Shown here: piece by piece, positions 1 through 52,902 of the stretch
How the letters are laid out: every line of letters starts with the position of its first letter
Position numbering within the stretch: the stretch's first letter is position 1
Made by a program: the position numbers and the translations under genes
Notes under the pieces: generated by a model
Database searches by the model: none
The model's input: only the letters and a program-made list of their open reading frames with translations
Told to the model about the DNA's origin: nothing
Assembly: GCA_964613815.1 (NCBI GenBank)
Contig: CAZTKG010000003.1
Span: forward strand, 1-52,902
DNA from: an uncultured Gammaproteobacteria bacterium
Lineage (GTDB): Bacteria; Patescibacteriota; Patescibacteriia; UBA9934
DNA length: 52,902 nt
Direction of reading: 5' to 3'

Positions 1-54
1 TTGACCTGCTGGTGATCTTGGATCCGTGGCAGGCCACGTTGGTCGCGACCGACG

Positions 55-128
55 TGGCAGGGGAGGCGAGAATCGAACTCGCAGTCCGGGTTTTGGAGAC
101 CCGTGGTTTACCATTAACCGACTCCCCT
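55..128 (-). tRNA. trnW: tRNA-Trp (CCA)
   Basis: Reverse complement AGGGGAGTCGGTTAATGGTAAACCACGGGTCTCCAAAACCCGGACTGCGAGTTCGATTCTCGCCTCCCCTGCCA folds as a cloverleaf; anticodon CCA; encoded CCA end. Confidence 0.95.
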
Positions 129-259
129 ATGTGCAGGGATAGTAGCGACTTTCTAGCGGATTTGCAAGCATATCGCCCTGTGACTTGGGTAAGGTTGACA
201 TGATATGATTTTTTCGTTATATTTCCCCTTCTCTTTCCTGTCTTATCCTGGAGATAGAG

Positions 260-712
260 ATGTTACTGACCCCTCTTCAGTGCCAACAAATCGCGACAGA
301 TCTCGACAGGAGCTATCGCGGATGGAGAGAGTTCCCGAATGAGGGTTCGCGGACTCCGCTTATCATCTCCCCGAGTCTGTTTGGACAATACTACATCGTT
401 ATTGACGCGTCGGATGATCGCGTGTTTGACCAGGGCACGCTTTCGATCGCGGACTGGTGGACAGCCCCCGGCGGTGAAGGCGCTTCGATCAAGGCCTGCG
501 CGGATATTCTGGAGAGCCTTCGCACGACGCGTCGGCGCGGATTCCTTCATCTCCACCGTTACGGACAGCACTTTGGGAGCTCTGGGCCTCGCGGAGCTGC
601 TCATGAGTTCTTCACTCACAATCCGCGTGGTAACTCCTACTTCTTTCCGATCTCGGTCTGCCGTGACGGATCTCAGCGCTACCCATGGACCGCTATTCCG
701 CGCCGCATCTAG
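260..712 (+). CDS. hypothetical protein
   Basis: 150 aa ORF with GGAGA RBS and upstream TTGACA, followed by a hairpin/T-run terminator; no family recognised. Confidence 0.6.
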   Translation: MLLTPLQCQQIATDLDRSYRGWREFPNEGSRTPLIISPSLFGQYYIVIDASDDRVFDQGTLSIADWWTAPGGEGASIKACADILESLRTTRRRGFLHLHRYGQHFGSSGPRGAAHEFFTHNPRGNSYFFPISVCRDGSQRYPWTAIPRRI

Positions 713-738
713 CCCCTAGCTTTGCTGGGGTGTTTTTA
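713..738 (+). terminator. intrinsic terminator
   Basis: CCCCTAGC-TTT-GCTGGGG stem followed by TGTTTTT directly after the stop codon. Confidence 0.55.
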
Positions 739-788
739 TCTGCTGGATCTTGTATAGAAAAAACCACCCTTCTTGGGTGGCGCTGACG

Positions 789-1445
789 TCATTGAGATAC
801 GGTGCTCTTGACCCATGGAGCCGGCTTCCAGGAAACCTGATCCGTGGACGATATGATGACCTCAGACGTACACTCAGCTTCCGTCGACCAAACGCTGGGA
901 CACTTCTCGATGAGTTTGACCATGCTCGTGTCGATTGTGAACGGCCCTGCCATTGCTGGGCCCACGAGGATGTACTGACGCGGGTTGATGCCGCCGGTCT
1001 TGTAGATGGCGACGAGCTTCCCTCTTGATTCAGCGAAGCGCGTACGATCTATCGGCTCCATTGGTCCGTTTCCGGTTTTGCGGTAGACGGTGAAGTCGAG
1101 GACGCCGCCCGGCGTACTCAGCATTAGGTCGCCCCAGACGATGTAGATCCCCTCACGGAGCCCACTTCCTGCCGCTCGAGCCTCGAGAGCAAGACCTTGA
1201 TAGGCGACCTTTCCGCCAGCTTCGTCGTAGTGCCACTCCCCTTCTGCGTGATGGACGCTGACAAGGTCGAATGCTGGCCCTGACTTTCCGTTTACGACCA
1301 CTGTTGCTTCGCAATCGTCGTGCGTCGCTCCAGCCCAGGTGACGACGCCGTCTGAACGGCAGGCCCCTGTTATGACCTTGACCGCGGGCGGCGCCGCGAT
1401 TGCGCTGAGCGATATCAGCAGTGCGATGAGGACAAAAAAGTGCAT
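789..1445 (-). CDS. secreted hypothetical protein
   Basis: 218 aa; N-terminal signal peptide (MHFFVLIALLISLSAIA-A); upstream TTGACA promoter. Confidence 0.7.
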   Translation of the reverse strand: MHFFVLIALLISLSAIAAPPAVKVITGACRSDGVVTWAGATHDDCEATVVVNGKSGPAFDLVSVHHAEGEWHYDEAGGKVAYQGLALEARAAGSGLREGIYIVWGDLMLSTPGGVLDFTVYRKTGNGPMEPIDRTRFAESRGKLVAIYKTGGINPRQYILVGPAMAGPFTIDTSMVKLIEKCPSVWSTEAECTSEVIISSTDQVSWKPAPWVKSTVSQ

Positions 1446-1587
1446 TCTCTACCCCTCTTGAGAGAGCGTGATTTCATCATACTTTTTTCTTTTTGTCAAC
1501 TTCACTATGGAGATCCTCTGGGGTTTTATGACCGTGATAAAATACTCCTGACCTGTGCTACACTTGCTCTATATTCACATTTCATTT

Positions 1588-2301
1588 ATGCATAAACCTC
1601 GGCCCGTTTTTTTCCTTGTCGCTGCCATTTGTGTCGCTGTCATTGTCGGCTTGTCCGTTTTTTCGATTACGACGGTACTTAGCATGATCTTTGATGCAGA
1701 TGAGTCTGTATCAGTGACCTCAACTGAGAACGTTGAACAAACGACATATGTCGGCGAGTTACTTGTTACAGGAACGATCTATCATTCTGTCACAGGGGAC
1801 CCCGTGCCAGACATATCCGTTTTTTTTGAGCGTACAAATATTGGAACGCAGACCGATCTCGACGGGGAGTTTGAGCTCTCCTTTACATCAAATAAAGAGC
1901 GCAGCCTCGCATTGACTGGTCAGCACTTCTCTTCTGTTCCGGCAATGCCTGTTTTTCCTGGCGATAATGTTAACATTTTTCTCGAGCCCGCAAATGCAAG
2001 TGGCCATGAACTTATATTCCCGGAAGTTATTTACACCCCGACGAGTGACGGGTCTACCCAGATCGCTGGGCATGTCCTGTATGCCGATACCCTTGCCCCC
2101 GTGGCAGGCGTTACCGTGGCAGGCGGCGCCTTACCAAGCCCTGGTCGCACGGATGCGAATGGGTACTTTTTGGATGAGGTTGAGACCCCAAATGTTCACC
2201 GCTATTATATCGCTTCGACTGATGAAGTCGACTCTAATCGTCTATTTCAGGTCTCTGTTGTTCGCCATCATCGAGCCGAGTTCGTGCTTTTGGTGGAATA
2301 G
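1588..2301 (+). CDS. membrane-anchored protein with carboxypeptidase-regulatory-like (beta-sandwich) domains
   Basis: N-terminal TM helix; two repeats of the pattern VTGTIYHSVTGDPVPDISV...GTQTDLDGEFEL / IAGHVLYADTLAPVAGVTV...GRTDANGYF. Start moved to ATG 1588. Confidence 0.7.
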   Translation: MHKPRPVFFLVAAICVAVIVGLSVFSITTVLSMIFDADESVSVTSTENVEQTTYVGELLVTGTIYHSVTGDPVPDISVFFERTNIGTQTDLDGEFELSFTSNKERSLALTGQHFSSVPAMPVFPGDNVNIFLEPANASGHELIFPEVIYTPTSDGSTQIAGHVLYADTLAPVAGVTVAGGALPSPGRTDANGYFLDEVETPNVHRYYIASTDEVDSNRLFQVSVVRHHRAEFVLLVE

Positions 2302-2358
2302 TTTTTTGCTCAACCGTTCGCAATTTCAAAGAAAAATCCCAGCGTTTGCTGGGCTTGT

Positions 2359-3081
2359 TTATTGATCCGTGCTCGCGCGAACTGCTCTTGTACGATCGAT
2401 TGTGTCGACAACCTCTCTGGCGCTTGCGATCGCCTCTCCGCCGAAGACCTCGATCAGAATCTGGATGTGCGCGTCCGGAATATCGCGGTTGTCGTCCAGC
2501 ATCTCGCCGAGACTGAAGGCGATGTCGACCCTGTCTCGCTCGCAGTCACGTCGCAGTCCACGCAGGATACGCATGATTCGATCAGGCGGAGCGCTCTCTA
2601 CGTGCTCCAGCAGCTCGTCCACGCGCATGAGCGCTTCGTATGGGCAGGCGTTGCGCAGCCCTTCGAATCCTTCGATGGCGAACCTGTCGCTTCTCATGAC
2701 ATCGAGCCAGAATGCCTCGATGTCATCGTCGTCCTCTACGGCACTTGAGATGTCCCACAGCGCCGGTATGACCATGATCTGCTCGATGACGGCATCGTCT
2801 GCGGCGAGATTGAAGAGCTCGACGAGCACCGGCCAGAGCTCTGCCGGATGGAATAGGCTCGCGAGGTCGAGGCAGCGAATGAGCTGGTCTCGCTCCCCTA
2901 CCTCTGTCGCTGTCAGGATGAGGCCTGCGAGCAGATCCACCGCCTCGTGCGGTCGTCCGTTTGCATGGAAAAGAGCGCTCAGGACCACTTGAGGTGCTTG
3001 ACGCTCACGCGAGATCACGACGCCGATGCTCTCGTCGCCTGTCTCTACCCACCGTCTCATGGCGCGTTCGAGTTCCAACAT
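2359..3081 (-). CDS. hypothetical acidic alpha-helical protein
   Basis: Long ORF with AGGAGG RBS before ATG 3081; no family recognised. Confidence 0.65.
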   Translation of the reverse strand: MLELERAMRRWVETGDESIGVVISRERQAPQVVLSALFHANGRPHEAVDLLAGLILTATEVGERDQLIRCLDLASLFHPAELWPVLVELFNLAADDAVIEQIMVIPALWDISSAVEDDDDIEAFWLDVMRSDRFAIEGFEGLRNACPYEALMRVDELLEHVESAPPDRIMRILRGLRRDCERDRVDIAFSLGEMLDDNRDIPDAHIQILIEVFGGEAIASAREVVDTIDRTRAVRASTDQ

Positions 3082-3172
3082 GCTGACCTCCTGGATGTGC
3101 ATGCTGGGGTGTTTTAGCATGTTTTTGTGGCTTTTGGAAGGGGCGTGTCTTGGTCTGATAAGATGCGGGCAT

Positions 3173-3706
3173 ATGAAGAAACGGAATGTGGAAATTAAGG
3201 CTCGGTCTTCGCGAGCTCGTCATGATGCCATTCGCGACACTCTTCGCTGTCATGGCGCGTATCTTGATCGCGCAGAGCACCAGATTGATACCTATCTTTG
3301 TTGTCCTCGTGGGCGGTTGAAGTTACGAGAGCTTGATGGGGACATGAGCCTGATCTTTTACGAGCGCGCAAATCAAAAAGGACCCAAGCAATCTGATTTT
3401 TCGTTTTATCGCTCGGTTCATCATCCGGACTTGAAAGCGGTGCTTGAGCGGGCTTATGGGGTTTTTGTTGTGGTTGATAAGGAGCGTGAGATTTGGCGGT
3501 ATGAGCATGTGACGATTCACTTGGATGAGGTGAAGGGGCTTGGGGCGTTTGTGGAAATTGAGGTTTTGGATGCTTCCGGTGAGGTAGATTTAGAACACCT
3601 TCAACACCGGTGCGACACATATATTTCCTTACTGGGGATTTCTTCTGACGACCTTTTGGAAACGTCATATAGCGACCTGTTGAGCCCGAGGCTTGATGCG
3701 ACTTAG
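3173..3706 (+). CDS. CYTH-domain protein (class IV adenylate cyclase-like)
   Basis: ExExK-like NVEIKAR motif, QIDTYL, RLKLRE, KEREIW, LDEVKGLGAFVEIEV, SYSDLL. Confidence 0.9.
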   Translation: MKKRNVEIKARSSRARHDAIRDTLRCHGAYLDRAEHQIDTYLCCPRGRLKLRELDGDMSLIFYERANQKGPKQSDFSFYRSVHHPDLKAVLERAYGVFVVVDKEREIWRYEHVTIHLDEVKGLGAFVEIEVLDASGEVDLEHLQHRCDTYISLLGISSDDLLETSYSDLLSPRLDAT

Positions 3707-3793
3707 GCAATATTTTCAAAACGAAATAGCCCCGGCCGCGTACTAGGTACGTGGACCGGGGCTTGATGATGAGGCGCGAGGCGATCAGGAGGA

Positions 3794-4312
3794 CTACACT
3801 GCCTGCTGACGAGCGGCTTCGATGCGGTTTACGACGCCACTGTGGCTCCCTACGTAGCCGAGCTCCTTGGACATCTTGATGCAGTCGGGCCGCTTGCGCT
3901 CGTAGACGACCTGCATCCATCCCGTGACCTCAGGCGACACCTGGTGGTCGAGACGCTCGAAGAGGCGATGCCAGGGCTGGAGCATACACCACAATCGCGG
4001 CGCGTCTTCCTGCTCCCGGTGCGGATCCGCCTCCTTGTCGTATTCGTTGAGCCGCGCAGCGAGGTAGACGTTCTCTTCGCCGACGATATCGACCCACCAC
4101 TTGTCGGTCGGGCAGATCCTTCGGCGCGTCGTCACGACGACCACAGTATGACCATCGGCGACGGCGGCCTCGAGGGCGCCGGAGCTGTAGAAGCAGGTTC
4201 CGTCGTCCAGAATGCCATTCGGGACGGGCTGGAGCGGTGCGGCGTCATCGGGACGGAAGGTGAACTGAATGTCGGTCGTTGAGAACACGACGACGGTTTC
4301 GGGGGCGTTCAT
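3794..4312 (-). CDS. hypothetical protein
   Basis: ORF with GC-rich codon bias and an upstream consensus promoter (TTGACA-N17-TATAGT); start placed at ATG 4312. Confidence 0.6.
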   Translation of the reverse strand: MNAPETVVVFSTTDIQFTFRPDDAAPLQPVPNGILDDGTCFYSSGALEAAVADGHTVVVVTTRRRICPTDKWWVDIVGEENVYLAARLNEYDKEADPHREQEDAPRLWCMLQPWHRLFERLDHQVSPEVTGWMQVVYERKRPDCIKMSKELGYVGSHSGVVNRIEAARQQAV

Positions 4313-4503
4313 TGGGGCTCCTGGGGTGAATTGAGGCGAGACGGGTGTCTCATATAATGAACGCGTAACTATAGCATAAAAATCGGGTTTTGTCAATAGT
4401 TATTGGCTAATATTAGTTATATTTTCTTCTCATTGCTCGATATTCTTGATTTTTGCTCCTGATCTTGATATTCTTGAACTAATTAATTAACTCATTAGTT
4501 CAT

Positions 4504-4773
4504 ATGACTAAGCTCATTGATGCCCTCACTGCGCGTACACGGTTCGGCGAACTTATGGAGAAGGCGGTTACGCATCGGACACGGTTCTTGGTTAGCCGTC
4601 GTGGAAAACCCAAGGTTATTGTTATGAGTGTGGACGATTATTTGGAAAATATTCTTCAACGCTCCTCGCTTTTGGCAGAAATTCAATCCAGTGCCGGAAA
4701 AGCTGGCTTGGATTCGATGACACTTGAAGAGATCAATGCGGAAATCTCTGCTGCTCGCAAAGACGCTGACTAG
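4504..4773 (+). CDS. Phd/YefM-family type II antitoxin
   Basis: ALTARTRFGELM...FLVSRRGKPKVIVMSVDDY pattern; directly upstream of a PIN toxin. Confidence 0.85.
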   Translation: MTKLIDALTARTRFGELMEKAVTHRTRFLVSRRGKPKVIVMSVDDYLENILQRSSLLAEIQSSAGKAGLDSMTLEEINAEISAARKDAD

Positions 4774-4776
4774 CGT

Positions 4777-5205
4777 ATGATCCGCGTCGTTCTTGATACC
4801 AATGTGCTTGTCTCGGCGCTCATCTCCCGGAAAGGCGCTCCTGCTCAGGTTCTGGATCTTATTGAAAATGAAGGAGTCGCCCTCATTCTAAGTGAAGAGA
4901 TTTTTTCCGAATATGACGCTGTGCTTGCGCGAGAGAAGTTCTCTTCCCTGCCACGTGTGAAGGTTTTGAAACTGTTGAAGCGCTTGCGCGTGCTTTCGGA
5001 GAATGTCAAACCTGCCGTCATTCCTCGAACCTCTCCCGATCCTGCAGATGATAAATTTCTTGCCGCCAGCCTTTCTGGTGAAGCGGATTATTTGGTTACG
5101 GGAAATTTGAAGCATTTTCCAAAAACGTTTCGTGGAGCTCGTATTCTTTCTCCAAACCAATTTCTTGATGCCGCTATGCAAGACGTCTTGAAGAGACTGC
5201 ATTAG
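4777..5205 (+). CDS. PIN-domain putative toxin
   Basis: RVVLDTNVLVSAL, DPADDKFLAASLSGEADYLVTGNLKHF motifs. Confidence 0.9.
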   Translation: MIRVVLDTNVLVSALISRKGAPAQVLDLIENEGVALILSEEIFSEYDAVLAREKFSSLPRVKVLKLLKRLRVLSENVKPAVIPRTSPDPADDKFLAASLSGEADYLVTGNLKHFPKTFRGARILSPNQFLDAAMQDVLKRLH

Positions 5206-5228
5206 CCTATATCACCATACATTTTCCT

Positions 5229-6974
5229 ATGCTCTATCAATTACTTTCTGCCATTTCTGATGAACAACTGCCTTTAGTTGGAGGAAAGGCCGCTTCGCTT
5301 GTGATGATGTTGCGGCAGAATCTCCCCGTACCTGACGGGTTTGTGGTTTTTACTGATGATCATCTTGATGCCGGCTCCGTGATGCCTGGACTTGATCATC
5401 TTGGTGGCGAGCGCTTTGCTGTGCGATCGAGTGCTGGGTGTGAGGATGGCTCGAAAGCTAGTTGGGCCGGGCAGTTTGAGACGTATTTGAACGTGCCGCG
5501 TGCGGAGGTTTTGCGGAGAATTGATGATTGTCGAGCGTCTGCTGGCGGGGAGCGGGCAGTTGCGTATGCGGCGGAGCATGGGGTGGACCCGGGGGATATT
5601 CGGATGAGTGTTTTGGTGCAGAAGATGGTGGATAGTGAGGCGGCTGGAGTGGCGTTTTCTGCGCATCCGGTGACGCAGCGGAGGGATGAGATGGTTATTG
5701 AGGGAGCTCGCGGGCTTGGGGATAAGGTTGTTTCTGGGGAGGTGACGCCGGATCGGTTTGTGGTTCGTGGGGGTGAGATTGTTGAGCGGATGGTTTCTGA
5801 TGTCGCTGCGCTGGGTGATGATCAGGTGCTTGAACTTACGGATCTTGTTCGGCGGATTGAAAAGTTTTACGGCTTTCCGGTAGATGTGGAGTGGGCGTTT
5901 GCTGATGGACAGTTTTTTGTTCTTCAGAGTCGGCCGATTACGACGCTTTCTGATGAACCCGTTCGGACGTTTACCAAGCTGTACACTCGCGAGCATGAAC
6001 TCTTTTTTGCGGATGCTTGGCGGAAGAGTAATTTGGAGGATATGCGGGAGCGGTGGAATCTTCGGGTGGATAACGTCCTGTTTATTCATCAGCCCGGGTC
6101 GCTTTTGACGAGTACTTGGTATGACTTGTCTGAGCCGTTTCCGACGTATATTTTTGATAATTTGTTTCGGGATGAGAGGTATTTTGATCGGCTTGTCTCG
6201 GTTTATGAGGAGAACTGGGCGGTTTTGAAGCCTTATCTTGATGAGGTGAAGGGCATTGATGATCAGGAGGGGCTTGTGGCTTATTTGGATGCTTGGGTGA
6301 AATGGTGGTCGCCGATGGCTACGCTTTTGATGATTCCTGATATTGAAGGGGTGCCTGAGCGGATGAAGGCGAAGGCGACTCAGCTTCGGGATCGGGATCA
6401 GGAGTATTCGGATTCTGGGACGGAGCCGGTAATGGCGTATATGCGCTCTCGGTATTTTGGGGTTTCTGATGTTTTCTCGCTACTGCTTGTGGATGAGATG
6501 GTTCGGTTTGGGGAGTTGAACGAGAAGGAGCTTGATGATATTCGAGATCGGAAGGATGGAGTTGCGCTTTTTAATGATCAGCTCGTGTCGCTTCGAGATC
6601 TTGATGAGGCGTTGCGCGAGGCTCGGTTTGCTTTGAGGAAAGCTGATAGCGATGGTGATGTTCGGGGGACGTGCGCGCATCCTGGGGTTGTGCGCGGGAA
6701 GGTGCGGGTGATTATGTTGAAATCTGAGATTGATCGCTTGGAGGCGGGAGAGATTTTGGTGACACCGATGACGTCGCCGGACTTTGTGCGGGCGATGGAT
6801 CGATGTGCGGCGATTGTGACGGATGAAGGAGGGATTACGTGTCATGCGGCGATTGTGGCGCGGGAGATTGGGAAGCCTTGTGTGATTGGGACGCAGAATG
6901 CGACGGAGGTGCTGAAGACTGGGGATGCGGTGGAGGTGGATGCGATAAATGGGGCTGTGCGGCGGGTTGAATAG
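5229..6974 (+). CDS. PEP/pyruvate-binding (PPDK_N) + PEP-utilising phosphohistidine swivel domain protein
   Basis: VGGKAASL, FAVRSSAGCEDG...SWAGQFETYLNV, DVEWA...LQSRPIT at the N-terminus; TDEGGITCHAAIVARE at the C-terminus; no pyruvate-binding TIM barrel. Confidence 0.85.
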   Translation: MLYQLLSAISDEQLPLVGGKAASLVMMLRQNLPVPDGFVVFTDDHLDAGSVMPGLDHLGGERFAVRSSAGCEDGSKASWAGQFETYLNVPRAEVLRRIDDCRASAGGERAVAYAAEHGVDPGDIRMSVLVQKMVDSEAAGVAFSAHPVTQRRDEMVIEGARGLGDKVVSGEVTPDRFVVRGGEIVERMVSDVAALGDDQVLELTDLVRRIEKFYGFPVDVEWAFADGQFFVLQSRPITTLSDEPVRTFTKLYTREHELFFADAWRKSNLEDMRERWNLRVDNVLFIHQPGSLLTSTWYDLSEPFPTYIFDNLFRDERYFDRLVSVYEENWAVLKPYLDEVKGIDDQEGLVAYLDAWVKWWSPMATLLMIPDIEGVPERMKAKATQLRDRDQEYSDSGTEPVMAYMRSRYFGVSDVFSLLLVDEMVRFGELNEKELDDIRDRKDGVALFNDQLVSLRDLDEALREARFALRKADSDGDVRGTCAHPGVVRGKVRVIMLKSEIDRLEAGEILVTPMTSPDFVRAMDRCAAIVTDEGGITCHAAIVAREIGKPCVIGTQNATEVLKTGDAVEVDAINGAVRRVE

Positions 6975-7007
6975 CTGTTAGAATCGAAGGGTTCTTTTGG
7001 AGGTAGC

Positions 7008-7796
7008 GTGAGTTTTTCTCAGATTCCTTACGATGAAGTCTTTGGCTATTCTTCTGACGAGCTGACTCGACTTGGGTGTCAGCATGAGTTGTTCCTGCCG
7101 TTTATGCGTGAGCATCTTGGGCGTGCCGGGATCAAGTCTACGGATACGGTTTTGGACCTCGGTTGCGGGCCTGGGTTTACGACGGTTACGCTTGCGCGCT
7201 TGGCGAAGCATGTCATTGCGCTTGATCGTGATCCATCGTCTCTTGCTGCGGCGAAGGCGCTCGTGAACCATCACAAGCTCTCGAATGTGACGTTTCTGGA
7301 CCCCTGCGAAGCACACGAGCTTCGCAGCCTCCCCTCCCCTGTCTCGTTTGTGTATATTCGCTGGATGTTGTGCTATCTGCATCCGCGGCTGGTCTTGCAG
7401 CTTTTGATGAATATGCACAACCTTCTGGGTGCGCGTGGCAAGATTGTGATCCAGGACTTCACGCAGTATGCAGATGTGATGACCTACCCGCAGCGCAGCG
7501 CAGTGACTCGTCGCCTGGAGACGATTCAGGCCGGCATTGCGAATCCGAATGTTGGGGATACGCTTGGGACGCTGCTGACGTCGATTGGATTTCGCGTGAT
7601 GTTTGATCGTGAGCTTCGGCTTTCGATCGCGCGGCCGTCTCGGCTGTGGGCATGGCCGGATGAGTTTTTGCGACTGCATGGGCCTGTAGAGGGAGATCGC
7701 GGGATCTTTCTGCGGGACTGGGATGCGATCTGCGCGAATCCGCATGCCGTGTTTCATGCGTGGCCGATCCGGCGGATTGCGGCGTTTAAGGTGTAG
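7008..7796 (+). CDS. class I SAM-dependent methyltransferase
   Basis: VLDLGCGPG motif I, VIALD, YIRWMLCYL; GGAGGT RBS and GTG start. Confidence 0.85.
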   Translation: MSFSQIPYDEVFGYSSDELTRLGCQHELFLPFMREHLGRAGIKSTDTVLDLGCGPGFTTVTLARLAKHVIALDRDPSSLAAAKALVNHHKLSNVTFLDPCEAHELRSLPSPVSFVYIRWMLCYLHPRLVLQLLMNMHNLLGARGKIVIQDFTQYADVMTYPQRSAVTRRLETIQAGIANPNVGDTLGTLLTSIGFRVMFDRELRLSIARPSRLWAWPDEFLRLHGPVEGDRGIFLRDWDAICANPHAVFHAWPIRRIAAFKV

Positions 7797-7864
7797 TACT
7801 CGGCGTTTCTGGCGCTGAGTTTTTTTTGTTTCCGCAACCTGCACCTCGCTTCGGCGGGGTGTGT

Positions 7865-9661
7865 TTATTTTTTCATTTGTTCTCGAAGAGTGTCTATTTG
7901 CTCCTGGGCTTTGATCCATTGCTTTTCTAGAGTTTTGATCTCTTCTTCGACCTCTGCGAGTCGCTTTGCTCTTGGCGGCGAATAGTCAGACTGGTTTTCG
8001 AAAAAGTAGGCGAGGATTTCGCTTTTTTCTTTTTCTAATGTTTCCACTGTCTTTTCGATTCGTGTTCCGGCTCGTTGATGCTCTCTTATTCTTGCTCTGT
8101 GTTCGGCTCTCAGGATGCCGTCTTTCTTTTGTTCTTTTGGCGGCGCGATGATTTCTTCGATGGATTCTGCCATGCCGGCAGCGACGTCTTCGACGTATTC
8201 TTCGTAGGCTCCGATGTAGTGCCTTAGCGTGCCGCTTCTGACTTCGAAAACCTTGTCTGCGAGTGCATTTACGAATGTTCTTGCGTGAGAGACGAAGATG
8301 ATTGTGCCGGTGTATGCCTTTAGGGCGAGAGCGAGAGCCTCTGTGGTTTCAACGTCGAGGTGGTTTGTGGGCTCGTCGAGGATGAGGACGTTGTGCTCGT
8401 GCAATAGGACGCCGGCGAGACAGAGTCTTGCGCGTTCGCCTCCGGAGAGGACGCTGGTTGATTTGTCGAGATCGTCTCCGCGGAAGAGAAAGTCGCCGGC
8501 CATCATCAAAATTCGTTCTGCTGATGCGCTTTGTGGCGCCATTCTGGTGAGGTGCTGGAGGACGGTTTCGGACTTGATGAGGGAGGCTTCGGTTTTTTGA
8601 TCGTAGTAGCCGATGTCGGCGCGGTGCCACCATTTGTATTTGCCGTCTAGGTTTTTGATTTTTCCTGCGATCGTCTTGAGGAATGTCGACTTTCCTTGGC
8701 CGTTTTCTCCTGCGATGACGATCTTTTCGCCTCGGATGATTTCGATGTCGATGTTCTTTGCGACAGTGTAGTCTGGGTAGCCGATGATGAGGTCAGAAAC
8801 TGATAGCGCTGTTCCTGCCACGAATCTTGGGGATGGGATGTTGATGGATGTTTTGGCGAGATCTGCGTCGATGTTCGCGATCTTTCCTTTGAGTTTTTTG
8901 ATGCGCTTGATCTTGCTTTGCGCGCGGGATGCGAGACTGGACTTGTAGCGGAATCTGTCGACGAATGCTTGTTGGTGCGCGATTTGTTTGGCGAGTTTTT
9001 TGTTTGTTCGCAGTTGAAATTCTCGTTGCTCGTGTTTGAATTTTAGATAATCCCCTACGGTTCCCTTGTACGTCGTGAGTTTGCCGCGTTCGATTTCGTA
9101 GGTGTGGTCGCAGGTGTTTTGGAGGAAGGTTCTGTCGTGGGCAGCGATGATGAAGGAGCCTTTGTAGGACTGGAGGAAGCGCTCGAGGAGGAGGAGCGTT
9201 TGGAGGTCGAGGTAGTTTACGGGTTCGTCGAGGAGGAGGATGTTTGGCTCGTCGAGGAGCATGGCGATGAGCTTGATGCGCATTTGGTATCCGCCGGAGA
9301 GGTCTGATGGAGCTTGTGCGAGATGGTCTTTGTGGACACCGAACTCTGCGGCCTGCTTTTGGACTTCCCACTCCTGTTTTTTTGATGTTTGTGTGAGGAA
9401 TTCTAACGCTGTGCAGTTTGATGGGAGTTCTTCGTGTTGCTTGACGATGCCTAATCGTGCTTTGGCGTACATCTTGACCTCTCCCGCATCCGCTTCTTCT
9501 GCGCCGGTGATGATCTTTAATAACGTCGACTTCCCTGCCCCGTTTCGGCCGATGAGGGCGATTTTTTGTTTTTCGGATATCAAAAAGGACAAGTCATTTA
9601 CCACGACTTGGAGTCCGTAGCTCTTTTTGAGTGACCTCCCTTCAATGAGTGGTAGCGGCAT
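7865..9661 (-). CDS. ABC-F family ATP-binding protein
   Basis: Two ATPase domains (GRNGAGKS, LSGGYQMR, LLLDEPVN; GENGQGKS, LSGGERAR, LILDEPTNHLD), no TM segments, C-terminal coiled coil. Confidence 0.93.
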   Translation of the reverse strand: MPLPLIEGRSLKKSYGLQVVVNDLSFLISEKQKIALIGRNGAGKSTLLKIITGAEEADAGEVKMYAKARLGIVKQHEELPSNCTALEFLTQTSKKQEWEVQKQAAEFGVHKDHLAQAPSDLSGGYQMRIKLIAMLLDEPNILLLDEPVNYLDLQTLLLLERFLQSYKGSFIIAAHDRTFLQNTCDHTYEIERGKLTTYKGTVGDYLKFKHEQREFQLRTNKKLAKQIAHQQAFVDRFRYKSSLASRAQSKIKRIKKLKGKIANIDADLAKTSINIPSPRFVAGTALSVSDLIIGYPDYTVAKNIDIEIIRGEKIVIAGENGQGKSTFLKTIAGKIKNLDGKYKWWHRADIGYYDQKTEASLIKSETVLQHLTRMAPQSASAERILMMAGDFLFRGDDLDKSTSVLSGGERARLCLAGVLLHEHNVLILDEPTNHLDVETTEALALALKAYTGTIIFVSHARTFVNALADKVFEVRSGTLRHYIGAYEEYVEDVAAGMAESIEEIIAPPKEQKKDGILRAEHRARIREHQRAGTRIEKTVETLEKEKSEILAYFFENQSDYSPPRAKRLAEVEEEIKTLEKQWIKAQEQIDTLREQMKK

Positions 9662-10895
9662 GTGTTCCTGCGATCCAGCCTGTGGTCCAGCAGAGTTGCA
9701 GGGAAAACCCGCCGGACGGCCTGTTGATGTCTAAAGTGTCTCCGATCATGTAGAGATTTGGCCAGAGTCTTGAGGTCATGGTTTTGAAGTCTACTTCTTT
9801 TGGTGTGACTCCGCCATCTGCGACAATGGACCAGGCAAATCCCATGGTTCCGGTGATTGGGAATTCTAGGGATTTTAGGAGTTTTGATAATGACTTGCGC
9901 TCTTCTTTTGTGACGGAGTGGACGATGGCGTCGGTTTTGATGTTTGCGATTTTTTGGATGGATTCTGCGAGCTTCTTTTGGAGGAGATCTTTCAGGACGG
10001 ACTTGAGCTGCTTGTTTTTGTTTTGCTCAAAGAGATTGATGAGCATTTGATCGACGTCTTTTTCGTCCTTGTCTGGGAAGAGGTCGACGGATGCGGTGAG
10101 TGGACCTGCTTTTAATAGCTTCTTTGCTGTGTGGGCAGAGTTGATGACAAGTGGGCCGGAGATGCCGAAGTGCGTGAAGAGCATGCGGCCTCTGGTTTTG
10201 TGTTTGATTTTTTCGTTTTGCTTGTAGCGCAGCGTGATGTCGTCGAGGCTTGTTCCTGAGAGTTCGTGGACCCATTTTGCGGAAGATCTGAGAGGGGCGA
10301 GGTTTGGGTCTGGGTCTTTGACGGTGTGACCGATGGTTGCCAGCATTGATAACCCTTCGCCGGTTGAGCCGGTTTCTGGGGCGGCAAGACCTCCTGTGGC
10401 GAGGATGATGCGGGCTGCGTGGAATGATCCTTTGGGTGTTTTGACGCCTGTGATGCTATCACCTGTTTTGATGAAGGCTTGTGCAGCGGCGTTTAGTTGT
10501 ATGGTGACGTTTTTGCTTTCTTTGACGTAGGCTTCGAGGAGACTGCAGACGTCTTCTGCTTTTTGGGACTTTGGGAAGGCTCGTTTTCGATCTTCGATGA
10601 CCAGCGGAAGACCTCTTCCTTCGAAGAATGTGAAGGTGTCTTCGACGTTGAATTGCGTGAACGGCGAGTAGAGGAATTGTTTGGATTCTGGGAAGTTTTC
10701 TAGGAATAATCGGTTATCTGGCTCGGCGTTTGTAATGTTGCAACGTCTGCCGCCGGTGATGCTGAGTTTTTTGCCGAGGCGATCGTTTTTCTCAATCAAA
10801 AGCACGCGCGCGCCGAGTTCTCCGGCGCGGCCAGCGGCCATCATGCCGGCTGGGCCGCCTCCGATAACGATAATGTCGTATTCTTGCGTTGCCAT
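9642..10895 (-). CDS. HI0933/BaiN family NAD(P)/FAD-dependent oxidoreductase
   Basis: IGGGPAGMMAA, GKKLSITGGRRCNITN, LFTHFGISGP, GGFSLQLCWTTG. Confidence 0.92.
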   Translation of the reverse strand: MATQEYDIIVIGGGPAGMMAAGRAGELGARVLLIEKNDRLGKKLSITGGRRCNITNAEPDNRLFLENFPESKQFLYSPFTQFNVEDTFTFFEGRGLPLVIEDRKRAFPKSQKAEDVCSLLEAYVKESKNVTIQLNAAAQAFIKTGDSITGVKTPKGSFHAARIILATGGLAAPETGSTGEGLSMLATIGHTVKDPDPNLAPLRSSAKWVHELSGTSLDDITLRYKQNEKIKHKTRGRMLFTHFGISGPLVINSAHTAKKLLKAGPLTASVDLFPDKDEKDVDQMLINLFEQNKNKQLKSVLKDLLQKKLAESIQKIANIKTDAIVHSVTKEERKSLSKLLKSLEFPITGTMGFAWSIVADGGVTPKEVDFKTMTSRLWPNLYMIGDTLDINRPSGGFSLQLCWTTGWIAGTHAATTH

Positions 10896-10990
10896 GCGGG
10901 GTACTATGCCATATTTGGGCGTTTTGAACACCTTTTTTGCGGCGTGATATATTTGATGCGGTGTGCTGATATTTATCTTAATTTTGGACT

Positions 10991-11404
10991 ATGCGCTATT
11001 GGCTTATGAAAACGGAACCTGGGACGTATTCTTGGGACGATCTTGTGGAGGATGAAGAGACGTATTGGGATGGGGTGCGGAATTATCAGGCGCGGAATAA
11101 TATGCGGGCGATGGAGACTGGGGATCTTGTGTCCATCTACCACTCGGTGAAGGAGAAAACGATAAAGGGGGTTGCGAAGGTTATCAAGGAAGCTTATGCG
11201 GACCATACGGCGGAGCGTGGGGATTGGAGCATGGTGGATATTGCGCCGGTGAAGGCGGCTGTGGTTGAGATTACGCTTGCGGATGTGAAGGCGAATGTGA
11301 AGCTTGGGGATATGGTGCTTGTGAATAATTCTCGACTGTCGGTTCAACCGGTTGAGAAGGAGGAGTTTGAGGAGTGTTTGCGGATGATGGAGACGGAAAT
11401 TTGA
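10991..11404 (+). CDS. EVE domain-containing protein
   Basis: YWLMKTEP, WDGVRNYQARNNMRAM, SRLSVQPV. Confidence 0.93.
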   Translation: MRYWLMKTEPGTYSWDDLVEDEETYWDGVRNYQARNNMRAMETGDLVSIYHSVKEKTIKGVAKVIKEAYADHTAERGDWSMVDIAPVKAAVVEITLADVKANVKLGDMVLVNNSRLSVQPVEKEEFEECLRMMETEI

Positions 11405-11421
11405 TGTGATATAGTGCGTGT

Positions 11422-11874
11422 ATGAGTAATGAGCGATTTGATAAGATTGATGCCCGCATGGATCGACAGGATCAGCGGATGGAATCCATGGATGGCAGAA
11501 TGGAGTCCATGGACGGCAGGATGGAGTCTATGGAGGGCAGAATGACGTCCATGCAGGCGGATATTTCAGATATTCGGACTGTTTTGTTTGAATTTATTGA
11601 TTTTGTGAAAGATAACGTGGTTTTGAAAGAGGATCTTGAGCGGACGCACCACATGATTCACGGGCTTCGGTTGGAGTTACGGGCGGACATGCGGAAAGTT
11701 CAGCAGGAGACGATTGATATTATTGATCGGAAGCTCGTTAATCTGCGTGGTGATATTATTGGGATCATTCGTGGTGATCAGGCTCAGTTTAAAAAGCTGC
11801 TGGAGATTCTTGCGGCGCGTGAGGTCATTACCGTCAATGACGTGCAAGCTGTTGTTGCTGCAGGCGCTATTTAA
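11422..11874 (+). CDS. coiled-coil hypothetical protein
   Basis: 150 aa with three heptad MESM(D/E)GR repeats. Confidence 0.7.
   Translation: MSNERFDKIDARMDRQDQRMESMDGRMESMDGRMESMEGRMTSMQADISDIRTVLFEFIDFVKDNVVLKEDLERTHHMIHGLRLELRADMRKVQQETIDIIDRKLVNLRGDIIGIIRGDQAQFKKLLEILAAREVITVNDVQAVVAAGAI
11479..11541 (+). repeat. 3 x 21-nt in-frame tandem repeat
   Basis: ATGGAATCCATGGATGGCAGA / ATGGAGTCCATGGACGGCAGG / ATGGAGTCTATGGAGGGCAGA. Confidence 0.85.
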
Positions 11875-11920
11875 AAAATGACCCTCCCGTGGCCACTGTG
11901 GCTGCGGGAGGTTTTGGGTT

Positions 11921-13108
11921 TCACGGGAGGAGGCGCAGGTCGACCACCTGCTGCTTGACGGGGCGCGCGGGGCCGAAGAAGTTTCCTTCATGCCACTTGC
12001 CGTCGATGAGAAGGTAGAAGAGTGGCTGCTCGGGCTGACGCCTGCGATCGTTCGTGATGACGCGCGGGGGTGCGAGTGCGGAGACGCCCTCTCGCGTGGT
12101 CGCGATGATGATCGCGTCGGCCTTCTGGATGATGTTCGTCTTCCAGACGATCGCCATACCGCCGCCGTTGAGATCGCCGGTGAATAGGCGCTCGCCGTCG
12201 AACTTGAGCATGTCGATCTCGGCGAGAGGACTGAACCCGCCGATGAAGTTTCGCTTTGCCCTTGGCATGACGACACTGAGCTTCCCATCTGCGATGCCGA
12301 GGGCGGTGTCGCCGAAGGCGTCGTTCTCTGGGAGCTTGACGCGCTCATAGTAGTCACTGACGTAGTCCAGGTGAATGACTCTCGAGCCCTTCTTGTCCTG
12401 AAGGATGAAAACCGGACCGAGCCAACCGGGCATGTGATACAGCTCAGTGACCCTCTCCCCGCAGGCCATCCTGGACCCGGTGTAGATACACTCCTTACCC
12501 TTGAACGGAGCGACGTAGCACATCTTGCCGTTTTCGACATGGGGACGTGCGTCACCTGGTGCCTCGATCTTGGGATAGACCTCCCCCTTCCACACGAGCG
12601 CGTGGAGACCGGCGTACCGACTGGTCTCGTTCTCGAGATGCAGGAACCATGCCTCGGACCCTTCGAAGACACCTGCCGATGTCGCGGTCGTGATCGTCAT
12701 CTTGTCTGCGGACTGATTGGGCCTCAGGATGTAGACCTGGTGCAGCGTGCCGGCATCGTCCCTCAGTCCGCCGAGCGCGACGATGGAGTCGCTTTCTGCC
12801 CTGTAGGGATCCACCTCCCAGCACGGGAGCTCGACGCTGATCTCGATGCGGTAATCGCTCATCTCGGAAGACGCGAACGGACCTTCTTTGAGCACCACAT
12901 CTTCTGGGAGGAGGAAGTTGAACTTCTTGCCGATGACGAGGTTGTGGAACGCTCCGTTCCAGAAAGCGATGTAGCTGCGCTTGTGGTCGCTGTCCTCGAG
13001 GTCTCCCCAGCACTTCTGCTCCGGAGGAGACGACGGTGCAGCGGGCTCCTCGGCGAACGCAGAGGTGGTGAAGAGCGCTAGGAAAAGCGCGATTCGTCGA
13101 ATGAACAT
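11921..13108 (-). CDS. secreted beta-rich hypothetical protein
   Basis: Signal peptide ending SAFA-EE; Gly/aromatic-rich beta-hairpin-like segments; own promoter. Confidence 0.75.
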   Translation of the reverse strand: MFIRRIALFLALFTTSAFAEEPAAPSSPPEQKCWGDLEDSDHKRSYIAFWNGAFHNLVIGKKFNFLLPEDVVLKEGPFASSEMSDYRIEISVELPCWEVDPYRAESDSIVALGGLRDDAGTLHQVYILRPNQSADKMTITTATSAGVFEGSEAWFLHLENETSRYAGLHALVWKGEVYPKIEAPGDARPHVENGKMCYVAPFKGKECIYTGSRMACGERVTELYHMPGWLGPVFILQDKKGSRVIHLDYVSDYYERVKLPENDAFGDTALGIADGKLSVVMPRAKRNFIGGFSPLAEIDMLKFDGERLFTGDLNGGGMAIVWKTNIIQKADAIIIATTREGVSALAPPRVITNDRRRQPEQPLFYLLIDGKWHEGNFFGPARPVKQQVVDLRLLP

Positions 13109-13211
13109 GTTACTGCTCCTTGGAAAAAGTAACGGTTGATGTTAGCGAAAAAAAGCCTTTTGTCAAGATCATGTGCTAAAATAGCAATAATTACTCCTAA
13201 TCTTTTCTTTT

Positions 13212-13595
13212 ATGGAGCTTTCACTCTTTTTAGCCAAGCTTTTTGGCATCTTTATGGTTTTGATTCCGTTTGCCATGATTTTGAACAAAGACGGATTTGA
13301 TGACCTATTTAAGACCCTTTCAAAGAGCTCTGAGGGTCTCATGTTTGCGGGGTTCTTTCGGCTTATGGCCGGGCTCGCAATCGTTCTTGGGCACAATATT
13401 TGGGTTCAGGACTGGACGGTTTTGATTACGGTATTTGGATGGCTCATGATTGCGAGCGGACTTACGCTTCTTATCAACCCGGCCTTTGTGCAGCGAAAGA
13501 TGGCAAAGCTTGATGCGCCAGGGCCGCGGACATGCATGCTTCTGTTCACATTCTTGGTTGGGCTGTATTTGATGTATCAGGGATTTGTTGGATAG
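13212..13595 (+). CDS. small multi-pass membrane protein
   Basis: 127 aa with about 4 hydrophobic segments. Confidence 0.75.
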   Translation: MELSLFLAKLFGIFMVLIPFAMILNKDGFDDLFKTLSKSSEGLMFAGFFRLMAGLAIVLGHNIWVQDWTVLITVFGWLMIASGLTLLINPAFVQRKMAKLDAPGPRTCMLLFTFLVGLYLMYQGFVG

Positions 13596-14102
13596 ATGAC
13601 TTGGCAGACGCACATGATGGTAGGCGCGAACGCGGTTTGGGTCGCGGCCTACTTTGGCGGTATTGATAGCTACGCACCGGCCCTTCTTGCGGCCGGTGCG
13701 TTTGCTGCCCTACTTCCAGATATTGATGCCGGTGGGCATGGGGCGAAGATTCATCATATTGGCGGAGGGGTTTTGAAGATGTTTCGTGGGTGGTTTCAGC
13801 ATCGTGGGTTTTTTCATTCGTTTTTGGCGACGGGGTTTATCTATTTTCTTTGTTTGATCACGCTTGCGGATTATCATGCGCAGTTGCCGATTGTGATAGC
13901 CGCTGGGTATGCGAGTCACTTGATTATTGATGCGTTTAATCGGAAAGGGGCGCGCTACCTCTTTCCTGCGCCGAATTTTATATCGCCGGTACCCCGGTTT
14001 TTAACAGCGCCTGTGAAAGGCTGGACGGATTGGGCGTTTTTTGGACTTGGGTTGTATGGGGTATTTCGGTTTGTGTCAGAGTATGGTGAAGTATTTTTGT
14101 GA
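13596..14102 (+). CDS. metal-dependent hydrolase (YdjM-like, membrane associated)
   Basis: MTWQTH, LLPDID, HRGFFHS, GYASHLIIDAFN motifs. Confidence 0.85.
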   Translation: MTWQTHMMVGANAVWVAAYFGGIDSYAPALLAAGAFAALLPDIDAGGHGAKIHHIGGGVLKMFRGWFQHRGFFHSFLATGFIYFLCLITLADYHAQLPIVIAAGYASHLIIDAFNRKGARYLFPAPNFISPVPRFLTAPVKGWTDWAFFGLGLYGVFRFVSEYGEVFL

Positions 14103-15073
14103 AGATTTCGGACTACATTTATGGCGATGTCGAAATCACCGAGCCGGTGATTCTTGATTTAATCTCTTGTCCGTCCATGCAGCGTTTGAAAGGGATTTCT
14201 CAGCTTGGGCCGCCTCCGGCACTTCACTACACCTTTACGTTTGCCAGGTTTGATCATTGCGTTGGCGTTATGCTGCTTTTAAGAAAACTCGGAGCCTGTG
14301 AGGAGGAACAGGTTGCCGGGCTCTTGCATGATGTGAGCCATAGTGCGTTTTCCCATGTCATTGACTGGACGATGGAGAATCATCTGCATGAGGACTTTCA
14401 AGACCGGAATCATGAGGCGTTTTTGATGCAGAGTGAGATTCCTGAGATTCTTTCTCGGCATGGATTTGATGTAGGTCGCATTTCTGATTATCACCACTTC
14501 CCTCTTTTGGAGCAGGATGCGCCGGAGCTGTGTGCTGATCGGGTTGATTATGCGTTTCGGGAGTTTCCGCTTCCGTTTTCTCGGGAGTGCCTTGGAGGTC
14601 TTGTAGATCATGATCATCGTATTGCCTTTGCTGATCATGCGCGCGCTCGATTGTTTGCGGATGCGTACAATAAATACAACATGCAGAACTGGGGGAATTT
14701 TGAAGCGGCGTCTCGGTATCGTATTTTGGCGCATGCGATCAATCGTGGCTTTGAGACTGGTGTGCTTGCGAAGGATGATATTTGGGAAGATGACGCGCTT
14801 ATGTTGCGGAAGATGGAGGGAGCTACTGACTCTGTTATTGATGCGTGCCTTGATCTATTGCGGCATGATCGGATCAGTCATTTGCCTCGCGAGGAAACGG
14901 TAACCGTCAAAAAGCTCCGGTATGTTGACCCGCTTTTTTTGAGCGATGGATCTGCGGTTCGGCTTAGCGATGTCGATCAGGCATTTTCTGAAAATCTTGA
15001 ACGTAATCGACGGATTAATGATCTTGGTATTTACGTTGTTGATGTTGAGCGCACCATATTGGAAAAACGCTAG
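14099..15073 (+). CDS. HD-domain phosphohydrolase
   Basis: QRLKGISQLG, RFDHCVGV, LLHDVSH, DRVDY; GTG start overlaps the previous stop. Confidence 0.88.
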   Translation: MKISDYIYGDVEITEPVILDLISCPSMQRLKGISQLGPPPALHYTFTFARFDHCVGVMLLLRKLGACEEEQVAGLLHDVSHSAFSHVIDWTMENHLHEDFQDRNHEAFLMQSEIPEILSRHGFDVGRISDYHHFPLLEQDAPELCADRVDYAFREFPLPFSRECLGGLVDHDHRIAFADHARARLFADAYNKYNMQNWGNFEAASRYRILAHAINRGFETGVLAKDDIWEDDALMLRKMEGATDSVIDACLDLLRHDRISHLPREETVTVKKLRYVDPLFLSDGSAVRLSDVDQAFSENLERNRRINDLGIYVVDVERTILEKR

Positions 15074-15124
15074 ACATCTGCTGGCTCTGGAGCTATACTT
15101 CGGGCGTAATTTTTTTCTATTGCT

Positions 15125-15598
15125 ATGTCAGATGGATACATGGTTCGCGATATTATGCGAACTCCTGTGGTCACCATCAAAGCCCAGTCTTCGCTTCGCG
15201 AGGCGGTTGAATTGATGGAAACCAAAAAGACGAATGGCCTTGTTGTTATCGACAGCAAAGACCGAGTGACCGGTATTATTTCTAGCTGGGACGTGATTTC
15301 GTATATTGTTCCTGACTATTTGGAGGATGATAAGCACCTTGCTTCATTTGAAGCCGGATCTGTCCTTGAAGACCGCGTGAAGGATCTTGAGAAAGGCAAG
15401 ATTGAGGAGTTTATGACGGAGAAAGTTCACACGGTTCGTGAGAGCTCTACGGTTATGGCTGCTGCGACGATTTTGGCTGAGTTCCGCATTCGACAGCTTC
15501 CTGTGGTTGATGATGAGGACAAGCTTGTTGGGTATTTGAACCGGACAGACGTGAAGCATGTTATTGCTAAAATTTTAGGCATTGGAGGCAAAAAATAA
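15125..15598 (+). CDS. CBS-domain pair protein
   Basis: VRDIMRTPVVT...LVVIDSKDRVTGIIS; FMTEKVHTV...LPVVDDEDKLVG. Confidence 0.9.
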   Translation: MSDGYMVRDIMRTPVVTIKAQSSLREAVELMETKKTNGLVVIDSKDRVTGIISSWDVISYIVPDYLEDDKHLASFEAGSVLEDRVKDLEKGKIEEFMTEKVHTVRESSTVMAAATILAEFRIRQLPVVDDEDKLVGYLNRTDVKHVIAKILGIGGKK

Positions 15599-15601
15599 CC
15601 T

Positions 15602-16873
15602 ATGGAACCAGTTACCCTTGCCCTGGGTATCTTTTTGATTACCTACGGCATTATTATTTCTGAGAAGGTTCACCGCACAACGATTGCGCTTGTGGGTGCC
15701 ATGCTCATGATTTTGTTTGGTGTTATTGATCAGCATCATGCGGTTGAGGGGATTGACTTCAATACGCTTGGGCTGTTGATTGGAATGATGATTGTGGTTG
15801 GAATTGCGAAGGAATGTGGGATGTTTCAGTTTGTCGCGCTTTGGTCGGCGAAGGTCGCGAAGGGGAAGCCGATGCGGATCTTTATGCTACTGGGGATTAT
15901 TACGGCTGTTTTTTCTGCGCTTCTTGATAACGTGACGACGGTGCTTTTGATGGTGCCTGTGACGTTTGTGATTGCGAATAACCTACGGCTGGATCCGAAG
16001 ATCTTTTTGGTTTCGACGATTTTGCTGTCGAATATTGGTGGTGCGGCGACGTTGATTGGTGACCCTCCGAATATTTTGATTGGGTCTGCGGCTGGATTGA
16101 CCTTCATGGACTTTGTGAATCATCTTGGACCTGCGTCTTTGATTATTACGATTGTGACGCTTGGGATCTTTTACTTCATGTATAAGAAGAAGTTTGCTGC
16201 GGTGGATCCGGAGACGGCGAAGGCGTTTATGGCGTTCAATCCGAAGGATGCGATTAGTGACTATCCGCTCCTGTATAAATCCTTGTTCGTGATTGGACTT
16301 GTTCTTCTCGGGTTCTTGACGCATGGGTCTACCGGACTAGAAGGGGCAACGATTGCGCTTGCTGGTGGAGCCCTTCTCTTGCTGATGACGATGAATGATC
16401 CGGAGCATCATATGAATGATGTTGAGTGGACGACGATCTTCTTCTTTGCGGGATTGTTTGTGCTCGTAGCGGGACTGGAGCATGTTGGGGTGATTAATGC
16501 GATGGCTGAGCAGCTCCTTATCTGGACGAATGAAGATCAGACCGCGACGACAATTGCGCTTTTGTGGGGAGCAGCAGTGTTCTCAGCGATTGTTGATAAT
16601 ATTCCGTTTGTTGCGACGATGATTCCGCTCATTCAGAACATTGGGGAGATCTCAACGCTTGCTGTTGGGCCGCTTTGGTGGGCCTTGGCCCTTGGAGCTG
16701 ACATTGGAGGAAATGCCACGCTTGTTGGAGCTTCTGCGAACGTTGTGGTGAGTGGAATGGCGGAGAAAGAGGGGCACAAGATTGGCTTTATTGAGTATAT
16801 GAAGACCGCGGTGCCGCTGACGTTTGTTGGATTGGTGATTTGTACGATTTATGTTTGGATGCGGTATTTGTAG
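15602..16873 (+). CDS. ArsB/NhaD (ion transporter superfamily) permease
   Basis: About 11-12 TM segments; SALLDNVTT, SNIGGAATLIGDPPN, SAIVDNIP, GGNATLVGASAN. Confidence 0.9.
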   Translation: MEPVTLALGIFLITYGIIISEKVHRTTIALVGAMLMILFGVIDQHHAVEGIDFNTLGLLIGMMIVVGIAKECGMFQFVALWSAKVAKGKPMRIFMLLGIITAVFSALLDNVTTVLLMVPVTFVIANNLRLDPKIFLVSTILLSNIGGAATLIGDPPNILIGSAAGLTFMDFVNHLGPASLIITIVTLGIFYFMYKKKFAAVDPETAKAFMAFNPKDAISDYPLLYKSLFVIGLVLLGFLTHGSTGLEGATIALAGGALLLLMTMNDPEHHMNDVEWTTIFFFAGLFVLVAGLEHVGVINAMAEQLLIWTNEDQTATTIALLWGAAVFSAIVDNIPFVATMIPLIQNIGEISTLAVGPLWWALALGADIGGNATLVGASANVVVSGMAEKEGHKIGFIEYMKTAVPLTFVGLVICTIYVWMRYL

Positions 16874-16963
16874 AGGACTATCTTGAATCTGATGTGGAAA
16901 GCGCCCGGTTGGGCGCTTTTTTGGTAAAAAAATGACCGACCCGCAGATGCGAATCGGAGAAGG

Positions 16964-17037
16964 TGCGTACAAGGGGATTCGAACCCCTGACCCCCAGGGC
17001 CACAACCTGGTGCTCTAACCAACTGAGCTATGCACGC
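16964..17037 (-). tRNA. trnH: tRNA-His (GTG), no encoded G-1, A73 discriminator
   Basis: GCGTGCATAGCTCAGTTGGTTAGAGCACCAGGTTGTGGCCCTGGGGGTCAGGGGTTCGAATCCCCTTGTACGCA folds as a cloverleaf with GTG anticodon; preceded by C, followed by CCT. Confidence 0.93.
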
Positions 17038-17050
17038 GAAGGAGCTGGCG

Positions 17051-18535
17051 CTACTGTAGCATTCCCATGATTTCCGTCAAGGATTTGCCGTCCTCGAGTG
17101 CCCTGAGGAGGTTACTGATGAAGATCTTCCCCTGCGTCCTGTTTTCCAGGTCTTTGATCTCGACAGCCCCACCCTGGAGCTCTTGATCCCCGGTGATGAT
17201 GAGGTAGCGAATGCCGAGCTTGAGCGCGCGTGCCATCTGAGCCCGGAAAGCTCTGTCGTCACCTTGGTAGAGTTCGGTTGGGATCCCTGCTCGACGGAAG
17301 TCTGCGAGGATGCGGACGATCATGGACATGTCCGTGTCGTTGCCGAAGTTCATGACCAGAACGTCTGATGGGCAGGGTGTGACGTCGGGGAGGTCGCCCA
17401 GGTGCTCGAGTGCGGCGAACAGGCGATCGAAGCCGATGGAGGCTCCGGTTGCCGGAATCTTCGCGCTCGTGAACCTGCTGACCAGGCCGTCGTACCTTCC
17501 GCCGGAATAGACGCTTCCGAAGCTTTCCGCGCCTTCGATGGTGGTTTCGAAGACTGCGCCTGTGTAGTAGCCGAAGCCGCGTGCGATGCTGAGATCGATC
17601 ATATGCTGATTCCGCGGGACCCGCATCAGCTCGAGGAGGCGCTGGATCTCTCGGAGATCTCGGACCCCTACGAGTCCGACCTCACTGCCTTCGAGGATCT
17701 CTTCCAGACCGTCCAAAAGCGGGCGGCCGCTTGTCATGAGGAGCATGAACTCCTCAATGATCGCCAGCTGGCTGTTGTTCAGCGCCAGCGCCGACGTGTC
17801 GTGTTCGTTGTCGGGCGTGCGCGTGAGCATGGCGCGGATGCCGGTGTCCTTCTCCCCCGAACCGTCTTCGGTTGGGACCATCTGGACCCAACCGACCTTC
17901 TCGTACTTGTCGAGAATGCGGAAAAGGAGAAGCGAACGCTGGATCTCTTGACCGCTCTCGTTGTCGATCACGGCTCCGTTGATGCCGAGGATTTCCGCGA
18001 GGCCATTGAGGACCTTTCGAGAACTCCACCTCACCACGAAATCATGCGTGGTGAGGTGACTCATGGCATTGACCATCATGGCGATGATCTCTGCGTCGGC
18101 GAGGACGCTTGCGACCCCCACGACATCGGCGTCGAACTGGTTGAACTGGTAGTAGCGCCCGCTGCCGGTGGTTTCGGCGCGGAACACCGGACCGTGACAC
18201 CAGCGACGCCATGGGAGAACGATGTCGGTGATGTTGGCCGCGACGTAGCGTGCGAGCGGGACCGTCTGGTCGAAGCGCATGGCGATGCGCTGCCGATCGT
18301 CGTCTTCGCCCTTGCCGCCCTTGCGGTCCGGATAGGCGTTCCAGAGCTTTCCGGTTGCCTCGGCTTCTCCGACGAGGACTTCGCGACGCTCGAGCAGCGG
18401 TGTCTCGAGCTCCATGAATCCGTAGCGCTCGTAGACATCCTGAATGAGCATGGCGAGGATGCGCCTCTGCGCAGCGGCCTCTGGGCCATAGTCGTTGAAC
18501 CCACCGAGCTTGGCAGGACTGATAAGAGTCGACAT
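17051..18535 (-). CDS. hisS: histidine--tRNA ligase
   Basis: RFDQTVPLARYVA, QFNQFDADVVG, histidine-binding loop RGFGYYTG, GGRYDGL, GASIGFDRL, C-terminal anticodon-binding domain. Confidence 0.95.
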   Translation of the reverse strand: MSTLISPAKLGGFNDYGPEAAAQRRILAMLIQDVYERYGFMELETPLLERREVLVGEAEATGKLWNAYPDRKGGKGEDDDRQRIAMRFDQTVPLARYVAANITDIVLPWRRWCHGPVFRAETTGSGRYYQFNQFDADVVGVASVLADAEIIAMMVNAMSHLTTHDFVVRWSSRKVLNGLAEILGINGAVIDNESGQEIQRSLLLFRILDKYEKVGWVQMVPTEDGSGEKDTGIRAMLTRTPDNEHDTSALALNNSQLAIIEEFMLLMTSGRPLLDGLEEILEGSEVGLVGVRDLREIQRLLELMRVPRNQHMIDLSIARGFGYYTGAVFETTIEGAESFGSVYSGGRYDGLVSRFTSAKIPATGASIGFDRLFAALEHLGDLPDVTPCPSDVLVMNFGNDTDMSMIVRILADFRRAGIPTELYQGDDRAFRAQMARALKLGIRYLIITGDQELQGGAVEIKDLENRTQGKIFISNLLRALEDGKSLTEIMGMLQ

Positions 18536-18624
18536 GATTCCCTCTGGGTTGTAAATGTGCGCTCCAACCTTGGCGGAATTGCATTATCTTGTCAATCGTG
18601 TTTCAGTGATATCAAATACTATCT

Positions 18625-20157
18625 ATGTTTCATACTATTACTGGTGAGAGCTTAACCATTGAACAAATCGCTGGGGTTGCTCGTAAAAAGGAGCGTATTG
18701 AGATTACGACATCTGCACTTGAGAAGGTTTCGCGTGCGCGAGCGTTTGTGGATGAATTGGTTGCCGGGGATGAGGTCGTTTATGGAATCACGACGGGATT
18801 TGGGCAATTTAAAAATGTAACGATTTCTCGCGATCAGGCTCGGGAATTGCAAGAAAACTTGATTCGATCGCATGCAACGGGAGTTGGCGAGCCACTTCCT
18901 GAGGACCAGGTTCGGGCGAGTATTCTTGTACGACTCAATAGCTTGCTTCGAGGGCATTCTGGGATTCGGCCAGTGGTCGCTGATCGGTTGGTTGATTTAC
19001 TGAATAAAGACGTTTATCCGTATGTGCCCTGCAAAGGATCTGTTGGGTCAAGTGGAGATCTTGCGCCGCTTTCGCATATCATTTTGGTTTTGATGGGCGA
19101 AGGCGAAGTTATTTTAAATGGTGTTCGCGTGCCGTCTGCGTCCGTCCTCGCACAGAAGCAGATTGAGCCCATTGCGCTCATGGCAAAGGAAGGGTTAGCG
19201 CTTAATAACGGGACGTCAGTACAGACCGGTATTGGGGCTTTAGCTGTCCATGATGCAGGGCGTTTGGCCACGGTTTTTGATATTAGTTTAGCGATGAGTT
19301 TAGAGGTCTTGATGGGGTCAGTAGCTGCGTATGATCCTCGTGTACACGCGCTTCGCCCTCATCCTGGACAGATTTCGGTTGCTGAAAACATTAGAAAACT
19401 AACTGCCGAATCTGAGATTGTTGCCTCTCATGAAGACTGCGATCGTATTCAAGATGCGTATTCGCTTCGGTGTGCGCCACAAGTGCATGGAGCCAGCCGA
19501 GATGCGATTCGACATGTTCGAGAAGTCATTACACGGGAGATCAACTCGGTTACGGACAACCCCCTGCTCTTCCCCGCTGATCGTGAGGCGATCAGTGCTG
19601 GGCACTTCCATGGCGAGCCAATTGCGCAAGTTATGGATTATTTGAAGATCGCGGTTTGTGAGTTAGCGAATATCTCGGAACGTCGTATTGCGCGGATCGT
19701 TGATCCGTCTCTTTCTGAGGGGTTGCCGGCGTTTTTGATTCCTGAGGAGCAAGCTGGAATCTCGTCTGGGTTTATGATCCCGCAATATGTGGCAGCAGCA
19801 CTTGTTTCGGAAAACAAGGTCTTAGCGCATCCGGCGTCTGTTGATTCGATCCCTACGTCCGCGAACCAGGAAGACCATGTGAGCATGGGGACGATTGCAG
19901 CTCGACAGGCTTATGAGATTACGCAAAACGCCTTGCAGGTTGCTGTCATCGAGCTTCTTTGCGGGGCGCAGGGAGTGGATTTTCGGAAGCCTCTAAAACC
20001 CGGACATGGTGTAGACGCTGCATATTCATGCATTCGGTCTCATGTCAGCAAGATGGAGCGGGACCGCATCCTGTATACTGACCTTGAAGCTATTTCCTCG
20101 CTAATCCCAGATGAACTTCTCGCTCAAGTAGAATCCTCGACTGGCCAACTTTTGTAG
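18625..20157 (+). CDS. hutH: histidine ammonia-lyase (MIO enzyme)
   Basis: YGITTGFG, LIRSH (His-selective SH), GSVGSSGDLAPL, KEGLALNNGT, QDAYSLRCAPQVHG, GHFHGEP, NQEDHVSMG. Confidence 0.92.
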   Translation: MFHTITGESLTIEQIAGVARKKERIEITTSALEKVSRARAFVDELVAGDEVVYGITTGFGQFKNVTISRDQARELQENLIRSHATGVGEPLPEDQVRASILVRLNSLLRGHSGIRPVVADRLVDLLNKDVYPYVPCKGSVGSSGDLAPLSHIILVLMGEGEVILNGVRVPSASVLAQKQIEPIALMAKEGLALNNGTSVQTGIGALAVHDAGRLATVFDISLAMSLEVLMGSVAAYDPRVHALRPHPGQISVAENIRKLTAESEIVASHEDCDRIQDAYSLRCAPQVHGASRDAIRHVREVITREINSVTDNPLLFPADREAISAGHFHGEPIAQVMDYLKIAVCELANISERRIARIVDPSLSEGLPAFLIPEEQAGISSGFMIPQYVAAALVSENKVLAHPASVDSIPTSANQEDHVSMGTIAARQAYEITQNALQVAVIELLCGAQGVDFRKPLKPGHGVDAAYSCIRSHVSKMERDRILYTDLEAISSLIPDELLAQVESSTGQLL

Positions 20158-20230
20158 CCAGTCTTGACCCCTCCTTAATAAATGTGACAAAATCGATCAC
20201 GCAAAGTGATCTTTCAAACTGGAGCTATTT

Positions 20231-21022
20231 ATGAGCACTGACCATGGCATTTCCCGTTCCGAAACCGACTACGTCGTGAACGCGGCCGGCGGGAACGGAA
20301 CCGCAATCCACCTGGTGGATACAGATCATGACCGCGCATGGTGTGAGCGCGAAGGCGTTGCACTCATGCAGGAGGAAAAAGATGTCGCAGAGCAGTGCGG
20401 CTTCCTCAATCCGCATACTGGTCATTTCGAGATGGCCGGTGGAGAGTTCTGCGGAAACGCAGCTCGTTCTGCGGCGATGATTCTGTCGCTTGTCCGTGAT
20501 GATGAAGACGAGATCGACTTCGATGTCTCCGGCTACGACGGCACCGTTCATGCCTCCGTGGATTGGCTCGATGGCCCTCGCGCACACGTTCGAGTGACTT
20601 TCGACAATCTGCCCGCAAAAGCTGTTCCTGTCGATGTGGAGGGGGCTGAGAACGCCTGGCTGGTTGATCTTGGCGGGATTGTACACGTCGTGGTCGAGGA
20701 TCGGTTCCCGGCGACGACGTTCCAAGAGCGGCACCGGAGCATCACCGAGAAGCTCGGCCTCGGCCAGCGCGGCTGCGTTGGCGTCTGCTGGCTCAAGCGC
20801 GGTGAAGACGGGCAGCCGGATCATATCGATCCTGTCGTCTGGGTTCGCAGTATCTCGTCGTTCTTCTACGAGTCCGCGTGTGGCTCTGGCAGCATCGCTG
20901 CTGAAGCCGTCACTCATCACTCAAGCATCGAACAGCCGTCCGGTGAGGTGATCTACGTTCACCGCCGCGGCAAGGCCGTTACCCTCCGTAGCGACATGGA
21001 GATCATCCGTGCACACTCGTAG
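20231..21022 (+). CDS. DapF-fold amino-acid racemase/epimerase, histidine racemase (CntK)-like
   Basis: GGNGT, EQCGF, MAGGEFCGNA, PVVWV...ESACGSG and EQPSG mirror the motifs I recall from S. aureus CntK (SGN, EQVGF, MSGNEFCGNA, ENSCGSG, HQPGG); both catalytic Cys present. Confidence 0.8.
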   Translation: MSTDHGISRSETDYVVNAAGGNGTAIHLVDTDHDRAWCEREGVALMQEEKDVAEQCGFLNPHTGHFEMAGGEFCGNAARSAAMILSLVRDDEDEIDFDVSGYDGTVHASVDWLDGPRAHVRVTFDNLPAKAVPVDVEGAENAWLVDLGGIVHVVVEDRFPATTFQERHRSITEKLGLGQRGCVGVCWLKRGEDGQPDHIDPVVWVRSISSFFYESACGSGSIAAEAVTHHSSIEQPSGEVIYVHRRGKAVTLRSDMEIIRAHS

Positions 21023-21584
21023 CCCACTGCCCATTCGACGCGTCACCGATGTCGATGATCCCGCTCGTGATGGATTCATCGATGTGTACAAAGAGGCCTT
21101 TGGTGGCCCTCCGTACAACGAAGATCAGCCCCGTGATTGGGTCCGTGAGCACGTGTGGGGTTTGCATGTTTCTCATTGCCTGTTCGTCTGCGAAGACACT
21201 GACGGCTCTGTGATCGGCATGTCTTGCGCGCTTCCCGTGCTTGCGCCGGGAGCTGAGGCGTGCGGAAACTTCCTCTCTGGCTGCAGCGGGATCCCGTTTG
21301 ATTTGAGGGATGCAATCTATATGTCTGAAGTTGGCGTCGCTGTGCGCGCTCGTCGACGTGGACTTGGTACTCGTCTCATCCGCGCTCGGATTGCCTGGGG
21401 TCTCGAGAACGACTTTGGACACTTCGTGATGCGTACCGCGAGTGCAGGATCTCATTCTGCCGGCATCTACCTTCGCATGGGATGCACACAACTCCCCCAT
21501 GTGCAGAACGTTGGCGGCGAAGACGTCGCTTCAGCGAGTAGTCATCGCATCTATATCTTTGGCCCGACCAGCTTGGCGGCCTAG
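21009..21584 (+). CDS. GNAT family N-acetyltransferase
   Basis: YMSEVGVAVRARRRGLGTRL acetyl-CoA motif A; GIYLRMGC motif B. Confidence 0.85.
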   Translation: MHTRSPLPIRRVTDVDDPARDGFIDVYKEAFGGPPYNEDQPRDWVREHVWGLHVSHCLFVCEDTDGSVIGMSCALPVLAPGAEACGNFLSGCSGIPFDLRDAIYMSEVGVAVRARRRGLGTRLIRARIAWGLENDFGHFVMRTASAGSHSAGIYLRMGCTQLPHVQNVGGEDVASASSHRIYIFGPTSLAA

Positions 21585-21606
21585 ATACGAGCTTCGGCTC
21601 GTTTTT

Positions 21607-22260
21607 TTATCGGTAAATTTTGTCGTAAATTGCCTTTGCCTTTTTGTAATACCAGGCCCACTCTTTATCTCCGTAAGAAAAATGCCACCATTCATAGTCA
21701 AAAGGAGCGAATCCTTGTTTCATGAGCAGCTCTCTTAGAATGGTCCTATTTTCCTTTTGTACCTCGCCTACATCCTTCGCAAAGAACTGAATCTTTTTCG
21801 TATTTGAGAAATCTCCGACTCCTGTCCCCATGTCAATTTCCTTGCCGTTTATTGCTATTGTAATGTCTATTGCGCCTCCCGTGATGTGCCCCGCAACATC
21901 TGGAGATGCGGAAAGTAAATGAGCTGTCTTTACGAGGTCTTTTTCCGGCACTCCCTGCTTCCGAAATTCTTCAACTCGCTTGTTGAAATACATCTCTTGA
22001 ACGTCCGGATGCCTGTATGAATAAGCCAAGTCTAGCTGTGCCTCTGGCATGAGTTTAATTAACTCTTTTGCTGCTTTTTTAAGCATTTTTGCCACTTTTT
22101 TCCGAATCAAAAAGTCTTCACCGATCCGCGATATCATGTCTTTTTTTCTGTAATTACATGCGATTTCTGGTGCGAACTCTTGAACTACAACCAATTCTTC
22201 CCCACATTCTGTCGTTGGGATATCAACCAGATCTTTATATTGCGCGAATCTTGGCTCCAT
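21607..22260 (-). CDS. M15D D-alanyl-D-alanine dipeptidase-like (VanX/DdpX family)
   Basis: SYRHPDVQ, GHITGGAID, DMGT, YEWWHFSYGD; visibly AT-rich compared with the flanks. Confidence 0.88.
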   Translation of the reverse strand: MEPRFAQYKDLVDIPTTECGEELVVVQEFAPEIACNYRKKDMISRIGEDFLIRKKVAKMLKKAAKELIKLMPEAQLDLAYSYRHPDVQEMYFNKRVEEFRKQGVPEKDLVKTAHLLSASPDVAGHITGGAIDITIAINGKEIDMGTGVGDFSNTKKIQFFAKDVGEVQKENRTILRELLMKQGFAPFDYEWWHFSYGDKEWAWYYKKAKAIYDKIYR

Positions 22261-22327
22261 ATATTCTTCGTATTGACTTTCATCTTAGCCCCTGTAATCT
22301 ATTAGTGCAACTTTTTTTGGAGGAAAG

Positions 22328-22896
22328 ATGTCTCTTCCTGACGGTATCTTGATTCGTCGCGTGACGGATCCGAGGGACCCTGCACGTGCGGGGTTTGTAC
22401 GTCTGTATCGCGAGGCGTTTGCGGCAGCTCCCTATCATGAGAGCTGGACTGTCGACGAGGTTCGCGGGACTTGGGCAACGTATGTTCCGCATGGCTTGTT
22501 CGTTGCGGAAGATGCGGATGGTGAGGTGATCGGGTTTGGGTGTGTGAAGCCGCTTCAGATCGGTGATGAACCGTCCACGTCCGTGCAGTACATGATCGAT
22601 CACCATGACGGCACGCTGCCGTTTGATCCGACGTCAACGGCGCACATGGGCGACGTTGCAGTGGATGCGATGACGCGCGGACTTGGGATCGGGACGGCGC
22701 TTGTACGTGCGCGGCTTCGGTGGGCGCATGACGAAGGGTTTGACTGCAGACCGCTCATGAAGGGTCGCATTCTGCGGGGATCTACCGTCGACTTGGGTGC
22801 CAAGAGCTGCCGGTGCGGATTCCGACGAGCATCTACAACAAGCCTTCGGCGAATACGCACAACATTGTTCTTTGGCGCCTGGTCTGCCCGTTCTAA
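22328..22896 (+). pseudogene. GNAT family N-acetyltransferase paralog with a frameshift near 22745-22750
   Basis: N-terminus is paralogous to 21009..21584 (IRRVTD..DPAR.GF..Y.EAF...PY). The conserved tail TAHEGSHSAGIYRRLGCQELP is in another frame that ends at TAA 22894-22896. Confidence 0.75.
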
Positions 22897-22967
22897 GACC
22901 TTCAATCACGAAACTTCTCGTGATTTTTTTGTATAAAAAGGCCCTCCTTGTGGGAGGACGTGTGCTT

Positions 22968-24212
22968 CTAGGCCGCGAAGCGATTGAGGAGCTCGATGAG
23001 GCCGTCGCGGTAGGCGACAAGACTGTCAAGGTCGACCCATTCGTCTGGGCTGTGAGCGTTTCCGTTCATGGGCGCCATACAAATTGCTGTTGCGTCTGGA
23101 CACTTCGATGCCAGCATAGCGATGTCGATGTAGCCGAAGTCATGCGGACTCACACGTGCGCCGCCGTGTACAGCTTCGGTAGCCGAAGTGATGTCGTCAG
23201 GAGCGCCATCTGGAGATATATAGTGGTCATGAGCGAAGCGCTCTACGAAAAGCTCGATCCTGCATGTATGCAAGCCGCCCTTCTTCACGTGCTGCTCGTT
23301 CCACCTCGCAACCGCCTCTTCTACTACTTTACGCACAGCGATCATGCTGACGTGTGGACCTCCGGGACGGATATCAACGCGCGCCCAAGCTGCATTCGGG
23401 ATCTTATTCGCCTTGAACCCCACGTTCGGGATTGGCGCCTCGAGATCCTTGACGTCGTCGACCTTGACTGGGATCTCTGCCCCAGGTTCAAGCGAGCCAG
23501 CCTTGATAGCAGCCACATTGCAGGAAGTCGGGATATCCCCACCTGCATTCTCGCAGAAATCCTGCAAGGCCCTCACCGTCTCACACATTGCGAAAACGGC
23601 GTTCGCCCCCTCGTGTTGACGGGCCGCGTGACCACTGTTGCCTGCGATGACGAAGTCGAACTCCATACATCCGCGGCATGATCTGAGAATCTTGGCCTTT
23701 GCGCCGCAGACGCTCAGCATCTGTTGCGGACGAATCTCAGGATGATCCCGAACAAAGGCCTCCATGCCCTTGAACAACGTCTCTTCATCACTGTAGAAAA
23801 GTAGCGCGACCCTGTCGGTCCTCCCTGCTCGGCGAACGGCATCCAGGATACCTGCGATACCACCCTTTGCATCACTGGCGCCGAGAGCGTAGTAGCGTCC
23901 GTTCTGAATGACGTGCTCCTCTACCGTCCAACCACTTGACGGCTCGACCGTGTCGAGGTGTCCAATGATGAGGAGCTCAACCTCCTTCTCTGAGCCACTG
24001 AGAGCGAGTAGATTTGGGCGCTGGACCTCCCCGTCTTGAATGTTCTCGATACTGACCTGAAGCCATGGCGCGTGCTCTTCGAGATAGAGCTTGATCGCGA
24101 TGGCAAATTCATGTTCACTTGCCTTGTCTTTTTTCCAGAAGCTCGGGATGCGACAGAGTGCATCGACAAGCTGGATGACAGATTCGGAATGAATGGCTTG
24201 GCTATGCGTCAT
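22968..24212 (-). CDS. M20 family metallopeptidase/deacylase (ArgE/DapE-like)
   Basis: GHLDTV, GASDAKGG, SDEE, GHAA, AHSPDEW; start placed at ATG 24212. Confidence 0.88.
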   Translation of the reverse strand: MTHSQAIHSESVIQLVDALCRIPSFWKKDKASEHEFAIAIKLYLEEHAPWLQVSIENIQDGEVQRPNLLALSGSEKEVELLIIGHLDTVEPSSGWTVEEHVIQNGRYYALGASDAKGGIAGILDAVRRAGRTDRVALLFYSDEETLFKGMEAFVRDHPEIRPQQMLSVCGAKAKILRSCRGCMEFDFVIAGNSGHAARQHEGANAVFAMCETVRALQDFCENAGGDIPTSCNVAAIKAGSLEPGAEIPVKVDDVKDLEAPIPNVGFKANKIPNAAWARVDIRPGGPHVSMIAVRKVVEEAVARWNEQHVKKGGLHTCRIELFVERFAHDHYISPDGAPDDITSATEAVHGGARVSPHDFGYIDIAMLASKCPDATAICMAPMNGNAHSPDEWVDLDSLVAYRDGLIELLNRFAA

Positions 24213-24314
24213 AGATCTTCTCTTGTGAAAGGTGCGCCTAGATCTTACCTGAAATTGATCGTAAAACAAGAAATATGTCAACAGCAAAAAACCCCCTCGT
24301 AAGAGGGAGTCTTT

Positions 24315-24391
24315 TGGAGCCGATGAGCGGATTCGAACCGCTGACCTGCTGTTTACAAAACAGCTGCTCTAACCAGCTGAGCTACATCGGC
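24315..24391 (-). tRNA. trnT: tRNA-Thr (TGT)
   Basis: GCCGATGTAGCTCAGCTGGTTAGAGCAGCTGTTTTGTAAACAGCAGGTCAGCGGTTCGAATCCGCTCATCGGCTCCA. Confidence 0.96.
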
Positions 24392-24400
24392 AGGCTTGTT

Positions 24401-24462
24401 AAAATGCCTTGAGATCGTTCCGTGCCTCCGGTCCTCGTCCCGAAACGATCTCAAGGCATTTT
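24401..24462. repeat. hairpin element, short copy (19-bp inverted arms)
   Basis: AAAATGCCTTGAGATCGTT ... AACGATCTCAAGGCATTTT; the loop contains CTCCGGTCCTCG, shared with 39334..39439. Confidence 0.85.
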
Positions 24463-24554
24463 TCCTGCGCCTGCCCCGAGGCGATTAAATACACTGAGAT
24501 CGTTCCGTTTCTGGATACATTGGCAAAAAAACAGCTAGCAAGACAGGCGCCGGA

Positions 24555-24653
24555 AAAATGCTCTGTCATCGTATTTCTTTCGAGCACCGCAGTAAGACGT
24601 ACTAAATGTACGTCGTCGAGGAGCGCAGAAAAAATACGATGACAGAGCATTTT
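24555..24653. repeat. hairpin element, long copy (22-bp inverted arms)
   Basis: AAAATGCTCTGTCATCGTATTT ... AAATACGATGACAGAGCATTTT, with an internal ACGTAC/GTACGT stem. Confidence 0.85.
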
Positions 24654-24663
24654 ACCAAGCCTG

Positions 24664-24749
24664 TGGTGGGCCGGGACGGATTCGAACCGCCGAAGGCGAA
24701 TGCCAGCAGGTTTACAGCCTGCCCCGTTTGACCGCTTCGGTACCGACCC
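24664..24749 (-). tRNA. trnY: tRNA-Tyr (GTA)
   Basis: GGGTCGGTACCGAAGCGGTCAAACGGGGCAGGCTGTAAACCTGCTGGCATTCGCCTTCGGCGGTTCGAATCCGTCCCGGCCCACCA; long variable arm. Confidence 0.96.
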
Positions 24750-24821
24750 CTTTTTGATTGAGCGTGGGGGCAGTGTACAAAATCTTCCAAAGATCGTCAA
24801 CAAAAATACCGCCCCCTTTTA

Positions 24822-25619
24822 TCAGGAGCGGGAATTGCGGATTTCGTCGATCTGCTGTGCGTATTCCTTGCGGATGAAGCGGTCGTAGACAGCGGTCCAA
24901 GCTTCGGGGAGGCGCATATCGCGGTAGCGGTCGCTCTCGTAAAAGCTATGGAGCAGGACGGGCTGTCGGACACTGACAAGGATGCGCATGAACATGTCTG
25001 GCGACATGGCGATACAGAGCTGTACTGCATCTTCCATGAGACGCGTCGCGATCCTTGGGCTACGATCGTGGATCGCGGCTGCTGTGTAGATCATGCGCGA
25101 CATCGCGCGAAGGATGGTGAGGGTGCGGAACTCTGCGATCCTGCAGACGGCAGCGATCTGATCTTCTTTACTGAAGAACTCCATGTCGACCGCTTCACCG
25201 TCGTCGCCTTCGATGACGAGAACACCGGCTCCCATGAAGCGCTGAGGGCCTCGATTGAGGGCAAACTCGTCGCTTGCCGGATCTACACCAGCAAAGCGGA
25301 GCCACCTTGTCGCGAGTGCGTAGTGCATCCCTGTACTCCTCGTTGGCGCTCTGGCGATAGCGCGGAGAATCTTCTCGATGTCCTCGCTCTCGATCACCTG
25401 CTCGGTGATTTCTGACACGCTCCGCTCTGCGAGTGCCTCGCGCCTTACGATGGCAATGCGGTCGATGTGCCAGATGATGGCGAGGAAGATTGCTTCGGCG
25501 CAGACGAGACCGAGCGTGATGATGGAGAGATCCATCTTCTTGTTGTGGATACTGTAGCCTGCAGAGCCGATGATGCCAAGGAAGAGGAGGATACAGATGA
25601 TGACGATGATTTTGCGCAT
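24822..25619 (-). CDS. two-TM hypothetical protein, paralog array member 1
   Basis: Two N-terminal TM helices joined by NKKMDLSII; C-terminal LCIAMSPDMF...LPEAW. Confidence 0.75.
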   Translation of the reverse strand: MRKIIVIICILLFLGIIGSAGYSIHNKKMDLSIITLGLVCAEAIFLAIIWHIDRIAIVRREALAERSVSEITEQVIESEDIEKILRAIARAPTRSTGMHYALATRWLRFAGVDPASDEFALNRGPQRFMGAGVLVIEGDDGEAVDMEFFSKEDQIAAVCRIAEFRTLTILRAMSRMIYTAAAIHDRSPRIATRLMEDAVQLCIAMSPDMFMRILVSVRQPVLLHSFYESDRYRDMRLPEAWTAVYDRFIRKEYAQQIDEIRNSRS

Positions 25620-25723
25620 TTCTGCTCCTAATGAAAGAAAAGAACTGGTTTATTTAACAGTATTGTGGAATTTTGTCAATTGAATAAAAAATCCTACGCC
25701 TTCTTGGGCGTAGGTGCTGCAGG

Positions 25724-26425
25724 CTACGGGGCCTGCTGCTTGCTGCGGTAGCTCTGGGCGACCTTTGTGATCATGCTCGACCAAGGTTCGCCAATCTTCG
25801 TGACCGTGTTGATGCGCTTGACCTCGAGGAGATCCAGCGCTGCCTGTAGCGGGGCACTTGCCTCGATGAAGACCTCGAGCTGGCCGGGAGCAATGAGGCG
25901 ACCGGTCATGAGGAGGTCCATCGCGATGTCCATGACCTTACCCTCAGACGCAGGCGTGGCTTGCGCTGCCTGGGTCCAGGTTGCGACCTCGGCTTCGATC
26001 TCGCTCTTGAGTTCCGTCATCCGCTTGAAGACGAGCTGCGTGTGACCGAGGGAGAGGTCTGCCATGCGGTCCAGGACCGAGACCATGAAGTCGACGCTGC
26101 GAGGCCACTCGATCCGCGGCGGGCGGTCGAACTGACCGCTCATGAGGGAGGCGATCTGAGCGTAGCTGCCGTCCTTGCCGGGCGATGCGGTCGCGACGGC
26201 CATGATGAGCTCTTCGGCCTTCTTGACGACAGTCATCGCGCGGCTCTCGAGTGCGTTCGCCCAGATGATCTCGATGATTCCTGAGACCGACGTGAGGGAG
26301 AACAGGAGGAGCGTCAGCTTGGCGACACTGCCCTTGTTGTCGATGTCGTAGCTGAGCGTGAGCGCGGTGAGAGAGGCGCAGACGACGAGAATTGCCCTGT
26401 TTGCCAGGCGAAGTTTGTTTGACAT
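25724..26425 (-). CDS. two-TM hypothetical protein, probable paralog array member 2 (most divergent)
   Basis: Two N-terminal TM helices with an NKG loop; C-terminal LIAPGQL...IGEPW; start placed at ATG 26425. Confidence 0.7.
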   Translation of the reverse strand: MSNKLRLANRAILVVCASLTALTLSYDIDNKGSVAKLTLLLFSLTSVSGIIEIIWANALESRAMTVVKKAEELIMAVATASPGKDGSYAQIASLMSGQFDRPPRIEWPRSVDFMVSVLDRMADLSLGHTQLVFKRMTELKSEIEAEVATWTQAAQATPASEGKVMDIAMDLLMTGRLIAPGQLEVFIEASAPLQAALDLLEVKRINTVTKIGEPWSSMITKVAQSYRSKQQAP

Positions 26426-26457
26426 GCAAGACTCCTGTGGAAGGTGCGTTGGGCCTG

Positions 26458-26486
26458 AAGTTAGCATTTTTTGTGGTTTTTGTCAA
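26458..26486 (-). promoter_or_regulatory. sigma70-type promoter
   Basis: TTGACA-N17(ending TGC)-TAACTT upstream of ATG 26425. Confidence 0.6.
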
Positions 26487-26536
26487 GGTTTTTGCGCGCG
26501 CAGCAAAGAAAAAAACCCCCTTGACGGAGGTGTGGT

Positions 26537-27193
26537 CTAGCTCTGTAGTGCCCTGAGCCAGACATAATGTAGCTCCATATGCCTCTGACTCACGAGCCAT
26601 GCAACGACGCGCTGTGTAGGCTCATCTGCCGATCGGACGATCTGAGCGAAGCTTGCCGGAGACACCATTCGGGACACGTGCTTGATTCGAATGGCTGCAG
26701 ACGCGATTTTTACGGAGTCTTCTGACGACAAATCCGCCGTCTCGTGACCCGCAAGGCCTTCGATCGTGCTGCACTCGTAACGAATTGCGGACGCCACCTG
26801 TCGCATGGTGTTCTGCAGGATTGTACGAAGAACACGGGATGAAGAGTCCGCGTTCTGAAATCCTTGCTGGGCCAGCGAGACGTGGAGGTGCTCTACATCC
26901 ATGGCTCCGATCGAGAGCCTCCCCTCCATGTAGGCGGTGAGAAGCGGGAAGACCAGCATGGCATCTGGATCGTTGATCCTGGGCGCAGACCTATCTGCCC
27001 CGATCTTCTTCTTGTTTCTATAGCGCGTGACCGCCTTGCTGACCACGACGACGCCGAGAGCGCCGATGACCACGATCGCCATGTCGTGCTTCTTGCTGAC
27101 GAGACTGATGGTGAGCGAGACGATCGTAGTGGCGTAGGCGAGCCATTCGACCCAACGCTGGGCGCGGATGAAGAATGCTTTGATGCGGCTCAT
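26537..27193 (-). CDS. two-TM hypothetical protein, paralog array member 3
   Basis: Two TM helices joined by SKKHDMAIV; C-terminal VSRMVSPASF...LHYVW. Confidence 0.75.
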   Translation of the reverse strand: MSRIKAFFIRAQRWVEWLAYATTIVSLTISLVSKKHDMAIVVIGALGVVVVSKAVTRYRNKKKIGADRSAPRINDPDAMLVFPLLTAYMEGRLSIGAMDVEHLHVSLAQQGFQNADSSSRVLRTILQNTMRQVASAIRYECSTIEGLAGHETADLSSEDSVKIASAAIRIKHVSRMVSPASFAQIVRSADEPTQRVVAWLVSQRHMELHYVWLRALQS

Positions 27194-27237
27194 CTGTATC
27201 TCCGTTGAAGGTGCGTTTCTCTTTTAGAAGAGGTCTG

Positions 27238-27266
27238 ACGTTAGCATTTTTCTTCATTACTGTCAA
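27238..27266 (-). promoter_or_regulatory. sigma70-type promoter
   Basis: TTGACA-N17(ending TGC)-TAACGT. Confidence 0.6.
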
Positions 27267-27303
27267 GGTCTTTGCCTATAAAAAAGAACCAGCTCTTGCT
27301 GGC

Positions 27304-28008
27304 TCAGGACGATGTGTTTGGCCTCGGTGTTCTGCCCTCTGCATAGGCCATGACGACCTCTCGCCAGGGCTCGGGGAGCTGAAATTCCGCGCCCCTCAGA
27401 AAGGTCTTGATGTCTTCTGATCCGCGCTGGCGCAGAAGGCTGTAGAGGACATCTGGTGCCATAGAGGTGCAGAGCTGCTCGAACACGGGCAGTCCACTGC
27501 TTGTCACCGCGCGTGCTGCGTGGTCTGGGCTCAGTGTTGCGTCCCTTGCGGCGCTCATGACTTCTAGGAGCGCTCCGAACGCCCTCCTGTTCATTGCGAG
27601 ATGCACTATCACCGCGGCATGGACGAATGTCACCGCAGCCTCTCCCCTTGGGGATTCTCCGGTACGTGCTACTCGAATGAACAGCTCTCTTGCCGTCTCC
27701 AAGGTCATGAAGTCCCGATTGATGAGGAATAGACCGATCATGCCCTCGCTATAACCGATTGATTTGTGAGAGACTTGGTTCAGCTCATCGAGCTCTTGCT
27801 GGAGCTGTCGTGATCTTGCCTCTGCCTGCTCTACGTCAGGTATGACGTAGCGGCGGAAGAGGAGTTCAGAGATGAAGAGAGCGGCAGCGATGGCGCCGAT
27901 GATGATGGAAAGGTCGTGCCTCTTGCTCATCACGCTGATGGCGACGATGAGGGGGATGACGCCGTATGCGGCCAGGCGTCCGTAAAAGATCTTCTTGCTC
28001 GTGAGCAT
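27304..28008 (-). CDS. two-TM hypothetical protein, paralog array member 4
   Basis: Two TM helices joined by SKRHDLSII; C-terminal LCTSMAPDVL...LPEPW. Confidence 0.75.
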   Translation of the reverse strand: MLTSKKIFYGRLAAYGVIPLIVAISVMSKRHDLSIIIGAIAAALFISELLFRRYVIPDVEQAEARSRQLQQELDELNQVSHKSIGYSEGMIGLFLINRDFMTLETARELFIRVARTGESPRGEAAVTFVHAAVIVHLAMNRRAFGALLEVMSAARDATLSPDHAARAVTSSGLPVFEQLCTSMAPDVLYSLLRQRGSEDIKTFLRGAEFQLPEPWREVVMAYAEGRTPRPNTSS

Positions 28009-28048
28009 ATGTTCTCCTGGTTTGATCTTGATGAATCACGAGAGAGAG

Positions 28049-28077
28049 AATTTAGCATCCTTTTCGCTTATTGTCAA
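28049..28077 (-). promoter_or_regulatory. sigma70-type promoter
   Basis: TTGACA-N17(ending TGC)-TAAATT. Confidence 0.6.
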
Positions 28078-28151
28078 TGATTTTTGTGTTCAGACGAGCT
28101 TGACATGGTGCCTGTGTTATGCTATTCTCGTGGTCCTCTTTGGAGCTCCTC

Positions 28152-28382
28152 ATGCCCTCTTCATCTATCTCTTCTCTGTCCCGTGTCGTCCCCGGCGTCG
28201 GCCCTGGTGTTTCCGATTCTGCCGTGCGTCAGGACCTCGCTCGTCGTGGATTCCCGACGCCTCAGCCTGTGACTCCAGCGCCCGCTTCGGCCACCGATCA
28301 GGCGACGGTCGACGACCGCGATCTGCCCAGGCCTGGCCCGCCGCTCGACGTCTATGGCCGCGATGGCCGATTCGGTCGATAG
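28152..28382 (+). CDS. small Pro/Ser-rich hypothetical protein (76 aa)
   Basis: Upstream TTGACA-N17-TATGCT, GGAG RBS, and a downstream hairpin + T-run (AACGCTCCGAA...TTCGGGCGTTTTTTT). Confidence 0.45.
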   Translation: MPSSSISSLSRVVPGVGPGVSDSAVRQDLARRGFPTPQPVTPAPASATDQATVDDRDLPRPGPPLDVYGRDGRFGR

Positions 28383-28467
28383 CGCCCCCTCTCAACGCTC
28401 CGAATGTTCGGGCGTTTTTTTTGATGTGCTGGGAGCACATCAAAAAAACGCCCTCCTTGCGGGAGGA

Positions 28468-28836
28468 CTAGGTGGTCACTGGAGCGACGGTGATGCTGGG
28501 CCGCTCGTTGTCGCGGACCATGCGTATCTCGTGGACGATGTGGAACAGGGTCATGAGCGTCGCAGCTCCTGTAGCGAAGCCGTTTGCGATCGCGGGGTCG
28601 ATTCCTTCCAGCCTTGTGACGTATAGAGAGAGGATGAATCCTACGCCAAGCCAGATGCGTAAGAACTGCATGTTCATGGGCAGATCTCTGCCCTCACTGC
28701 GGCGTTCTTGGATGAAGATGGCCATGAAAGCAAGGCCTGCGATCGCCTTCATGACCAGACTGTGCCAGATCAGCATCGATGAGATGAGCATGACGAGGTA
28801 GGTGAGGAAGCGAAAGAGCCGGTGTGGTCCGAACAT
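28468..28836 (-). CDS. small membrane protein
   Basis: 122 aa with about 4 hydrophobic segments; GGAGAA RBS. Confidence 0.65.
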   Translation of the reverse strand: MFGPHRLFRFLTYLVMLISSMLIWHSLVMKAIAGLAFMAIFIQERRSEGRDLPMNMQFLRIWLGVGFILSLYVTRLEGIDPAIANGFATGAATLMTLFHIVHEIRMVRDNERPSITVAPVTT

Positions 28837-28965
28837 GTGTTCTCCGGGAATGTACGTTAAGCCTGGCGGATTTTTTGGGTTTTGTCAAGAGTGGAAATAA
28901 ATAACCCCTCCGGATTCCAGAGCCCTTGCGGGATGGAATCGGAGGTGGCGAGGGAGTAGCGCGCG

Positions 28966-29817
28966 CTACTCGGGGGCGAGGGCAGCGACGCGGGGCGTGA
29001 TCGGCAGGAACTCGGGGACGGTGAAGTTCGGGTTCCGGTTGCCGATGTTGAGGCCCTCGACGACGATGCCGCTCGTCCTGGTCCGGTCCGGACCGATCGT
29101 CGGGATGAAGGTTCCGAACTGGCCCTTGGCGATGGCGTAGCGGAGGCCGGCCATGGCCATGCCGGGAAGCTCGCCCATGGACAGGGCCTTGAGGAGCTGC
29201 GGGAACTGCCAGAGCAGGGCCAGGAGCTCGATGCCCATGGAGCTCGTGCTCCTCGCGTCGGCGATGGAGCGTCGAACGGCGTGGCTGCTGAGATCGCAGG
29301 CGAACCACTCCAGGCCGGTGGCGACAGCTCGACTCCGACGGAACGGTCGGAGCGCGTCGGGGAGCTCCATCCAGACCGTGCCCGGGATCTCGAGCTCGGC
29401 GCCGAGGCGGCGGAGGATCTCCATGTTGGCGACGAACTCTCCCTGGATTTCGTCGGCGAGGTTGATGCGGACGCCGAGGAAGCTCATCGGCCCCTTCGGC
29501 CAGGACGGCGCTGCGGCGATGATGCGATCGATCTCCGCTTCGGGGATCTCGAGGTCGTACGCGTAGGCGGCGGCCTCGACCTGAGCGACGATGTCCTCGG
29601 GGTCCTTCTGGAAGGGGTTCTCGAGGTCGAGACGCAGGGCGTGCGAGATGGCCTGGGTCATCAGCTCCTTGCTGTCGGGGTCGCGCATGCGACCGTCGAG
29701 GCGATCGATGTCGACGTTGTTCGCGATCACGGTCGCGAGTCCGAGGACGTTGCCTGTGTAGGCGCGGAAGCGTCGCTGATCTGCGACTTCCTGAGCGGCG
29801 GTGGATTCTGCGGACAT
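28966..29817 (-). CDS. hypothetical protein
   Basis: Strong GC-rich codon bias; consensus promoter upstream; start placed at ATG 29817. Confidence 0.72.
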   Translation of the reverse strand: MSAESTAAQEVADQRRFRAYTGNVLGLATVIANNVDIDRLDGRMRDPDSKELMTQAISHALRLDLENPFQKDPEDIVAQVEAAAYAYDLEIPEAEIDRIIAAAPSWPKGPMSFLGVRINLADEIQGEFVANMEILRRLGAELEIPGTVWMELPDALRPFRRSRAVATGLEWFACDLSSHAVRRSIADARSTSSMGIELLALLWQFPQLLKALSMGELPGMAMAGLRYAIAKGQFGTFIPTIGPDRTRTSGIVVEGLNIGNRNPNFTVPEFLPITPRVAALAPE

Positions 29818-29872
29818 GATGGTCTCCTGATGGATGGAATGATCGGGGTGTGCACGGGTGTACAACTGGCGA

Positions 29873-29901
29873 ATATTAGCAGACTTCGTCGATTTTGTCA
29901 A
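29873..29901 (-). promoter_or_regulatory. sigma70-type promoter
   Basis: TTGACA-N17(ending TGC)-TAATAT. Confidence 0.6.
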
Positions 29902-29915
29902 TGCCCTGACCCTTC

Positions 29916-29992
29916 CCCATCCCGACCGAAGTGGGGGGATCTTCCGAAGGTATAGCGCAAACGCAAGATCCCTCCACTTCGGTCGGGATGGG
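29916..29992. repeat. REP-like inverted doublet
   Basis: 28-bp arms CCCATCCCGACCGAAGTGG(G/A)GGGATCTT in inverted orientation (29916-29943, 29965-29992), one mismatch. Confidence 0.85.
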
Positions 29993-30195
29993 ACCAGGAT
30001 GGGTTTCTGATGTTTGTATTAGATGTTATCCACAATTATTTGACAAAATTCTCTTCTCGATTCATGATCGAAGTATATGCAGATTCATTCATCACAGTAT
30101 TGGCCCAAGACGAACATGCCTCTCCGAGGTTCGCTGTTTTGTATTACCCGCCTCGGGAATACCGGCCGTCTGATGTAAGCAATCTGTCCAAAGAA

Positions 30196-30296
30196 GACCC
30201 TTACACGACTGCCGAAAATCACGGCAGTCGTTTTGTATAAGGGTCCGCATCTGAAGCGCTTAGGCGCGGGCCCTGATGCAGGGCTCGCGCTCTTTT
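30196..30296 (+). promoter_or_regulatory. structured 5' leader with terminator-like hairpin
   Basis: Stem GACCCTTA..GACTGCCG/CGGCAGTC..TAAGGGTC (30196-30245), then GCGCGGGCCCTG/CAGGGCTCGCGC + TCTTTT ending 15 nt before the racemase ATG. Confidence 0.5.
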
Positions 30297-30311
30297 ACAC
30301 GAGGAAAACGA

Positions 30312-30992
30312 ATGAAGACGATTGGAATTGTTGGCGGTCTTGGGCCGCTTGCGGGCATCTCGTTTGCTCAGCATTTGGTTGAAATCGGACAGGAAATGGG
30401 GTTTGCCGCAGACCAGCAGCATGCTCCGTGGATCCTGATGAATCGTCCTGGCGATGTGCCGGATAGAACAGATTCGCTCCTTCTGGGTGGCGTGGACTTT
30501 GTCCCGCCAATCCTGGACCAGCTCGCAGCGCTCAGGCGCTCGGGTGCGGACGTCGGGGTGATTGCGTGCAATACGGCGCATGTAGCTTGGGAGATGATTC
30601 GTCAGGCGGCGCCGATGCCGATGATGAGCATTGTTCACGAGACGGTTCGGTACGTTTGTGATCGATATCCGTCTGGAAACATTGGATTGTTGGCGACGGA
30701 TGGATCTTTGAAGCTTCGGCTGTATGCAGATCCACTTGAAGCGGCTGGCTACGAGGTTTTGACGCCTCGTTCGCGCTCTGTGCATGACGCTATTCTGGCC
30801 ATTAAGGCTGGGCGTCTCATGCATGCGCGGCGGATTCTGAGTCGTTGCGCTGGTGAACTGGAAGATCGTGACTGCTCGGCGATTGTGCTTGGCTGTACCG
30901 AGATTCCGCTTGCTCTGAAGTCTTTCCCTACCCCCCTCATCAACCCCACGCGTATTTTGGCTGAGGCTGCGATGCGCTTTTCCCTGGAGTAA
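30312..30992 (+). CDS. aspartate/glutamate racemase family protein
   Basis: MKTIGIVGGLGP, VPDRT, IACNTAH, GLLATDGS, VLGCTEIPL; both catalytic Cys present. Confidence 0.92.
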   Translation: MKTIGIVGGLGPLAGISFAQHLVEIGQEMGFAADQQHAPWILMNRPGDVPDRTDSLLLGGVDFVPPILDQLAALRRSGADVGVIACNTAHVAWEMIRQAAPMPMMSIVHETVRYVCDRYPSGNIGLLATDGSLKLRLYADPLEAAGYEVLTPRSRSVHDAILAIKAGRLMHARRILSRCAGELEDRDCSAIVLGCTEIPLALKSFPTPLINPTRILAEAAMRFSLE

Positions 30993-30995
30993 GAC

Positions 30996-32369
30996 ATGTC
31001 TCGCAATAGATTTGCTGCGGACTACATTTACGAATACCTCAACCAGAGCGCCATTTGGCTGCGCTGCGATGGAGGTACCGAGATCGGGCATTCTGCCCTG
31101 TACCTTCCCCATTCGGCCGTTTTGCGGCTCGAGCACTCAGAGGAGAGTGTTCGAGTGGCGACCGGCGAGATCCTTGCGGAGATCGCCCAGGTGACGCACT
31201 CGAACGGGACGGCATCGGTTCATCCGGCTGGCAACAGCTTGGAGGCCGTGCAGGCGGCGGTGATGCAGCTTCACGCTGCTGATCCTGGTCGGCATACGCT
31301 GCTGTTTGAGGGGTACTTTGCCTCAAGCGCAAATGAGCATCGGGACCGGAATCTGGCGCTTGCGCACTGGTGGGAAGAGATGGATCCGCGCCACACCGTG
31401 ATCCATCCTGACCCGCAGGCCAGTGACCGCTGGAACGACAAGACGCACTTCCGGTCGATTTCGAAGGCGATTCTTGGTGACCATAGCGTGCCTCATGGGT
31501 TCAGCTTGATCTCGCCTCAGTTTGCTGATGTTCAGCGGCTCGGTCACCTGCTCTTTGAGCGCGGGGCTGGGTCGGTGATTCTGAAGCGGGCTGGTGGCGG
31601 TGGACTCACGAACCACATCTGGGGGAGCGCGGCGGCGTTTACCGAGAGCGACTTTGACCGGCTGTGCAAGGCGGATCTGAGCGGTGGGCACGCGAACTGG
31701 ATGTCGGTGGAGGCGTGGATTCCCTGGGAGATCAGCGGGATCTGCAGCTTCTTCGCCAGTTCTGATCACTCGATCCGGCATATGCATCTCGCTCAGCAGA
31801 TGCTGTCGCCGAAGAGCGCTGGGTTCATTGGTTCCCAGTCCTGGACGAGCCTTTCTGAGGCCGACCAGGAGGCGGTGATTCTGCACTCGAGTCGACTGGT
31901 TGAGAAGGCCTACCGTGATGGGATCGAAGGGTTCTGCGGGGTGGACTTCGTGGTCTGTGCTGAGGGGGTAACAACGGGGATTCCCCTTCCCTCTCGGCGC
32001 AAGCTGCTGTTCATTGAGGCGACCCCTCGCATCGGTGGACACAACCAGGAGTCCAAGCTGGCGGCGATGGTTGCGCATGGGCGCGGGATCGGTCTGCATG
32101 ACATGGCTTGGGCTCGGGTTGGGAACAGGCCCTGGGCTGGCGTTGGTCGCGATGAGACGTATGTGGCGATGAAGGCTCTTCAGCGCGGGCAGACGACGCG
32201 GCTGATTGCATCGTCTACGCTCGATCATGGGCCGTGCATGCTGCTTGACTGCAACCACCGCAAGCCGAGCATCTACGACGCGATCTTTCTTGCGTGCCGG
32301 AAGAAGAAGCTGGCGGGGATGGAAGAGGCGTTGCGGCGGCTTGATGATGCTGGCGTGCTTCGGACGTGA
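30996..32369 (+). CDS. ATP-grasp superfamily ligase (PGM1/peptide-ligase-like)
   Basis: WNDKTHF, VILKRAGGGG, SVEAWI, GFCGVDF, FIEATPRIGG correspond to ATP-grasp landmarks (the usual E-x-N-x-R is E-A-T-P-R here). Confidence 0.7.
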   Translation: MSRNRFAADYIYEYLNQSAIWLRCDGGTEIGHSALYLPHSAVLRLEHSEESVRVATGEILAEIAQVTHSNGTASVHPAGNSLEAVQAAVMQLHAADPGRHTLLFEGYFASSANEHRDRNLALAHWWEEMDPRHTVIHPDPQASDRWNDKTHFRSISKAILGDHSVPHGFSLISPQFADVQRLGHLLFERGAGSVILKRAGGGGLTNHIWGSAAAFTESDFDRLCKADLSGGHANWMSVEAWIPWEISGICSFFASSDHSIRHMHLAQQMLSPKSAGFIGSQSWTSLSEADQEAVILHSSRLVEKAYRDGIEGFCGVDFVVCAEGVTTGIPLPSRRKLLFIEATPRIGGHNQESKLAAMVAHGRGIGLHDMAWARVGNRPWAGVGRDETYVAMKALQRGQTTRLIASSTLDHGPCMLLDCNHRKPSIYDAIFLACRKKKLAGMEEALRRLDDAGVLRT

Positions 32370-32422
32370 TTCCTTGGAGTGACAGGTCGTGTTTTTATGC
32401 GGCCTGTCGGTTAATTTTTTCT

Positions 32423-33490
32423 ATGAATGCATTACGACAACATGGTGTGCAGTTTGGTGCCTTGCCGGCGACGGAGAATAATCATATCGCGGATATTGAC
32501 GGTGTTGGGATTGGGCATGTGACTGTGCATGATGGAGGGATTCACACCGGAATTACGCTTGTGAAACCTCATGATGGGGATGTGTTTCGCGAAAAGGCGT
32601 TTGCGGGGTTTTATGCGGGGAATGGGTTTGGGAAGTGCGTTGGATCTACACAGGTCGAGGAGCTTGGGAATATTGAAAGCATTCTTGGGCTGACGAATAC
32701 GCTTGCGGTTGGGACGGTTTTGCAGGAGCTTGTTCGTTATCATGTGCATCTTGATAAGGATATTGGCTCGATTAACGTCTTTGTTGGGGAGACGAATGAT
32801 GGATTTTTGAATGACATCTCTTCCCTGCCGATTACGGCGGATCATGTGAAAAAGGCTGTTTATGATGTTCGTGAGAGGAATTTTTCGCAGGGGGCGATTG
32901 GCGCTGGAGCTGGGACTCGGGCGTTTGGGTTTAAGGGCGGAATCGGGTCTGCTAGCCGTGTGATAGAGCCTGTTTTTACGAAGACGCATGAGCGGTTTAC
33001 GCTGGGGGTTTTGATGCAGTCGAATTATGGTGGGTTTTTGCGGTTGCACGGGAAGGAGATTTGGCGACGGCTTGGGGGGAATCGGATGCAGACGGAGATT
33101 GATGCGTTGAAGGCGGGAGGGTCTTGTATGATTTTGGTAGCGACGGATGCACCGCTTTTACCTCGGCAGTTGAAACGGCTAGCGAGGAGAGCTTTCTCTA
33201 CGCTCACTCGGACAGGATCATTCATCTCTCACGGAAGCGGTGATTATGCACTTGCGTGGAGCACGCATCCCAGCTCTCGCGTGCGCACGGATGATTATTC
33301 TGCTCGGTGGAATCAGGGGCCGTACCTTAGTGATGCAAGCATTGATCCGTTTTTTGCGGCGGTCTGTGATGCGACGGAGGAGGCACTTTGGAATAGCATC
33401 ACGACTTCCGAGACGGTGCATGGGTATAAAGGAGAGATCAAAAGATTAACTTGTGAAGAAATTCTTGAAGCGATGAACTATGATTACTGA
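32423..33490 (+). CDS. dmpA: P1/S58 family aminopeptidase (DmpA-like D-aminopeptidase)
   Basis: NHIADIDGVGIGH, NGFGK, LTNTLAVG, ETNDGFLND, GAGAGTRAFGFKGGIGSASR, G|SC autocleavage site, VATDAPL, HGSGD. Confidence 0.88.
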   Translation: MNALRQHGVQFGALPATENNHIADIDGVGIGHVTVHDGGIHTGITLVKPHDGDVFREKAFAGFYAGNGFGKCVGSTQVEELGNIESILGLTNTLAVGTVLQELVRYHVHLDKDIGSINVFVGETNDGFLNDISSLPITADHVKKAVYDVRERNFSQGAIGAGAGTRAFGFKGGIGSASRVIEPVFTKTHERFTLGVLMQSNYGGFLRLHGKEIWRRLGGNRMQTEIDALKAGGSCMILVATDAPLLPRQLKRLARRAFSTLTRTGSFISHGSGDYALAWSTHPSSRVRTDDYSARWNQGPYLSDASIDPFFAAVCDATEEALWNSITTSETVHGYKGEIKRLTCEEILEAMNYDY

Positions 33491-34652
33491 CATACAACAA
33501 GCTCTTCGTGATAGCGGCATTGATACCTGGCTGCTTGTGAACTTTCGGCATCGGAATAATTTGATGAATGAGTTGTTTGGGCTGGATACGAGGTCTACGA
33601 TGTCTCGGCGGTGCGCGTATGTGATCCCTGCTGACGGGGAGCCTGTGAAGATTTTGCATACCATTGAGCAGGATCAGCTCCCTGATCTTGATGGCGCTGT
33701 TGAGATCTATTGTGGCTGGCGGGAGTATGAGGCTGCACTCATGAAGGCTGGTGGGGCTGGGCGCGTGATTGCGATGGAATATTCGCCTCATAATGCGATT
33801 CCTACGATCGCGACCGTGGATGCCGGGACGGTTGACTTGATGCGATCGACGGGAGCTCGGGTTGTGTCTTCTGCGGATTTAGCGCAGCTGTTTAATGCGG
33901 TTTGGAGTTACGAGCAGTATGAATGTCATTTGCGGGCAGCTCGCGTACTACAGGCCTGTAAGGATGCGGCGTTTGGAGAGATTCGTCGGGTGGTTGATGA
34001 GGCTGGTGAGGTTCGTGAGTATGCTATTCAGCAGTTTATGATGCGGTTTATGAAGGCGCGCGGAATGGTGACGGATCATGCGCCGATCGTTGCGGCGAAC
34101 GGGAATAGTGCGCGGCCGCATTATGCGCCTTCTGCTCATGATAGCGCCGTGATTAGGGATGGGGATTTTGTGCTTTTGGATCTTTGGTGCAAGGAGAAAT
34201 CGGTAGGATCTGTTTATGCAGATATTACGTGGACGGGATCTTTAGGCGCTGCTTCTGATCGGCATCGTGAGATTTTTCGTATTGTTGCTGAGGCGAGGGA
34301 TGTGGCGCTTGCGTTTGTGCGAAGATCCTTTAGTGCTGGTCGTGATGTCAGCGGTGCTCAGATCGATGATGTTTGCCGTGGAGCCATTGAACGTGCTGGG
34401 TATGGCAAATATTTTATTCATCGGACTGGGCACTCCATTGGGGAGGAGTGTCATGGGAATGGAGCGAATATTGATAATTTGGAGACGAAAGATGTGCGGA
34501 AAATTTTGCCAATGACGTGCTTTTCGATTGAGCCTGGAGTGTATTTGCCTGGGGAATTTGGCGTGCGGAGTGAGATTGATGTGTTCGTGCATGCGGATGG
34601 GCGCGTGGAGGAGACTGGGAGCGGGGTTCAGCGGGAGATTTTGGAGATATAA
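33480..34652 (+). CDS. M24 family Xaa-Pro aminopeptidase-like protein
   Basis: N-terminal creatinase-like domain; PHY, LLDLW...YADITWT, HRTGHSIG, SIEPGVY, GVRSEID. Confidence 0.9.
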   Translation: MITDIQQALRDSGIDTWLLVNFRHRNNLMNELFGLDTRSTMSRRCAYVIPADGEPVKILHTIEQDQLPDLDGAVEIYCGWREYEAALMKAGGAGRVIAMEYSPHNAIPTIATVDAGTVDLMRSTGARVVSSADLAQLFNAVWSYEQYECHLRAARVLQACKDAAFGEIRRVVDEAGEVREYAIQQFMMRFMKARGMVTDHAPIVAANGNSARPHYAPSAHDSAVIRDGDFVLLDLWCKEKSVGSVYADITWTGSLGAASDRHREIFRIVAEARDVALAFVRRSFSAGRDVSGAQIDDVCRGAIERAGYGKYFIHRTGHSIGEECHGNGANIDNLETKDVRKILPMTCFSIEPGVYLPGEFGVRSEIDVFVHADGRVEETGSGVQREILEI

Positions 34653-34678
34653 AAAACCGCCCGGAGGAGCCGGGGCGG
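34652..34678. terminator. terminator hairpin, copy 1 of an identical 27-nt pair
   Basis: AAAAACCGCCCGGAGGAGCCGGGGCGG; identical sequence at 35705..35731. Confidence 0.7.
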
Positions 34679-34694
34679 TGATGAGGCGAAGCTC

Positions 34695-35588
34695 CTAGTA
34701 TGTGGCCTTCTTGGCGGCCTCGCAGTCTGCCATGAGTGCAGCGGTGTCGGCCTGTAGCACAGCATCGCTCTTGCCGGAGAGCCGCCACCATTCGGTGACG
34801 CGCTCCAGGTGCTGCGATTGGCAGAGCCAGTAGCCTGGAGGAGCGTCTACCCATCCGTTCTCGGCGTCGGACCACACCCGGGTGGTGCAGTCCGATGCGT
34901 TGTAGTAGAGCTCCTTCGCGCGGTCTGCCACCCTCCCTGCAGCCGCCTGAGCACGAGAGATCTCTCCGGCAGCCATCAGCAAGTCGTAGCCCTTGCGATG
35001 CGTGTCGTAGGTTGGCTCCGTATTGCAGCCTTCGCAGCTCCCCGGGATAGCATTGGCCATACTATCGGCGTAATGGAGCTCCCAGGTCTTTACGTCCGGC
35101 GTCAGCCCGAGCGCTTTTGCGAGGTCGCGCATCTGCAGCAGGAAGAGCGGCTGGTCGTCTTCGTGCGTATGGTATGCAGAGATCGGTGTGAAGCAGTCTG
35201 CCATCGTGTCTCGATCCCTGAATACGAGAGCTGCCTCGTCGGGACCGTTCGGGCCGTCAGGGTCTGTCCCGAGCAGCTTGATCGCCCAGTTGTAGTAGTC
35301 GTTCGCGAACTTGCGAAGACCTTTCGGATCGACCTTCAGCCATGCGAGCGGCACACTGACCTTGATGTCGAAGGCGTGATCGCCCTTGGTGAGTACCTGA
35401 TAGTACTCCGCGAAGTACTCGCTCGTGATCTTGCCACATCGATGGAGATGCGCAGCTGCCTCCGCTGACAACTTGGTCAAGTCGCTATTCGCGACCTGGA
35501 GTTCGTCCTCGTAGCGCCGCACGAAACAGTTATCAGTCGGTTCCGCAGCCTGCACGGATGTGACTGCCAGAAGAACGGAAAGGATCAT
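34695..35588 (-). CDS. secreted Cys-containing hypothetical protein, paralog A
   Basis: Signal peptide; shares DYY.WAI, CEGC, H..GY..LM and LCQ...LE..T.WW..(S/A)G with 35756..36643. Confidence 0.78.
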   Translation of the reverse strand: MILSVLLAVTSVQAAEPTDNCFVRRYEDELQVANSDLTKLSAEAAAHLHRCGKITSEYFAEYYQVLTKGDHAFDIKVSVPLAWLKVDPKGLRKFANDYYNWAIKLLGTDPDGPNGPDEAALVFRDRDTMADCFTPISAYHTHEDDQPLFLLQMRDLAKALGLTPDVKTWELHYADSMANAIPGSCEGCNTEPTYDTHRKGYDLLMAAGEISRAQAAAGRVADRAKELYYNASDCTTRVWSDAENGWVDAPPGYWLCQSQHLERVTEWWRLSGKSDAVLQADTAALMADCEAAKKATY

Positions 35589-35704
35589 GGTACCTCCGGT
35601 ACGTTGTTTGCGCCTAGAGGCTAGCATGCGAACTTGTCTTTGTCAATATCGTTCTTGTGATTTCTCCATCCTGAGGAGGGAAATAGAGACGCTTTTGTCA
35701 ATTT

Positions 35705-35731
35705 AAAAACCGCCCGGAGGAGCCGGGGCGG
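35705..35731. terminator. terminator hairpin, copy 2
   Basis: Identical to 34652..34678. Confidence 0.7.
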
Positions 35732-35755
35732 CTTGAGTGAGTCTGCAGGAAGGAC

Positions 35756-36643
35756 TCAAGGGATTGCGCTGGGACCGTCGCAGCTTGTGCGGAGGATTCC
35801 GGTCTTGAGAGCGATGGCACCGGCGCTGATGCCGGCGCGTTGCCACCAGTCGGTTGCGCCTTCGAGATAGCTCTCTTGGCACAGGAAGTGATCCCAAGGC
35901 AAGATGACCTCTTGCTCCGTCATGTTGTCCCAGTATCGGTCCGACATGCAGCCCTGTGAGTTGGGGTACTGCTGAACGTAGCGCTCGGCGACCTTGGCTG
36001 CTCCGCGCTGCGCCATTTCGACCTGGCCGAGCTCCATCAGTTCGGTGTAGCCAGTGAGATGGAGGTCGTCTTCGATGCGATAGCCACAGCCCTCGCAGTA
36101 GCCGATGGATCCGTCCATGGCGATCTTGGCCGCATGGGTGCGCCAGGTCTCGATGTCCTCGGTCATGCCGAGTTCAGCAGCGAGCGCGGCCATGCGCATA
36201 GAGATGCCGCCGCGGATGGAATCGTCGTACGGATCCCGATTGTGTGGCATGAAGCATGGATCGTAGGCGCCCGTGCTGTAGTCGGCGAAGTTGCCGAAGT
36301 CGAGCATCGCGCGCGGAGGCGAGACGTCGAACTCTGGTCCATCTGGGTGACCGACACGAACGCGCATACGCTCGATGGCCCAGTCGTAGTAGTCGACAGC
36401 GTCGCTGCGCCACTCGTCCGAATCGTGCCTCACGAGCGCGATGAAGAGCTCAGGGTTGAGATCGATGAGGCTCTCGGTCTGGTGCTTCGCGACAGCGTCC
36501 CTGATCGTCTGCGGGCTTGGGCCCAGGAGCGCGGTGATGCCAGCGATACTGGCGTTGCGGGAGACTTCGTCGTCCCAGTTGACCTGCTGACATTCGCCTT
36601 GCGCGGCGATTGCGGCTGCGGTGATGAAGGAAAGTACGAGCAT
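35756..36643 (-). CDS. secreted Cys-containing hypothetical protein, paralog B
   Basis: Signal peptide (MLVLSFITAAAIAAQG); motifs shared with paralog A. Confidence 0.78.
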   Translation of the reverse strand: MLVLSFITAAAIAAQGECQQVNWDDEVSRNASIAGITALLGPSPQTIRDAVAKHQTESLIDLNPELFIALVRHDSDEWRSDAVDYYDWAIERMRVRVGHPDGPEFDVSPPRAMLDFGNFADYSTGAYDPCFMPHNRDPYDDSIRGGISMRMAALAAELGMTEDIETWRTHAAKIAMDGSIGYCEGCGYRIEDDLHLTGYTELMELGQVEMAQRGAAKVAERYVQQYPNSQGCMSDRYWDNMTEQEVILPWDHFLCQESYLEGATDWWQRAGISAGAIALKTGILRTSCDGPSAIP

Positions 36644-36846
36644 GGCTTCTCCGGTGGCAGCTTGCCTGTTGGATTTTGCGTATCAAAACTACCACAAAAT
36701 TGGCATTTTGTCAATGATTTAAACAAAAAACCGCCCGATGAGTCCTGACTCTCTCACTCCCCCAAAGCACATGAATTGTCACTCGTTTTGGAGAAGTTTC
36801 AATCAAAAAAACCGCCAAGCGAAATGCGAGGCAGTTTTTTTTGTTA

Positions 36847-37758
36847 TCACTTAATCATCAGCATTGCCTGACTTCTAAACTCTTCGTGCCCTGCCCTCAT
36901 CTTTTTCTCCAGCTCCTCATCTCCCTCTGCCCAAACTCCTACTCTATGCATGGGCTTTAGCGCCAAGTAAAGGTCCCAAAAAGGGAGGTTCGTGTAATTA
37001 AGATGTGGCATTTCTTTTTTGTATGCCTCGGTAAACATGTCCATCGCCTCTCTGCTAATGTACATAATCATTTCCATTCGTACGTTTGCGAGATCGTGTA
37101 ATGGGTCGCCTATTGCGGCGTCTTCCCAATCTATGACCGCGATGAGTTCACCATCTTTCCACATGGTGTTGTTTGGCCAGTAATCGCCATGCAGGAATGC
37201 GTTGGCGTTTTTTTGATTGATTGGCCAGAGCTTTGCGATTGCAGCTCGGACCCTTAACTCCTCTAGAGACTCGTCGGGATTTTCTGATACGGTACTGATC
37301 TTTTCTTCGCAATGTAGGATTTGTAATGGAAGGAAATCCACATTTAGTTCATTGAGGTTCAGTCTATGGATATCTGCTAGAACCTTGGCAAACCGTGGAA
37401 TTGCGTGATCCAGACTCATATTTCCAAAACCTGCGCTACCTTCTATGAAATCCATCACCATGCATGGTTCTGCGGTGAATTCTGCCTTTGGGTCTACGAA
37501 TACTGGATTTGGGACTGGAATGTGATGATCTGCGAGAGCTGCAAGGAGTTGATGCTCCTCGTTGGCGACGTTTGGGGAAAAGGATCTTTGGCGCTCGCCG
37601 TATTCTCTCACGACGAGCCTGAAGAGGTCTCCGCCGTGATTGATGGAGAGCGCCGTAGTTGTGGCTGCGATTCCGCCGGTGAGCTCTTCGGAAGATACGA
37701 GTTTATAGGCGGGATTTATTGCTCTTAAGAGTGATTGGAACTGGTCGCTTGTAGACAT
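36847..37758 (-). CDS. aminoglycoside phosphotransferase (APH)/choline kinase family protein
   Basis: Brenner motif HGDYWPNN and IDWED; VPNPV, MDFIEG. Confidence 0.88.
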   Translation of the reverse strand: MSTSDQFQSLLRAINPAYKLVSSEELTGGIAATTTALSINHGGDLFRLVVREYGERQRSFSPNVANEEHQLLAALADHHIPVPNPVFVDPKAEFTAEPCMVMDFIEGSAGFGNMSLDHAIPRFAKVLADIHRLNLNELNVDFLPLQILHCEEKISTVSENPDESLEELRVRAAIAKLWPINQKNANAFLHGDYWPNNTMWKDGELIAVIDWEDAAIGDPLHDLANVRMEMIMYISREAMDMFTEAYKKEMPHLNYTNLPFWDLYLALKPMHRVGVWAEGDEELEKKMRAGHEEFRSQAMLMIK

Positions 37759-37878
37759 GGGAGCATATTAGCACGACTTTTTGATCGCGCTAGGCTCAAT
37801 AGCTTGACGGAAGGCACTTTTCTTGTTTAAATCAGCAGTCTTGCATATGCTTTTTATGCAGACTGACATGGAGTCACA

Positions 37879-39153
37879 ATGATCTTTGCACTACTTCTTC
37901 CCTCCCTCCTTTTCACCCCTGCCTATGCGCTCGACTGCCAGGATCGGCAGCAGCGCGTGATCGGGCACCTGTACCACCTGCAGGAGACGGTCCGTGGTCA
38001 CAATACACGCAAAGGGCTCTGCCCGCGGCTCGGCGACATCCTCCGCATGTCTTCGGAAGACATTCGCGGTCGTGAGATCGATGGTATCCACGTTCAGGTC
38101 GTGCCCGTGCAAGATCCGAACGGCCGTTCGTGGGACACGCTGTATCAGATCGCCTGGGCCGAAGAGCGCGGGCCGGCCTGTGAATCGGTCGTGATCGATG
38201 GCGTTGCCGATGGCCTGCCGGTTTGGCGGTGCCTGACGAACGATCAGATGATGCGCGGCTGGGGCCATGAGCTCGGTCCGGTGTTCGACGAGATCTACGC
38301 CGACTACGTCGTGTACGATGGCTACTTGGTCTACGACGGCTTCATGGGGACGCTCACGGACTACGACCAGAACACATTCACGGTCCTGGATGGCGAGCTC
38401 ATCGGTCCATTCGACTTCGCTTCCCAGCCCCGTATCGTGAACGAGCAGCTTCTTCTGATGCCGAAGAGTGCCGAAGGGCACCTGATGTCCTACGGTGACG
38501 TGGTTCAGGGGCCGTTCGATCGCATGCCTCGTCTGACTGGGTTCAATGAAGACCTCGGTGCGTTCCTGTACATCGGCGAGAAGTCTGGCGACGATGAGCG
38601 CGTGTATGTGGACAACGAGCCGCATGTTGACTGCAGCCGCGTGCCGTACTACGAGGTCAAGGATGGCGTTCTTCGGTACCCGTGCCAGGTCAACAGCATC
38701 GTCTATGAGGACGGAGAGGCTCGGACTCGGTACCAGTTCCGGCTGATCGAAGGCGATACGGTCGGCCCCCTCACCGACTCGCGGAACCCCGGCTGGGACC
38801 AGCCTGGATGGGTTCAGCACTACACCGTGAACGGACACGTGCTCTATGCTGCCGAGATCGATGGCAAGGCGCATGTGATCTGGGGCAGCTGGATCAGCGA
38901 GCCGAGTGATCGCGTGGTTGGGAATCGGGTGATCGGCGATGAGGTGCTGTCGACAGCGCTTGTGGGCGACAAGGTGTTTCTCCGTCTCGGTGATGGTCAG
39001 GTGAGTAAGCCCGTGCGCGTTACCGATCGCATCTGGGCCTTCTCGATCCTGTTCGATATCGATGAGGAGAACGGCGTGGTGAACTACACCGGCCGACGTG
39101 GTCCGTGGGGCATCTTCCCGGTTCGTGGAGCGCTCGAGATCGCGAGCGAGTAG
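37879..39153 (+). CDS. secreted beta-repeat hypothetical protein
   Basis: Signal peptide ending AYA-LD; repeated V-x-D-G...(GP)FD beta-hairpin units. Confidence 0.75.
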   Translation: MIFALLLPSLLFTPAYALDCQDRQQRVIGHLYHLQETVRGHNTRKGLCPRLGDILRMSSEDIRGREIDGIHVQVVPVQDPNGRSWDTLYQIAWAEERGPACESVVIDGVADGLPVWRCLTNDQMMRGWGHELGPVFDEIYADYVVYDGYLVYDGFMGTLTDYDQNTFTVLDGELIGPFDFASQPRIVNEQLLLMPKSAEGHLMSYGDVVQGPFDRMPRLTGFNEDLGAFLYIGEKSGDDERVYVDNEPHVDCSRVPYYEVKDGVLRYPCQVNSIVYEDGEARTRYQFRLIEGDTVGPLTDSRNPGWDQPGWVQHYTVNGHVLYAAEIDGKAHVIWGSWISEPSDRVVGNRVIGDEVLSTALVGDKVFLRLGDGQVSKPVRVTDRIWAFSILFDIDEENGVVNYTGRRGPWGIFPVRGALEIASE

Positions 39154-39246
39154 CAGATGATCTGTTCTAGCGATAATCGCTAGGACTTTTTTGTTTTCAC
39201 CTTCACCTAATCCAAAAGCCCACCTTTCTTTCAAAAGATGGGCTTC

Positions 39247-39323
39247 TGGAGCCGTTGCGCGGATTCGAACCGCGGACCTCGTCCTTACCATGGACGCGCT
39301 CTAACCAACTGAGCTACAACGGC
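39247..39323 (-). tRNA. trnT: tRNA-Thr (GGT)
   Basis: GCCGTTGTAGCTCAGTTGGTTAGAGCGCGTCCATGGTAAGGACGAGGTCCGCGGTTCGAATCCGCGCAACGGCTCCA. Confidence 0.96.
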
Positions 39324-39333
39324 CTTTGGGCTT

Positions 39334-39439
39334 GCTAGAATGCCCTGAGATTGTGTTTTTTCTCCGGTCCTCGACACCGACCATTTTAGGTCGCCTTACT
39401 CTGGTCCTCGAAAGAAACCCAATCTCAGGGCATTCTAGC
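39334..39439. repeat. hairpin element, long copy (20-bp inverted arms)
   Basis: GCTAGAATGCCCTGAGATTG ... CAATCTCAGGGCATTCTAGC; the interior aligns with 24555..24653 in reverse orientation. Confidence 0.85.
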
Positions 39440-39583
39440 GTCGCCCAAAGTTGCTAAGTTGTCCGTGCTAGGTCTTAATCTTTTCTGAGCCGCTGTCCAC
39501 CCCCCCCCTTTTTTTTCTTACAGGACTGCGCTTTTCCGGATTTCAGTAGTCGAATATTAGCAAACTTACTCAATCTTGCAAGT

Positions 39584-40036
39584 TTATTTTTTGGGGAAGT
39601 ATTTGTAGGCGGCCCAGCTGATGATGATGGATGTCCAATAAATTGTATGTTCTAGGAGCTCGAAGCGGTCGCCGAAGATTTGGTCTCCTATGGAGAAGAA
39701 GCTGAATACGGTTAGGCCGACCAGGCAGGTGTAGAAAAAATAGGTCTCGGCTTCTTTCTTTTTTTGGAATACGAGTGAGAATACGGCTAGCGCAGCGAAG
39801 ATGAGAGCAAGGATTTCTAGGCCTGTGATGATCGAGAGTGATGTGTAGGCATATGCTGAAGCCTCAAGGCCGATGCTCGAGAAATAGTCTGCGAATTGCG
39901 CGAGACGGTCTTTGCCTGCGAAGAGGAATGTTTCTTGGCCGATGAGTTTGTCGGCGACGTTGAGGAGCCAGAATAGGAACCAGTATGCGGCAATACCGAA
40001 GGTGATGATTCCTTCTCGAACATGTGTTTTTGGCAT
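39584..40036 (-). CDS. membrane protein
   Basis: 150 aa with about 4 TM segments. Confidence 0.72.
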   Translation of the reverse strand: MPKTHVREGIITFGIAAYWFLFWLLNVADKLIGQETFLFAGKDRLAQFADYFSSIGLEASAYAYTSLSIITGLEILALIFAALAVFSLVFQKKKEAETYFFYTCLVGLTVFSFFSIGDQIFGDRFELLEHTIYWTSIIISWAAYKYFPKK

Positions 40037-40083
40037 ATGGCGACATTATACCACTCATAAAAAATCCCCCGTGAGAGGGGACT

Positions 40084-41088
40084 CTACATCTGCATGATCT
40101 CTTCGATGCGATCGAGGAAGAGTTCGCCGGCAGGCTTACCACCCTCGACGAGCGGCATGCGACGGATGTGGTGGCAGAAGATCGCGAAGACGATGCGGTA
40201 TGGGACCGAGATTCCTTGGCGCACGACTACACGGTGCGTGACCATATGAATTCGATCATCTACCGCGTCGATACCCGCGAGCTGCTCAGCCTTGTTGAAA
40301 AGGATCGTGTCCCTCTCTTTCAGAAGCTGATGCCATACGCCGTCGATGAGCGCCTCGAAACCGGTCGCATTCAAGGACGCGATCATGGTCGTGAGGTTGA
40401 TGTCGTCGTGCTCAGCTGCGAGAACCGTGCCAAATGGCAGGTCACGGGTTCTGTAACAGAGCGTGCGGACGATGTCGTCTGCGCGGATCGTGCGCTTGAT
40501 GAGCTCGCCGGGCGTGAGGTCGAGGACGATCTCGACGGCGCGGAGCATGATGCGGTTGGTGCGCTGGCCGAACCTGAGCGCTCTGCGAACCAGGCAACCG
40601 AATCTGGATGAGTACGTGACGGGATCGATGTCGATGTCGTCGTACTTACCGTCCTCTGCATCTGGGTTCTCGATGCCGTCTCGTGCACGGCTGTTTCCAG
40701 TCTGCCAGAAGGCCTTGTGCGCATCTGGCCCATCCATCCCCTCGGCCTTCTCCACGCCGTAGGGGCCGAATCCGCGTTGGCGGAATCGGTCTCCGTGACC
40801 GAACTCGCGCTCCAGAGCAGCGTGATCACCATTGAACAGCTGTCGAGCGGCGATATCCATCTCTGGGACGATCTCGTTGATGCCGGTTCCGCGAATTTGG
40901 AAGATATCGCGCTTGTCGGCGATGACTCTGCGCACGACCGCGACAATGTCGTCATCTGGCACGAACGCGATCCAGTCGTCGAGATCTTCCCCGATCTCGA
41001 GACCGCTGTAGCGTGTGAGGTCGACGATCTCTGGAACGAATACACGCTCCACTGGGGGAGCGAGGGTTGTGATGCTTTCTTCAGGCAT
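40084..41088 (-). CDS. 2-oxoglutarate/Fe(II) oxygenase, isopenicillin N synthase-like
   Basis: AAEHDDINLTT (HxD), FNKAEQL, THRVV (distal His), followed by R in YRIVFAIF. Confidence 0.75.
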   Translation of the reverse strand: MPEESITTLAPPVERVFVPEIVDLTRYSGLEIGEDLDDWIAFVPDDDIVAVVRRVIADKRDIFQIRGTGINEIVPEMDIAARQLFNGDHAALEREFGHGDRFRQRGFGPYGVEKAEGMDGPDAHKAFWQTGNSRARDGIENPDAEDGKYDDIDIDPVTYSSRFGCLVRRALRFGQRTNRIMLRAVEIVLDLTPGELIKRTIRADDIVRTLCYRTRDLPFGTVLAAEHDDINLTTMIASLNATGFEALIDGVWHQLLKERDTILFNKAEQLAGIDAVDDRIHMVTHRVVVRQGISVPYRIVFAIFCHHIRRMPLVEGGKPAGELFLDRIEEIMQM

Positions 41089-41205
41089 TTCAGCCTCCGG
41101 GTGGGAAAGAACGCTTTTAGTTTACCGCTCGACCCTTCCCTGCTCCACCCTCCCTGTTGACAAAATCGGGCTGATTTACTAATATTCGTTCACAAACCAA
41201 CACTT

Positions 41206-41361
41206 ATGAGTCAAGACGCGATGATTAAGCTTGAATGCACGCAGTGTAAGCAAGCAAACTACCGCTCAAAGAAAAATAAGCGCAAGCTAAAAGAGCGAAT
41301 TGAGTTGAAAAAGCATTGTAAACGCTGCGGCGGACATACGATGCATAAAGAATCAAAATAA
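41206..41361 (+). CDS. rpmG: 50S ribosomal protein L33
   Basis: My translation: MSQDAMIKLECTQCKQANYRSKKNKRKLKERIELKKHCKRCGGHTMHKESK; two CxxC pairs; below the ORF track length cut-off. Confidence 0.95.
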   Translation: MSQDAMIKLECTQCKQANYRSKKNKRKLKERIELKKHCKRCGGHTMHKESK

Positions 41362-41386
41362 GCCCATTCGAGGCTTATTTTGTTAT

Positions 41387-42184
41387 CTAGCTCTTTTTGA
41401 TCATGCTTCTGAGCTCGTGGATTCGCTCTTGGAATTTTTCGATCTTTTTGTTTGATTTGTTGACCTTTGTGAGTCTGTCGAGGAACTCTTGCGCTTTGTA
41501 GGCATCTCCGCATTTGATAGCTGCGTCGGTAATCATATCTAGATACTTTGGATTTTTTGGTCGGAGCTCGATCGCTTTTTCGAAGTATCCTAGGGACTCC
41601 TGTTTTTTTCCAAGCTCCATCTCAACTTCCCCTAGAGACGCGAGGACACTTGCGTCTTTTGGCGAAAGCTTATGAAGGAAGAGGAACGTTTCTAGTGCTG
41701 TTTTGAATTCCTTTTGTTTTTGGTAGAGGCGACCAAGGGCTTCGTAAGCCTTTTTGTGTTTTGGGTTGTTTGTGATGACCTCGATAAACATCTTTTCCGC
41801 TTTCCCGAGATCACCTTTACTGACAAGCGCCTTGGCGTCTGAGACGATTCGGTCTAGGACTGCAGCGCTCTTTTTTGTCTTGTCTGCTGCCTTTGATTTT
41901 TCTTGGTAGGCGCGCTCTACGGCGGTCAGCTTTCCTGCAAATCTACGGAAGGCGTTTTGGATGGCGCCGCCGACGGGATTAATAACGGTTTTTGTTACCA
42001 CTTCTGCATGACGCTTTTGCGCACGCTCGATTCTTCCGCGAATAATGTCGGTCTTGAGCTTTCGCTCGCTACTCTTTTGCTGTGTGCTGTCGAGAATGCG
42101 GAGTTGTGGAAGTTTTCTGATGATGATCGCGAGCAACATCAACACCCCTACAGCGAGTGTGATAATGAGGACCGTTGTGGTCAT
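41387..42184 (-). CDS. membrane-anchored tetratricopeptide repeat protein
   Basis: N-terminal TM; TPR-like units (KAEKMFIEVITNNPKHKKAYEALGRLY; PKDASVLASLGEV; AIELRPKNPKY). Confidence 0.85.
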   Translation of the reverse strand: MTTTVLIITLAVGVLMLLAIIIRKLPQLRILDSTQQKSSERKLKTDIIRGRIERAQKRHAEVVTKTVINPVGGAIQNAFRRFAGKLTAVERAYQEKSKAADKTKKSAAVLDRIVSDAKALVSKGDLGKAEKMFIEVITNNPKHKKAYEALGRLYQKQKEFKTALETFLFLHKLSPKDASVLASLGEVEMELGKKQESLGYFEKAIELRPKNPKYLDMITDAAIKCGDAYKAQEFLDRLTKVNKSNKKIEKFQERIHELRSMIKKS

Positions 42185-42951
42185 ATGCGCTGAGCTTCGA
42201 CAACATCTCTGGCGGCGTCGAGGATTTCTCCGAACTTCTGGAGCTTGAGACTTGCGCCTCCGACGAGCACACCATCCACCTCCCCTTCTCGCAAGAGTCT
42301 GTAAGCGTTTTCTGGCTTTACGGAGCCTCCGTAAAGAATCTTTGTATCGACCCCTGGCAGAATCTGGTCGAGCATGACGCGGATCTGCATGTGCATCTCT
42401 ACAACCTCCCCCACCTCTGGTGTCTTACCGGTGCCAATTGCCCAGACAGGCTCGTAGGCAACGAAGATTTGTCTTCGTGCTGGAATCTTGATGCGCGTGA
42501 ATGCGCCTGCGAGCTGGTTTTTGATTATCTCCGCGGCCTGACCAGCCTCTTTTTGGTCCTCTGTCTCACCAACGCAAAGAATTGGGACGATTTTTGACTC
42601 ACTTAACACTGCTTGCATGCGATCTCTTATAACTTCTTCTGTTTCACCAAAGACATTTCGCCTTTCCGAGTGACCGATGATCGCATGTGTCACGCCGACA
42701 TCTTCTAGCATCACTGGAGACACCTCCCCCGTGAACGCACCAGATCTTGCTGGACCGCAATTTTGCGCGCCGAGGTTTACGCGACTTCTTGCGACCACTT
42801 TATGGACCTCGCCAAGTGCCGTGAATGAAGGGCAGATAATGACTTCTGGGAGGTGTTCGTGACCCCGTAGCTTATGCAAAACTCCCCGCGCGAGCGCGAC
42901 GCTTTCGCGGATTCCGAGATGCATTTTCCAGTTTGCAACGATAGTTTTCAT
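42181..42951 (-). CDS. tpiA: triosephosphate isomerase
   Basis: ANWKM, GAFTGEVS, IIGHSERR, AYEPVWAIGTG, LYGGSV, LVGGASL. Confidence 0.97.
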   Translation of the reverse strand: MKTIVANWKMHLGIRESVALARGVLHKLRGHEHLPEVIICPSFTALGEVHKVVARSRVNLGAQNCGPARSGAFTGEVSPVMLEDVGVTHAIIGHSERRNVFGETEEVIRDRMQAVLSESKIVPILCVGETEDQKEAGQAAEIIKNQLAGAFTRIKIPARRQIFVAYEPVWAIGTGKTPEVGEVVEMHMQIRVMLDQILPGVDTKILYGGSVKPENAYRLLREGEVDGVLVGGASLKLQKFGEILDAARDVVEAQRI

Positions 42952-42966
42952 AGGGAAATGTTGATT

Positions 42967-44241
42967 TTAGCCTATCATGCCGGTTGCCTCGCGTACAGAT
43001 TCTTCTGACTTGTATGGCCCGATCGCTGCGATGGACATTTGCTCTGACTTGATGATGGTTTCTGCAACGCGCTTAATGTCGTCGATCGTGACGTTATTGT
43101 AGCGATCTAGCCACTCTTCTACTGACAAGACCTTGCCCACGAAGAGCTCTTGGCGGCCGAAAAATTCTGCTCGACTTGAGGAATCTTCCATACTGAGACT
43201 GAGAGAGCCCTTGAAGTTGTCTTTTGCGGCTTGAAGCTCCTCTAGCGTAGCGCCCTCTGTCTTGATCTTTTCTAGCTCATCCATAATGACCTTTGACGCC
43301 TCCTTGAGTCTACTCGCGTCCAGGCCTGCGCGGATAACGAATGAGCCGATGTCCTGATACGCATCAGCACCTGCTCGAATAGAATAACAGAGACCTCGAC
43401 GCTCGCGGACCTCGATGAACAGGCGGGAGCTCATGGCGCCTCCGAGGATGTGTGCAAGGAGTTTAATTGCTGGGAGGTCGTCATGCGTGCGGCCTACGGA
43501 CGGGAAACCGAAAGCGACTTGCGCTTGATCTAGGTCTTTTGTCTGGAATTTGATGTTTCCCTTGTAGCCCTCTGGAAGTTTGAACTCGACTGGCTTGTTT
43601 GGTGATTCTGATGAGGCAACTGTGCCAAATGTTGACTCGAGAAGTTCTTCTGCGTTTTCTGGGACGTTTCCGGCCATGACGATGACGATTTCTGATGGCT
43701 TGTAATGCCTGTCCCTGTAGGTGATGACGTCTTCTCTTTTCATACCTGTCATGGACGTTGCGGTTCCGGCGATTTCTCTACCGAGTTCGTGGCCGGCGTA
43801 CATTGCTTGCTCGAGGAGATCGCCGATGTGCATGATTGGGTTTTCCTCGTACATTTTAATCTCTTCGATGATCACCTTCTTCTCACGCTCCATTTCCTCT
43901 GGGTCGTATTTGGAGTGGAAGATCATGTCGTTTAGAAGGTCTACGGCAAGCTCCGCTTTATCTGCAGCCATCTTGATGTAGTATCCGGTAACTTCTTTTC
44001 CTGTGTATGCGTTGTAATGCGCGCCAAAGCGATCAACTTCTTTTGAGATATCGATCGATTGCGGGCGACGCTCGGTACCTTTGAACATCATGTGCTCAAT
44101 AAAGTGGGACCCTCCCCAGACGGGAAGGTCTTCGTTTCTAGAACCGACGTTTATGAGAACGAGCGTTGTAACAGCTTCGGTGCCGTCAAAAGGGACGAGA
44201 TGGACGCGCATCCCGTTTTTTAGTGTTTTTGGTTGTGGCAT
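42967..44241 (-). CDS. M16 (pitrilysin/insulinase) family zinc peptidase
   Basis: Inverted zinc motif HFIEH, NAYT, GGAMSSRLFIEVRERRGLCY. Confidence 0.93.
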   Translation of the reverse strand: MPQPKTLKNGMRVHLVPFDGTEAVTTLVLINVGSRNEDLPVWGGSHFIEHMMFKGTERRPQSIDISKEVDRFGAHYNAYTGKEVTGYYIKMAADKAELAVDLLNDMIFHSKYDPEEMEREKKVIIEEIKMYEENPIMHIGDLLEQAMYAGHELGREIAGTATSMTGMKREDVITYRDRHYKPSEIVIVMAGNVPENAEELLESTFGTVASSESPNKPVEFKLPEGYKGNIKFQTKDLDQAQVAFGFPSVGRTHDDLPAIKLLAHILGGAMSSRLFIEVRERRGLCYSIRAGADAYQDIGSFVIRAGLDASRLKEASKVIMDELEKIKTEGATLEELQAAKDNFKGSLSLSMEDSSSRAEFFGRQELFVGKVLSVEEWLDRYNNVTIDDIKRVAETIIKSEQMSIAAIGPYKSEESVREATGMIG

Positions 44242-44243
44242 AA

Positions 44244-45635
44244 TTAAGCGTTTAAGCGTTTTCTGACGTGATCAGCGACTTCGCTGATGTTTACTCGCTC
44301 CTGTTTCATGGTGTCGCGGTCTCGGATCGTGACAGCCTGATCCTCTAGAGAATCGAAATCTATGGTAATGCAAAGTGGGGTGCCGATTTCGTCCTGACGG
44401 CGGTAGCGCTTTCCGATGGATTGCGTTTCGTCGTAGTCGACATTCCAATGAGGTGATAGTCGGTCTAGGACGGCTTTTGATAATTCCTGAAGGTCTGGCT
44501 TTTTGGAGAGCGGGAGGACAGCAGCTTTGAACGGAGCCAGTCTCGGGTGGAATCGGAGGACGGTTCTGGTGTCGACTTTCCCGTCTGCGGATCTGATCTC
44601 TTCCTCGTCGTATGCCTCGAGCATAGCCATTAGGGTGAGGCGGGAGAGGCCGAAGGTTGGCTCTACGACATGGGGGGTGAATTTTTCGTTTGTTGTTGGG
44701 TCTTGATAGCTGAGATCTTTTCCTGAGTGTTCGGCGTGGTTCTTGAGATCAAAATCGGTCCTGTACGCGAGCCCGAACATCTCCTTCCATCCAAACGGCG
44801 TGTTGTATTCGATGTCCACGGTGCGTTTTGAGTAGTGTGAGAGTTCGTCCTTTGTATGCTCTCGGACGCGGGTTGATTCTGATTTGAAATTCATCTCTGC
44901 GAGCCAGGATTTCATTTCTTCAAGCCATGCGTTGAAATGCGTTTCCCAGTTTTCTTCGCGAATGAAGTACTCGAATTCCATCAGATCGAATTCCAGGGTG
45001 CGGAAAATGAAGTTTCCTGGAGTGATTTCGTTTCTGAAGACTTTTCCGACGGAAGCGATACCGAATGGGAGGCGCTTTCGGGATGTTTGGAGGACGTTTT
45101 TGAAGTTGACGAACATAGCTTGCGCGATCTCTCCTCGGAGGTAGACGCGATCCTTAGCGTCGGCTGTTTTTCCGATGGAGGTCTCGAACATTAAGTTAAA
45201 CTTTCTTGCGTCCGTGAACTGATCTTTATTGCCGCATTTTGGGCAAGCAAGGTCTTTTTCTTTGATGATTGCCGTGAGCTCCTCTGGAGAAAGGCCATCG
45301 ACTTTGAGGTCGGGATGCGCGTTCTCGATGAGGTGATCGGCTCGGTGACGCGCTTTGCAGGCTCGACAGTCAATGAGCGCGTCGTCGAAATTAGCGACAT
45401 GACCAGATGCCTGCCAGACTTTTGGATTCATCATGATTGCGGCATCGATACCGACCATGTCTGTGCGTTGGTGAACGAATCGTTGCCACCACCAATCGCG
45501 GATATTGTTTTTGAGCTCAGTTCCGAGCGGCCCAAAGTCCCAGGAGTTTGCGAGACCTCCGTAAATATCAGAACCGGGGAAGATGAATCCCCGTTTCTTT
45601 GTTAGGTTTACCAGCTTGTCCATGGTGACAGGCAT
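44244..45635 (-). CDS. glyQS: glycine--tRNA ligase (homodimeric type)
   Basis: RGFIFPGSDIYGG, FNLMF, YLRGEIAQ, FRNEITPGNFIFRTLEF, VVEPTFG, IGKRYRRQDEIGTP. Confidence 0.96.
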   Translation of the reverse strand: MPVTMDKLVNLTKKRGFIFPGSDIYGGLANSWDFGPLGTELKNNIRDWWWQRFVHQRTDMVGIDAAIMMNPKVWQASGHVANFDDALIDCRACKARHRADHLIENAHPDLKVDGLSPEELTAIIKEKDLACPKCGNKDQFTDARKFNLMFETSIGKTADAKDRVYLRGEIAQAMFVNFKNVLQTSRKRLPFGIASVGKVFRNEITPGNFIFRTLEFDLMEFEYFIREENWETHFNAWLEEMKSWLAEMNFKSESTRVREHTKDELSHYSKRTVDIEYNTPFGWKEMFGLAYRTDFDLKNHAEHSGKDLSYQDPTTNEKFTPHVVEPTFGLSRLTLMAMLEAYDEEEIRSADGKVDTRTVLRFHPRLAPFKAAVLPLSKKPDLQELSKAVLDRLSPHWNVDYDETQSIGKRYRRQDEIGTPLCITIDFDSLEDQAVTIRDRDTMKQERVNISEVADHVRKRLNA

Positions 45636-45636
45636 A

Positions 45637-46179
45637 CTAGACTGTTGTGATTTCTGTTTCTTTGTTTTTGGCGATCTCGTCGATTTGCGCGTTGATGCGC
45701 TTTACGGCCTCGTCGAGCTCTTCTTTTTGACCGTGAATATCGTCTTTTCCAACACCTTCTTGTTTTTCGATCTGCTTTTTCACATCTTCGCGGATTTGGC
45801 GAATAGCAATCTTTGCTTCTTCGATCTTTTCTTTCATGACCTTTACCATCTTCTGCCGAGTTTCGTCGGTCATCATTGGCATGGTGAGGCGGATGATCTT
45901 TCCATCGACAAGTGGCGTGATGCCAATGCTTGATGACTGGATTGCGCTATCAATCGCCGTTGCTACTGAGGCATCCCAGGGTTCGATTTGGATCGTCTTA
46001 GCATCTGGCGTGCTAATGGATGCGAGCGATTTTAGCGGCTGAGAGGCCCCATATGCAGGGATTTGAAGGTCTTCTACAAGAGCTGGTGTCGCCCGCCCCG
46101 TTCGGACGGTGGCAAGCTCAGATTTTAAATGCTCTACCGCTTTTTGGAATTGCGGCTCTGCTTCTTTTGTGAGTGACAT
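45637..46179 (-). CDS. frr: ribosome recycling factor
   Basis: VRTGRATPALV, IQIEPWD, EAKIAIRQIR. Confidence 0.95.
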   Translation of the reverse strand: MSLTKEAEPQFQKAVEHLKSELATVRTGRATPALVEDLQIPAYGASQPLKSLASISTPDAKTIQIEPWDASVATAIDSAIQSSSIGITPLVDGKIIRLTMPMMTDETRQKMVKVMKEKIEEAKIAIRQIREDVKKQIEKQEGVGKDDIHGQKEELDEAVKRINAQIDEIAKNKETEITTV

Positions 46180-46213
46180 ATACCTGCTAGTTTTGCCTAA
46201 AAACTGGATTTCG

Positions 46214-47269
46214 TCAATCGTCTGAAGCGGAGAATCCGGTCAGGATGCGCGTCCCGTCTGCGCGGTGGACAACGAGGTCCGACGGCGTTCGCTGTGATGG
46301 CAAGTCTTCGGTTCTCCAGGTCACACCTCCGTCTTCCGTTGCGTAAAATACGCTTTCTGTTGAGTAGAAGATTCTATTTGCATCGTTTGGATCTACGGTG
46401 AATGCGTAAATGCGCTCATCTCCTGGTGCAGTGAGAAGGTTCAGCTCCTCCCATGAAGAAGCGAAATCTGTTGATCGCAGAAGGCCGTATTTTGTATTGA
46501 TAATGACTACTTCCCCGTCATCGTCTTGTGCGAGTCCGTATGTCTTTTGACTGAAGCTGAAGTTTTTTTGCAATTCGTCTTCTAGCTCTTCCCATGTCTC
46601 TCCATGATCGGCTGTTCTGCTGACACCGTCTTCTGCTGTTGCGACGAGGACCTGTCTGCTGTCGGTGCTGTTGATGAGAAGGTCGGTTACGTAGTCGTCA
46701 ATTCTATAGACGACTGCCCATGTTTCTCCTGAGTCTGTTGATTTGAATACTTCGCCGCTTGATGTCCCGAGCCACATAATCGTTGGATCGTACCAGTCGA
46801 GCGCGAACGCTGTGAGCTCTTCTTTTTCCCGGTTCTCTGCGTAGACCATCTCCCAATCCCTGGCACAAGTGTTTGATTTGAGGAGCTCGCCTGGTTTGAG
46901 CGCGTAGATCGTGCAGATGTTTGTGGAGTCTACGGAAATGTCGATAATGTTGCCGTTTGTAATTTCGGGGTTTTCTGGGCGACTCCAAGATGTGCCGTAA
47001 TCGTAGCTATAGAAGAGGCCATTTGTTGCGGTCCCCATGTAGTAGACACTTTCGTCTGATGGGTCGATTTCGATTGACGAGACGTTTACGCCCGCGATTG
47101 AACCCACGCCGCTTGCAGATGGAAGAGCTGCGAGCTGGGACCAGGTCTCTCCTGAATCTTTTGATGACCAGAGTGACCCGTCTGAACTGGTGGACGAGGA
47201 GCTTCCGCAGCCGAAGCCAGCGAGAAGGAGGATGCCGAATAATGAAACGATGATGTGGCGAGAATGCAT
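46214..47269 (-). CDS. lipoprotein with BNR/Asp-box repeats (beta-propeller, YCF48/sortilin-like)
   Basis: Lipobox-like LAGFGC; repeated S-x-D-x-G-x-T-W motifs. Confidence 0.85.
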   Translation of the reverse strand: MHSRHIIVSLFGILLLAGFGCGSSSSTSSDGSLWSSKDSGETWSQLAALPSASGVGSIAGVNVSSIEIDPSDESVYYMGTATNGLFYSYDYGTSWSRPENPEITNGNIIDISVDSTNICTIYALKPGELLKSNTCARDWEMVYAENREKEELTAFALDWYDPTIMWLGTSSGEVFKSTDSGETWAVVYRIDDYVTDLLINSTDSRQVLVATAEDGVSRTADHGETWEELEDELQKNFSFSQKTYGLAQDDDGEVVIINTKYGLLRSTDFASSWEELNLLTAPGDERIYAFTVDPNDANRIFYSTESVFYATEDGGVTWRTEDLPSQRTPSDLVVHRADGTRILTGFSASDD

Positions 47270-47278
47270 AGTTCGCTT

Positions 47279-48130
47279 TTAAAGCCCCCTAGCGAACCAC
47301 TCGAGGGCGAGTTGTTTGTTTGTATTTCTTTGAAGTGACCGCTCTACGTCGGTGAGTCTTAATAGCGCTCGTGCGGATTTGAGCGCTGACTTACTTGGGT
47401 CCAAGAGCGCTTGGTCAAGATCTTTTTTGAGCGCATGGCGCCATAGGGTGATTATACCTGGAATGCGATTTTTTTGCTTGTCTTTGGCGATGCTGCCCGC
47501 GATCTTGAAACGTGTGACGAGGTCGCCGTTTAGGAAGTCGGATGCGAGGGTTGTGATTTCTTGATGTTCGGTGAGTGCATCTGGGTCCATGAGCTCGATG
47601 AGTTTGCCGGGGCGACCTATGGCGGAGATGATGAGATCTTGGTCGGTTGATAGGGCCTCGAGGTCTTGATTACTGACGAGGTTGAAATAGATGTGCGCCA
47701 TGCGGGAACGGATGGTTGGGAGGAGTCTGTTTGGGTGAGCGGAGATGAGGATAATGAGAGCGTTGCCTCGTGGCTCTTCGAGGGTTTTGAGGAGGGCGTT
47801 TTGGGCGGCCGTGGTCATGAGATGGGCGTCTTCTATGATGAGAACCTTACTGCCTCCGCCTAGGGATGAGAGGTGCATTCTTTGGCGGGCGTTTCGAATG
47901 GTTTCTACGGATATTTTGCCCTCCTCTGCGGTGATTGACTGCCAGTTCGGGTTTTGCTCGGGTTTTGAGGAGGCTGCGGCGGAGGCGAATGCTTTTGCCA
48001 TGAGATGTTTGCCGGTCTTCGCAGGGCCGAAAAAGCCGTAGGCGTGGGTGATCTTGCCTGCTGCGAGGATGCGGTTTAGGTAGTCTTTTTGAGCGGAATG
48101 CCCAATGATTTTGGAGAAATCGGCCTGCAT
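47279..48130 (-). CDS. holB: DNA polymerase III subunit delta'
   Basis: IIGH, THAYGFFGPAKTGK, IIEDAHLMTTAAQNALLKTLEEP, LLPTIRSR; start placed at ATG 48130. Confidence 0.88.
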   Translation of the reverse strand: MQADFSKIIGHSAQKDYLNRILAAGKITHAYGFFGPAKTGKHLMAKAFASAAASSKPEQNPNWQSITAEEGKISVETIRNARQRMHLSSLGGGSKVLIIEDAHLMTTAAQNALLKTLEEPRGNALIILISAHPNRLLPTIRSRMAHIYFNLVSNQDLEALSTDQDLIISAIGRPGKLIELMDPDALTEHQEITTLASDFLNGDLVTRFKIAGSIAKDKQKNRIPGIITLWRHALKKDLDQALLDPSKSALKSARALLRLTDVERSLQRNTNKQLALEWFARGL

Positions 48131-48160
48131 GGGGGCATTGTAGCATAGGTAGTGCCGAGG

Positions 48161-48236
48161 AGATCTCTTCACAAGGTCGAGATGGGAAACGTAGAGGTCA
48201 TTCTTCATTTCCATCTCGACCGAAGTGGAGAGATCT
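48161..48236. repeat. REP-like inverted doublet, second copy (opposite arrangement)
   Basis: Right arm CCATCTCGACCGAAGTGGAGAGATCT matches the 29916 consensus at 24 of 26 positions; the left arm is a degenerate inverse. Confidence 0.75.
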
Positions 48237-48466
48237 TGTATTTTGCTTTTTTTCACCCTCCTGCTTTCCCTTATTTTCTTATATTTTTACTAAAATTAGC
48301 TATTTTTTTGTACTTTTAGCATCTTAATACTGTTCACCAAGTCTTGACAAAACCTGTTTTTTATGCTATATTGAACCCTTCGTCAAACTGACGAAACCCC
48401 TTCTTTCAACCGGATTCCTTAGCAATTTCTGCGACGGAGTCTTCCCTCTAAAACACTGGTCATTCC

Positions 48467-49156
48467 ATGGAGAACGAAATGACTCAGCGTGAGAACAACG
48501 GACGGCGCGGCGGACGTAGCAAGCGCGGACGGCGAGACGAGCGGCGGCCCCGGGAGACCGGTGGCAGCCAGGCGGAACAGAAGCTCCGCAACGCTCCAAG
48601 CCCGTTCGTCATCGGCGTCGATGCCCTGCACGGGTGGCGGCGCGGCGACGAGCCCTACTTCGCGAACGAAAAGCGGATGATGATGGCGCCCCTCAGGGCC
48701 CTCGTGGTCCTGGTGGGCACCAAGTTCGTGCGCGGTGGCCCGCATGCCATGCGGCGAGTGGCCGAGATCGGCTGTCAGGTCAAGCTCGAGTTCTTCCCCC
48801 AGGACGACCGGGTCCCGTACCCGGATACGGCCTGGATGGAGATGCGAAAGGCGAATGACGATGCGGCCGCAACCGAGCTCCTCATGTGGGCCCATCGTGC
48901 AGGCGTCTGCGTCTTGGATCTCGTCCCCACGGACGACATCCAGCGCTTCCGCTTCGAGAGCGACGCGGAGGCCGCGGCGCGAATCCTCGATGCCCTCAAG
49001 CCCGAGTTCGTGAGCGCAGCGGCGGCTATGATGGCTTCGGCCGGCATCGAGCTGCCCGCACCCGAGCCCGCCCCTGAGGCCGATGGCGAGGGCGAGGACC
49101 TCGAGCCGCCCGTCAACCTCGACGCGGCACGGGCCGCGCTCGAGGGCAATTCGTAG
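48467..49156 (+). CDS. hypothetical protein with Arg/Gly-rich N-terminus and acidic Pro-rich C-terminus
   Basis: 229 aa; GC-rich codon bias; upstream TTGACA-N17-TATATT. Confidence 0.7.
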   Translation: MENEMTQRENNGRRGGRSKRGRRDERRPRETGGSQAEQKLRNAPSPFVIGVDALHGWRRGDEPYFANEKRMMMAPLRALVVLVGTKFVRGGPHAMRRVAEIGCQVKLEFFPQDDRVPYPDTAWMEMRKANDDAAATELLMWAHRAGVCVLDLVPTDDIQRFRFESDAEAAARILDALKPEFVSAAAAMMASAGIELPAPEPAPEADGEGEDLEPPVNLDAARAALEGNS

Positions 49157-49184
49157 GCTCCGCTCCTTCCGCAACTCGACTCCC

Positions 49185-49532
49185 CCTCTCATCATCGCAT
49201 CTGCGGTGCTCTGAGAGGGATCACTCAAACATTCTGATGTGCCCACCCACATTGGGATGTTCGAGTGGACATTACAACTTAGCTGGAATTTTTCTTCTGT
49301 AATCACTCTTTTTGACATGAGTGCTGACAGAAGGAAAATTCTCATCACCCTGGAGGGGAGAGATGTGGCCTGCGGATGGGAGGAGGAGTCCCGCCGCGGT
49401 CGGTATACAAGTGCCTGGATTCGGCTTTTGCTGACCCCATGTACACGCCCGTATACCACTGAAGCACATTGCCCTTGGGCGATCACTGTTTCGTGCACTT
49501 GGCTTGCCTTGTGCCTCACCTCCAGATTGATG
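49185..49532. ncRNA. candidate structured non-coding RNA or 5' leader
   Basis: At least five predicted stems, including a 15-bp GAATTTTTCTTCTGT/ACAGAAGGAAAATTC and a long-range CTGGAGG/CCTCCAG pairing; no known family recognised. Confidence 0.35.
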
Positions 49533-49589
49533 GGAGTTTTCCCGTTTTTTCATAGCTACCCCTACCACTGCACATCATGGAGAACATTG

Positions 49590-51107
49590 ATGCAGTACTT
49601 CGAAAACCTGTTTCGGTCCGATGAGGACCCGCGAGAGTTTGTCCCCGCATGGGAGAACGAGCTCCAGCGGCGTACCATCGCCGCTCAGCGAACGCGGATG
49701 CGCTGGCACAAGCCCGCCACTCCTCGCGCGCGCAAGCGTTTCATGCAGCGACTCGAGAATGAGAGCGCTCGTCAGATGAGGACGTTCTCGAAGCGGAAGC
49801 GGCGGGCCTGGATCGGTCACCGCGGAACCAACGAGCTCACCCACGATCGGAACGGCAACGTTCGGATCGGTGACGAGAACACGTGGGACTGCCCCGACTG
49901 GGGCTACGACAACATGAGCGCTCCGCGGCCCGAACTGCAGCGGAAGCACGAGTGGGTGGAGATCAATGAGATCACGCCCTTCCACCTCGAGGCTGGATAC
50001 GAGGGCCACCAGGGCGACCTGATGGACCACGTTTTCCCCGACGAGTATGCGGATGACGGCGCGTGGGACGAGATGCTGTGTGAGGAGTTCGAGCGGCTCA
50101 AGAAGCTGCACGGCCTCCGCGACCGCGACTTCCACGACACCTTCTGTACGGACACCTCCGACGTGACGGAGGCAACGGCGATGTTCATCGACCGGAGCCG
50201 CCGCGCGACGGCGCAGACGAGTGACCTCAGCTATGATCAGCCCGCTCAGTCGAGCTCGAGCATGCAGCTCGATGAGATGTGGCGTCGGTCGAAGCTCGAA
50301 GAGCGCATCGATGATCGTTGGCACCGCCGATCTAGTGAGCCCAAGATGATGCTCGGACTCATTCGGGCTTCGAGCCCAATGAGTTCGGTCCGTCATAGCA
50401 GCGTCGTCATTCTCGACACGCCTCATATGCAGAAGTTCTTGGGCCGATATGCTCGCATTCGGCTCAAGGGCGGGCGACTCATCTGGATGCTCCACCCCAT
50501 GATGGACCCGCATTGCTGGATCTGCAATCGCTTGGACGCGATTTGCTCCCGCCACTATCGCCTGCGACAGGATCGTCCGCTCACGCGAGACGAATTCATC
50601 GCTTGGCGCGCACTGGAGCTGCGCGATCAGCTGGCACTGCTCGATCTGATCGACTGGGCGAGGGATAGCGCCTTTGCCCGTCAGAATGGACGGATGTATA
50701 TCGGGGATGCGTGCGGTCGCAAGCTGCATGAGATGACTGATGACGATATCGTCTCGTGGCGCTCCATGCCCCGCGAGGTTCGCGAGCAGCTTCTAGTGCC
50801 CGATGGTACCTGGTGTCTCGGACCCCGGCGACGTACCCGTCACCAGTCGTGGAAGTGCGGCACCAAGGTCCGCAAGACCTGGCAACGTCGCGTCATCGAT
50901 CGCCCCACGCGCAAGCGAAAGGCGAACCGGCGATGCACGACTGGCACCCTCGAGCTGAGCCGTGTTGGCAAGTACGAGCCAGCCTCCGCGTCTGTGCTTG
51001 GCAAGGTCCCTCACCGATGGACGTACGCGGATGACCTCGTCGTTCGTCGCTGGGCAGCCACTGAGTCTTCCTGCGACTGCGATGACACTCGCTCTATCGC
51101 GGCGTAG
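49590..51107 (+). CDS. orphan 505-aa protein with putative Zn site and basic C-terminus
   Basis: GGAGAA RBS before ATG 49590; HCWICNRLDAICSRH motif; Arg/Lys/Trp-rich tail. Confidence 0.65.
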   Translation: MQYFENLFRSDEDPREFVPAWENELQRRTIAAQRTRMRWHKPATPRARKRFMQRLENESARQMRTFSKRKRRAWIGHRGTNELTHDRNGNVRIGDENTWDCPDWGYDNMSAPRPELQRKHEWVEINEITPFHLEAGYEGHQGDLMDHVFPDEYADDGAWDEMLCEEFERLKKLHGLRDRDFHDTFCTDTSDVTEATAMFIDRSRRATAQTSDLSYDQPAQSSSSMQLDEMWRRSKLEERIDDRWHRRSSEPKMMLGLIRASSPMSSVRHSSVVILDTPHMQKFLGRYARIRLKGGRLIWMLHPMMDPHCWICNRLDAICSRHYRLRQDRPLTRDEFIAWRALELRDQLALLDLIDWARDSAFARQNGRMYIGDACGRKLHEMTDDDIVSWRSMPREVREQLLVPDGTWCLGPRRRTRHQSWKCGTKVRKTWQRRVIDRPTRKRKANRRCTTGTLELSRVGKYEPASASVLGKVPHRWTYADDLVVRRWAATESSCDCDDTRSIAA

Positions 51108-51118
51108 CCCCTGTTCGT

Positions 51119-51150
51119 GCCTAGGGGATGACCCTGTTCATCCCCTAGGC
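51119..51150. terminator. 13-bp perfect hairpin after the orphan ORF
   Basis: GCCTAGGGGATGA-CCCTGT-TCATCCCCTAGGC; no clear T-run. Confidence 0.45.
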
Positions 51151-51234
51151 CCTACCGTTTTGACCAGAAATGCGTTTCTGAGCAGAACGGTAAGTCAATT
51201 CTTTCAACCCATTTCTGAGCTGAAACTGTAGAGA

Positions 51235-51687
51235 TTGGAGAGAATAGCTGATATTTATGCAATGCAAAGATGGGAAGCTAGCAAGAAACGCCGGGAGCAG
51301 TACCTTGCCCTGAAAAGACTCGAAAAACGTAGACTTATTAAGCTACGTAAAGAAGGTCAACGACTCTATGTATCTCTCACTAATGTCGGCCGAATTGAAG
51401 CTCTTCTCGCCTCGATGAAGGAGTGTCGCGAGCTCTATCCTGATGGAGAATATTGTATGATTATCTACGATGTTCCTGAAGATATACGACGTATACGTGG
51501 AACAATACGCCGTCTTGTAAAAACCCTTGCCTTTAGGCAGCTGCAAAGAAGTGTGTGGGTTACTCGTCACAAGATTCATCGGTCTTTGTCAGAATATCTC
51601 CTTGCTACCAAATCTGATAAATACATCAAAGTTTTTACCGTGAGAAATCTTGATGCCGAGAGTCTATTCTCGGATGATCCTGCCTGA
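51235..51687 (+). CDS. PaaX-like protein (wHTH + Cas2-like domain)
   Basis: LKRLEKRRLI...SLTNVG winged-helix segment followed by DGEYCMIIYDVPEDIRRIRGTIRR...FRQLQRSVWV; true start uncertain. Confidence 0.75.
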   Translation: MERIADIYAMQRWEASKKRREQYLALKRLEKRRLIKLRKEGQRLYVSLTNVGRIEALLASMKECRELYPDGEYCMIIYDVPEDIRRIRGTIRRLVKTLAFRQLQRSVWVTRHKIHRSLSEYLLATKSDKYIKVFTVRNLDAESLFSDDPA

Positions 51688-51730
51688 TACAAAAGTGGTC
51701 CGTACGGACCACTTTTGTATCAGGCAGGAT
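51677..51730. repeat. perfect 54-bp palindrome with no loop
   Basis: ATCCTGCCTGATACAAAAGTGGTCCGT|ACGGACCACTTTTGTATCAGGCAGGAT. Confidence 0.95.
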
Positions 51731-51877
51731 GATGTATGTCTTTGTCATAAATGATCTGTGTGATCGTTCATGGCTGGATCGTGAACTGCTGCCCGGTGTG
51801 GCACTGGCGAGTCGTGATGTGCAGCTCCGGACTTGTAGACCGTCTATCATCGATCATGGATCGGGATCGCTTGAGGT

Positions 51878-52636
51878 TTATTTGCAATCCAATCTCTTTG
51901 CCTCGTTCCAGGCTATTTCTAGCGCAGCAAAGGCGGTTTCTGCGATGGATTTTGAGCGGATTTCTATGGCGACGATTTCTTTGTCGTAGCTGAAAAGCAT
52001 GAGTCTGTCGGCGCATACGGACATCTCTCCGTTTATTTTTGTGAGCTCTGGCGGGAGGACGGCGACGTCTTCACAGTCGAATTCCGTTCCTTTTAGGTCT
52101 CTCTCGGTGACAATGATGGAGCGTATTCTTCTTGGTTTTTCGATGACTTTTTTATAGTGCTTTCTTGCCTTGTATTTTGGATAGAGCGCGAGAAAGGCGT
52201 CATAGCCGATGATTTGAATGACATCGCCTTCTAATACCTCGTTTTCTTCCTGGATTGTTTGTAGACCCTCGATACTCTCGAAGTAGCGCACTCTTGGCTT
52301 TGACGACTCTCTTGATTGGAATGAGCCGAGAATTGGGATGAGTTTTGATGAAATCTCCTCCTGACGCGCCAGCTCTTGCCTTCGTTTATCCATGATCTTT
52401 CTGATGGTTTGTGGCGGTTCTGGCCTGTAGATTCTGACCCCTTCTTTTTCTGCTTGGATGCAAAGGCCTTTTTCGATGAGCCCCGTCAAAATTGAATAGA
52501 CGGAACCTCTTTTAATGCCGGTTTGTCGCGCGATGACTCCGGCTGATGCCTCTCCTAGTGTTGTAATCGTGGCATAAATCAGCGACTCGTTTTTCGAGAA
52601 GCCTATTTTTTGGAGGAGATCTGTCACCTCTTTCAT
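51878..52636 (-). CDS. TrmB family transcriptional regulator
   Basis: LQKIGFSKNESLIY...ASAGVIARQTGIKRGSVYSILTGLIEKGL HTH; PRVRYFESIEG. Confidence 0.9.
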   Translation of the reverse strand: MKEVTDLLQKIGFSKNESLIYATITTLGEASAGVIARQTGIKRGSVYSILTGLIEKGLCIQAEKEGVRIYRPEPPQTIRKIMDKRRQELARQEEISSKLIPILGSFQSRESSKPRVRYFESIEGLQTIQEENEVLEGDVIQIIGYDAFLALYPKYKARKHYKKVIEKPRRIRSIIVTERDLKGTEFDCEDVAVLPPELTKINGEMSVCADRLMLFSYDKEIVAIEIRSKSIAETAFAALEIAWNEAKRLDCK

Positions 52637-52637
52637 A

Positions 52638-52902
52638 CTAACGTACGCTCTTGATGACCTCCATGGTTTGCTGGGCAGTCTTTTGCCAGGAGAAATCTTT
52701 TAGGCGTTCTTTGCCGGCGTTTATAAGGATCCCTCTTCCCTCTTGGTCTTCTGTGATTCTGAGCATCGCCTCCGCCCACTCTTCTTCACTTTTTGTTCCC
52801 GCGATAAGCGCGGCGTTGCCGGCTATTTCCAGCAGTGCTGGAGTTCCGGACACGACCAGCGGAGTCTCAGCTGCCATTGCCTCTAGTGCAGGGAGGCCGA
52901 AG
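52638..52902 (-). CDS. glycosyltransferase family 4 (GT-B), C-terminal part; gene runs off the window
   Basis: (F)GLPALEAMAAETPLVVS...FSWQKTAQQT motif. Confidence 0.85.
   Translation of the reverse strand, partial: FGLPALEAMAAETPLVVSGTPALLEIAGNAALIAGTKSEEEWAEAMLRITEDQEGRGILINAGKERLKDFSWQKTAQQTMEVIKSVR

Follow-up and report, generated by a model that had tools for sequence, protein, structure and literature searches.

A conserved structured RNA, often beside hypervariable orphan genes, in an order of Patescibacteria

Positions 49333-49552 on the + strand of the DNA analysed here encode a member of a real, previously undescribed family of structured non-coding RNA, which occurs throughout the order of ultra-small bacteria to which the source organism belongs. 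The DNA is a stretch of 52,902 nucleotides (the window) of contig CAZTKG010000003.1 from an uncultured patescibacterium (assembly GCA_964613815.1), whose genome assembly amounts to 1.05 Mb in 18 contigs, with 50% G+C and an estimated completeness of 96.6%. The CPR (Patescibacteria) represents a large share of bacterial diversity and, to our knowledge, almost nothing is known of its non-coding RNAs; our search of the literature on CPR structured RNAs found no description of this one. The best explanation of the locus, to which we assign a probability of roughly 0.6, combines a new RNA family with a set of lineage-specific hairpins, the RNA acting as a stable, trans-acting non-coding RNA. For the mode of action taken by itself, action in trans as a stable RNA is our leading inference, at about even odds.

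The RNA lies within a gap of 433 nt (49157-49589) that is bordered on either side by an orphan ORF of the + strand, ORF1 (48467-49156) and ORF2 (49590-51107). Upstream of the locus is holB, on the - strand, while a PaaX/Cas2-like gene and a trmB-like regulator gene are found downstream. The principal features are listed below in order of position; helix coordinates derive from the fold of this sequence and agree with the consensus structure, and the covariance models R1 and R2 are those introduced with the survey of relatives.

48344-48372, + strand: strong sigma-70-type promoter (TTGACA, 17 nt, TG-TATATT), with 11 of 12 consensus positions and an extended -10
48467-49156, + strand: ORF1, 229 aa, an orphan of very high GC3 situated between the 48344 promoter and the RNA
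49184-49219, + strand: hairpin 1, 28 nt past the ORF1 stop; z -4.6 (+ strand) against -3.2 (- strand)
49222-49267, + strand: hairpin 2, 19 pairs including three G.U; z -5.4 (+ strand) against -3.3 (- strand)
49285-49342, + strand: hairpin 3; z -7.2 on the + strand and weaker on the - strand
49312-49339, + strand: weaker promoter-like site in the loop of hairpin 3 (TTGACA-16-GAAAAT, 10 of 12 positions)
49333-49552, + strand: the conserved structured RNA; covariance-model match 49343-49533, with 174 bits (R1) and 144 bits (R2)
49333-49347 with 49528-49542, + strand: helix P1, 15 pairs, followed by CG and six T
49350-49356 with 49519-49525, and 49358-49360 with 49515-49517, + strand: helix P2
49367-49401, + strand: hairpin 2a, variable, with a GGAGGAG loop
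49402-49408 with 49451-49457, + strand: helix P3
49411-49444, + strand: P4 hairpin
49460-49492, + strand: P5/P6 hairpin, containing the invariant GAUCACUG at 49481-49488
49494-49513, + strand: P7 hairpin, variable
49533-49552, + strand: terminator-like RNA end, formed by a GGGA/UCCC hairpin or the P1 3' strand and then six T at 49545-49550
49579-51107, + strand: Shine-Dalgarno GGAG (49579-49582) and ORF2 (ATG at 49590, 505 aa), a high-GC3 orphan
51119-51150, + strand: perfect 13-bp hairpin (inverted repeat) after ORF2, probably the end of the transcription unit

An initial annotation, made from the letters of the window, had proposed a single large structured RNA of about 430 nt filling the gap, and all of the stems that it named are present, displaced by one base at most. 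The + strand of 49157-49589 has a predicted folding energy of -173.8 kcal/mol, compared to -132.1 +/- 6.1 for 100 dinucleotide shuffles (z -6.85), and none of the 100 shuffles folds as well; the - strand reaches -154.5 kcal/mol (z -3.0). The 3' domain (49333-49547) has a z-score of -6.4 when folded by itself on the + strand, and a weaker one on the - strand. The proposal of a large structured RNA on the + strand is accurate for the 3' part, 49333-49552, but the 5' hairpins are separate elements and are not conserved.

Hairpin 1, whose stem pairs CCCTCTCA (49184-49191) with TGAGAGGG (49212-49219), and hairpins 2 and 3 have no second copy in the 1.05-Mb genome, nor were any of the three (49184-49342) matched in relatives when the 433 nt were compared by blastn with 162 genomes of the order. 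They are three strong hairpins specific to this lineage that fill the spacer after ORF1, and we consider that they may serve as 3'-end protectors or as processing signals. Hairpin 3 competes with P1, because its 3' arm shares bases with the 5' strand of that helix. REP/MITE-like repeats were entertained as an origin and rejected, since the 433-nt region and each of the hairpins occur once per 1.05-Mb genome. In relatives with an upstream ORF, the inspected part of the spacer before the RNA often has a strong hairpin also, unrelated in sequence.

In the same blastn comparison, only positions 181-381 of the query (window 49337-49537) matched, in five genomes that all belong to the same family. 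Three of these five loci are flanked by both holB and the trmB-like gene, and so occupy the same site as the window; at the remaining two the trmB-like gene is present or, in one case, neither flanking gene is. A covariance model built from an alignment of six sequences (R1) recovered one full-length copy in 44 of the 68 genomes of the family, and a second model built from 40 sequences (R2) placed the RNA in 128 of 151 genomes of the order, including 113 of the 129 high-quality genomes, and in 50 of its 55 genera. Usually there are between 1 and 3 copies per genome, divergent to holB, this genome having 1; the members of one family often possess 2 or 3, some in tandem and others 1-4 kb apart with ORFs between them. 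Across the order, 40 loci have holB as their divergent neighbour, and the RNA gene is therefore old and vertically inherited. Insertion of the locus as a foreign, G+C-rich island in one piece was discarded as an explanation because the RNA in its middle is ancestral at the site. Beyond the order, a sample of the class yielded only two weaker matches, in two other families of the class; in both copies the fold retains the closing helices, the purine-rich block and an apical GGC/GCU hairpin. In contigs assembled from four DNA runs, neither variants nor an empty site came to light. A joint of 48189 to 51679 in such contigs was not trusted, its shorter side being only 22 letters long.

Pairing within the 3' domain is supported by compensatory changes among these relatives, a check that had been recommended at the outset. 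A MAFFT alignment of six relatives analysed with RNAalifold gives 65 pairs, 35 of which show compensatory changes. Across the alignment of 40 sequences, standard pairs fill 93% of cells, compared to 69% after column shuffling and 38% with slid partners, and 48 of the 53 pairs change on both sides; the observed values were equalled in none of 500 shuffles. The 40-sequence alignment was fitted to the covariance model and so is biased towards the structure, for which reason 45 sequences, drawn from several families, were re-aligned with MAFFT alone, the MAFFT-only alignments providing unbiased checks. From this structure-blind alignment RNAalifold recovered P1, P2, the tip of P4, P5 and P6, with compensatory changes in 23 of 29 pairs. 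Cells with G.U number 170 and those with A.C 47, indicating that the RNA is read from the + strand, and one G.U pair is invariant across all 40 sequences; that G-U pairs would favour one strand had been anticipated in the initial annotation.

The RNA has six conserved helices and ranges from 153 to 217 nt among homologues. Its own two ends make a long terminal helix of ~25 pairs (P1 and P2), which closes a junction of three elements: a variable hairpin whose loop is purine-rich and of the GGAGG type, the P3/P4 hairpin, which is long and irregular, and a P5/P6 hairpin with an invariant asymmetric internal loop. The invariant blocks comprise CUGGAGG/CCUCCAG in P2, the purine run that follows it, the GGC/GCU tip of P4, and CAYAU/RUCACUG, which flanks the 1x3 internal loop in P5/P6; other loops are variable or of the UUCG type. 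The long-range pairing of CATCA..CTGGAGG (49343-49356) with CCTCCAG..TGATG (49519-49532) that was first noticed in the sequence is genuine, but the helix extends further than was then supposed, to 49333-49347/49528-49542. As initially described, it encloses a GCGG/GGGA hairpin, GGTATAC/GTATACC and ATTGCCC/GGGCGAT, and this scheme is backed by covariation in relatives. Searches for a pseudoknot or extra tertiary pairs produced no convincing covarying pair outside the six helices and no known tertiary motif.

No Rfam family matches the RNA, RNase P RNA, 6S RNA and tmRNA included, which had been named as candidates to be checked. Searches of Rfam 15 (4227 models) were applied to a 4.5-kb region and, with lax filters, to the RNA domain alone; the best overlapping matches reach 10-22 bits where the thresholds are 35-93, with E >= 0.4 throughout, and nothing with E <= 0.1 was obtained at the RNA in the loci of six relatives. 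ARAGORN identified no tRNA- or tmRNA-like gene within 48300-51300. Model matches place the RNase P RNA of this genome on contig C5 and its tmRNA on C2, away from the locus.

The RNA behaves as an autonomous gene in many relatives. At 13 loci of the family a strong consensus promoter (TTGACA, A-tract, T-tract, TG-n-TATATT) is positioned 54-130 nt upstream of the model match with no ORF between promoter and RNA, and at these loci the leader pairs with the trailer, lengthening P1. At 14 loci, the window among them, the promoter is found 600-1400 nt upstream, usually with a same-strand ORF between. The 48344-48372 promoter of the window lies 999 nt upstream of the RNA, is the only strong promoter there, and probably starts an ORF1-RNA transcript. 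It was considered as an RNA-specific promoter and this was abandoned: the same consensus is present in 42 copies in this genome, one of them before the RNase P RNA, and it is a generic strong promoter. Beyond the RNA, 16 of 50 loci have a hairpin and T-run within ~70 nt, ahead of a convergent trmB-like gene; in the window, a terminator scan matches 49529-49546, and 27 nt separate the end of the domain from the ORF2 Shine-Dalgarno sequence. The 3' strand of P1 overlaps the weak GGGA/UCCC terminator hairpin in the window, an arrangement that is not kept as a switch in relatives. Since many relatives have a free-standing RNA gene with its own promoter and terminator, the RNA is not primarily a leader of ORF2, and the earlier suggestion of a regulatory leader for the downstream orphan fails as a general rule, given the 13 loci with their own promoters and the 16 of 50 with a terminator directly after the RNA. 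In this particular genome the RNA could nonetheless be a mere part of an mRNA, its only strong promoter being 1 kb upstream. A transcript begun at the weaker promoter-like site, 49312-49339, would start inside P1 and lack the outer part of that helix.

We propose the following course of events. The RNA would be transcribed from the strong 48344 promoter, through ORF1, and its 3' end would be set by the terminal helix or by the GGGA/UCCC hairpin and the U6 tract at 49545-49550. Once the 5' part of the transcript had been trimmed, the sealed ends would protect the RNA, and the ORF1 message may have its 3' end shielded by the three hairpins upstream. The invariant loops would present a surface to a putative partner, and the same terminator should limit read-through into ORF2.

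The two ORFs of the window are atypical of the genome. Codon-position G+C is 0.73/0.48/0.84 in ORF1 and 0.62/0.48/0.77 in ORF2; genome GC3 has a median of 0.54 and a 95th percentile of 0.71, and only 14 of 629 long ORFs (~2%) have GC3 >= 0.77. Neither protein belongs to a Pfam or PHROGs family or has a Pfam match with E <= 1. ORF1 has no relatives among 5.8 billion proteins, and ORF2 matches only itself (5.8 billion proteins; 1.84 billion representatives). Relatives of either were also absent from PDB sequences, the ESM Atlas and the 68 genomes of the family, and from genome, viral and metagenome contig scans. AlphaFold models ORF1 with low confidence (pLDDT 43.5), too poorly for a structure search; ORF2 has basic, Trp-rich tails. 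A YADD sequence near the C-terminus of ORF2 was evaluated as a reverse-transcriptase motif and rejected, being isolated, at the very end of the protein and absent from relatives. Three further ORFs of high GC3 in the window are likewise without a Pfam family, two of them behind strong promoters.

Comparable ORFs recur beside the RNA elsewhere. At ~27 of 50 loci a same-strand ORF with GC3 >= 0.7 directly adjoins it, upstream in 20 cases (one being an antisense artefact of holB) and downstream in ~16, counting ORF2, and the association of the RNA with this class of ORF is real. Flanking ORFs are homologous only among close relatives, with no detectable homology between genera or families. Profiles do join one upstream-ORF family of 11 members from several genera, the model for which is all-alpha (pLDDT 72) and has no significant match in the PDB or BFVD. 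The ORFs of the window link to those of relatives at the level of motifs only (hhalign E 0.016 and 0.043), which is suggestive at best. ORF1 and ORF2 appear to belong to a hypervariable, high-GC3 orphan class whose members have repeatedly come to adjoin the RNA gene. An RNA partner for the downstream orphan protein, as first envisaged, is not the general rule, although the ~27 loci with same-strand high-GC3 ORFs lend that suggestion some substance.

It is scarcely credible that the stems act at the level of DNA, as inverted repeats (sites for protein binding, an origin, repeat elements), or that the region is coding, but the frame of ORF2 does invite the question. It is open back to 49215, the chance of which is ~0.005 for a given frame and 0.034 for any of six, and among public gene calls for ORF2, which measure 505, 596 and 616 aa, those with starts at or before 49317 run into the RNA. 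Some open frame is present by chance in 17 of 40 homologues. Translation of an in-frame extension from 49239, which had been raised as evidence that would count against a structured RNA, is not supported: its codon-position G+C is 0.42/0.55/0.57, compared to 0.62/0.48/0.77 in ORF2, and variation among homologues has no 3-nt periodicity and involves lengths that are not multiples of three, so this segment is not evolving in the manner of a coding sequence. The GGAG at 49579-49582 sits 7 nt ahead of the ATG at 49590, and the 596- and 616-aa calls, which cross the RNA, should be shortened to 505 aa. A small ORF within the RNA, opened by GGAGG-N6-AUG (AUG at 49363), was also considered and rejected, the AUG being missing in many members and the length of the following segment ignoring frame. 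Against inverted repeats in DNA stand the asymmetry of folding between strands, the excess of G.U, compensatory changes that accompany sequence drift, and the single genomic copy.

Other alternatives accept a structured RNA and differ over its function. The RNA might serve a locus of hypervariable, highly expressed orphan proteins, either as its RNA subunit or as a cis-acting module, the ORFs binding the RNA or needing it for the processing, stability or translation of a shared transcript. The frequency of adjoining high-GC3 ORFs, a class that makes up ~2% of long ORFs, is consistent with this, as are the upstream-ORF family spanning several genera, the basic, Trp-rich tails of ORF2 and the weak motif links; the promoter precedes the upstream ORF where one exists, such that ORF and RNA are co-transcribed, and the repeated RNA-ORF units and tandem RNA copies of one family fit a cis or partner role. 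Yet at ~20 of 50 loci the RNA stands alone with its own promoter and terminator and is equally conserved, the flanking ORFs show no detectable homology from one genus or family to another and those of the window are without relatives, and the other high-GC3 orphans in the window are far from the single RNA copy of the genome; we regard this reading as unlikely. A riboswitch-like cis-regulatory leader or attenuator of ORF2 is very unlikely. It would account for the terminator-like hairpin and U-tract before the ORF2 Shine-Dalgarno sequence, for two alternative folds, which the overlap between P1 and the terminator hairpin allows, and for the ~16 of 50 loci at which a same-strand ORF starts <=300 nt downstream. 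However, at least 16 loci have a terminator directly after the RNA and then the convergent trmB-like gene, the downstream ORFs are mutually unrelated, no Rfam riboswitch matches, and a sensor that stays conserved while the genes behind it keep changing, or are absent, is unlike known riboswitches. That the RNA is instead a known housekeeping RNA in highly diverged form, with a 6S-like regulator of RNA polymerase as the most plausible candidate, we judge highly improbable. Its length of ~190 nt, paired ends, strong promoter and presence at 1 to 3 copies in nearly all genomes of the order would suit such a role, RF00013 detects no 6S RNA in this genome (the model matches in only 5 of 14 control genomes), and co-transcription with a downstream ORF is possible. 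Even so, a search of the RNA alone with lax filters gave no 6S match up to E 10, the strands that would form the 6S bubble are filled by covarying hairpins, and among other housekeeping RNAs, the SRP RNA is excluded (below) and RNase P RNA and tmRNA are encoded elsewhere in the genome.

A stable trans-acting RNA remains the reading that we prefer, and its bond with the orphans invites a further, speculative interpretation that we consider doubtful but worth stating. The RNA may be the fixed anchor of a hypervariable expression locus, on either side of which strongly expressed orphans have been repeatedly captured or born and with which they are co-transcribed. It could then be the constant subunit of a ribonucleoprotein, the protein components of which change until they are unrecognisable, or else a portable module for processing, stability or translation that serves any neighbouring gene. 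If true, this would constitute an RNA-anchored gene-cassette system of a new kind, in a class without the SRP pathway. The link with strongly expressed, fast-evolving orphans may show how new genes arise or persist in tiny genomes, and the RNA itself offers metatranscriptomics, structure probing and pull-downs a concrete target in bacteria that have not yet been cultured alone.

Among known systems, the signal recognition particle can be set aside. Neither this genome nor 26 genomes of the order gave a match to an SRP RNA model (RF00169, RF01854, RF01857), and the RNA lacks the SRP helix-8 motifs (GNRA tetraloop, symmetric and asymmetric loops). Nor were the Ffh/FtsY domains PF02978 and PF00448 detected in this genome, or the SRP GTPase motif set in its six-frame translation; PF00448 gives marginal P-loop matches only (19-23 bits) in the 26 genomes of the order, a single match of 29 bits, covering half of the domain, among 61 genomes of the class, and none in 5 further named genomes. 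SRP RNA is excluded because helix-8 motifs and protein partner are both missing, and our searches agree with the loss of SRP already reported for Parcubacteria (PMC4508563).

The RNA resembles 6S RNA in size, in having its ends paired in a long closing helix, in its strong promoter and in being a near-universal, housekeeping-like gene of one to few copies that is sometimes co-transcribed with a downstream ORF, as E. coli ssrS (6S) is with ygfA. It differs in possessing a multi-hairpin junction where 6S RNA has an open, mostly single-stranded central bubble, both strands between P2 and P3 holding hairpins supported by covariation (2a and P5/P6), and its CUGGAGG/CCUCCAG and GAUCACUG blocks have no counterpart in 6S RNA. 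The omega RNAs of IscB/TnpB, the IS110 bridge RNA and retron msr-msd are likewise RNAs of 150-300 nt upstream of a same-strand ORF, whereas this RNA is vertically inherited at a fixed site, often with no adjoining ORF. Pfam detected no nuclease, recombinase or reverse-transcriptase domain in ORF1, ORF2 or seven flanking ORFs of relatives (the seven gave a single sub-threshold match, E 0.027), and an omega-RNA, bridge-RNA or retron reading fails for want of the matching enzyme domain. Y RNA (YrlA, beside rsr) shares a long helix of the 5' and 3' ends, with conserved nucleotides, that closes a multi-helix module, and a gene that adjoins possible protein partners; in contrast, our RNA has no tRNA-like module detectable by ARAGORN and no Ro/Rsr-like neighbour among the flanking ORFs searched with Pfam. 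The OLE RNA with oapA, the raiA motif, ROOL and GOLLD are similar in being conserved, covariation-backed structured RNAs of one lineage, and OLE in particular can sit in an operon beside possible partner genes. The present RNA is much smaller than OLE, ROOL and GOLLD and matches none of them in Rfam 15, and its neighbouring ORFs are hypervariable where oapA is conserved. Comparable conservation has previously marked RNAs that proved to be biochemically important, among them 6S, OLE, raiA and the riboswitches.

ORF1 (48467-49156, plus strand; 229 aa) and ORF2 (ATG at 49590, ending at 51107, plus strand; 505 aa), the orphan genes on either side of the conserved RNA (49333-49552, plus strand), look like members of one very-high-GC3 class to which three further ORFs in the window belong. 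These three have a third-codon-position G+C (GC3) of 0.80-0.87, where the genome median is 0.54; two of the three lie directly behind strong consensus promoters (26486 and 29901, both on the minus strand). The ORFs, and the palindromes that flank the RNA locus, are as follows:

11921-13108, minus strand: high-GC3 ORF, no Pfam family
25724-26467, minus strand: high-GC3 ORF, no Pfam family
28966-29901, minus strand: high-GC3 ORF, no Pfam family
48161-48236: REP-like palindromic doublet, between the 48344 promoter and what is probably the true start of holB
51119-51150: perfect 13-bp hairpin, right after ORF2
51674-51733: near-perfect loopless palindrome of 60 bp, with 30-nt arms that are 97% complementary

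In the same samples, other contigs also carry the arms of the REP-like doublet, at a summed depth that is higher. The 60-bp palindrome and the stop codon of the PaaX/Cas2-like gene downstream of ORF2 overlap.

Public gene calls for ORF2 are longer, at 596 aa (ATG 49317) and 616 aa, and begin within the conserved RNA or 5' of it; the true gene is likely to be the 505-aa form, which has GGAG 7 nt before its ATG at 49590. A second public version of the protein (P0004, JGI), from contigs of no more than 3.4 kb, is identical to ORF2 except for five substitutions that all fall within nine residues (27-35; window about 49665-49700), where RRTIAAQRT is replaced by KRAVNAQRM. The cluster may mark a hypervariable patch confined to this stretch, or the assembly may be chimeric here.

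Among relatives, the genomes of one family within the order (f4) often carry two or three full-length copies of the RNA each, arranged in tandem (15-20 nt apart) or with one or two high-GC3 ORFs between them, giving repeated RNA-ORF units; examples are the homologous loci L069 (1501-1863), L075 (2245-2625), L072, L073 and L076. In one relative (locus L004; G049:C12, about 1500-1830) the RNA is split within the 3' strand of helix P4, where a repeat element that forms a hairpin and measures roughly 150 nt is inserted. Another copy of this element precedes the RNA at a short distance, and a related one is present upstream of the RNA at L007 (G048); at L004 the RNA gene looks as if a MITE had inserted into it. 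Loci L003 and L016 (G067:C21) have an ORF-free gap of 1.2 kb 3' of the RNA. In it, about 600-1150 nt downstream of holB, a repeat of some 40 nt with the core GAATGACGG...GATTCTTCG...TTCACG occurs several times in an irregular array.

Components of the SRP pathway were also sought in the genome under study, in 26 from its order and in 61 sampled from the class. No SRP RNA was matched (RF00169, RF01854, RF01857), and the SRP54 GTPase domain common to Ffh and FtsY (PF00448) gave nothing convincing, a single partial match of 29 bits being obtained in the class sample; FtsY was likewise not found. The SRP54 M domain (PF02978) had no match in the genome under study, and the DTAGR-type motif set was absent from the six-frame translation. 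Loss of ffh and ffs in Parcubacteria has already been published, in a text in which FtsY goes unmentioned (PMC4508563).
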